From Candidatus Lokiarchaeum ossiferum (GTDB lineage Archaea > Asgardarchaeota > Lokiarchaeia > Sigyniarchaeales > Promethearchaeaceae), in contig CP104013.1 in NCBI GenBank assembly GCA_025839675.1, positions 4,110,001 to 4,142,000 of the forward strand: a stretch of 32,000 bases of DNA, read 5' to 3'. Of the stretch, positions 1 through 32,000 are shown one piece after another. The position numbers were made by a program, and so were the translations under genes. Each line of letters opens with the position of its first letter. Positions within the stretch are counted from its first letter, which is position 1. Below the pieces are notes generated by a model that worked only from the letters and a program-made list of their open reading frames with translations, had not been told where the DNA came from and searched no databases.

Positions 1-2
1 TA

Positions 3-311
3 TCCTTAATACCGATATTATCATTGACAGGAATTGGAATTTTATATGTTATATATTCTCCTCTTGGTTTAATTTTTGGAATTGCATGGATTGCTTTAAT
101 GATTGAGCTCACTCCGAAACAATTTACTGCATGGTGGTACCAAATATTTGCACTAGTGGTACTGTTAACTCGAATTATTTTCGAATTTGTTGGATTACGA
201 ATAGCTCATAAGCTCGGTGCAGCCCCTCTGTTTTATGCGGCTGCCGTTTTAATTCTCATAACTCTGCCAATCTTAATCAAAGTCATGAAATTGAAATCCC
301 TACCAGAGTAA
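3..311 (+). CDS. small hydrophobic membrane protein, possibly 5'-truncated by the window edge
   Basis: ORF 24..311 begins at TTG. The same frame is stop-free back to nt 3, so the gene may start upstream of the window. The translation is almost entirely hydrophobic (about 3 TM helices). No family recognised. Confidence 0.4.
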   Translation, partial: SLIPILSLTGIGILYVIYSPLGLIFGIAWIALMIELTPKQFTAWWYQIFALVVLLTRIIFEFVGLRIAHKLGAAPLFYAAAVLILITLPILIKVMKLKSLPE

Positions 312-317
312 ACTTTT

Positions 318-1025
318 TTAAATGGCTAATGGAATAATTTTTTCGTTACTTCTGGGTTCTTGCTCTTCATTTTTGATACTTCGGAATGTCCATACCATAC
401 TAAAGAGTAATACTAGCTCTCCTAAGGATCCGAAGACTAATCCAAAAATCGAAGCGGGAAGTGCACTCATGATGAAAATAATAATTCCTCCTGCCAAAAG
501 ATACCAAGAATGTTTACGAGATTCATGAAATATTGCTCCACCTAACCCAATGCAAATGACCACAACTGCAACAGATGCATAAGGAAATGATTTAGCTGCT
601 GTGTGACTCTGAGTATAATATAATATTCCATCAAAATATCGTGGTTCTAATGTGATTCCCAGAAGATGGGTGAATACCCCAAAGAAAATAAAGGCAATGG
701 TTATTCCCCACGTCAAATATGATGGAATCAGTTTTGATTTACCTCGATCCACTCGATAGAAGTTTAGTAGCGTTATCCCGGCTGGGATGAGCAGGGGAGT
801 AAAAAAAGCATGGATGATGAAGCGACCGAAATTTAAGGTGTGTAAGAGCTCTGATTCTCCGAGCAATGTGCCTATTGATACAACGATGGTGTCATATATT
901 AACCCTATAATTACAATCATAATTGTTCCGTCTAAATAAAGAGTGTTTTTCATAGTTTTTATAGAAAATACCAATAAAACAATGAACAACACTGCAAGAA
1001 TTGGAAATATAATATTAGAGATCAT
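318..1025 (-). CDS. polytopic membrane protein (about 7 TM), unknown family
   Basis: ATG-initiated 235-aa ORF with regularly spaced hydrophobic segments and a charged C-terminal tail (KNEEQEPRSNEK). The overlapping + strand ORF 322..528 is an antisense artefact. Confidence 0.6.
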   Translation of the reverse strand: MISNIIFPILAVLFIVLLVFSIKTMKNTLYLDGTIMIVIIGLIYDTIVVSIGTLLGESELLHTLNFGRFIIHAFFTPLLIPAGITLLNFYRVDRGKSKLIPSYLTWGITIAFIFFGVFTHLLGITLEPRYFDGILYYTQSHTAAKSFPYASVAVVVICIGLGGAIFHESRKHSWYLLAGGIIIFIMSALPASIFGLVFGSLGELVLLFSMVWTFRSIKNEEQEPRSNEKIIPLAI

Positions 1026-1130
1026 TTGATGGAATAAACTCTATCTTCTGTTTTATAAAGTATTTTGGTTTCGTGTTTTGCGCAATCTGGAAAAATCAAA
1101 AATTATCATTTCTAATTATAATCTACCCAT

Positions 1131-1502
1131 TTACTCCTTTTTTTGAGATGATGCAAGAATTTCTTTGATATTTATTAATAGATCCTTCTGAGAGAATGGT
1201 TTTAATCGGTATTTAAGCCCTATTTTAAAAATTTCCAGTTCAACTAATATTTTTTCCGAATATCTTGAGATAAATAATACTAAAACGTCTGGTTTTTCTT
1301 TCACAATTATTTCAATTAGTTCAGTCCCATTCATTAAAGGCATAATCATGTCATTAATAAATAAATCCATAGAATTTTAATGAGCACGAAATATAGATAA
1401 AGCTTGGAGAGGATCACCCGCGATAAGTACATTATAACCGCTGTTTTTTAAATGATTTTGAAATAATTTGCGAGGTTGCGGTTCGTTTTCCACGATTAAC
1501 AA
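1131..1502 (-). pseudogene. CheY-like response-regulator receiver domain interrupted by an in-frame TAA (nt 1377-1379)
   Basis: Hand translation of the minus strand in one frame gives ...(TTG)LIVENEPQPRKLFQNHLKNSGYNVLIAGDPLQALSIFRAH-STOP-NSMDLFINDMIMPLMNGTELIEIIVKEKPDVLVLFISRYSE...LKPFSQKDL. The receiver landmarks are all present: an N-terminal acidic beta1 end, the phospho-acceptor Asp in 'LFINDMIMP', Ser in 'LFIS' and Lys in 'KPF'. There is no ATG upstream of the stop; TTG at 1500-1502 is the best start. The frame is open up to nt 1574. Confidence 0.6.
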
Positions 1503-1609
1503 GGTTTCATTTCTAAAAAGATCCTTTTTTGCAATATTTTCACGTTTTTCTTGTTTTGAAACTGATAAATTCCATCAGTGATCTCTGGAAGAGGGTTGAT
1601 ATTTTTTAA

Positions 1610-2755
1610 TCAATAGACTCCATCTGTGTGTTTGAGAAAAGGGAAGATTTCATTAAATATTTCTTCTCCCGCTTTATACCTCTCATTTGAACTGGGAGTA
1701 TTCTTTAATGATTCTTCAAACATCGATTCAAACTCCTCAACAAACTTTTTGAGTCCCTTTTGCAAAACCAGAGAAACCTGATTTGTTGCTACCGTTGCTG
1801 TGATATATTCTCCTGAATCCAATATCAATGAGACATCGCTATTGATGATTTTTGTTATATAACCTTTTGATTTTAAGGAGGATTGATGCAATGTAGTTAA
1901 AGTCGAATTTAGAAATGTGAAATAGTTTTCATCCAGTTCATTTTTCGTATTTTTGGTTTCGAAGGTTAACGATAGCAAATTTAACTTTGTTTCTTTGTGA
2001 ATAACTATCAACATGTAATGATCGAAGGGTAATCGGAAAATGTATTTTAGATTTAAAGTGCTAACTATGAGAAATAAACTGAATCCGATGACAGTCAAAA
2101 CTTCTCCAATTTTACGCGCTAAACTTAAAGCAAGGGATAGCTCATCAAACGAATAAGGTATAATTATTACTAGTCCCATTACATATCCCAAAGTTGTGAT
2201 AACCATCGAAATATAAAAAAATTCAGATAGTTTTTCAGAAGTATATTTCCACATGTTGTAACACACCGGAATTCCACAAAATCCAAAAACAAATATCTGT
2301 AGTCCCTTTAAACTTAATCGACATATGAAGTACATCATATTGTTAACAGGTGATTTAAAAATTATTTCATTGTAAGTCAAAACTAGATAGAAATAACCCA
2401 TCACGGTTACTGTAATAAAAAATACTATCAGTGAAATGTCCCGTTGGGAACGTTTTATCCTTCTTAATCCATCTAAAAATATATAAAAGAAAAAAATCTG
2501 AAGGCAATAAAGAAATATATAAAAACCTCTGAGAGCTAATTGTCCTTGCTTTGAAGGTATGATTTTTAAAAAATATAAGCAAACAAAAATTAAATTTAAC
2601 ATCCCTAATAAGTAGGCTAAGAAGAAATCCTTAACGGGACGATTTTGATGCTTCCGTTTGTAATTTATAAGGAAAATTCCAAATAGAAGAAAAATTCCGA
2701 AATTTGATAAAAAATCATATGATAATACAGTAACCATTTTTAAAATGAATATCAC
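1610..2755 (-). CDS. 7-TM membrane protein with a C-terminal cytoplasmic alpha/beta (roadblock/longin-like) domain
   Basis: 381-aa ORF with GTG at 2755 and an alternative ATG at 2737. Seven hydrophobic helices span aa 1-235. They are followed by about 140 soluble residues with a beta-beta-alpha-beta-beta-alpha pattern (MLIVIHKETKLNLLSLTF / LDENYFTFLNSTLTTLHQSSL / ITKIINSDVSLILDS / YITATVATNQ / LVLQKGLKKFVEEFESMF). The domain assignment is inference. Confidence 0.7.
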   Translation of the reverse strand: MIFILKMVTVLSYDFLSNFGIFLLFGIFLINYKRKHQNRPVKDFFLAYLLGMLNLIFVCLYFLKIIPSKQGQLALRGFYIFLYCLQIFFFYIFLDGLRRIKRSQRDISLIVFFITVTVMGYFYLVLTYNEIIFKSPVNNMMYFICRLSLKGLQIFVFGFCGIPVCYNMWKYTSEKLSEFFYISMVITTLGYVMGLVIIIPYSFDELSLALSLARKIGEVLTVIGFSLFLIVSTLNLKYIFRLPFDHYMLIVIHKETKLNLLSLTFETKNTKNELDENYFTFLNSTLTTLHQSSLKSKGYITKIINSDVSLILDSGEYITATVATNQVSLVLQKGLKKFVEEFESMFEESLKNTPSSNERYKAGEEIFNEIFPFLKHTDGVY

Positions 2756-2975
2756 TTTAAAATTAAATTTAATTTATTTCAACTGATTTTAACTGATTAT
2801 AAATTTGGGTCGATTGTTAAATCACATATGTGTATTATTGAATATGGGTAGTTATCCAAATATGAAGTTTGGTCGATTAATTTGTGCAAAACATTTAAAA
2901 TGTATTTTATCCATAGTCAATGACAGATATATATAACAATAATTTTTCCCCTCCTTTAAAATCAAGCGATTTGAT

Positions 2976-3626
2976 ATGGACATGAAATCTTCAGTGTTTT
3001 GGTTGACAATTTTATCTATTGTGGTCTTAACTTTCATCATTCTAAGTATTCTATCCGTTCACAAAATTCGCAGATATCGACAAACTGTTTTCTACCATGA
3101 AATACAATCACTTGAGTCTTTTTTAGATATTTTAGATAATAGTGACAATCATATAGATGGAACGCTAAGAACAAAAATTTCAAAAGAAATTCTTAAAATT
3201 GTTAGAAAAAAACCCCAATTGTTGACTATGGTGCCATCAAATGATAAAAGTAAAGTTTCTGAAAATCTTGAAACACAATTATTACCAAATCAATTCCTCA
3301 AACCTTATCCTTTTAATATTCTGTTGGCTCTCTCGAACTTGGGAAAAACTTATTTCACAACCCTTTTAAAAACTTTGAAAATGAGCAAAGGAAATTTAAA
3401 CCATCATTTAAAAAAACTTCAAGAACAAGATTTAGTAAAAGAAGAAAATGATTTGATGGATTTTCGTCGGAAAACATGGGAAATTACACCACAAGGTAAA
3501 CAAGAATTCAACACCTTGGTTCATAATTTGAAGAATCGTCTTCAGAAATTCGAACCTCCTAGTTCTCTGCTGGTGAATGAACAGGGGCGAGTGAAATCTT
3601 ATTCGATAATTCAAACGGCCAATTAG
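2976..3626 (+). CDS. membrane-anchored winged-helix (ArsR/MarR-like) DNA-binding protein
   Basis: One N-terminal TM helix (VFWLTILSIVVLTFIILSILSV). The C-terminal part has a wHTH pattern: FNILLALSNLGKTYFTTLLKTLKMSKGNLNHHLKKLQEQDLVKEE...RRKTWEITPQGKQEF. Confidence 0.7.
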   Translation: MDMKSSVFWLTILSIVVLTFIILSILSVHKIRRYRQTVFYHEIQSLESFLDILDNSDNHIDGTLRTKISKEILKIVRKKPQLLTMVPSNDKSKVSENLETQLLPNQFLKPYPFNILLALSNLGKTYFTTLLKTLKMSKGNLNHHLKKLQEQDLVKEENDLMDFRRKTWEITPQGKQEFNTLVHNLKNRLQKFEPPSSLLVNEQGRVKSYSIIQTAN

Positions 3627-3693
3627 AATCGACCTCATTCTCTAGTAATCTACTCCCCAAAAAAAAGTTCTCCAGAAAAAATTATTCTCGATT

Positions 3694-3719
3694 AAAACGC
3701 AAAAAAGCGGTTTGTTTTT
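3694..3719 (+). terminator. imperfect hairpin followed by a T-run downstream of 2976..3626
   Basis: AAAACGC-aaaaaa-GCGgTTT, then GTTTTT, about 70 nt after the stop codon. Confidence 0.3.
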
Positions 3720-3808
3720 AGAACTACCTTTGAGGTTTATATACAAACACTTTTTTAACACAAATGGACAAGAAATTTGTCTAAAAATAATTGTAAAAAA
3801 GTGATAAA

Positions 3809-4405
3809 ATGAAAAATTCCAAAATAATTGCCATGAGTGTATTATTCTTATGTACACTTTCTTTCCTCAATTTAGGAAATGCTTATGTGACTCCTCCTGA
3901 TTCACCATTGGTTGTCGGAAATAAATATTGGACTGAATATAATATGATTTATAGTCAAAAAAGTGGATGGACTTATAAAAAAAGATTCACTATCACAGTT
4001 CAACTTTGGACGACGTGTAAAGAATCTCCATATGGGGGGAAATATTTAGATGTTTACGCAGTTGGTTTATATACATATGCTGGTTTGGTTGCACAAAGAG
4101 GTGTTTCAGTGACAACAAGTGGAGATTATATTATCTGCCAAAATGTTGGTAGTGGAAGTGCTCCAACTGTTGTTCAGATTAAAGCTAGCCCCATAATTTA
4201 TTGCAATGGGGCTACTCTTAATCCTGTTATAATCCTTCAATTAGATATTATGGGTGGCCATAAATTAGATGTGGACATTAATTCATTACCTGGTGGTTGG
4301 AAAATATCAAGTTCCGAAGTAGAAACTGAAGGTCTTCCATATAATGTAGATACATTAGACACTTTAACTTCGGTATGGGAGAGAAGTTTTCAACAACAAG
4401 CCTAG
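3809..4405 (+). CDS. secreted or surface protein of unknown function (signal peptide, probably all-beta)
   Basis: The N-terminus MKNSKIIAMSVLFLCTLSFLNLGNAYV looks like a signal peptide. The mature part is G/T/V/S/Y-rich, unlike the K/I/F/E-rich neighbours. No family recognised. Confidence 0.65.
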   Translation: MKNSKIIAMSVLFLCTLSFLNLGNAYVTPPDSPLVVGNKYWTEYNMIYSQKSGWTYKKRFTITVQLWTTCKESPYGGKYLDVYAVGLYTYAGLVAQRGVSVTTSGDYIICQNVGSGSAPTVVQIKASPIIYCNGATLNPVIILQLDIMGGHKLDVDINSLPGGWKISSSEVETEGLPYNVDTLDTLTSVWERSFQQQA

Positions 4406-4461
4406 TTATGAGTTTTTAAAGCCAGAATATAATTAATTAATCAGAAAATCTTGAGTCATAG

Positions 4462-4477
4462 TTTTTTTTTATTTTTT
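4462..4477 (+). terminator. oligo-T terminator (T9-A-T6) after 3809..4405
   Basis: T9 at 4462-4470 and T6 at 4472-4477, about 57 nt after the stop. Oligo-T is the canonical archaeal termination signal. Confidence 0.4.
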
Positions 4478-4844
4478 ATCAAAAAAATATTAATTCGCCT
4501 CTTCAAGAATCTCAACTCTCATATTTTCTTCCAGTCGAGCATGTATGTAAATTGCTTGGATAAATATTCTGGGTCGTGGCATGGAAATGGAAATAGTTTA
4601 ATGAAAAATAAATTTTCGGCTCTAATTTGGATCCAACAAAAGTTTAAGGTCATTTTTTGTTATGAACTCAATTTAGAGAGATAGTTAATCAACTAAGATT
4701 ATGTTATTTTTCAGAGTGATGATTTGATAGCTAATTAAAGAAGTAAGTTTCCAAGGATCGTATATAAAAAAAAATGAAAAAAAATGTGGTTGTGTGTGAT
4801 TAAAGATCAGAAAAAAAGGTTGGTTGGTTGAAAGAATTGTGAAT

Positions 4845-6239
4845 TTAATGCCACATCGCCATGGCATCTTGCATAAAGCGAATGGCTTTTTCTTCTAAGG
4901 CCATAATTTCCCGAAGTAAAATGGCCCCTTCTTCTCGACAGAAGAATGATGAGGGTTGCCCTAATGTAAATGGGAAAAGGGCGGTAAATTCTTCCCATTT
5001 ATCCGCAATCTCTTGATATTTTTTTGCGGCTTTTTGGATCATGAAACTAAATGATTTGTTCGCATATTTGTCGTGAATCATATATAAGAAATCTGCACAA
5101 TGCTGCTTATTCTCTGCATAATAAGACCCTAAAAAGGCATTGGCTTGAGGATTCAAGCTGGAAAGAATTTCTTCATTACTTTTAAGTAAATTTGCCCATT
5201 CTTCAAACATCTGAGGACCAGATACTCGGTCATCATGTTCTGGCTTCCCTGTTCCATTTTTAGCAAATTCAATGGCTCGTTCTAAAGCTTCGCGATAATC
5301 ATTGTCTGTAATGGGGGCGGTTTCATCTCGTACAAAGACTGCATGCATATAATTAGTCGTTTTTAGTGAATAAAATTGGCATGGAAATCCACTATAGCCC
5401 ATATCGCTGTGGTAGGCGTGAGCCATATAATAATCTTGGAAACAACCATTGACAATTCCATATTCCGGAAGGAGTAAGCCAAATAAGACCGCAGGTTTTT
5501 GGAATTGCTTGATTTCCTGTTTCACTACATTGAACATGTTCTTTGCCCGTTCGATATCTTCCAGAGTAATCGTACCATAATAGGTTGGAAAGGCTTTTTC
5601 TTCATAATGTCCATGTAATTCATAGCCTAAACGGCTGGAAGCCTTTAATATTTGATCCCAATCACAATATTTAAAGTGGGAACTTCCATCAATGGCATCC
5701 TTAGTAAAATTATTGAGGAAACTCATCCCAGAGAATCCATTAACAAATGAAACGGAATATTTTTTTTCCAAAGAATTGAAAATACCTGTGATGGATGCTA
5801 CAAAAGAATTCATTGCACCGGGATATTGTGCTGGCTTTGGCACGGATATCTTTTCTTGCAATATTTTTGGGGCTTGAAATAGTCCTTCATAGGGATGCAA
5901 TTGTGTGTTTGATTGAAAATAATCGGAATTCACTGCCCGTTCAAAGAGGTTTACATTCGTATCTAAGAAATTTTTCCCTTTTGGGGTGATTTTATAGTAG
6001 CCACGAGAGAGACGTTCGATAAGATGTTCTTTTTCTAAAATGACGAGGTGATTAACCAAGGAAGTTTTACTGATTTGGGAAAAATCCTTCAAATTTTTAA
6101 AAGTTTGAATATTTTCGGAATTCAAGAGCATAAGCAAGTTTAATCGCTTAGGATTGGCAAGAGATTTGAGAACGTCGCTGATTCGACTTACTTCTTCATG
6201 AATGACTTGCATTGATACAATTTGATTTTCGATAACCAT
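4845..6239 (-). CDS. ArsR-type wHTH regulator fused to a roughly 350-aa C-terminal domain of unknown function
   Basis: The N-terminus VLKSLANPKRLNLLMLLNSENIQTFKNLKDFSQISKTSLVNHLVILEKEHLIERLSRGYYKITPKGKNF shows the ArsR/HTH_20 pattern. The remaining 350 aa are soluble and mixed alpha/beta. Three T-runs on the minus strand (4811-4817, 4777-4784, 4766-4774) follow the stop. Confidence 0.8.
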   Translation of the reverse strand: MVIENQIVSMQVIHEEVSRISDVLKSLANPKRLNLLMLLNSENIQTFKNLKDFSQISKTSLVNHLVILEKEHLIERLSRGYYKITPKGKNFLDTNVNLFERAVNSDYFQSNTQLHPYEGLFQAPKILQEKISVPKPAQYPGAMNSFVASITGIFNSLEKKYSVSFVNGFSGMSFLNNFTKDAIDGSSHFKYCDWDQILKASSRLGYELHGHYEEKAFPTYYGTITLEDIERAKNMFNVVKQEIKQFQKPAVLFGLLLPEYGIVNGCFQDYYMAHAYHSDMGYSGFPCQFYSLKTTNYMHAVFVRDETAPITDNDYREALERAIEFAKNGTGKPEHDDRVSGPQMFEEWANLLKSNEEILSSLNPQANAFLGSYYAENKQHCADFLYMIHDKYANKSFSFMIQKAAKKYQEIADKWEEFTALFPFTLGQPSSFFCREEGAILLREIMALEEKAIRFMQDAMAMWH

Positions 6240-6851
6240 GATTTTTTCACATTTTTTGTTTTTGGGGGAGTATCTCTTTCCTCAGGTTGTTTTTTAGTGA
6301 ACTGAGCCTAATATCCACTGTTTTATCATCTAGAGCGGATGATTTGAAGTATTACATTTCTTGGAGTTCATCCGTGTTTCTTGTTCCTAACGTCCACTGA
6401 ATTTCGTAAGATTAATGTCAAAGCACCCAATATGTTGGAATTTCCGTATTTGGTTAATGTGGGCTTTGAAACATTTTTTACCTGATGGAAAAAAATATTG
6501 CGACAATCGCAAACTATTATAATTTATTATGTGAAACCATATATTTAAAGCTATTGAGTTTTGCATTTTTTGCAAACCTAAAATAATGCGTTTTTGAGCG
6601 ACTTGATATTTTTCGATTCAGTGCAATATATCTTAAATTCTGTATTTTACGATAATATTTTGAGAAATTGTTTTAAAGCCCTGAATGTATGAAATAAATT
6701 TGTATAAATTTAAATTTGGTTTAATTTATCTACTAATTTTAATTTTCTAAGATCAAAGTTCATAAAAAATAGTTCCAATTTATTATCACCAAATTTCGTT
6801 TTTTGCAAAGAATTTATCCAAAATGATTTAAATTCTAAGTGCTGAATTCGA

Positions 6852-7484
6852 TTAAATTTGGTAATTTTGAGTAAATTTTCGATTTATTCCAATTAAAGTT
6901 GAGCCTAAAATAAGATAGAAGGCTGTCATCCCTAAAATAGATAGAATATATGGGCCCACTCCCAAAGATAATGGGTCAATAAAGAAATATGGATAGAATC
7001 CAGTTACGACACCATAAATCAGAGTCAAGACTAAATAACATATCGGGTAGATAAGCCATTTTTGAAGGTAATTCCACTTGTATCGGATGTTTCTTTCGGT
7101 TAAAAACCAATCCACAATAAAATAAACTGGAATCAAATAGTGGAAAAGAATATTAGTTATATCAAAAGCGTAATCTGGAGGCATTAATGGTGCTAAAATA
7201 ATAGCGAAAATTAGAAAGGTGGCTGTGATGTACAGCGTAATTCCACCTCGAACCAGTCCTGTAAGCTTCTGGTATTTTTCTGGTTTCCTATCCCAGAGAA
7301 TTGCTAACAACAACCACACTGCTACCAAGAAATTTGATTGAATCGTATAAAACAGAAATAAAAAGAGGGATTTGCTCGTTGCAATATCATAAATTAGGAT
7401 TATCCATCCGATTAAGCAAAATATTATACGTAGTATCCATAAGCTTTTTTTGACCATTTTCGTAATCACCGATGAATAACTCAT
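6852..7484 (-). CDS. 6-TM membrane protein, Pr6Pr/FAR-17a(AIG1)-like
   Basis: 210-aa ORF with six hydrophobic helices and the motif 'FYTIQSNFLVAVW' in TM2. This matches my recollection of the F-T-x-Q-S-N signature of Pr6Pr family proteins. The family call is from memory, not from a search. Confidence 0.6.
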   Translation of the reverse strand: MSYSSVITKMVKKSLWILRIIFCLIGWIILIYDIATSKSLFLFLFYTIQSNFLVAVWLLLAILWDRKPEKYQKLTGLVRGGITLYITATFLIFAIILAPLMPPDYAFDITNILFHYLIPVYFIVDWFLTERNIRYKWNYLQKWLIYPICYLVLTLIYGVVTGFYPYFFIDPLSLGVGPYILSILGMTAFYLILGSTLIGINRKFTQNYQI

Positions 7485-7838
7485 GTAATCTTACAATTCA
7501 AAAAATGCTTTCTCCTTTATATAAAAAAGGGTTCAAGTAATTTGGAATAACTAAACTGATGCTATAAAAGCTATCTTTTGAAATACTCCATGTTGAGTTT
7601 TTTTTTTTTATTAACAATAAATCTAAGAAAATTGGAAACCCATGATCAATAATGAGGTTTTATTGCTCATAGTGTTGTGGTCACTTGAAGAGCTAAAAAA
7701 AATGACCAAATTTTCAGAAAACTTGGAAAATTCTTTTATAAAATGTCTCTATTTTTTCTCTTAATTCAATCTTTTTTCAATGAAAGTGTAATTTGAAAAA
7801 TTTTGAATCCTAGGAAATTTAAAGCACGTTGAATTAAA

Positions 7839-8660
7839 ATGATCTTGATGAAAAACCAAACTCCCCAGAATATTGAAGAGAAGTCTACGATTTGGGGGGA
7901 TATTAAGTTCAGTTTTCATCTATATAAGCAAAATTTCAAACCGATTTTTTGGGTGTCTTTAATCCGATTTTTGGCCATATATTCGGCAAGTCATGCCTTG
8001 CGTTTTGTATTTCACCAACAAATCTACAACTCAATGCCCAATATGCCTGTGATGTGGATTGAGTGGCTACTTCGAGTTCCTTCCGATCTCATTAGTTTTG
8101 GCTTTTGGGGGGCAATAGTTGGAATGGCCTATGATATTATGTCTTCTGGAGATGGTTTCGCAGATCTTAAGAATTCATTTTATTATATCAAGAAATATTG
8201 GTTTCCGTTTGTTATCTTAAGTCTTTTGGTCAATTTATTTATCTATGTCATTCGTCTGGTAATTCCTTGGTATGTAAGCATGGGAGAAGCGATTATTTTG
8301 CGGACCTTTTCCTTTTTTTGGAGTTTGCTGTTTGTGGAAACTTCGGCAGGATTGGTAAGTCGCCACAATATTCGAGATGCTCTGAAGGATAACTTTAAAC
8401 TACTGTTCACATGTTTTAAACGAATTTTTAAAACTTTTGGTGTATTTTATCTTTTATTCATGGTAGGGCGAATTCTTCTCGGCTATTATTTATGGTACTA
8501 TGGAAATCCATCTTCAATCGTGCATTTAATTGTAATAATTGTATTATATACTTGGAATGTCATTCATGGCTTTTTAGGTTCTCCAATGTACGCATTTTTA
8601 ACCATTGGAATCTATAATGAAGAATTGCGGTATAAAAATCAAGAAATTAAGAATGTATGA
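7839..8660 (+). CDS. 6-TM membrane protein, paralog 1 of the 'YDIMSSGDGF' family (unknown function)
   Basis: 273 aa, with ATG at 7839 or 7848. It shares the block FGFWGAIVGMAYDIMSSGDGFADLKNSFYYIKKYWF (nt 8097-8204) with ORFs 9274.. and 10191... It also shares the N-terminal 'IKFSFHLYKQNFKPIF' amphipathic lead-in and the C-terminal 'FLTIGIYNEE' ending. Confidence 0.75.
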   Translation: MILMKNQTPQNIEEKSTIWGDIKFSFHLYKQNFKPIFWVSLIRFLAIYSASHALRFVFHQQIYNSMPNMPVMWIEWLLRVPSDLISFGFWGAIVGMAYDIMSSGDGFADLKNSFYYIKKYWFPFVILSLLVNLFIYVIRLVIPWYVSMGEAIILRTFSFFWSLLFVETSAGLVSRHNIRDALKDNFKLLFTCFKRIFKTFGVFYLLFMVGRILLGYYLWYYGNPSSIVHLIVIIVLYTWNVIHGFLGSPMYAFLTIGIYNEELRYKNQEIKNV

Positions 8661-8721
8661 TCTAATTTATTGAACTCAATATTTTTCAAGAATTGAAGAA
8701 TGCGGAGTAGATTCAATCGAA

Positions 8722-9105
8722 TTATTGAATACCGGGCCATTCAAAATGAAAAGTGAAATGCAATGCACTGGTACGATAATACTTAAGCAAAATTCGTTTT
8801 TTATTGATTTGAGTTCTAGCCACCACAACTACCCCATACTTCTGTAGCTCGGAAATATGTCGTTTAACCGTACCCGGATTCATTCCGGTAGCAGTGCTTA
8901 ATTCCATGATAGTTTTTTCTTGGGTTAACAAAATTTCAAGTAAAATTTGCTTTTTTTCATGGGTAAAACTGGGAATGACATTTGGGTCTGTGATAATCAT
9001 GTCTTCTGCAGGAATAAAGGTCCCTTCATTTGCATCTGAACTGCGAATATCCTCTGGAGAATTAAAATTTGGTGAATTGCGTCGTTTTGTATTTCCATCT
9101 TCCAT
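8722..9105 (-). CDS. ArsR-type wHTH transcriptional regulator, paralog A
   Basis: 127 aa. IITDPNVIPSFTHEKKQILLEILLTQEKTIMELSTATGMNPGTVKRHISELQKYGVVVVARTQINKKRILLKYYRTSALHFTFHFEWP shows the HTH_20/ArsR pattern. It is clearly paralogous to 10990..11424, preceded by a disordered N-terminal tail. Confidence 0.75.
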   Translation of the reverse strand: MEDGNTKRRNSPNFNSPEDIRSSDANEGTFIPAEDMIITDPNVIPSFTHEKKQILLEILLTQEKTIMELSTATGMNPGTVKRHISELQKYGVVVVARTQINKKRILLKYYRTSALHFTFHFEWPGIQ

Positions 9106-9273
9106 TGTAATTACCCAAATCGATCCAGTCGATATTTAATATAGAAAGAAGCTGGTTAATATTTATAAATTCTGATTGAGAAATCATAATTTGTTCAAAA
9201 AAAGATGAATAAAGCGAGTTTTTTATAAAACCCTTACGAAATTTTTTATTCATTGTGTAAAATAGACTATAGT

Positions 9274-10074
9274 ATGGAAGCTGGGGAACAAAATGGGGCG
9301 ATATCTGTTGATGTAAAATCAGATTATAAGCTCAGCTTCTCTTTATTCAGGGAGAATTTTCGTCCCTTCTTCATTGTTCTATTAATTGGGTTTATTGTTT
9401 TCAAAGGAATAGATCATTTATTGACTCGTTTTGTGCTTCCGCTAATCTTAAGTAATTGGTTCTTTGTTGATCCCGCTACAATCATATTTTTCTTCTTTTT
9501 ACCTGGAGATAGTATCTTTTTTGGATTTTTTGGGGCTGCCATGGGTTTAGGGTACGATATAATGTCTTCAGGTGATGGTTTCACCGAAGTTCGGAATTCC
9601 CTGTTCTATATCCGAAAATACTGGCTGAAATTTTTCTTCTTTTGCTTCTTTTTTAACATTTTTACCTATTGGTTACTATATTTGAGTTTTTTTACTATTC
9701 CTTTCCATACCAGTATTATTTTCCATGGCCTAAGCTTGATTTGGGTGATTCTCTTTTCCAACATTTTCCCTGCCCTGGTTCATCGGGATCAATTTCTCCC
9801 CGCTTTCAAGGATAATTTTCAAATTCTTTCTCAACAATTTGGCCGAGTGATTATCACATATCTGCCATATTATTTGATTTTTGTTTACTTTCGCTCCGGA
9901 ATAAACATATATCGTAATTTCTTTGTACTCGATACCACTGATCTTTATGCATTTCTCAGTATTACAACTAGCATCTTAGAAATCCTATATGTTTTTGTGG
10001 GATTTCCTATTTTCGCTTTTCTTTCTTTAAGTATGTACAATGAAATAATTACCAACCAACAAATGGAGAAATAA
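9274..10074 (+). CDS. 6-TM membrane protein, paralog 2 of the 'YDIMSSGDGF' family
   Basis: The ORF track starts at TTG 9253. ATG 9274 is preferred because it places 'YKLSF' at the same distance from the start as in paralog 3. An A/T box (TTTTTATT, about 9244-9251) also lies about 23 nt upstream. Conserved block FGFFGAAMGLGYDIMSSGDGFTEVRNSLFYIRKYWL at nt 9520-9627. Confidence 0.75.
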   Translation: MEAGEQNGAISVDVKSDYKLSFSLFRENFRPFFIVLLIGFIVFKGIDHLLTRFVLPLILSNWFFVDPATIIFFFFLPGDSIFFGFFGAAMGLGYDIMSSGDGFTEVRNSLFYIRKYWLKFFFFCFFFNIFTYWLLYLSFFTIPFHTSIIFHGLSLIWVILFSNIFPALVHRDQFLPAFKDNFQILSQQFGRVIITYLPYYLIFVYFRSGINIYRNFFVLDTTDLYAFLSITTSILEILYVFVGFPIFAFLSLSMYNEIITNQQMEK

Positions 10075-10190
10075 TGCTCTCGATTTTATTTCAATAGAAA
10101 TAGAACTTTATGGGAAAGAATTCTTTTGAAGTTAGGTTTTTTGATCAAATTTCGAAATTTTTTAACAAGTGACAACCTAACTAATACTTA

Positions 10191-10985
10191 ATGGTCGATA
10201 TCGATTCCGAAATCTCTCCCTCCTATGATATTGAGAAAGAATATAAGTTGAGTTTTGACTTATTCAAAGACAACTTTAAACCTTTTTTTATAGTCTTGCT
10301 AATAGGATTTGTAATTTATATGGCTTTGGATCATTATTTGACCAAAATTATTCTACCCAATATCAATTGGATGGACCTCAAAATTTCCCGTCAATTGATG
10401 CTATTTATCATATATTTACCGGGGGACAGCATATTCTTCGGATTTTTCGGAGCAGCTATGGGATTGGGCTATGATATAATGTCTTCGGGTGATGGATTTA
10501 CGGAAGTTCGGAATTCACTTTATTATATACGGAAGTATTGGTTCAAATTCTTTGTCTTTTGTTTCATTTTTAATATTTTTTCATATTGGCTATTATATCT
10601 TGCAGTAGATCACATTCCTCTCAATATATATGTATCATTCAAAATTCTTAATTTTTTCTGGATAATTCTATTTTCAAATGTATTTCCCGCCTTGGTTCAC
10701 AGAAAAAAACTATTAATTGCCGTGAAAGAGAATTTTGAGATACTTTCCCATAGTTTTGGACGCGTAATCTTGACTTATTTACCATACTACCTTATTTTTA
10801 CACAAATCCGTACTGGAGTTTTAATTTATCAGCATTATGTTATCTTTGATATGGAAGATCTTACGACGAACATAATAAAATTTTGCCTGACTGTATTTTA
10901 TGTCTTTATTGGATTTCCCATTTTCGCTTTTCTATCTTTAAGTATGTATAATGAAGAAATTCGGAGTCAAGAATTAGATAAATAA
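10191..10985 (+). CDS. 6-TM membrane protein, paralog 3 of the 'YDIMSSGDGF' family
   Basis: 264 aa, very similar to paralog 2 along its whole length (e.g. FKPFFIVLLIGF, LPGDSIFFGFFGAAMGLGYDIMSSGDGFTEVRNSLYYIRKYWF, FPALVHR, GFPIFAFLSLSMYNE). Conserved block at nt 10437-10544. Confidence 0.8.
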   Translation: MVDIDSEISPSYDIEKEYKLSFDLFKDNFKPFFIVLLIGFVIYMALDHYLTKIILPNINWMDLKISRQLMLFIIYLPGDSIFFGFFGAAMGLGYDIMSSGDGFTEVRNSLYYIRKYWFKFFVFCFIFNIFSYWLLYLAVDHIPLNIYVSFKILNFFWIILFSNVFPALVHRKKLLIAVKENFEILSHSFGRVILTYLPYYLIFTQIRTGVLIYQHYVIFDMEDLTTNIIKFCLTVFYVFIGFPIFAFLSLSMYNEEIRSQELDK

Positions 10986-10989
10986 TGTG

Positions 10990-11424
10990 TTAGGGCCATT
11001 CAAAATGAAAAACAAAGTGAAATGCTGTTGTTCGATAATATTTTAGTAAAATTTTTTTTTGATTAAACTCTTCTCGGGCAACAACAACTAGAGTTCCCTC
11101 GACAAGGTCTGTAAGATGACGCTTTACCGTTCCGGGATTCCAGCCGGTGGCCGTACTAAGTTCCATAATTGTTTTTTCTGAATGTAGCAGCAAGTCTAAT
11201 ATTACTTTTTTCTTCTCATGGTTGATTAATGGAATAATATTAGGATCGGTGATGAGAAGTGTGTCTTCTGGCTCGTATTTACTCTTTTGAGGAAGAGAAT
11301 CGCTCTTCGAATCGTTTATTGATATTTTTCTTCTTCCTCCTATTTTCTTTTTTATTTCCCTATATTGGTAAGTAAAAGATATAAAAAAACCTTTATTGTC
11401 AAATTTAGTTCCGTTTTTATCCAT
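10990..11424 (-). CDS. ArsR-type wHTH transcriptional regulator, paralog B
   Basis: LITDPNIIPLINHEKKKVILDLLLHSEKTIMELSTATGWNPGTVKRHLTDLVEGTLVVVAREEFNQKKILLKYYRTTAFHFVFHFEWP. The ORF is open to a TTG at 11478. ATG at 11424 is preferred because 'MDKNGTK' parallels 'MEDGNTK' of paralog A. The stop lies 4 nt from the stop of 10191..10985 (convergent). Confidence 0.7.
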   Translation of the reverse strand: MDKNGTKFDNKGFFISFTYQYREIKKKIGGRRKISINDSKSDSLPQKSKYEPEDTLLITDPNIIPLINHEKKKVILDLLLHSEKTIMELSTATGWNPGTVKRHLTDLVEGTLVVVAREEFNQKKILLKYYRTTAFHFVFHFEWP

Positions 11425-11598
11425 AAAAAAATTTTTGCTAATCCGTTCATATTTTGTGAAATTTAGCTTGTTTTTCAATAATTTTATCGAATAGATTTTA
11501 TGTAATGAATTTTCGTTTTTGGATGAGAATTGGTTAAGTACATTTTTTAATTTAGCCAGCTAAGTGACAACTAATTTACAAAAAATATCGCGATTTTT

Positions 11599-12927
11599 AT
11601 GGAAAATACAGATAGTGATTCTAATTTACAATTAGATAATAAAAAAAGAATTTTGGCTTGGTCTTTATACGATTGGGCTAATTCCGCATTTGCCACCACC
11701 ATAATGGCTGGATTTTTTCCAGTCTTTTTAGGGGCATATTGGGCACCGGAATCCATTGTTGATACAGCACAAAAAACGTTTCTTTTAGGGGCATTCAATT
11801 CTGGTGCTTCTTTAATTGTGATGATTCTTGCTCCAATATTAGGAGCAATCGCAGATCATATGGCTGGAAAGAAGAAATTTTTGGCCGCTTTTTGTCTTAT
11901 GGGCGTAATAATGTCTGCTTCTTTAGGTTTCCTTGCTTCTGGTCAATATTGGTTTGCGTTGGTACTTTATGCATTAGGAACAATAGGTTTTTCAGGGGCT
12001 AATATATTTTATGATTCGTTATTACCCGCTGTTGCTTCAGAGAAAAAAGTTGATTATGTCTCCAGTTTAGGGTTCAGTTTAGGATACATAGGTGGCGGAT
12101 TATTGTTTACTCTTAACGTAGCTATGTACCTTTTGCATGATTCCATTGGCTTAACAGAAGATCAAGCCATAAAATTATCATTTATCTCCGTAGGTGTCTG
12201 GTGGTTAGTATTTTCAATTCCACTCTTTAGAAAAGTCCCAGAACCATATGTGAAAGAAAAAATTTCTGCCTCTCAAGCAATCAAAGGTGGATTTACTCAA
12301 CTTAAAACAACATTTCAAGATATTTCTCGGTTGAAATATGTTGCCATGTTTCTCCTTGCGTTTTGGCTCTATATTGATGGTGTGGATACAATTATCCGAA
12401 TGGCTTTAGATTTTGGTGATAGCTTAGATACAGTAGATCTTGGACCCACAGAATTAATTGTTATCTTACTTATGGTTCAATTCATCGCTTTTCCGGCGAC
12501 TTTATTGTACAATACCTTTGCCCAAAAGATTGGAATTAAAAAGGGTTTGCTGGTCGCCATCGGCGGTTATGGTCTGATTACTATTCTGGGATATTTTATC
12601 AGTGAAAATTGGCATTTTTATGTGCTAGGTGGGATGATTGGGCTATTTCAAGGTGGTATTCAAGCACTTAGTAGAAGTATGTATTCAAGGTTAATTCCTA
12701 AGAAGAAGGCTGCGGAATTTTATGGATTTTTCAATATGTGGGGTAAATTTGCTGCGGTTATTGGTCCTTTCATGATGGGTGGGATTACTAAACTTACTGG
12801 AAATCCCCGGTTTGGGTTACTTTCCTTACTCGCATTGTTTGTCTTAGGTGGTTTAATTCTATTTTTCGTCGATTTGGAAAAAGGCGAAGAACTTGCCCAA
12901 AAATTTGATGAGGAAGTAGAAATATAA
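11599..12927 (+). CDS. MFS transporter, UMF1/Atg22-like family
   Basis: 442 aa with about 12 TM. The N-terminal signature 'LAWSLYDWANSAFATTIMAGFFPVF' is the W-x-x-YD-x-ANS-x-F motif typical of Atg22/UMF1 MFS proteins. Confidence 0.85.
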   Translation: MENTDSDSNLQLDNKKRILAWSLYDWANSAFATTIMAGFFPVFLGAYWAPESIVDTAQKTFLLGAFNSGASLIVMILAPILGAIADHMAGKKKFLAAFCLMGVIMSASLGFLASGQYWFALVLYALGTIGFSGANIFYDSLLPAVASEKKVDYVSSLGFSLGYIGGGLLFTLNVAMYLLHDSIGLTEDQAIKLSFISVGVWWLVFSIPLFRKVPEPYVKEKISASQAIKGGFTQLKTTFQDISRLKYVAMFLLAFWLYIDGVDTIIRMALDFGDSLDTVDLGPTELIVILLMVQFIAFPATLLYNTFAQKIGIKKGLLVAIGGYGLITILGYFISENWHFYVLGGMIGLFQGGIQALSRSMYSRLIPKKKAAEFYGFFNMWGKFAAVIGPFMMGGITKLTGNPRFGLLSLLALFVLGGLILFFVDLEKGEELAQKFDEEVEI

Positions 12928-12978
12928 GCTGAAAATATATCACCAAAAAATGAACTTAACAGGTGAAGCACCATTGGA

Positions 12979-13674
12979 ATGCAAAGAATTAAAATAGCAT
13001 ATCCATTTTTTTTACTAATGATTTTCATAACCGAACCCGACTCTCCTTCAGAGACCATTTTCAGCGGAGATAATATCATTTATACCTTTATTATTATTAT
13101 TACCTTTGGGCTAGTTTGGTATACCTTCAAAAAATATCGAGAGCAAATTTCTCGTAAAACACAATGGATTTTGAGTATCATTTTCTTGTTTACTGGAATT
13201 GTTTCATTCATTTTTACCATTTCATTGGATAGTATTCTTTTTTCTCTCGGGGCTATATTGATGTGTGCACTTGGTATGTATATGGCACCTTTAAAAATTT
13301 ACAAAAAACTTCTCGATGTTGATGAAGAAGAAGAAGTTGTAATCACTCCAAAAAAGAAGAAGATCATAGCCATTAATGAAGAATACGAAGAAACACTCTA
13401 TCAACAAATGGATCGTGAAGGTCATGCCTTATACAAGACAAAAAAGTATCAATATGCGATTGATTGCTTTGTAAAAATGTTACAGCTGGATCCAGAAAGT
13501 GTGGAAGCTTGGTATATGCTCGGGAAGATCAATCTTGATCGTAATCGTATAAAGGAAGCCAGAAAGTGTTTTATAGAAGCTTATAAACTCAACAAAGAAG
13601 AAGAAAAAGTGGTAACTGCTCTTCGTGAAGTTAATGCTCTCGTTAAGCCTCCTCAAGAAAAACCAAAAGAATAA
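12979..13674 (+). CDS. membrane protein with a C-terminal TPR domain
   Basis: Three to four N-terminal TM helices, an acidic linker (DVDEEEEVV), then TPR-like repeats (EGHALYKTKKYQYAIDCFVKMLQLDPESVEAWYMLGKINLDRNRIKEARKCFIEAYKLN). Confidence 0.7.
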   Translation: MQRIKIAYPFFLLMIFITEPDSPSETIFSGDNIIYTFIIIITFGLVWYTFKKYREQISRKTQWILSIIFLFTGIVSFIFTISLDSILFSLGAILMCALGMYMAPLKIYKKLLDVDEEEEVVITPKKKKIIAINEEYEETLYQQMDREGHALYKTKKYQYAIDCFVKMLQLDPESVEAWYMLGKINLDRNRIKEARKCFIEAYKLNKEEEKVVTALREVNALVKPPQEKPKE

Positions 13675-13675
13675 G

Positions 13676-13684
13676 TTTTTTTTT
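13676..13684 (+). terminator. T9 tract between 12979..13674 and 13705..14499
   Basis: T9 sits immediately after the stop codon (13672-13674) and only about 20 nt before the next ATG. It may be a leaky terminator or simply part of the next promoter. Confidence 0.3.
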
Positions 13685-13704
13685 CATCTTCCCTTTATAA
13701 ACAT

Positions 13705-14499
13705 ATGACGGATGAAGCTGTTCTTAAAAAATCGAAGAATAGAGGTCCGTTGCAAGAAAAATTTATTGTTCTTTCTAAATTTCTCCGACGCAGTCGGATG
13801 TTAAAAGTGGTTATTCTTGTAGTTCTTTTAAATTTAATCCTAGCGGCAATTTATGCTAATATCGAAGGCATCGATTATCATCTTGCCTTATATTGGGCAA
13901 CAGATACTCTTACTAATACTGGCTCCGGTTTAGTTCCCCCCACACTGAAAGTTTCGTGGATCGGAACCACGATTTTCATGTGGTTGGGGTTGGGAATTAC
14001 TTTAGTCTTTGTCGAATTTGTCTATGTTAAAATGGTGAAAAATATGCGAGGTAATAAAGTGATAAAGTTCAAAGATCATACTATTCTTATTGGATGGAAT
14101 CCCAAAATCCGTCATTTTCTGAAAAATCTCCAAGGCACTTTGGGAGTAGATCATAATTATGTATTGGTGGCTGATATTGCCGATCGTCCTTTTGATCTTC
14201 CTCAAGTGGTAGAATTTCTTCGAGGAAATCCTGATGAAGAGCGGATTTTATTACGAGCTGGTATGAAAGATGCTCAACAAGCGATTGTGGCAACGGAGGA
14301 TGATGCTGATGCAGTTTTAATTGCGATGACGATCCAAAGCATCAATATCAATGTCAGGATCTGTGTGAATCTCTTAAGTGAAGAAAACATCAAACACTTA
14401 AAACGCATTGGGATCGAACAAATTGTGTGTGATGAAAATTTGACTGGCAACGCGCTTGTCGATGCCTTCTATAAAAATCAAGAAGATTATTTCCTATAG
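13705..14499 (+). CDS. 2-TM K+-channel-like protein with an RCK/TrkA-N domain (MthK-like) and an atypical selectivity filter
   Basis: TM1 VVILVVLLNLILAAIYANI. Pore helix plus filter ALYWATDTLTNTGSGLVPP. TM2 WIGTTIFMWLGLGITLVFVEFVYV. The Rossmann-type RCK N-lobe HTILIGWNPKIRHFLKNLQG...VLVADI...AVLIAMTIQSININVRICVNLLSEENIKHLKRIGIEQIV aligns by eye with MthK. Confidence 0.8.
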   Translation: MTDEAVLKKSKNRGPLQEKFIVLSKFLRRSRMLKVVILVVLLNLILAAIYANIEGIDYHLALYWATDTLTNTGSGLVPPTLKVSWIGTTIFMWLGLGITLVFVEFVYVKMVKNMRGNKVIKFKDHTILIGWNPKIRHFLKNLQGTLGVDHNYVLVADIADRPFDLPQVVEFLRGNPDEERILLRAGMKDAQQAIVATEDDADAVLIAMTIQSININVRICVNLLSEENIKHLKRIGIEQIVCDENLTGNALVDAFYKNQEDYFL

Positions 14500-14539
14500 T
14501 CTTTTTACTCCAAAGATAAAAAAAAGTGAATATTAATGC

Positions 14540-15988
14540 CTATTTTTTCAGTTCAAAAGTGTAATCTGATCCTTTATCATTGACCACAACACCTGTTTCA
14601 GTAATGATATCGCGAATCTTATCCGCTAAAGCCCAGTTTTTATTCTTCTTTGCTTCTTTGCGATAATCTAAAAATTTTACTATTAGGTCTTCATATCGCT
14701 GTTTCCATTCGGATGTATCGTCTTGAACTATTTCTATTGGATTTGTGATGAATTGGAAGAAAGAATCTATACCTTCCAAGAAGGTGATAATTTGGGCTTG
14801 TACGTTTTTATCCAAGGCTTGATCTTGATTGAAGATCTGTTTTTGGAAATAGTTGATCATGGCAAAGAGAAATCCAATGGCTTTCGCAGCATTAAAATCA
14901 TTATCCATGGCTTCATGAAAATCTTCTATAAATTTCTGCGCCTGTACCATCTGTTCATTCCCGAGTGGCGTGGCATCTTCAGAAATTTGCTTTGAATAAT
15001 TTTTCATTGTAGAGTAAAACTTTTGAATTTTCTCCAAATTCTTTTGGGCTTGTTCCAATTTATCCATACTGAAGTTTATGGGGCTCTTATAATATGCTGT
15101 GGCAAAATAATAGCGGAGAAACGTTCCCGAAAATTTTTCCATCATATCCATTAACGGAATGAAATTTCCTAAGGATTTCGACATTTTTTCATTATCAACA
15201 TTGAGAAATCCATTATGGATCCAATAATTAACAAATTTTTCCCCGGTCGCACTTTCGGCTTGGGCGATCTCATTTTGATGATGAGGACGGAGGAGATCCT
15301 TTCCACCTCCATGAATGTCCACAGTATTACCTAAATACTTTGTTGCCATTACAGAACATTCAATATGCCACCCAGGTCTTCCTTTACTCCAAGGGGAATC
15401 CCAAGATGGTTCGCCTGGTTTTTCTTTTTTCCATAAAACGAAATCTTCAATATTGCGTTTTGCATCCGCAAAATCTGACTGGGTAAATTGTTCTTCTTCT
15501 TCTCCGGCTTTATTCTTCTTTCTAAAAATATATTTGTAATCCTCATATTTACTAGTATCAAAATAGACACTTCCATCTGAAACATAGGCAAAACCTTTCT
15601 CTTCCAATGTTTGAATCATTTTTATTATATCTGGGATCTCTTCTGTCGCACGAGGTTTCACAGAAGGAGGTTTAATAAACAATTTCTGTTGCATCTGTTC
15701 ATATTCATCTATGTATTGCTGTGAGATGGCGTAAATGTCTGTCCCTCGCTCATTCGCTCTGCGGATCATTTTATCATCAACATCGGTATAATTCATAACA
15801 TAATTGACTTCATACCCGCGATATTCAAGATATCGTCGGATAATATCAAACGAAATCGCCGAATAAGCATGGCCTAAATGGGGAGAATCATATACTGTCA
15901 CCCCACACACATACATGCCGACCTTATTTTTAATCAATGGTTTGAATTCTTCCACTTCATTATGAAGATCGTTGAAAATTTTAATCAT
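14540..15988 (-). CDS. cysS: cysteine--tRNA ligase (cysteinyl-tRNA synthetase)
   Basis: 482 aa. Class I signatures are present: 'MYVCGVTVYDSPHLGHAYS' (HIGH-type HLGH) and 'NEKMSKSLGNF' (KMSKS). 'GWHIECS' and 'HGGGKDLLRPHHQNEIAQ' are typical CysRS zinc/cysteine-site motifs. An A8 run at 14518-14525 (T8 on the minus strand) follows the stop. Confidence 0.95.
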   Translation of the reverse strand: MIKIFNDLHNEVEEFKPLIKNKVGMYVCGVTVYDSPHLGHAYSAISFDIIRRYLEYRGYEVNYVMNYTDVDDKMIRRANERGTDIYAISQQYIDEYEQMQQKLFIKPPSVKPRATEEIPDIIKMIQTLEEKGFAYVSDGSVYFDTSKYEDYKYIFRKKNKAGEEEEQFTQSDFADAKRNIEDFVLWKKEKPGEPSWDSPWSKGRPGWHIECSVMATKYLGNTVDIHGGGKDLLRPHHQNEIAQAESATGEKFVNYWIHNGFLNVDNEKMSKSLGNFIPLMDMMEKFSGTFLRYYFATAYYKSPINFSMDKLEQAQKNLEKIQKFYSTMKNYSKQISEDATPLGNEQMVQAQKFIEDFHEAMDNDFNAAKAIGFLFAMINYFQKQIFNQDQALDKNVQAQIITFLEGIDSFFQFITNPIEIVQDDTSEWKQRYEDLIVKFLDYRKEAKKNKNWALADKIRDIITETGVVVNDKGSDYTFELKK

Positions 15989-16264
15989 ACTACTATAAGT
16001 GTACTAACCTTATTTTAGTTTTCGAGTCATTTTGGATGTGGGTTTCATTTTAATGAGAAATTCATAGGCAGATTTCAATGAGTTCATTTTCCCAAATATT
16101 CGTTAGAAATATTTAATATCTTTTGAAATTGAATTAGAAGTGTCGATTGATTGAATTAATGGAAAATAAGAATTTAGAGTAAAAATCAGTTTAATATTTT
16201 TCAGTTGTATATTCATTAATAATAAATTGAAGAAAATGAAAAAAATGAAGCGTAATAATTTCTA

Positions 16265-16645
16265 TTAAAAACCAAAAATTGCCATGAATTCTGAAATACC
16301 TAGTGTTGCAAAAACAAATATCAAAACAATGATTATCATCACGATTATTGGTAATAAACCTGCTAAAATTAGTGCTAATAGTCCTTTTCCATAAGTTACT
16401 TTATGACGAGTACTGATAATGTACGCTGAGAGAAAGCATCCGCACGGAATCAATCCGCAAACGAAACTTAATAGAGTAGTAACAAATACGGATCCAAATT
16501 CATTTTCTTTTCCATCCACCCTCGCTATACCCCATTTCATACATAAAACATTTAAAATGAAGGATACAACGAACATTCCTATGACGATACCGATTCCGAA
16601 CACGCCAATAAGATTGTTTAACATATCTGTATATTGTCCAGCCAT
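16265..16645 (-). CDS. small 4-TM membrane protein, unknown function
   Basis: 126-aa ATG-initiated ORF with four hydrophobic helices. No family recognised. Confidence 0.5.
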   Translation of the reverse strand: MAGQYTDMLNNLIGVFGIGIVIGMFVVSFILNVLCMKWGIARVDGKENEFGSVFVTTLLSFVCGLIPCGCFLSAYIISTRHKVTYGKGLLALILAGLLPIIVMIIIVLIFVFATLGISEFMAIFGF

Positions 16646-16813
16646 TCATAACACCAAATATCACTAGAAATTGAGCAAAGTTGATCAATTTTTATTGAAT
16701 GCTCTTATTTCGCTTTATCTAAATAAAAAAGTTTTGACTCTTTTTGTTGGATGATTTATACAGCCAATCCAACCTTTTTTATAGGAATCCCACACTAAAA
16801 TATTTAAATTCTG

Positions 16814-17377
16814 GTGAAAAATCTGATAGCAAAAATTCGCCTTCATTTACGTGCTTTGCGTCCAATTCTTTTATCGCATCATCCACTTTGCGAGACCTTT
16901 TCAAATGATATGCATACTTTTAAAATTGGTCACAGAAAATTATGTATTGGATGTTTTATCACCTATCCTACCGCATTGGTGTTCTATTTAATAGGTTCAT
17001 TATCTGGATTATTCAATATTTTCACTACTCCACAATTGTGGTATTTTGGCTTTGGTTTATGTGGTATATACCTTTTTAGTATCCTTGGGCTAACAAAAAC
17101 TAAGAAAATTAAAATGATTACAAAATTTTTGATTGGATGTGGAATCGCTTTTTGTGTGGCAGCAATTTGGTCTCTTTCTCATCCAATCAGACTAAGATTG
17201 ATTGTGATTGGAATTTATTTTCTAATTGGTCATGCATTTATCAATACAATGCGTTTACTCGATATATATAGAACATGTCATAAATGCGAATATGATTGTG
17301 ATTGGCAGCGCTGTCCGGGAATGTCTTCAATTCTATCTCCTGATACTATTCCAAAAATTGAATCTGATACCCCATAG
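16814..17377 (+). CDS. Cys-rich polytopic membrane protein (DUF2085-like pattern)
   Basis: 187 aa from GTG 16814; the first ATG is at aa 33. 'SHHPLCETF...GHRKLCIGCFITY' resembles the CH-x-P-x-R-SF...C-x-R-C-x-G lead-in of DUF2085 membrane proteins (recalled, not searched). The C-terminal cluster is CHKCEYDCDWQRCPG. Confidence 0.5.
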   Translation: MKNLIAKIRLHLRALRPILLSHHPLCETFSNDMHTFKIGHRKLCIGCFITYPTALVFYLIGSLSGLFNIFTTPQLWYFGFGLCGIYLFSILGLTKTKKIKMITKFLIGCGIAFCVAAIWSLSHPIRLRLIVIGIYFLIGHAFINTMRLLDIYRTCHKCEYDCDWQRCPGMSSILSPDTIPKIESDTP

Positions 17378-17488
17378 ATTTATTTTTGTTAACAGAAAAA
17401 ATTAATCGATTTTCCTTCAAACTGGCCATAAACACTTAAATATTGTGTTGAAAATAGTACTAATGTATATAAAAGGAGATACCAAAAC

Positions 17489-18154
17489 ATGAGTCTTTTA
17501 CAAGTCATTCGAACCACGTTTCTGGTCATTACTACCCTCATTGGAGTCTATTCCTCCGTGAAAATTATCCAGAAAAATAAAACTTTGATGAATTATTTAA
17601 TGGCGGCCTATACCTTTCTGATTGGATTATATACGTTCACCGTAATCCTATATGATTTCATTACTGAATTGGTCTATTTCTTGATTCCCTTCGGAATTTT
17701 AGCGTTATTTTTATCTACTCTTTCCATCTATTTCTCAGTTCAGTGTATGCTTAAATCCCAAGAATGGTTTGATAAGAAAGAGCGTTGGATTCCGTTTCTA
17801 ATTCTTTGGGTGGCATATGCAATTATTCTGTATTCTGTGGATCTTGTAACTATCGTGAGTAATGATGATGTGATTAACACTCAAGTAGAAATGTGGCCGC
17901 TCTTAATAGGCATTGTATTCATTATGTTTTTCTTGATTTTCACCTTAGTTAATTTGTTTCAAGCCTCTAAAGCCTTTGAAACTCCCAATCAAAAAGTTCA
18001 GTTGTTCATTTATTCTGTGAGTATCAATATAGTTGCTGTAATTGTCAGTGTTATTTCCCAAGTTGTTACTGATGGAGGTTATATCGATTTAGTATTTTAC
18101 ATGTTGATTTCCATATCGGCATTAATCATGTTAAAAGTGTTTAATTCCAAATAG
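17489..18154 (+). CDS. 7-TM membrane protein, unknown function
   Basis: 221 aa with seven evenly spaced hydrophobic helices. A GGAG-containing purine tract (AAAAGGAGA) lies about 10 nt upstream of the ATG. Confidence 0.65.
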   Translation: MSLLQVIRTTFLVITTLIGVYSSVKIIQKNKTLMNYLMAAYTFLIGLYTFTVILYDFITELVYFLIPFGILALFLSTLSIYFSVQCMLKSQEWFDKKERWIPFLILWVAYAIILYSVDLVTIVSNDDVINTQVEMWPLLIGIVFIMFFLIFTLVNLFQASKAFETPNQKVQLFIYSVSINIVAVIVSVISQVVTDGGYIDLVFYMLISISALIMLKVFNSK

Positions 18155-18172
18155 AAAAAAAATATGCTTTGG

Positions 18173-18183
18173 TTTTTTTTTTT
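18173..18183 (+). terminator. oligo-T (T11) terminator after 17489..18154
   Basis: T11 lies 19 nt after the stop codon. Confidence 0.45.
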
Positions 18184-18309
18184 ATTTCTACATTTACCCT
18201 TACTTGTATCCATTCTCACATGAATCCGAAAATGGAATAAAAATTTCCGTATTTCTGTGATAGAAAGGATCAAAAGTTCGACTTTAAGTCGATAATATCT
18301 TTATAGATT

Positions 18310-18319
18310 AAAAAAAAAA
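18310..18319 (-). terminator. oligo-T (T10 on the minus strand) terminator after srp54
   Basis: An A10 run on the + strand lies about 36 nt downstream (minus-strand sense) of the srp54 stop. Confidence 0.45.
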
Positions 18320-18355
18320 GAAATCTAAATAACAATTTCATTCTTCATTTTTCTC

Positions 18356-19744
18356 TTATGTTAAATCTTTAAAACTTGAAAAATCAGGAATCCCTCTTTT
18401 TCCTTTTGAATTCATTCGATCTCGTTTTCCAGGTCGTTTTGGTTTTAGAAATTCACGCATTGTTTTGTTTAGTTGCGACCATTGTTTCAATAGAGCTTTG
18501 ACGTCCGAATATGTAGTACCACTGCCCTTCGCTATTCGATCGATGCGTGATCGCTTAATTTGTGCTGGATTGTCCCGTTCATAAGGTGTCATGGAGTTCA
18601 TGATCACTTCAATTCGATCCAAATTATCTTCCGCTACATCTTTCAATTCTTTTGGGATATTTGCTTTTCCGAAAAACCCTAATAATTTTTTTAATCCTCC
18701 CATCTTCCCAATAGATTTCAATTGAAGATACATATCATTTAATGTCATTTTTCCCCTTCGCATTCGTTTTTCTTGATCCTTATCAGGTTCAATTCCAACT
18801 TCGTCCATTTTCTTCATCAAACCTTGCAGATCCGGGATTCCCATTAAAGTTCCAACAAAACTAGTCGGATGAAATTTATCAAGATCGTCAACACGTTCTC
18901 CTACCCCAATGAATTTAATTGGTGCATTAGTTGCAGCTGCTGCTGAAAGGGCGCCTCCACCTTTTGCAGAACCGTCGAGTTTAGTTATAATTATGCTACC
19001 TACGTGAGTACTCTCTGAAAAAGCTTTGGCTTGAGAATATGCTTGTTGTCCCAATGTACCATCAATCACTAAAATCGTTTCATTGGGTTTTATTATTTTT
19101 TCAAGTTTTTGCATCTCTGCCATTAGCCCTGATTCATTCTTGTGACGGCCAGCGGTGTCAATAATAATGAGATCTGTTTTATCCTTTCCAGGCTTTGAAA
19201 ATAATTTAATCCCTTTTCTTGCTAATTTGATCGAGCTTGATTCTTTAGGATTTCCATAGTATTTTACTCCTATTGAATCCATAGTTTGAGCCATTTGTTC
19301 ATAAGCACCAGGTCGATCAGTGTCTGTACAAATTGCACCAACCTTAAAACCATTTTTAGAATAGAAATTTGCTAATTTTCCTACGGTTGTCGTTTTTCCT
19401 GATCCTTGAATTCCTATCAATAAGATAATGGTTTGTTTTCCAGTTTTAATGCGTTTTGGTGCATCTTTTCCTCCTAAAAGATTGATCAATTCATCGTGCA
19501 GAATTTTAATGATAAATTCCCTCCGATCGATCTTCTTATTTATTTCTTGATCCATTGCTCGTTTTCTAATGTTTTCCGTCACTTGAAAGCAAATCTCTAC
19601 TTTTACATCTGCCATTAATAAACTCCGTTGTAATTCCAAGAGTATTGCATCTATTGCATTTTTGTCTATTTCTGGTAGATGTCGGACCTTTCGAATTAGT
19701 CCATCCAATGTTTTTCCAAAGTTTTCTAGTACCACAGTTCTCAC
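18356..19744 (-). CDS. srp54: signal recognition particle protein SRP54
   Basis: 462 aa. The N domain carries an archaeal-type start '(M)[19 protein letters not shown]'. GTPase motifs are [15 protein letters not shown] (G1), DTAGR (G3) and [10 protein letters not shown] (G4). The C-terminal M domain is Met/Lys/Arg-rich ([14 protein letters not shown]...). The start is GTG at 19744. A TATA-like TTTAAAAATT (complement of about 19764-19773) sits about 25 nt upstream. Confidence 0.95.
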
Positions 19745-20015
19745 GTATCAACAAAATAGATCAAATTTTTAAAGGAGTGATTATGTAATTAACATTATGT
19801 TAACATACAATTCTGTCTAAAAACGGATGCATTCTGGATCTTTTTAAATTAATTAAAGAAGGTTTTTTTTTCAACATCACTCTAATTATCATCCAATCTC
19901 CCTCACATTTGAAAAAAGAGTCATTTTTCACTATTTCGAGGTAAAATTGCTAAAAAGATCAATATTTCCTCTTTTCCCAAAAGTTATATTTCAAACTGAA
20001 TAGAATTAACATGCG

Positions 20016-20921
20016 ATGAAAGTTGCAATCTTTTATTTTTCGGCTACTGGTGTTACCCACCAGATTGCGCAAGAAATCCAAAATAATCTTCAAATTCAAG
20101 ATAGTAATGACCCCATTATTGTTAATATGTTCAATATCCTTTATCCTTCAGTTCAAGCAAAAAGCGTGATTTTTTCGGATTATGATGTCTGTTTTTTTGG
20201 GTTTCCAGTATACGCAGGAAGACTACCGAGAATTGCTGAAGAATGGTTTTTAAAACAAAAAGGAGAATCTTGTCCCTGCGCGATGTTTTTTACGTATGGA
20301 GGAAGGCTTCTGGAAAATGCCAATCAAGTAACATACCATTTACTCACCCGTGCCAATTTCCGCCCTATATTATCCGCAGAATTTTTAGGACGTCATTCTT
20401 TCAATGTCGCTAAAGGGTGGAAACTTTGTGAAGATCGCCCAAATGCGGAAGATTTCCATATCGCGCGCGAATTTAGCCAAAAAGCTATTGAGTTAATTCG
20501 AAATCCCGAAGTTCATTTTCAAATTAATATGGATGATTTTCATTACACTCCTGCAGTTTTATCTACTTCAACTCAGCGTTCTGCTTTTCATCCCTCCCGC
20601 TTTGGTGAAGGTTGCAGTATGTGTCGGCAGTGTGAAATTGAATGCCCCGTCAATGCCATGAATGCGGATACTGGAGAAGTGCATTTAGCCACTTGTCTAC
20701 AGTGTATGCATTGTGTTTCGATTTGTCCGGATCACGTTCTAAAAATTGATGATGTTACCGAAAAATTTCCAAATTTCATGAATCGCTGGCACTTAACCTC
20801 GGAAATTGTTGCAAAGAAGCAAAGTCTGTTTTATTCATCATATCCAGAAAAAAAAATGTTGTTAGCAAGCGAAAATCAGCATCGAAATAATACCATTCAT
20901 TTTTTCGGTGAAAAGATATGA
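20016..20921 (+). CDS. flavodoxin-like domain fused to a 2x[4Fe-4S] ferredoxin domain (EFR1-type)
   Basis: The N-terminus MKVAIFYFSATGVTHQIAQEI...FGFPVYAGRLP is a flavodoxin-like fold pattern. The C-terminal part has two CxxCxxCxxxCP motifs: CSMCRQCEIECPVNA and CLQCMHCVSICPDHV. Confidence 0.8.
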   Translation: MKVAIFYFSATGVTHQIAQEIQNNLQIQDSNDPIIVNMFNILYPSVQAKSVIFSDYDVCFFGFPVYAGRLPRIAEEWFLKQKGESCPCAMFFTYGGRLLENANQVTYHLLTRANFRPILSAEFLGRHSFNVAKGWKLCEDRPNAEDFHIAREFSQKAIELIRNPEVHFQINMDDFHYTPAVLSTSTQRSAFHPSRFGEGCSMCRQCEIECPVNAMNADTGEVHLATCLQCMHCVSICPDHVLKIDDVTEKFPNFMNRWHLTSEIVAKKQSLFYSSYPEKKMLLASENQHRNNTIHFFGEKI

Positions 20922-21580
20922 ATTTTTTTTATAACATTTCACAGGTTTCAATCATGGTTAGATTATCAACTCCCCCAAATAAAAATAAATTACAAAATCT
21001 GTCTCTTAATGTGAGCTATTCTCCTCGAGAAAAAAATATTCTTTTTACTACATCTGGAATTTTCATATCAACTCTTATTGGATGGGTTTTTTTTCTAAAA
21101 AACCAAATGAATGGTTTTGAATTCATTATTGGATTCATATTGGTCTTTTCTTTAGTCGTTGTAATCGATTTAATTCGATTTAAGATTGTTAAGTGCGTTA
21201 GAATTGAATTCATGAACGAAGGATTATTTCTAACCGACAATGCAGGTAATAGATTTTTTATTAGTCACCAAGTTATTAAAGGTTTAGATATTTCCCAAAG
21301 AGTTTCAAACATATCTTTTACTTTGATAACATCTAAACGCTCTGTAACCCTAAGAATATATGTTCAAGATGAGCGCCCATTGCTGATAACTGGAATTTGT
21401 GATACCTCTGTTTTTTCTGACAACCAATATAGCTATTATTCCATCGTGCAGTACTGTTTGAAAGTTTACAACATTGAAAATTCAAACTCACATATTCAAT
21501 CCATAATTAAATCAATAATATTTGTATTTTCTCTCATATTATTCTCCGCGTTTGTAATTTCTCTTCTCTTATTTAAATAA
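20918..21580 (+). CDS. membrane protein (2 N-terminal TM, beta-rich middle domain, C-terminal TM), unknown function
   Basis: Its start overlaps the upstream stop (ATGA at 20918-20921), suggesting co-transcription and translational coupling. The 2-TM-plus-beta-domain layout is reminiscent of bacterial PH (YdbS/YdbT-like) proteins, but this is weak. Confidence 0.5.
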   Translation: MNFFYNISQVSIMVRLSTPPNKNKLQNLSLNVSYSPREKNILFTTSGIFISTLIGWVFFLKNQMNGFEFIIGFILVFSLVVVIDLIRFKIVKCVRIEFMNEGLFLTDNAGNRFFISHQVIKGLDISQRVSNISFTLITSKRSVTLRIYVQDERPLLITGICDTSVFSDNQYSYYSIVQYCLKVYNIENSNSHIQSIIKSIIFVFSLILFSAFVISLLLFK

Positions 21581-21943
21581 GTCTGCTACTCTTGTTTTGT
21601 TTACAGTAAAATATACGTCTACTCCTGTTTTCGAACACTTTCAAGATATTTTAAATTTCAAGGCGCTTTTTTGCGAATCCAAGAACATAAATTTGGAGTA
21701 TATGGAAGAAAGTTTGACTTCAGATTCGGCTGAAATCGACCATTGGAAGGAAATTAATCTAATGATCAATATTGCCCTCATTCTGGATGAAATTGATCAA
21801 TTAAGCAAATATAACAATTATGGGCAACGAATGTGTCATCTCATGTTCTTCCCGCAGACCATCCGCTACACTCGGTTTTCTTAACGAAAAAGAAAATTGA
21901 AGTCTCTTAAATTGCTAAAATTTTCTTAAAAGATAGAAAAGAA

Positions 21944-22019
21944 TGGAGCCAGCCATGAGATTTGCACTCATGCAAAGAGGATCTGCAGTCCCCCGCCTTA
22001 ACTACTTGGCTAGGCTGGC
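21944..22019 (-). tRNA. tRNA-Cys (anticodon GCA), 76 nt, CCA encoded, no intron
   Basis: The reverse complement folds by hand into a standard-numbered cloverleaf. Acceptor GCCAGCC/GGCTGGC (7/7 Watson-Crick). D arm GCC(A)-AGTAGTTA-(A)GGC. Anticodon stem GGGGA/TCCTC with loop CT-GCA-GA. Variable loop TTTGC. T stem ATGAG/CTCAT with loop TGCAAAT. Discriminator U73 (the tRNA-Cys identity base), then CCA. It stands out as a GC-rich island in AT-rich spacer. Confidence 0.85.
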
Positions 22020-22247
22020 AAATGAAAAATAAAATACAAAGATACCAATACATGATATTTATTAAAATTTATGATATTCAAAGAGAAATGGGGAATTATA
22101 ATAAGACTCCAAATCTGTGGATGCTTGTGAAATAGGTTTATGGGTCAAAAAGAAGTGTTTTAAAGTGAATTTCCTTCAATAACAAGGAACAAAATTCTAA
22201 AAATGACATACCAACAAATATAAGGAATAAAAATCCTAATTAATGAG

Positions 22248-22991
22248 ATGAATGCTTTTTCTTTGCAAGTTGATCCGCACTTAAAGGAAAATTTTGGCCT
22301 AAATTCCTACAAAAACATAGGATGTATGAAATTTAAGATCAAAGATCCTGAATTAAATAAGCAAGTCATGGCCCGGAGCAAGTTTTCAAATGTATTGTCC
22401 TATAAGAAAATTAAACGCTTAGCCAAAGTTGAATCCGAAAACCTTTGCTATTTATGCGAAAACTTTGGATTAGATTTATGTCCTTTTTCAAAAAGTCAAA
22501 TCGAAAGTAAACTTCTAGAAGATCAACATCAAAAAACAAAATGTTCAATATGTGGAAATCGACCCAAGAATTTCCACGATCTTCTGTTTTATACTAAACA
22601 TCCTGATTTAATCTGTTTTACATGCTATCGGGCGATGGAAAAAGGAGTTCTATTTCAATATCTTAAACAAAAATTAAGAATAACTACTTCAGGAATGTTA
22701 TCCGCTCCTATAAGCTCATTAATTATCATTTATATTGTGTTTGGAGGAAAAATCCCATTTCTTGACATGATAAAACCAAATTGGTTATATTTGACAGTAT
22801 TTATCCTAATTAGCTTCTTAATTGGGTTTTCCCCCTTTATTCTTATTCCTATTTATAAGAAAAGGAAGTTACTTCGGATTGAATCTGCAGCAGAGAAGTA
22901 CAGTTATCAAGAACAGGATCTAACTGAATATTCCTATGATAAAATTATAAAAATCCTTTTCACTCCTGAGATCAAACCACGAAGTGAATAA
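22248..22991 (+). CDS. zinc-ribbon-like Cys-motif protein with two C-terminal TM helices
   Basis: 247 aa. CxxC pairs: 'CYLCENFGLDLC' and 'CSICGNRP...(20 aa)...CFTCYRAM'. These are followed by two hydrophobic helices (LSAPISSLIIIYIVFGG; WLYLTVFILISFLIGFSPFILIPIY). Confidence 0.6.
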   Translation: MNAFSLQVDPHLKENFGLNSYKNIGCMKFKIKDPELNKQVMARSKFSNVLSYKKIKRLAKVESENLCYLCENFGLDLCPFSKSQIESKLLEDQHQKTKCSICGNRPKNFHDLLFYTKHPDLICFTCYRAMEKGVLFQYLKQKLRITTSGMLSAPISSLIIIYIVFGGKIPFLDMIKPNWLYLTVFILISFLIGFSPFILIPIYKKRKLLRIESAAEKYSYQEQDLTEYSYDKIIKILFTPEIKPRSE

Positions 22992-23237
22992 AATTGCTCC
23001 TTGTTGAAAGTAAAAGATTTCTTCAAAAGTAATATCAAATTCGTTATTCAAATTAAATAAATTCTCCATTTATTGCGCGAGAATTTTGCTGTAATTAGCA
23101 CTTATTATTACCAGACGAAAAATTCGATATAATTGATGTAACCAGTTCAAAAATTAGAAGAAAGACAAAAATATTCTTAGATTTTTTTTGTAATTAGAAT
23201 TTTAAATGGTGGGGAGTAATTATGTCATTTGTGTAAA

Positions 23238-25343
23238 ATGAATTTCAAAAAAAAAATGTTACAGTTAATTTTCATCGCTTGGATAATTCCCCCGTTAGTT
23301 TGGTTTGGTATGAATTTACTTGCTCAACTTTGGACTTTTGATGAATTGATCATATTGCTGACTACATTTCAAGTCCCTCTCATCGTTGTAGGTGTAACAA
23401 CAAGCGTGATGGTTTTTAGCAATCATTTCATAACCCGAATAGAGAATTATCTGAAGTCACCAGATAAGGATAATGAATTAATGATTCAAAACATCATAGC
23501 GCGTTTCCCAATTTGGTTATTCCTCATATATCTTGTTTATTGTTTTGGAGGACCCGCTCTTGGTCTGGTAAATAGGTTTTTTGAACCACGAGAAGTCGTT
23601 TTTTCCATTTTCTTAGGTTTTCCAACAATAATGTTGACTCTTATTCCTTTTTTAATAAAAATAATTTACATGTTGTCTGAATGGACAATTGAAATTCCTT
23701 TACCTGAGAAGCGAATGTCAATTTCAGTGAAAATGCGTATTATTCTTATGGCTTTTTTTACTATAATAGGAATTAGTTTGACCATTTTTTTGTCGACGTT
23801 GGCATTGATAAATGCAAATCTGGGATCAAATGAGGATATCTTTGGAGTTATTCTCCGAAAAATAGGTCTAATTTTGTGCATTTTCTTAGGTCTTAGCATT
23901 TTCAATGTAGTTTATATGTCCCAGATAATTTCAAAATCGATAATTAAATGTGCCGATATATCTGCTGCAATTGCATTAGGGGATTATAATCAGAAATTAG
24001 AGAAAGAATCGCGGGATGAGTTAGGATATCTAATGAATTCATTAAGTACGATGACACTTTCAATAAAAAAGAACATTGAACTAAATCGACTCTTTTTCGA
24101 TTCAACAGATGCGCCAATGATTTATTTAAATTCAGAATTGGTGATTCAAGATATTAGTAAATCCTTGGTTGAGTTGAGTAAAATTCCTAAAAATAGGTAT
24201 ATTGGTAGTGATTTAAGGCAAATATTCCAAAATTCAAGTGATTATGAACTTAGTGTAGAAAGTCTTAAAGTTCAGGATAAAATAGAAAACTATGAATTTA
24301 TACTGAAATCCAATCAACAAAAGAAAAAAATTTGCTCTATAAATGCAGAGATTCTCATTTCTTCAGCAAATAAAAAGATTGGGTATTTAGTCACATTGAT
24401 CGATATGTCGAAGATAAAACACCTTATTGAAAATGTATCAACAATTTCTGAACAAGTCACTCAAATGGCCCATGAAATCGCAGAGTCTTCAAATCAAGTA
24501 AATGAAACTGTCCAGAATATCTCTGAAGAGACTCAAAATGTCTCTCACACTGCTCAAATGCAAGTTGAACAATTGAATCAAATATCAAGAGCAATTCAAG
24601 AGATTCAAACATCAAGTAAAAATAATGTAGGTGGGATGGAGGATATCGTAAAGCAATCGAAAGCTGGGCAAGAAATGGCCAAAAAAAGCAAAAATTTAAC
24701 AGTTGATTTGTCTGTCAAAATGACTGAAATCAATAGTGGGGCTCAAAATGTCTCAAAAACTATGATTGCTCTTGAAAAAATTAGCAAGGATATCAATAAA
24801 ATTGTAGAGTCAATTTCAAGTATTGCCACAGAAACTAATCTTCTGGCATTGAATGCTGCAATTGAAGCGGCTAGGGCTGGAGATGCTGGAAAAGGATTTG
24901 CTGTTGTTGCAGAACAAGTGAGAACCTTGGCTGAAGATTCAAAAAAAGCTACTAATCAGATAACTGAGTTAATTAGTGTCATTCAGAAAGAAGTTCTGGA
25001 TGCTGCTAAATCAACCAATATAACTGTTCAATCCATTGTAGATGGATTAAATGCTTTGAACTTAACAAAAGCTCAATTAGATGAACTTTTTATAATCATT
25101 GATTCAACGGATACAGGAATAAATCAATCTATAAATAATATTAATGTTCAGGATGGAAAGATCCAGCAAATTGTATCAAATATTGATCGCATTGGAGAGT
25201 TGATTAACAGCAATTCAATATCTGTTCAACAATTATCCTCGACAACGGAAGAAATGTCTTCCATCTTGGAAGAAACCTCTGCAGCATCAGAGGAATTAAA
25301 CGCCGCTTCAGTGAATTTATTCACCGAAATAAAACAATTGTAA
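23238..25343 (+). CDS. methyl-accepting chemotaxis protein (6-TM input module, HAMP, PAS, MCP signalling domain)
   Basis: The ORF is open from TTG 23229; ATG 23238 is preferred. Six TM helices (aa 10-235). HAMP-like [33 protein letters not shown]-like aa about 285-395. The highly conserved MCP hairpin core is [44 protein letters not shown]. Confidence 0.9.
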
Positions 25344-25359
25344 TTTTTCTTTAAATTTC

Positions 25360-25384
25360 TGTAAAAGGAAAAAAAATTTTTACA
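25360..25384 (+). terminator. A/T-only hairpin (TGTAAAA-11 nt-TTTTACA) after the MCP gene
   Basis: A perfect 7-bp inverted repeat lies 17 nt after the stop, preceded by T5 at 25344-25348. The stem is all A/T, so it is weak. Confidence 0.3.
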
Positions 25385-25520
25385 TGAATATCCTTTAAGC
25401 CTGGACCTTGGACTAAGCCCATACCTAAAGAGGGATTTCCTTCATCTCCTTGATTGGTTAAGAAAAATGCTAAAATAGAAAGTGGATTGAATATACGTAG
25501 AATTGAGTTGAATACCAAAT

Positions 25521-27461
25521 TTATTCATTTTCCAGTTGAAAAGAATTGAAAAGTACATTGGTTATATTTACCCTATCTTTTTCACAAACAAAACAACTCG
25601 CATCTAAAGAGTGTGTTAAAATATCTTTAGAACCATATTGATTAGCATTGAAATTTTTAAGAAATTGCTTGATTTTCGATTGTGCGAAATAGCTGTTCCC
25701 TTTGAAAATGTAGCAAAAAACAAATGGGGGGGCTCGAGCTAACGCTAGAAAACTGTCTCCAATGATGGCACGATCAAAGGAATCTGCGAATAATTCCGTA
25801 CAAAAGGAGTTCATGGCTGAGAGAAACGCACTAAGCATTTGCTCATCAATACTAAGCGAATGAGAAAATGAATGTTTATATAATGCAGTCCCAGTTTCAT
25901 TCATAATAACAAATAAAAGAGGTTGTTCTTCTTTGACCTCACTATTTGTATATCCTTTTTCTAAGTTCATGACTGCTATTTGTTCCTGAATTCCGGAATA
26001 TTGAACCCGTTCTGATAGTCCAGCCTTGGTATTTTTCATTTCCATCAATTTGGATTCTTCTAGTAATATTTTATCATGTTCGTTGGACACATGAATGGCT
26101 AGTTTAGTTAGACCATTTTTTTCCGCAATTTTTTGAGCCTCAATTAAAAACTTCCGGCTTTCAATAAAATCAAGTAATATCAATGATAATTTAGCACGTA
26201 ATAACAAAGTTTCACCTAATATAGAATGTGACCCACTTTTTTTTGCAATATGTTGTAACCGGGTGATTAATTCATCAATTTCAGTAATTATTTCTTGTTC
26301 ATTAGTCGTTTTTAGATCAGTGATAAGTAATTCACACAAATTTATGATTGCATGAATCATATAATCAAACTCATAATTTTTTTCTTGAACAAGGTCTAGG
26401 AGTATAGTTTGGGCTTGATATCGATCTCGAGCTCGATGACTTGCCTTTAAAATGAAAGCTTGCGCAATTTTGAATCGGAAAATAAGGTTTTTTGATTGTT
26501 CGATTTCTACAATTTTTTCAAACTGGAGTAAATATTGTTGAGCTTCTTCAATATTCTGCTGTTCTAGCAAAGTTCGAATGATACTAAAAATGATATTTGT
26601 CATCCTATAATTATTTCCAAGTTTTTCTCCAATATTGATTGCTTGGAGTAAATAGTGATGCGATTGCTCCAAATCACCCAATTGGCGGTAAATATTTCCT
26701 ATGTTATCTAAAATTGAGCAATATAGGGATATATTCTCCGTTTTACTAATAATCTCAGAACTTTTCTTTAAATAACTTAAAGCTTTTTCAAAATGCCCTA
26801 TTCGCTGATATATCCATCCAATATTGTTGTAAATTATTGTCAAATATGAAATATCATTGATTTCACGACAATTTTCTTCAGCTTCCATTAAAAATTGCAA
26901 TCCAACGTCAATTTGTCCTGCTGCATTATTAATTACAGATTTTGAAACTAATAACTTGGCGATTTCTTTTTTGTTGCCAAATTTCCTTTGTTTTTGTAAA
27001 AGATCATCTAATAAAGTGGTTGAGCTGTCATAACTCCCCTTAGTCCATAAAATTGCACAATAATAGTATCCTAGCATTGCTTCCCGTTTTGTAACTTCCT
27101 TTTGGGAGATATCATGTAAGGCGGATATTAGTTGTTGACCAAATTCAATATATTTCAATGCTTGCTCTAATTTACCCGATCGGTAGTATGATTCGACACA
27201 TTCTATTATAAAATCTAAGGAAATGAGTGGAAATCCTTCTAGTTGGCATTTACGGTAAAATTCCAACGCAAGTGTTATTACTTCTTGATAGTTTGCTTTT
27301 AAATTTAGTATTCTTATATGTTCGAGTTTTATCAGAAATCGATTTTGCTTTGAGAGTTCATATTTTTCATCTAATTCTTTAATAATTAGCAACGCTTCAT
27401 TATATTTGCAAAGATTGAATAGGTTTTTGATTTTTTCATATTTTTTGGTAAAATCAACCAT
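25521..27461 (-). CDS. TPR-repeat scaffold protein with a C-terminal roadblock/longin-like alpha/beta domain
   Basis: 646 aa. About 480 aa of TPR-like helical repeats (e.g. YNNIGWIYQRIGHFEKALSYLKKS, LDNIGNIYRQLGDLEQSHHYLLQAINI). After a linker, the C-terminal domain reads PLLFVIMNETGTALYKHSF / IDEQMLSAFLSAMNSFCTELF / DRAIIGDSFLALARA / FVFCYIFKGN / YFAQSKIKQFLKNF. This has the same secondary-structure order as the C-terminus of 1610..2755. Confidence 0.8.
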   Translation of the reverse strand: MVDFTKKYEKIKNLFNLCKYNEALLIIKELDEKYELSKQNRFLIKLEHIRILNLKANYQEVITLALEFYRKCQLEGFPLISLDFIIECVESYYRSGKLEQALKYIEFGQQLISALHDISQKEVTKREAMLGYYYCAILWTKGSYDSSTTLLDDLLQKQRKFGNKKEIAKLLVSKSVINNAAGQIDVGLQFLMEAEENCREINDISYLTIIYNNIGWIYQRIGHFEKALSYLKKSSEIISKTENISLYCSILDNIGNIYRQLGDLEQSHHYLLQAINIGEKLGNNYRMTNIIFSIIRTLLEQQNIEEAQQYLLQFEKIVEIEQSKNLIFRFKIAQAFILKASHRARDRYQAQTILLDLVQEKNYEFDYMIHAIINLCELLITDLKTTNEQEIITEIDELITRLQHIAKKSGSHSILGETLLLRAKLSLILLDFIESRKFLIEAQKIAEKNGLTKLAIHVSNEHDKILLEESKLMEMKNTKAGLSERVQYSGIQEQIAVMNLEKGYTNSEVKEEQPLLFVIMNETGTALYKHSFSHSLSIDEQMLSAFLSAMNSFCTELFADSFDRAIIGDSFLALARAPPFVFCYIFKGNSYFAQSKIKQFLKNFNANQYGSKDILTHSLDASCFVCEKDRVNITNVLFNSFQLENE

Positions 27462-27632
27462 CTAAATTCAAGTAAGGTTTTTTTATCTTAAATAAATTTA
27501 TAGATTTTTTGCAATGAAAAGTATAAAAAACATATTTGTAGAGATGAAGTTGTTGATTTTCTCTCTCCTTTTTGCCATGCCCCTTATCTGCTCTGGTTTT
27601 TTCTTAATCTCAAAGGGTTTTAAAGGGTAGCA

Positions 27633-28490
27633 ATGCTTAATAACAACTATCGACTTTATCAAAGTGAGTTAGATATGGATTTAGGTTTAAAAGGAAAAAA
27701 TGTGCTGGTGACAGGAGCAACGGGTGGAATCGGTTTAGTAACTGTCCGGAAATTCATAGAAGAAGGGGCGTTTGTCATTGCCCATTATCATCACAATACT
27801 GCGGAAGCTGAAAGGTTACAACACGAATATTCTTTGTCTATTCTGACTTTAGGGGCAGATTTATCTGATGAAATCCAAGTTCAAGAAATGTTTACCACTA
27901 TTTCTCAAAAAGTTGGAAAAATTGATATTTTAGTGTGTAATGCGGGGATTTGGCCGAAAACGGATGAAACTGTTGCCCAAATGTCCTTTAAACGATGGAA
28001 GCGTACACAAGCGGTCAATTTAGATTCTGTATTTCTCTGTTGTCGGGCTTTCTTCCATCAATTACAAACGCAAATCCGAGAATCTGCTAATATTATTTTG
28101 ATTGGATCTACTGCAGCCATCTTTGGAGAAGCAGGGCATTTAGATTATTCTGCGTCTAAAGCCGCGCTCACCTATGGTTTCACAAAAACATTGAAGAATG
28201 AAATCGTCAAGTATGCTAGATTGGGAAGAGTGAATACCATATGTCCAGGTTGGGTCAAAACCCCCATGTCTGAAGATGCCTTAGCTGATACTAAAGGAGT
28301 AAAGAAAGTATTGCAAACAATTCCGATGCGAAAAATTGCTCAAGCGGAGGATATTGCTCTTTCCATATTAAGCCTTGCATCTGATGTCTTATCGGGTCAT
28401 ATTAGTGGAGAAATATTGACGGTCGCGGGTGGGATGGAAGGTCGAATTCTTTTTTCTCCTACCGAAATTGATCTTGATGCCGCATTTTGA
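27633..28490 (+). CDS. short-chain dehydrogenase/reductase (SDR, FabG-like)
   Basis: Cofactor motif VLVTGATGGIGL. NAG motif 'CNAGIW'. Catalytic Y-x-x-x-K in 'YSASKAAL'. 'PGWVKTPM' is present. The likely true start is ATG 27675 (MDLGLKGKNVLVTGA), with a TTTTAAAG box at about 27617-27624. Confidence 0.9.
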   Translation: MLNNNYRLYQSELDMDLGLKGKNVLVTGATGGIGLVTVRKFIEEGAFVIAHYHHNTAEAERLQHEYSLSILTLGADLSDEIQVQEMFTTISQKVGKIDILVCNAGIWPKTDETVAQMSFKRWKRTQAVNLDSVFLCCRAFFHQLQTQIRESANIILIGSTAAIFGEAGHLDYSASKAALTYGFTKTLKNEIVKYARLGRVNTICPGWVKTPMSEDALADTKGVKKVLQTIPMRKIAQAEDIALSILSLASDVLSGHISGEILTVAGGMEGRILFSPTEIDLDAAF

Positions 28491-28491
28491 A

Positions 28492-31287
28492 CTAAACCAT
28501 GAATTTTTTTTTTTTCAAATCAATTTTTTCTATAGCCAATCTCAGTTCCTCCAAAGTAAAAGGTTTGGGTATAGCATAATCGAATCCATATTTTTCATAA
28601 TTCGCCATGACTGGATCTGTGGAATATCCTGAAGATACAATGGCAAAAATCGTTGGATCAATTTCCCGAATTTTCGTTAAAGTTTCCAAGCCTCCAATAT
28701 CTCCAGGGATGGTTAAATCCAGAATTACTGCATCAAAACCATGTCCTGATACAAATTCTTCACCTAAAATTGATATTGCTTCAATTCCCCCATAGGTTAT
28801 ATAGCTAAAGCACTTTAACTTTTTGAGCATCATCGATATGGTTTTTAGGACTGTTTCTTCATCATCCATGACTAAAATACGATAGTTATATGGGATTTGC
28901 TGAGTTTTTTTAGCTCTTTGTTCAAGTTTTACTTGGTGCTGAGATGCTGGTAAATATATGAAAAACGTCGTTCCTTCTTCAATAATTGAAGAGAATGTAA
29001 GCAATCCTCCATGGCGCGAAATAATTGAAAAACTCGTGGCCAATCCTAAACCTGAGCCATGTTCTTTTGTTGTGAAAAATGGACTAAAAATCTTTTCTTG
29101 AAATTCCTTCGGAATACCTGTTCCTGTATCATGGAATGAAATTTGAACATAATTCCCAGAAGAAAGGGGGAGATTTGAATTATTTTTTTGAGTAAAATTT
29201 CTGGCGGTTATCAACAATTCTCCGCCTGTAGACATTGCTTGATCAGCATTTATTGCGATATTATTTATGACTTGGTTGATTTGTCCTCTATCAATTTCCA
29301 CAGTAGATAAGTCGTCAGCTAAATCATACACACACTTAACTTTGGATCCACGTAAAACAAAATTCACCGACTCTTGGATTAACTCTTTAAGGTTTGCTGT
29401 TTTTTTTATGGGGGCTCCTCCTTTCGAAAAGGTCAGTAATTGATTGGTTAAATCTTTAGCTCGAATTGTTGCCTTTTCTACTTCATTAAGAGATTCAAAT
29501 TGTTCCGAATCTGGATTAATATCATATTTCAACAAAGATAAATTTCCTAATATAGAAGTTAAAATATTATTGAAATCATGAGCAATTCCTCCAGCGAGTA
29601 TTCCTAACGATTCTAATTTTTGGATTTTGATTAATTCTTCTTCAAGTGCTTTTTGATCGGTGATATCAAGCGCGATTCCTCCAATTAGGGGATCTTTTTT
29701 TGGCCGATCAATGCGGAATTTTATGCTTTTAACCGTTCGTACTGTTCCGTCTAAATGCCTTATTGTATCCTCCTGATCCAGAATTTTTTGTTGTAAAATT
29801 ACTTTATTTTCTTTTTCCTTAAACTTGACTTCTTCAACATCAAATAAATCTTTAATTTTCATTTCTCTCCAATTTTTCCCAAAAACATGTTCCTCAGCGT
29901 ATTTATTTACATATAAATACTTTCCATCTAAATCTCTTAGATATATTGATCCTTGGATGTTGTCCATAAACATTGAAAATAATTCTTGGGAATCTCGTAG
30001 ATCCGCTTGACTCGTTTGTAATTCTTGTAGATGTTTTTTTTGTTTTGTGATATCACGTTGAAAGGAGATTAATGCTGTTATGTTTCCATCATCATCAAAA
30101 ATTGCCGATCCCTTGCACTCCACTTCCATAATCTTTCCAGATTTATGAATTAATTCTACTTCAGCATAATTACTTCCCGTTTTTAATAACTGAGGAAAAT
30201 TTTCCTGAAAAATTTGTTGGGATTTTTTAGTAAAGAATTTGGTCATTTTTGATCCCTCAATTTCTTCGCGAGTATAGCCTGTTCCATCCACTGCTGCTTG
30301 ATTTGTTTTAAGGATGATCCCTGAAGTATTCATGATATGAATGAAATCTTTAGAGGTCTTTAGTAGTGAGCTAAATTTGATTTCCGATTTACGTTGTTGC
30401 TGTTCTGCAATTTTTTGTTCGGAAATATCCCGACATATTCCCATAAACTCATAAATTTCGCCTGTTTCAGAAATAATGGGTGCAAAACTGGTGAATAAAT
30501 GGGCATAGGTACCATCAGCTCTTTGGAAACGATAGTTTATATTATCAACTGTCTTTCCATGATATAGGGGTTTTAAAACTTCATTTAATTGATGAAGATC
30601 ATCGGGATGGATATAATCAAATCCATTTAGTGAAAATACTTCAGGTATTGAATATCCGAGCATTTCTGTAAATCCAGAATTAATAAACTTATATTCTCCT
30701 TTGGTATTCACTCGAAATATTGCAACCGAAGGATTTTCTACTAACAATCGATAATTTTGCTCTGATTCTTTTAAGGATTGTTGAGCTTGTTTTTGTTCCG
30801 TAATATCTTCAGCAATACCAACGATTTTTGTAATTATTTCATTTTCTCCTTTGATAATGAACCCCCGATCGGAAATCCAACGAACCTCTCCATCAGGACG
30901 AACTATACGATAATCTCGGATCTTACCTCCCCCAGTTTCAATAATTTTTCTGAAGGACGCGTCAGCTTCTATTTTATCATCTGGATGGATGCTCTTTTCC
31001 CAAAGACTATAATCCTGAAGGATGTCATTCGGTTCCAAATGCCAGATTTCTTTAAAAGCTGGACTTACATATACTACTTTTTGCTTCTGTAAATCAAATA
31101 TCCAAATGACTTCTTTAATTTCTTCGATTAATGCTTTAAAATCATGTTCGTGGCCGATCTGTGTAAATAATTCTTGTCCTCTTTTAAATAATTGCTCTTT
31201 TGCGATATTTGCTCTAAATCGATTTATTAATTCGATTTCTTGATCTATCGGTAATTCTAAGCTTTTAATGAAATCGAGATCATCCAT
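28492..31287 (-). CDS. cytoplasmic hybrid sensor histidine kinase (4x PAS, HisKA, HATPase_c, receiver)
   Basis: 931 aa with no TM segment. There are four PAS/PAC units, each ending in a D-I-T/S-x-Q-K motif (AEDITEQK, CRDISEQK, QRDITKQK, ALDITDQK). H-box GGIAHDFNNILTSILG. G-boxes HDTGTGIP and GSGLGLATS. The C-terminal receiver reads ILVMDDEETV...DAVILDLTIPGDIGG...AIVSSGYS...KPF. Confidence 0.9.
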   Translation of the reverse strand: MDDLDFIKSLELPIDQEIELINRFRANIAKEQLFKRGQELFTQIGHEHDFKALIEEIKEVIWIFDLQKQKVVYVSPAFKEIWHLEPNDILQDYSLWEKSIHPDDKIEADASFRKIIETGGGKIRDYRIVRPDGEVRWISDRGFIIKGENEIITKIVGIAEDITEQKQAQQSLKESEQNYRLLVENPSVAIFRVNTKGEYKFINSGFTEMLGYSIPEVFSLNGFDYIHPDDLHQLNEVLKPLYHGKTVDNINYRFQRADGTYAHLFTSFAPIISETGEIYEFMGICRDISEQKIAEQQQRKSEIKFSSLLKTSKDFIHIMNTSGIILKTNQAAVDGTGYTREEIEGSKMTKFFTKKSQQIFQENFPQLLKTGSNYAEVELIHKSGKIMEVECKGSAIFDDDGNITALISFQRDITKQKKHLQELQTSQADLRDSQELFSMFMDNIQGSIYLRDLDGKYLYVNKYAEEHVFGKNWREMKIKDLFDVEEVKFKEKENKVILQQKILDQEDTIRHLDGTVRTVKSIKFRIDRPKKDPLIGGIALDITDQKALEEELIKIQKLESLGILAGGIAHDFNNILTSILGNLSLLKYDINPDSEQFESLNEVEKATIRAKDLTNQLLTFSKGGAPIKKTANLKELIQESVNFVLRGSKVKCVYDLADDLSTVEIDRGQINQVINNIAINADQAMSTGGELLITARNFTQKNNSNLPLSSGNYVQISFHDTGTGIPKEFQEKIFSPFFTTKEHGSGLGLATSFSIISRHGGLLTFSSIIEEGTTFFIYLPASQHQVKLEQRAKKTQQIPYNYRILVMDDEETVLKTISMMLKKLKCFSYITYGGIEAISILGEEFVSGHGFDAVILDLTIPGDIGGLETLTKIREIDPTIFAIVSSGYSTDPVMANYEKYGFDYAIPKPFTLEELRLAIEKIDLKKKKFMV

Positions 31288-31412
31288 AAATGAGTAATAC
31301 TAAGAAAATCGTACGTATTAACATTTCTTTTTATAAGATACAAATTTTTTCGAAGAAATCGTATTATCCAGATGTTATCACATTTCATCTATTTCATTCC
31401 AATAATTAAAGT

Positions 31413-31742
31413 ATGGATTCCCATATTGCTTCACAGTATCTTGCCAATATAAATCACCTTCAAGATTTGCAAGAAAAAGTGAAATTTTATGAACAATCTA
31501 ATGATTATCACAACGGGATGGATGCTTTTGTGGCTTATATCGAATATGTCCGCTCTTTACAGCAACCTCTAACCTTGATCACCCTCTATATTCGGTTTGC
31601 AAAATTCTGTCTCATGAATAATGACACTCTTTTTGCACGAGATTTATACAAAGAAGCTAAAATATTAATTTCAACTTATGAATCTGATCAAAATTTAGCC
31701 CCAAAAAAAGAAACTTTAAGTCATCCTCATCCGCTCTCATAA
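31413..31742 (+). CDS. small helical (TPR-like) protein, unknown function; first of a tandem paralog pair
   Basis: 109-aa ATG ORF. Its N-terminus QYLANINHLQDLQEKVKFY is paralogous to the N-terminus of the partial ORF at 31925. T11 at 31783-31793 follows. Confidence 0.5.
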   Translation: MDSHIASQYLANINHLQDLQEKVKFYEQSNDYHNGMDAFVAYIEYVRSLQQPLTLITLYIRFAKFCLMNNDTLFARDLYKEAKILISTYESDQNLAPKKETLSHPHPLS

Positions 31743-31782
31743 TTATAAACCTTCATTTTTACCATCAAATGTAATTCTCCGC

Positions 31783-31793
31783 TTTTTTTTTTT
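31783..31793 (+). terminator. oligo-T (T11) terminator after 31413..31742
   Basis: T11 lies 41 nt after the stop codon. Confidence 0.4.
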
Positions 31794-31924
31794 CTTTCTT
31801 TCTCTTTTCAATTATTCTTAATTAGATTTATCTTGCGATATTCGCTTAGGTATCCTGTTATGTATCATGGGGATATCATTTCAGATGTTATGTCAATTCA
31901 AATGTTTTGAGTTTTTGAACTATT

Positions 31925-32000
31925 ATGATGAGAACCCAATTCGAATATCTCGCCAGTGTGAATAAATTGCAATCACTTCAACAACAAGTGGCCTATTGGG
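31925..32000 (+). CDS. 3'-truncated paralog of 31413..31742 (runs off the window)
   Basis: Hand translation gives MMRTQFEYLASVNKLQSLQQQVAYW with no stop before the window end. About 9 of 19 residues are identical to the neighbouring protein's N-terminus, and the upstream CAGATGTTAT motif sits at the same spacing. Confidence 0.4.
   Translation, partial: MMRTQFEYLASVNKLQSLQQQVAYW

Follow-up and report, generated by a model that had tools for sequence, protein, structure and literature searches.

A 7TM-longin fusion protein of Candidatus Lokiarchaeum ossiferum: a widespread Asgard family and a copy with an altered putative docking face

Introduction

Does the seven-helix membrane protein encoded at one locus of Candidatus Lokiarchaeum ossiferum signal through the two-component receiver whose open frame follows it, or does it act through the soluble domain that it carries at its own C-terminus? 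The locus lies in a stretch of 32,000 nucleotides (contig CP104013.1, positions 4,110,001 to 4,142,000; GC of the source sequence 33.6%), which we call the window and whose coordinates are used throughout. An earlier description made from the letters and their translations (the sequence-only reading) had assigned the C-terminal domain to the roadblock/LC7-longin superfold, and had proposed a path from the membrane part through this domain to a CheY-like output encoded directly downstream.

Soluble longin and roadblock proteins of Asgard archaea belong to the same expanded superfamily and are known in modular fusions, as far as the accessible parts of the sources go (PMC10933270; 10.1101/2020.10.19.343400; PDB 8yqg). 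Forty-one longin domains have been reported in Loki (PMC10933270, accessible part), and the fusion partners described include GTPase, TRAPPC3, DENN and two-component domains (PMC10933270; bioRxiv 10.1101/2020.10.19.343400); a seven-helix domain is not among the partners named in those portions of the two reports. A 2026 preprint counts '7TM proteins' among families that Eme 2023 or Liu 2021 had already described. Our literature search found no description of a 7TM-longin fusion, although the tables of Liu et al. 2021 may list one.

Results

The gene, its membrane domain and the junction

The 7TM-longin gene occupies 1610..2755 on the minus strand and reads as 381 amino acids from a GTG, with a pN/pS of 0.15 against the sister strain, whose counterpart (also Ca. 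Lokiarchaeum ossiferum) is 97% identical. Its likely start is the ATG at 2737, six codons after the GTG, where the sister-strain record and the Atlas entry both begin, and which would probably give a protein of 375 amino acids. Synonymous divergence between the strains is uneven: the longin part stands at 0.20, the membrane part at 0.04 and the receiver remnant downstream at 0.01, a pattern that suggests patchy recombination across the gene. A scan of the locus for promoters and terminators, using models of bacterial type only, remained at chance level.

The heptahelical module that had been claimed for the protein is borne out by seven hydrophobic segments in the sequence and by seven helices in an AlphaFold2 model of the whole chain, which was built from an 83-row alignment and shows, with confidence (pLDDT 91.1, pTM 0.89), a seven-helix bundle followed by a longin domain. 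The helices span residues 2-35, 42-62, 69-98, 104-126, 136-172, 175-203 and 208-234, and together form the membrane domain (2054..2752, minus strand; residues 2-234), which is modelled as a GPCR-like bundle. Averaged over the family, loops 1, 3 and 5 hold 2.3-3.5 Lys and Arg residues each and the alternate loops 0.5-1.0, and because the positive charges are concentrated in loops 1, 3 and 5, these are taken to be the inner ones, placing the N-terminus outside and the C-terminal domain in the cytoplasm.

Helix 7 leads into the longin domain through a conserved junction motif (2027..2044, minus strand; residues 238-243), which reads Y-I-Y-R-L-P in the family and is best conserved at Y238 (76%), R241 (78%) and P243 (90%). 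In the family alignment the inner halves of the helices are better conserved than the outer halves (p = 0.027), and the helix-7 junction and the longin domain are the best conserved parts of all, a gradient that would fit a variable input joined to a conserved output. Neither part of the full-length protein matched Pfam at threshold, and a PDB sequence search with the full-length family profile returned no match.

The fold of the C-terminal domain

A soluble C-terminal domain is indeed present, of ~135 residues against the roughly 140 first estimated, and this longin domain (1634..2029, minus strand; residues 243-374; pN/pS 0.09) ends on a near-invariant Phe-Pro. The element order given for it previously is corrected: the predicted order is beta-beta-alpha-beta-beta-beta-alpha-alpha, that of longins, and the secondary structure of both models, of the whole protein and of the domain folded alone (pLDDT 87), shows a five-stranded sheet in longin order with a short beta3.

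Fold searches gave confident longin matches. When the isolated domain was searched with VIA, the 22 best rows were all longins, covering residues ~1-132 at Z 10.2-13.1, and those at Z 11.8-13.1 aligned over 112-123 of the 132 domain residues. Fuzzy was the top match (Z 13.1; 122 residues at an rmsd of 2.9 A), and lower rows include Sec22 (Z 12.9), Vamp7 (12.5), TRAPP (11.8) and Mon1-Ccz1 (11.2). The Foldseek matches (E 5e-4 to 8e-4) were longins as well: Fuzzy, a core subunit of TRAPP and the sigma subunit of an AP complex. Roadblocks appeared in the same VIA search from Z 10.1 down and covered only model residues 1-110; their alignments begin at roadblock residues 12-29 and end at about residue 110 because roadblocks lack the last helix, which the model has as an extra C-terminal helix. 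At the other end, only a five-residue junction helix precedes beta1, and the N-terminal helix of Roadblock/LC7 proteins (MglB, LAMTOR) is missing; it is in these terminal helices that the two folds differ, as described in the accessible part of PMC10933270. The assignment to the roadblock/LC7-longin superfold thus holds, on VIA, Foldseek and element order, and can be narrowed within it: as modelled, the domain is a longin and not a roadblock. A GAF or PAS identity was also considered and rejected, as both fold searches were free of such structures in their top 50 rows and the elements follow the longin order.

The domain had further been likened by eye to the C-terminus of a TPR protein in the same window (gene 25521..27461, minus strand; 646 amino acids), whose homologous longin-like domain lies at 25524..25925. 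Pairwise BLAST between the two domains found no match, and profiles were needed to establish the relationship: comparison of two separately built profiles gave a probability of 97.6% (E 3.3e-12), with all controls (reversed, receiver and GTPase profiles) below 5%. Iterated HMM searches arrived, whichever domain served as seed, at one common set of 84-86 genome proteins, both included. The presence of two longins in one window carries no special meaning, because both are members of a superfamily that is large in this genome, where longins are also fused to TPR proteins, to 11-13-helix proteins (carrying three longins) and to very large proteins.

The downstream receiver frame

The receiver frame does follow on the same strand with a gap of 35 nucleotides (1575-1609), as described. 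The intact CheY-type receiver gene that was read into it did not survive inspection. The stretch at 1131..1610 (minus strand) is a pseudogene, the linker and receiver of a hybrid histidine kinase tail, and lies outside the 7TM-longin system. It is interrupted in frame by a TGA (1575-1577) and a TAA (1377-1379), both also present in the sister strain, and has no start codon ahead of the domain: its first in-frame start is a TTG at strand beta1, from which 41 residues can be read, ending before the phospho-acceptor Asp, and in the 79-residue ORF beyond the TAA the receiver domain is without its first half. Sequencing error and TAA read-through were rejected as explanations, as the stops occur in both strains and TAA is the commonest stop in the genome, which makes recoding unlikely.

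The substitutions agree with this picture. Between the strains the receiver frame differs by 1 synonymous and 9 non-synonymous changes. The 7TM gene has 22 and 13 (Fisher p = 0.004), and the 7TM gene pooled with three neighbours 62 and 34 (p = 0.001). The pN/pS of the frame is 2.3 (10 changes, a small count), that of the 7TM gene 0.15; purifying selection on the frame was not detected in this comparison of two strains with small counts. The remnant is most similar to the end of a 640-amino-acid hybrid kinase, whose linker and C-terminal receiver it matches (35%, E 3e-12), and we therefore regard it as the tail end of a kinase since lost, not as a CheY gene. A former fusion of the 7TM gene with a kinase was likewise rejected: hybrid kinases match 1149-1571 only and nothing inside the 7TM gene, and within this genome none of the homologs of the 7TM part has a kinase or receiver domain. 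Elsewhere in the window (28492..31287, minus strand) a hybrid histidine kinase that is rich in PAS domains and ends in a receiver is still intact; the dead receiver derives from a kinase of this type.

That the 7TM-longin protein nevertheless signals through an adjacent CheY-like receiver is suggested by the shared strand and short gap, by the phospho-acceptor Asp and Lys-Pro motif that the remnant retains, by the reported fusion of Asgard longins to two-component domains (bioRxiv 10.1101/2020.10.19.343400, accessible part), and by a receiver-containing ORF within 3.5 kb of 3 of the 14 copies in this genome (this locus included; 6% expected, p ~0.05). Set against this are the two stops in both strains, the excess of non-synonymous change and the kinase origin of the remnant, together with the lack of any kinase domain in the 7TM-longin protein. 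At homologous loci of other genomes no receiver was found within 1.5 kb (0/29) or within 3.5 kb (0/40), so the count at these 69 loci is zero, and the closest ortholog has a glutamate dehydrogenase downstream and no receiver. We consider this path scarcely credible, and with it the output proposed by the sequence-only reading falls away: the receiver downstream is an unrelated pseudogene, the decayed tail of a hybrid histidine kinase. A false lead is thereby removed, since nothing here supports a link between 7TM-longin proteins and two-component receivers.

Range of the family

The architecture is not confined to this locus. Clustered at 50% identity, the family comprises 110 representatives, most of them 350-410 amino acids long and matching both domains, and its profile matches 191 of 201 Asgard genomes at E 1e-10, including all 85 high-quality ones; some of the weak genome matches may be longin-only, and the best matches listed span the whole model in many families. 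This genome has ~14 copies of the 7TM-longin gene among ~85 longin proteins, in keeping with the Asgard expansion of the superfold to which the protein had been assigned. All named family members that were looked up are annotated 'hypothetical protein', and one, on a 3-kb contig, is labelled Bathyarchaeota.

Likeness to known seven-helix proteins

In VIA the membrane domain aligned with Ste2 at Z 14.5 (rmsd 3.6 A, 211 residues aligned), with many class A and class B receptors within 2 Z units, though helical bundles may come close to Z values of 13-14.5 through a shared arrangement alone, without kinship. The family shares with GPCRs the seven-helix bundle and the N-out/C-in orientation. It differs from them in sequence, with 5-12% identity and a consensus that lacks DRY and NPxxY, and no Pfam 7tm family is listed among the 83 family members. 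To our knowledge, coupling to a heterotrimeric G protein is not expected in an archaeon, and none is implied for the family. A microbial rhodopsin was considered on account of K215 and rejected, as Lys stands there in 3 of 83 rows and no Lys column in helix 7 exceeds 14 of 83.

The nearest analogue in design is offered by the plant and fungal 7TM-RGS fusions such as AtRGS1 (PMC12017998, accessible part), in which a seven-helix domain is joined to a cytoplasmic G-protein regulator; the output domain of the present family is a longin and not an RGS box. Among prokaryotic sensor modules, HisKA_7TM (PF16927) and 7TMR-DISM_7TM (PF07695) are of similar size and likewise stand N-terminal to an output domain, which in the present family is a longin and not a kinase or cyclase. 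The Atlas neighbours of the protein are auto-named after HisKA_7TM, and the 7TM part alone reaches a feature score of 0.83-0.84 to HisKA_7TM clusters, below the 0.9 mark, with no Pfam HisKA_7TM match in the protein or the genome; 7TMR-DISM_7TM is matched weakly by 3 of 83 family members and by none at curated thresholds. We treat a tie to the HisKA_7TM sensor modules as a lead only.

An altered putative docking face in this copy

The longin fold of the family is also that of TRAPP Bet5/Trs23 (Sybindin, PF04099), Mon1-Ccz1 and Fuzzy-Inturned (Fuz_longin_1, PF19036), the eukaryotic longin-dimer platforms, to which family members show weak Pfam matches (best E 2e-6). The family departs from these platforms in that its longin is fused to a seven-helix domain, with one longin per chain. 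In Mon1-Ccz1 and TRAPP the GTPase-binding surface is formed by the alpha1 helices, and all exchange activity is lost in the double mutants Mon1 G232P/K233D, Mon1 G250W/T254K and Ccz1 G106W/G110M (PMC5216073).

Three positions of the family longin may bear on this surface. Position 257, in the beta1-beta2 turn, is Gly in 95% of the family, and positions 281 and 285, one helical turn apart (i, i+4) in alpha1, are Gly in 78% and Ala in 75%. In the family profile the alpha1 Gly falls, if weakly (E 0.11), on the alpha1 Gly of Bet5, and the small residues are spaced like the pairs mutated in Mon1 and Ccz1; this alignment and spacing suggest that 257, 281 and 285 may be equivalent to the Bet5, Mon1 and Ccz1 positions. 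The copy studied here carries K257, F281 and T285 instead (G257K, G281F, A285T; 1901..1987, minus strand), and the replacement of these three conserved small residues is what is new here. The combination is unique to it among the 58 longin proteins of the genome, and among 80 aligned homologs it recurs only in the sister-strain twin. The small residues that may correspond to those of the longin-dimer GEF platforms are thus kept by most family members and lost from this copy, which is bulky on its putative docking face. It is a member of a small clade in which the alpha1 glycine is replaced by a bulky residue: the 41%-identical ortholog, which falls in the same clade (100/99), has an Ile at 281, the register being fixed by flanking residues. 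In about one fifth of the other family members, too, the residue at this position is not a small one, so that position 281 is not absolute and variation of the docking face recurs.

Might this copy be a duplicate on its way to decay, its longin function lost? Several of the most conserved family residues are gone from it, its branch is long and a pseudogene adjoins it. Yet its frame is intact in two strains, its fold is predicted with confidence, the ortholog has a change at the same site (281), and with 18 synonymous and 6 non-synonymous changes between the strains its longin part (pN/pS 0.09) is under strong purifying selection. We hold decay to be very unlikely. Rather, this copy is probably not a canonical GTPase dock, and may be a variant that is non-docking (GTPase-blind) or re-targeted.

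A homodimer model supports, with a score of 0.51 against 0.00 for the best control, dimerisation of the protein through helix 4 (2375..2446, minus strand; residues 104-127), which forms the centre of the modelled interface. The model has a pLDDT of 71-72, and the runs agree in at least 67% of contacts. Of proteins whose structures were solved as pairs, 20 of 30 reached the mark that the model passes, against 1 of 23 single chains; these counts are rough, the alignment used being our own, and a resemblance to GPCR dimers of known structure may account for the pass. Confident contacts fall in helix 4, the loop that follows it and residues 300-305; alpha1, which in TRAPP and Mon1-Ccz1 pairs antiparallel beside a sheet that runs on across both longins, is not named among them, which is no evidence of its absence from the interface.

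Neighbouring genes

A winged-helix regulator whose N-terminal part contains a single hydrophobic segment is encoded divergently from the 7TM-longin gene (2976..3626, plus strand; Pfam HTH_34, E 9e-10). Its gene is the only neighbour shared with the locus of the nearest non-conspecific ortholog (41% identical; locus L023), where it holds the same position at 43% identity. In that locus the end of a second 7TM-longin gene (3..431, plus strand) lies just past the winged-helix gene. This sharing raises the possibility that the present copy and the membrane-anchored regulator form a two-gene transcriptional module, in which this copy would signal to the regulator or come under its control and the altered face would bind the regulator or another non-GTPase partner, and it is in keeping with such a module that the two 7TM-longin proteins belong to one clade (100/99) and have a bulky residue at 281, and that both genes are under purifying selection. 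The pairing is nevertheless seen at two independent loci only, where it may be plain synteny, and in a search of 151 genomes of the order the regulator was matched elsewhere in its helix-turn-helix part alone. We judge this module distinctly improbable.

The surroundings hold several further genes. Between the winged-helix gene and a gene for a 464-amino-acid regulator, 3809..4405 (plus strand) encodes a 198-amino-acid protein with a signal-peptide-like start; the same slot in the sister strain (L001, 4302..4925, minus strand) holds a 207-amino-acid protein of the same kind that is unrelated to it (no BLAST similarity), and as the flanks are ~97% identical between the strains, the slot appears to be a swappable one for secreted proteins. 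Three paralogous membrane proteins of 264-273 amino acids with a motif conserved in their centre (Y-D-I-M-S-S-G-D-G-F) are encoded at 7839..8660, 9253..10074 and 10191..10985 (plus strand), with two ArsR-like winged-helix genes interleaved on the opposite strand (8722..9105 and 10990..11478); two of the three were scanned and had no Pfam match. A 235-amino-acid multi-helix membrane protein at 318..1025 (minus strand), with no Pfam match and no paralog in the genome, is kept in the sister strain (pN/pS 0.16) and scores marginally to the 7TM profile. Another, of 221 amino acids, stands alone at 17489..18154 (plus strand), with four genome paralogs (E 6e-19 or better) and no Pfam match, and 23229..25343 (plus strand) encodes a methyl-accepting chemotaxis protein with HAMP and PAS-like parts and ~18 relatives in the genome.

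Small-GTPase genes were counted near family members. Across homologous loci, 11 of 40 have one within 3.5 kb, where windows placed at random in this genome would lead one to expect 7.8% (binomial p 2e-4, or 0.007 with each group of related arrangements entered a single time), a null that is drawn from one genome and sets aside that kin loci are not independent. Within 1.5 kb, among the 29 best loci, the count is 2 of 29 and near chance, so the signal is found only at 3.5 kb and in the second locus set. Among tandem 7TM-longin pairs, 4 of 5 have a small-GTPase gene directly alongside, and these four (L079, L081, L088 and L092) are the best candidates for receptor-GTPase coupling; a GTPase gene is adjacent at L024, too. 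The organism has roughly 70 small GTPases, and none of the 14 copies in this genome has a GTPase gene within 3.5 kb. Asgard small GTPases have been reported not to lie in operons with regulators, and the tagged proteins not to localise to membranes in HeLa cells (PMC10933270, accessible part).

These counts bear on whether the family has to do with GTPases at all. The seven-helix part could be a mere anchor or transporter-like scaffold and the longin a general interaction or cargo-sorting module, with neither signalling nor GTPase regulation: longins that are not GEFs (Sec22, Vamp7 and the AP sigma and mu subunits) take ranks 2-10 in the fold search, the same longin sits on the TPR, 11-13-helix and very large proteins of the genome, and the 14 copies here all stand apart from GTPase genes; the first and the last of these points also weigh against the reading we prefer. 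A passive tether, however, would not need the conservation seen at the junction and the inner helix ends, GTPase genes are enriched near homologs, and the family retains the small-residue pattern of GEF longins. A scaffold of this kind seems to us a serious possibility but on the whole an unlikely one.

Discussion

The reading towards which we lean, with only a little more belief than doubt, is that the family consists of membrane-anchored sensors or scaffolds in a longin/small-GTPase network, and that this copy, though still dimerising, may be non-docking or re-targeted. The bundle would pick up a cue with its variable outer half, and the signal would pass through the conserved inner ends of the helices and a rigid helix-7 junction, so as to reposition or dimerise the longin. 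The alpha1 face of the longin would then dock a small GTPase or a partner longin, as happens in TRAPP and Mon1-Ccz1, complexes whose fold it shares. In this copy, with its altered face, docking may be lost or re-targeted while the protein dimerises in the membrane.

A bolder proposal, which we put forward as speculation and think rather doubtful, is that Asgard archaea possess GPCR-shaped receptors in large numbers, each with a GTPase-docking longin of its own as a GEF/GAP platform, a link within one chain from receptor to small G protein that would predate eukaryotes, and that GTPase-blind members dimerise with active paralogs to tune or block their signalling.

With its longin fixed to a seven-helix bundle, this widespread and multi-copy family is a concrete candidate for the membrane dock of Asgard GTPases, and would be a candidate precursor of the logic by which eukaryotic receptors act on G proteins. 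L. ossiferum is in culture, and its genome encodes both the altered copy and a canonical paralog of the same clade (genome positions 3905949-3907082), which together make a built-in control pair.

Follow-up and report, generated by a model that had tools for sequence, protein, structure and literature searches.

A six-helix membrane protein and a minimal ArsR-type regulator in Candidatus Lokiarchaeum ossiferum: a proposed two-gene regulatory cassette, apparently Asgard-specific

BlaR1/BlaI and MecR1/MecI each combine a membrane sensor-protease, which has a cytoplasmic functional loop, with a small winged-helix (wHTH) repressor; in some variants an extracellular sensor domain is fused to the membrane module. 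In SdpI/SdpR of Bacillus subtilis, a membrane protein of immunity and signal transduction sequesters an ArsR-family autorepressor, and the SdpI family also has tandem versions with 12 transmembrane (TM) segments (PMC2910880). Among single proteins, PH1932 of Pyrococcus horikoshii (PDB 1ULY/2CWE) is a solved archaeal wHTH protein of 192 aa, for which no report of a membrane partner was found in the literature. The domains DUF4013 (PF13197) and GPDPase_memb (PF10110) are polytopic and helical, their function is unknown, and no report was found of a YDIMSSGD signature or of linkage to wHTH genes in either. Here we present a locus of Ca. Lokiarchaeum ossiferum B-35, a member of the Asgard archaea, to which eukaryotes are more closely related than to any other known archaea. 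The stretch analyzed, 32,000 nucleotides in length, is referred to as the window.

The module (NEF87_003492 to 003496) encodes three membrane proteins (M1, M2, M3) and two regulators (R-A, R-B) in the order M1(+), R-A(-), M2(+), M3(+), R-B(-) (Table 1). All five ORFs lie where a preliminary description of the locus had placed them, and the motifs quoted there (the YDIMSSGDGF block, the amphipathic lead-in, TIMELSTATG.NPGTVKRH and ILLKYYRT.A.HF.FHFEWP) are present. The ortholog cluster of M1 (P0011/P0149) carries the name L. ossiferum. The mechanical ORF of M2 begins with TTG at 9253, but the ATG at 9274 is likely the real start, giving the same 266 aa as in the ortholog P0006, which begins MEAGEQNG. 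The start of R-B is uncertain: the open frame reaches 11478, the ATG annotated by NCBI is at 11424, and the position of the orthologs' ATG reads ATA here (11323-11325). Searches with M and R HMMs found no additional copies elsewhere in the window. Other wHTH genes lie close by, at 2976-3626 and 4845-6239. The product of the latter, 464 aa long, has a sub-threshold HTH_34 match (E 4e-4) and no detected TM segment; its orthologs (75-84% identity) adjoin the module in the related loci L003, L004 and L005, and the gene is a probable member of the regulon.

Table 1. Features of the M-R module and its surroundings (positions within the window)
Feature	Position	Strand	Description
Palindrome pair, TTGCA-N5-TGCAA type	6498-6575	-	predicted R-family operator pair before the 464-aa wHTH gene
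464-aa wHTH gene	4845-6239	-	soluble; N-terminal ArsR-like wHTH and a domain of about 360 aa of unknown function
M1 (NEF87_003492)	7839-8660	+	273-aa six-TM membrane protein, divergent paralog; ORF list, M-family HMM E 2e-80
M1 motif YDIMSSGDGF	8130-8159		coding positions
R-A (NEF87_003493)	8722-9105	-	127-aa minimal ArsR-type (PH1932-like) winged-helix regulator
Inverted repeat ATCGA-N5-TCGAT	9119-9133	.	between the R-A TATA-like box (about 9134-9146) and the R-A start codon
TTCA-N8-TGAA element	9194-9209	.	R-A/M2 divergent intergenic region; invariant in 5/5 orthologous regions
BRE/TATA-like CGAAATTTTTTAT	9237-9249		upstream of M2
M2	9274-10074	+	266-aa six-TM membrane protein; found by M-family HMM
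M2 motif	9553-9582		coding positions
AAGTGACAAC copy 1	10167-10176	+	directly downstream of the M3 TATA-like box; partly conserved in L001
M3	10191-10985	+	264-aa six-TM membrane protein; P0001 (L. ossiferum) 98% identity, AF2 model, M-family HMM
M3 motif	10470-10499		coding positions
R-B (NEF87_003496)	10990-11424	-	second PH1932-like wHTH regulator, annotated 144 aa
AAGTGACAAC copy 2	11562-11571	+	downstream of the TATA-like box of the ATG22-like MFS gene
ATG22-like MFS transporter gene	11599-12927	+	ATG22 E 5e-70; syntenic with the module in L001

The membrane family had been described as unrecognized, and no confident match of M1-M3 to a characterized family was found in Pfam, NCBIfam, PADLOC, PDB sequences or PDB folds. 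In the Pfam scan, which included the SdpI model, M had no match at E≤1, and a sequence relationship to SdpI was not detectable; DUF4013 and GPDPase_memb likewise gave no match to M1-M3 even at that level. The overall layout of M had been likened loosely to GDPD-membrane-domain-like proteins, which agrees with a sub-threshold similarity of the family consensus and of a few distant members to these two domains, themselves of similar polytopic helical layout. The consensus aligns to positions 2-167 of the 168 of DUF4013, weak matches to GPDPase_memb occur in 6 of 73 family members, and those matches that were inspected row by row all stay below the Pfam threshold (21.1 and 20.5 bits versus 26.9). 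(The UniRef label of the member from P. syntrophicum MK-D1 is the name of the GPDPase membrane domain.) The M family comprises about 140 clusters; all members with a named source are from Asgard archaea, and none was found in the viral contigs searched. Its signature is a near-invariant cytoplasmic loop, GLAYDIMSSGDxFAEFK..YFRKYW, common to these clusters, whereas the proteins are otherwise only 20-25% identical; the motif is thus conserved among the three paralogs, as first noted, but not confined to them.

The AlphaFold2 model of M3 (pLDDT 83.5, pTM 0.81) consists of an amphipathic N-terminal helix and six TM helices, with YDIMSSGDGF taking up the last part of TM2 and the loop that leads to TM3, in agreement with the plan proposed from the sequence. 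The mean number of K+R per segment is 4.6, 2.9, 3.9 and 2.7 in the segments predicted inside versus 0.3, 0.2 and 0.2 in the outside loops, which have 6-9 residues each; by this distribution and the model, the motif sits at the membrane-cytoplasm interface. The residues conserved throughout the family (N28, G91, Y94-D101, Y112, P243, Y253) lie at the cytoplasmic face, and the only strongly conserved surface is cytoplasmic: the amphipathic helix at the N-terminus, the invariant YDIMSSGD loop and the last part of TM6 contribute to it. A natural fusion in the order signal peptide, beta-helix, one TM, linker and M domain is consistent with an inside N-terminus, and tandem M-M fusions (12 TM), which are followed by R, suggest an M dimer. 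With its six TM helices, M thus has N- and C-terminus on the cytoplasmic side, and it is probably dimeric. Unlike BlaR1 and MecR1, it has neither the M56 metalloprotease motif (HExxH) nor a penicillin-binding domain, and it has no conserved His.

The R proteins are minimal ArsR-type winged-helix proteins with PH1932 as the closest relative. R-A, which is 100% identical to P0153, matches HTH_5 with 29.3 bits (cut-off 22), and its AF2 model (pLDDT 81.8) superimposes on 1uly with an rmsd of 1.6 Å over 88 residues (Foldseek E 1.6e-9; sequence E 9e-14, 34% identity). Shared with PH1932 are the N-terminal ITDPEVI strand, the wHTH core and an extra C-terminal strand, KYY...A..F. The hydrophobic C-terminal extension that had been called unusual in the regulators is this beta-strand, added to the wing sheet and shared with PH1932; an interpretation as a membrane anchor was rejected. 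PH1932 differs in its recognition helix (PQTIYHH versus PGTVKRH in R) and in its C-terminal domain. Sequences and model of R contain no such C-terminal/dimerization domain, no SmtB-type alpha5 helix, no cysteine and no metal site, and R is without an evident sensor of its own. It scores 12.3 bits on the SdpR model (cut-off 100) and is not of the BlaI/Penicillinase_R type. Hallmarks of the subfamily are ITDP..H.KK, NPGT[VI]KRH and KYYR..WP; among the Loki-, Hel-, Heimdall- and Sigynarchaeota lineages compared, the NPGT[VI]KRH recognition helix does not vary.

M1 shares 32-33% identity with M2 and M3, these are 59-60% identical to each other, and R-A and R-B share 55-56%. Within the 35-codon motif block of M2 and M3, 34 of 35 residues are the same, and 19 of the 34 codons for identical residues differ. 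With dS between the paralogs saturated and dN/dS against the orthologs in L001 at 0.10-0.14, the block is conserved by purifying selection and not by gene conversion, as had been argued from its synonymous differences. Trees show one old duplication leading to an M1/R-A clade and an M2-3/R-B clade (window M1 groups with L001 and L003), and a later duplication of M only, leading to M2 and M3. The repeated co-duplication of the pair suggested earlier thus holds for the old event only; the relatives L004 and L005 have one M with two R.

Of the 17 informative M loci from Loki-, Hel-, Heimdall- and Sigynarchaeota, 16 have R next to M (window, L001, L003, L004, L005, L006/L011, L007 (Heimdall), L008 (Hel), L009, L010, L014, L016, L017 (Sigyn), L019, L021 (P. 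syntrophicum MK-D1) and the P0009 contig). The exception is L015, with no R within 6 kb of its M gene; L020 has an R variant without M. By the reverse route, the distant R protein P0166 (48% identity) likewise leads to an adjoining M. The linkage, kept in at least four Asgard lineages while gene order varies (R then M, M then R, convergent, divergent), supports the proposal of a dedicated membrane protein/wHTH system. In several pairs the two genes overlap or have only 3-17 bp between them, and the pairing is retained in the tandem M-M fusions and in the extracellular NosD/beta-helix fusion to M. In L014 and L017 the M motif is degenerate, with R still adjoining and NPGT[VI]KRH intact; motif and recognition helix do not co-vary, which leaves the idea of the acidic M loop as a DNA mimic unsupported. 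Linkage of this kind effectively refutes the view of M as no more than a lineage-specific expansion of paralogs, its wHTH neighbors being there by chance and functionally uncoupled, an explanation that we consider extremely improbable. Although wHTH genes are very abundant around the module, it is the same R subfamily that always stands beside M, in four lineages, four arrangements and the fusion variants of M, and the R HMM detects R-A and R-B as the only members in the window.

The palindrome TTGCA-N5-TGCAA marks M-R loci in five lineages, usually as a pair 52-63 bp apart around the TATA box. Two strict copies each occur in MK-D1, L008 and L007 (expected 0.02-0.04; 0/200 shuffles reach two); in these loci and in L017 the spacing is 52-53 bp. 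Palindrome pairs flank TTTAAATAT boxes. The copies in the window (6498-6512 TTGCGACAATCGCAA and 6561-6575 TTGCATTTTTTGCAA) are spaced 63 bp apart around a minus-strand TTTAAATATA box. The same paired design adjoins the M-R operons of MK-D1, Heimdall-, Hel- and Sigynarchaeota, in which R is the sole regulator seen in the palindrome-bearing loci compared, and degenerate pairs precede the orthologs of the 464-aa gene in L003, L004 and L005. The invariant NPGT[VI]KRH helix fits an invariant operator, and, judged from the sequence, the palindrome, a new cis-element, is the likely operator of R. The M and R promoters of the Lokiarchaeum lineage lack the canonical palindrome, which is found there before the neighboring wHTH gene; the 464-aa product of that gene could be its true binder in this lineage.

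Other elements are local. The repeat ATCGA-N5-TCGAT is a candidate operator by its conservation: it is identical in L001, and a two-sided change in L003 (ATCAA...TTGAT) preserves it in the footprint alignment; taken on its own, the window gives it little significance (4 matches versus 1.4 expected). The R-A/M2 intergenic region has a mean column identity of 81%, whereas synonymous sites in the coding regions are saturated; the TTCA-N8-TGAA pattern within it is not enriched in the window. The exact 10-mer AAGTGACAAC occurs only twice in the window, in the M3 and MFS promoters, and the MFS gene is possibly co-regulated with M3.

Our preferred reading, which we hold tentatively, is that R acts as an autorepressor and takes its input from the membrane-embedded M, in analogy to SdpI/SdpR but without homology to it. 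Both systems have a polytopic, typically six-TM, membrane protein encoded beside a small ArsR-type wHTH protein, and a cytoplasmic regulatory surface is proposed in both; they differ in their hosts (Firmicutes versus Asgard archaea), and no toxin gene is seen near M-R. Most likely, R would bind the paired operators, which lie immediately before the TATA box and at the start of transcription. The promoter concerned would be that of the operon for R and M, plus an ABC exporter in some lineages, or, in Lokiarchaeum, that of the 464-aa wHTH gene instead. A signal at the membrane, or an extracellular one in the beta-helix fusions, would act on M, which might then capture or process R at the membrane, as in SdpI/SdpR or BlaR1/BlaI, and so relieve repression. 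The beta-helix fusion, still followed by R, has a sensor-like architecture. The near-absolute invariance of YDIMSSGD, however, is more in keeping with a site of catalysis or ligand binding than with a surface that contacts another protein, and adjacency by itself is equally compatible with R merely repressing an effector gene.

The latter possibility, on which we place less confidence, takes R as an ordinary ArsR-type (auto)repressor, sensing alone or through an unseen partner, and M as a regulated effector without feedback. The effector could serve as a small transporter or channel, in immunity or membrane stress, or as an accessory subunit of the neighboring ABC or MFS transporters. A regulator beside a membrane effector, e.g., arsR-arsB, is the commonest arrangement for ArsR-type genes; ABC ATPase and permease genes lie upstream of M-R in MK-D1, L019 and L007, an MFS gene adjoins the module in the window and L001, 12-TM tandem fusions are typical of transporters, and the lack of covariation between M loop and R helix also fits. 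Yet R has no recognizable ligand or metal site or dimerization module, conservation in M follows the cytoplasmic face and not a membrane-spanning path, with very short outside loops, the beta-helix fusion resembles a receptor, and most M-R pairs have no adjoining transporter. That M is instead a membrane-embedded enzyme expressed under the control of R seems improbable. The Y-D-I-M-S-S-G-D loop and the basic R/K114-115 would then form a cytoplasm-facing active site, for instance that of a transferase or of a hydrolase of the Ser/Asp or Ser/Lys type, acting on a lipid head group or, by proteolysis as in BlaR1/BlaI, on R. The extreme invariance of the motif in an otherwise divergent family, its interfacial position and the remote, sub-threshold similarity of some members to the membrane domain fused to glycerophosphodiester phosphodiesterases speak for such an enzyme; it is opposed by the absence of any catalytic-family match in the searches and of a conserved His or HExxH, by GPDPase_memb and DUF4013 themselves having no known activity, and by the degenerate motif of L014 and L017 beside an adjoining R, which is unusual for a catalytic site.

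With M as the input device of R, the duplications would have left L. ossiferum with three proposed sensors and two proposed repressors. M and R appear to constitute a conserved, seemingly Asgard-specific two-gene regulatory cassette, and the pair is probably a previously undescribed membrane-to-gene signaling unit.

The five genes of the module (NEF87_003492 to NEF87_003496), which encode three paralogous six-TM membrane proteins (M1, M2 and M3; family M) and two paralogous ArsR-type winged helix-turn-helix (wHTH) proteins (R-A and R-B; family R), were confirmed at exactly the positions stated in the preliminary description, and HMMs of both families detected no further copy of either in the window. 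R-A is 100% identical to NEF87_003493 of Ca. Lokiarchaeum ossiferum B-35, M3 shares 98% identity with an L. ossiferum protein and M1 falls into an L. ossiferum cluster; the start of M2 is likely ATG 9274. Identity is 32-33% between M1 and M2/M3, about 60% between M2 and M3 and about 55% between R-A and R-B. The claim that M2 and M3 are conserved at the protein level while differing at synonymous positions was correct: they agree in 34 of the 35 residues of the block that carries the YDIMSSGDGF-type loop, and 19 of the 34 codons for identical residues differ. Between the paralogs dS is saturated; between the window and its syntenic relative L001 (L numbers denote fetched loci, P numbers family members or clusters), dN/dS is 0.10-0.14 for all five genes.

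In phylogenetic trees, the Lokiarchaeum lineage forms two M clades (M1; M2/M3) and two R clades (R-A; R-B), with the M2/M3 split common to the window and L001, which indicates one co-duplication followed by a duplication of M alone; of the 'repeatedly co-duplicated' pair proposed earlier, a single co-duplication thus stands. In the loci L004 and L005 a single M accompanies R-A and R-B. A fourth, distant M paralog of L. ossiferum (P0023, WP_371804990.1; about 24% identity to M3) is encoded outside the window. Regarding the 5' end of R-B, the position of the ortholog ATG (L001, L004, L005) reads ATA in L. ossiferum (11323-11325, minus strand), ATG 11424, the annotated start, falls within what is a conserved TATA-like box in the promoter of the orthologs (region 11380-11440) and the frame is open for about 50 codons further, so that this end seems remodelled in L. 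ossiferum. The inverted repeat CTAAT-N8-ATTAG of L001 and L004 is broken in L. ossiferum by a 3-bp deletion.

The preliminary description had left the membrane family unrecognised, in agreement with the database searches: M1-M3 yielded nothing usable in Pfam (noise only at E<=1), NCBIfam or PADLOC, the family profile matched no PDB sequence even at E<=10, and the M3 model retrieved only noise among PDB folds using Foldseek (GPCRs, hCTL1 at TM 0.48). A word-indexed search gave only 10 relatives of M, whereas an exhaustive profile search gave 140 clusters (50% identity level) at E<=1e-3 and 120 at E<=1e-10. Overall identity within the family is 20-25%, yet the block GLAYDIMSSGDxFAEFK..YFRKYW is kept; the motif is therefore a family signature and not a quirk of the window paralogs. 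All source-named members are from Asgard archaea, namely L. ossiferum, Promethearchaeum syntrophicum MK-D1 (DSAG12_03062), Lokiarchaeia and Promethearchaeota MAGs, Sigynarchaeota, Helarchaeota and Heimdallarchaeota, and no relatives were found in a scan of viral contigs. No functional information came from literature searches for DUF975, DUF4013, GPDPase_memb, the NEF87 locus tags or PH1932, and positions 4000-14000 gave no Rfam match.

The AlphaFold2 model of M3 (pLDDT 83.5, pTM 0.81) comprises an amphipathic helix (residues 14-27), six TM helices and two short helices (164-187) between TM4 and TM5, with the motif located at the end of TM2 and in the loop to TM3. Across the family, lysine plus arginine per segment alternates sharply (4.6 / 0.3 / 2.9 / 0.2 / 3.9 / 0.2 / 2.7), which places both termini, the motif loop and the TM4-TM5 helices in the cytoplasm; on the outside, the loops measure just 6-9 residues. 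A natural fusion in Sigynarchaeota, in which a signal peptide, a NosD-like beta-helix, one TM helix and a basic linker precede the M domain, places the N-terminus of that domain inside, independently of the charge counts. The topology is firmly supported.

M and R genes were called by HMMs in every fetched locus, and an R gene adjoins M in 16 of the 17 informative M loci (the window, L001, L003, L004, L005, L006/L011, L007 from Heimdallarchaeota, L008 from Helarchaeota, L009, L010, L014, L016, L017 from Sigynarchaeota, L019, L021 from MK-D1 and the P0009 contig); L012 and L013 were left out of the count because the contig edge was reached. Gene order varies (R then M, or M then R, some overlapping by 11-50 bp), and convergent and divergent pairs occur in the Lokiarchaeum lineage. 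The linkage is kept for L014, the most divergent member with a degenerate motif, as well as for the tandem M-M and the beta-helix fusions, and a search begun from a distant R also reaches a linked M. The two exceptions are L015, with M and no R, and L020, with an enlarged R variant and no M. The linkage to this wHTH subfamily, for which a neighbourhood check had been proposed, thus extends across Loki-, Hel-, Heimdall- and Sigynarchaeota, and chance adjacency of uncoupled genes is effectively ruled out by the linkage table. The R variant of L020 (1323-1973) measures 216 aa with an extra N-terminal region, and adjoins a Ras/Roc-type small GTPase gene and a radical-SAM gene. In the tandem fusions the motif is present in both halves (YDILTRGDEF, YDILSSGNEF) and an overlapping R gene comes next; in the beta-helix fusion P0143 the motif is degenerate (HQAMGTGEVV) and the R gene follows with a 50-bp overlap.

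R-A and R-B score 29.3 and 26.3 bits against HTH_5 (cut-off 22), and the Foldseek matches of the R model include SmtB, CadC, CzrA, SqrR, BigR, HlyU and NolR (E 2e-4 to 1e-3). The nearest solved relative is PH1932, an archaeal ArsR homologue (hmmsearch E 9e-14; Foldseek E 1.6e-9, rmsd 1.6 A), with which R shares the 'ITDPEVI' strand, the wHTH core and an extra C-terminal strand on the wing; the hmmsearch alignment of R residues 34-119 to PH1932 residues 4-88 takes in both the 'ITDPEVI' and the post-wing strand. The R model (pLDDT 81.8) consists of a disordered tail of about 30 residues, a strand (33-38), the wHTH core and three strands (93-100, 106-112, 114-119), and the chain ends 5-8 residues past the last of them, family members being 108-128 aa long. 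The 'hydrophobic C-terminal extension' described earlier does exist; it is the last beta-strand, present in PH1932 too. A C-terminal membrane anchor was rejected, as this segment forms a beta-strand according to both the model and the alignment to PH1932. Unlike PH1932, R lacks the C-terminal domain of about 100 residues (residues ~90-192). The fold and the HTH_5 score are common to R and ArsR/SmtB proteins, whereas the alpha5 dimerisation helix, in place of which the R model ends in a beta-strand after the wing, and the metal/thiol site (alpha3N Cys pair or alpha5 Asp/His) were not found in R, nor was any cysteine in R-A and R-B; the metalloregulator model NF033788 gave 19.6 bits (cut-off 55). 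R thus has no visible sensing module, and it belongs to the ArsR/SmtB superfamily as a PH1932-type protein cut down to the DNA-binding module. In PADLOC, R matches only the generic wHTH portion of Csa3/CasR models.

The divergent region between R-A and M2 shows 81% column identity over five loci, while synonymous sites of the coding regions are saturated. The promoter motif search proposed for this region recovered conserved repeats by footprinting, none statistically exceptional alone: neither ATCGA-N5-TCGAT, whose symmetry is preserved in L003 through two-sided changes, nor TTCAA-N6-TTGAA shows significant enrichment within the window by itself. The local repeats are candidate elements by the sole measure of phylogenetic footprinting. 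Both copies of AAGTGACAAC lie just downstream of TATA-like boxes, of M3 and of an ATG22-like MFS transporter gene, which hints that these two genes may be co-regulated. A scan for sigma-70 promoters and terminators (23 sites vs 20.5 expected) was uninformative, the host being archaeal.

An unbiased palindrome search of upstream regions across phyla gave mostly A/T-rich noise, and only one type of site stood out, TTGCA-N5-TGCAA, the predicted R operator. In relaxed form it occurs 14 times in the 158 kb of fetched loci, against 1.45 expected; strict sites are given in the table. The sites are paired at a spacing of 52-53 bp in MK-D1, Heimdall- and Sigynarchaeota and flank a TTTAAATAT box upstream of the operon bearing M and R. 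Paired sites flanking a TATA-type box are the usual layout of archaeal repressors. In the palindrome loci of MK-D1, Hel-, Heimdall- and Sigynarchaeota, R is the sole regulator seen, and its recognition helix NPGT[VI]KRH is invariant across the lineages bearing the palindrome, which fits an invariant operator. In the Helarchaeota locus (L008 5353-6156), a second strict TTGCAAAAAATGCAA site and a TTTAAATATT box lie just downstream of R and precede two paralogous genes for small membrane proteins (92 and 83 aa); these genes may belong to the regulon as well.

Coordinates of sequence elements, neighbouring genes and variant loci (positions of the window unless a locus is named)
Feature	Position	Strand	Details
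Inverted repeat ATCGA-N5-TCGAT	9119-9133		Between R-A TATA-like box and R-A start codon
TTCA-N8-TGAA element	R-A/M2 divergent region		Invariant across five loci
BRE/TATA-like CGAAATTTTTTAT	Upstream of M2
Exact 10-mer AAGTGACAAC	10167-10176 and 11562-11571		Sole two copies in 32 kb
Palindrome pair	6498-6512 and 6561-6575	minus-strand design	Before 464-aa wHTH gene
Soluble 464-aa protein	4845-6239	-	N-terminal ArsR-like wHTH, ~360-aa domain of unknown function
Pr6Pr-family membrane protein	6852-7484	-	NCBIfam NF038065, E 1.6e-28
wHTH protein, 216 aa	2976-3626	+	HTH_34 E 9e-10, HTH_5 E 3e-8
Strict palindrome	MK-D1 (L021)		Observed 2, expected 0.03; 0/200 shuffles reach 2
Strict palindrome	Helarchaeota (L008)		Observed 2, expected 0.02; 0/200 shuffles reach 2
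Strict palindrome	Heimdallarchaeota (L007)		Observed 2, expected 0.04; 0/200 shuffles reach 2
Candidate R-target sequences			TTGCATTTTTTGCAA, TTGCGACAATCGCAA; predicted
Tandem M-M fusion	L016 3884-5665 (P0020); also P0038		~600 aa, 12 TM
Beta-helix-M fusion	L017 455-2341 (P0143, Sigynarchaeota MDO8111234.1); also P0141		Signal peptide, NosD/right-handed beta-helix, one TM, basic linker
ABC ATPase with 12TM_1 or ABC-2 permease, R and M at end	L021 1793-5822 (MK-D1, CP042905.2); L019 1375-5282; L007 1878-5277		Apparent operons

The palindrome pair of the window has the same design as those at M-R operons elsewhere. The 464-aa gene is a conserved neighbour of the module, with orthologs of 75-84% identity and degenerate palindrome pairs in L003, L004 and L005; the pair lies about 260 nt upstream of its ATG, a distance that implies a long leader or an unannotated small gene. 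The Pr6Pr-family gene lies between M1 and the 464-aa gene and has the look of an insertion near the module; in L003, the M1-type and 464-aa genes have nothing but a called 47-aa ORF between them. In its left part the window has unusually many wHTH genes, and the 216-aa wHTH protein carries its DNA-binding domain in the C-terminal half. Recurrent neighbours of M and R are an ABC ATPase with a 12TM_1 or ABC-2 permease (MK-D1, L019, Heimdallarchaeota) and the MFS gene (L. ossiferum), which suggests that the output includes transporters. The MK-D1 locus also has a 62-aa single-TM ORF between permease and R.

Pairs of the BlaR1/BlaI type combine a membrane protein bearing the M56 zinc-metalloprotease motif HExxH with a BlaI-type repressor, whereas M1-M3 have neither HExxH nor a Peptidase_M56 match, and R is of the ArsR/PH1932 type. 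In SdpI/SdpR, the membrane protein sequesters the repressor upon signal (PMC2910880). The genes for SdpI and its ArsR-type autorepressor are adjacent, as are those of M and R, whereas M1-M3 have no SdpI-family match (Pfam, E<=1), and repress_SdpR (NF033789) matches R-B only, at 12.3 bits (cut-off 100). Against DUF4013 (PF13197; threshold 26.9 bits), the M-family consensus aligns to almost the full profile at 21.1 bits and the MK-D1 member P0027 reaches 20.5 bits; GPDPase_memb (PF10110; cut-off 29.6 bits) gives weak matches in 6 of 73 members (best single E 9.5e-7), and M1-M3 match neither. These weak scores would make M at most a remote, uncaptured relative of these two membrane domains, which have no known function. 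By sequence criteria M is not a member of the SdpI or BlaR1 families, nor, by threshold, of DUF4013/GPDPase_memb. M1-M3 also lack PADLOC matches to known anti-phage defence systems. By analogy, M and R resemble the known pairs of membrane protein and wHTH repressor, but the membrane family is not related to theirs and was seen in Asgard archaea only.

M and R form a conserved gene pair under selection, R has a DNA-binding fold and no sensor, the conserved surface of M is cytoplasmic, with receptor-like and tandem variants in existence, and a conserved paired palindrome stands at the promoters. In our preferred reading, which we hold tentatively, R would act as an autorepressor on the paired palindrome, and M would relay a signal to it, capturing or processing R at the membrane, analogous to SdpI/SdpR or BlaR1/BlaI. 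In a bolder and somewhat less probable version, M and R may constitute an unrecognised, apparently Asgard-confined class of one-step membrane-to-DNA signalling, in which a dimeric six-TM M, via its YDIMSSGD loop, captures or processes a minimal PH1932-like R that otherwise sits on paired operators around the TATA box, the class having diversified by sensor duplication (three in L. ossiferum), tandem fusion and extracellular beta-helix receptors.

The main rival, a plain pair of repressor and effector, is less likely than the preferred reading. For the M loop, invariant in the signature block and degenerate in L014 and P0143, an enzymatic role is improbable. The idea that this acidic loop mimics DNA for the basic recognition helix of R is unsupported, since that helix is invariant where the M motif is degenerate.

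To our knowledge, almost nothing is known of environmental sensing and gene regulation in Asgard archaea. The analysis describes a membrane family missed by curated databases, whose signature motif is clear and whose topology is firmly supported, a regulator partner for which the structure of a relative has been solved, and a predicted operator whose sequence is conserved in Loki-, Hel-, Heimdall- and Sigynarchaeota. The two Asgard organisms in culture, L. ossiferum and P. syntrophicum MK-D1 (DSAG12_03062 and its neighbour), both carry M and R, so that the prediction is directly testable. If M controls R, the pair would be the archaeal equivalent of the paradigms SdpI/SdpR and BlaR1/BlaI, and would give a functional context to membrane proteins that are at best remotely like DUF4013/GPDPase_memb.
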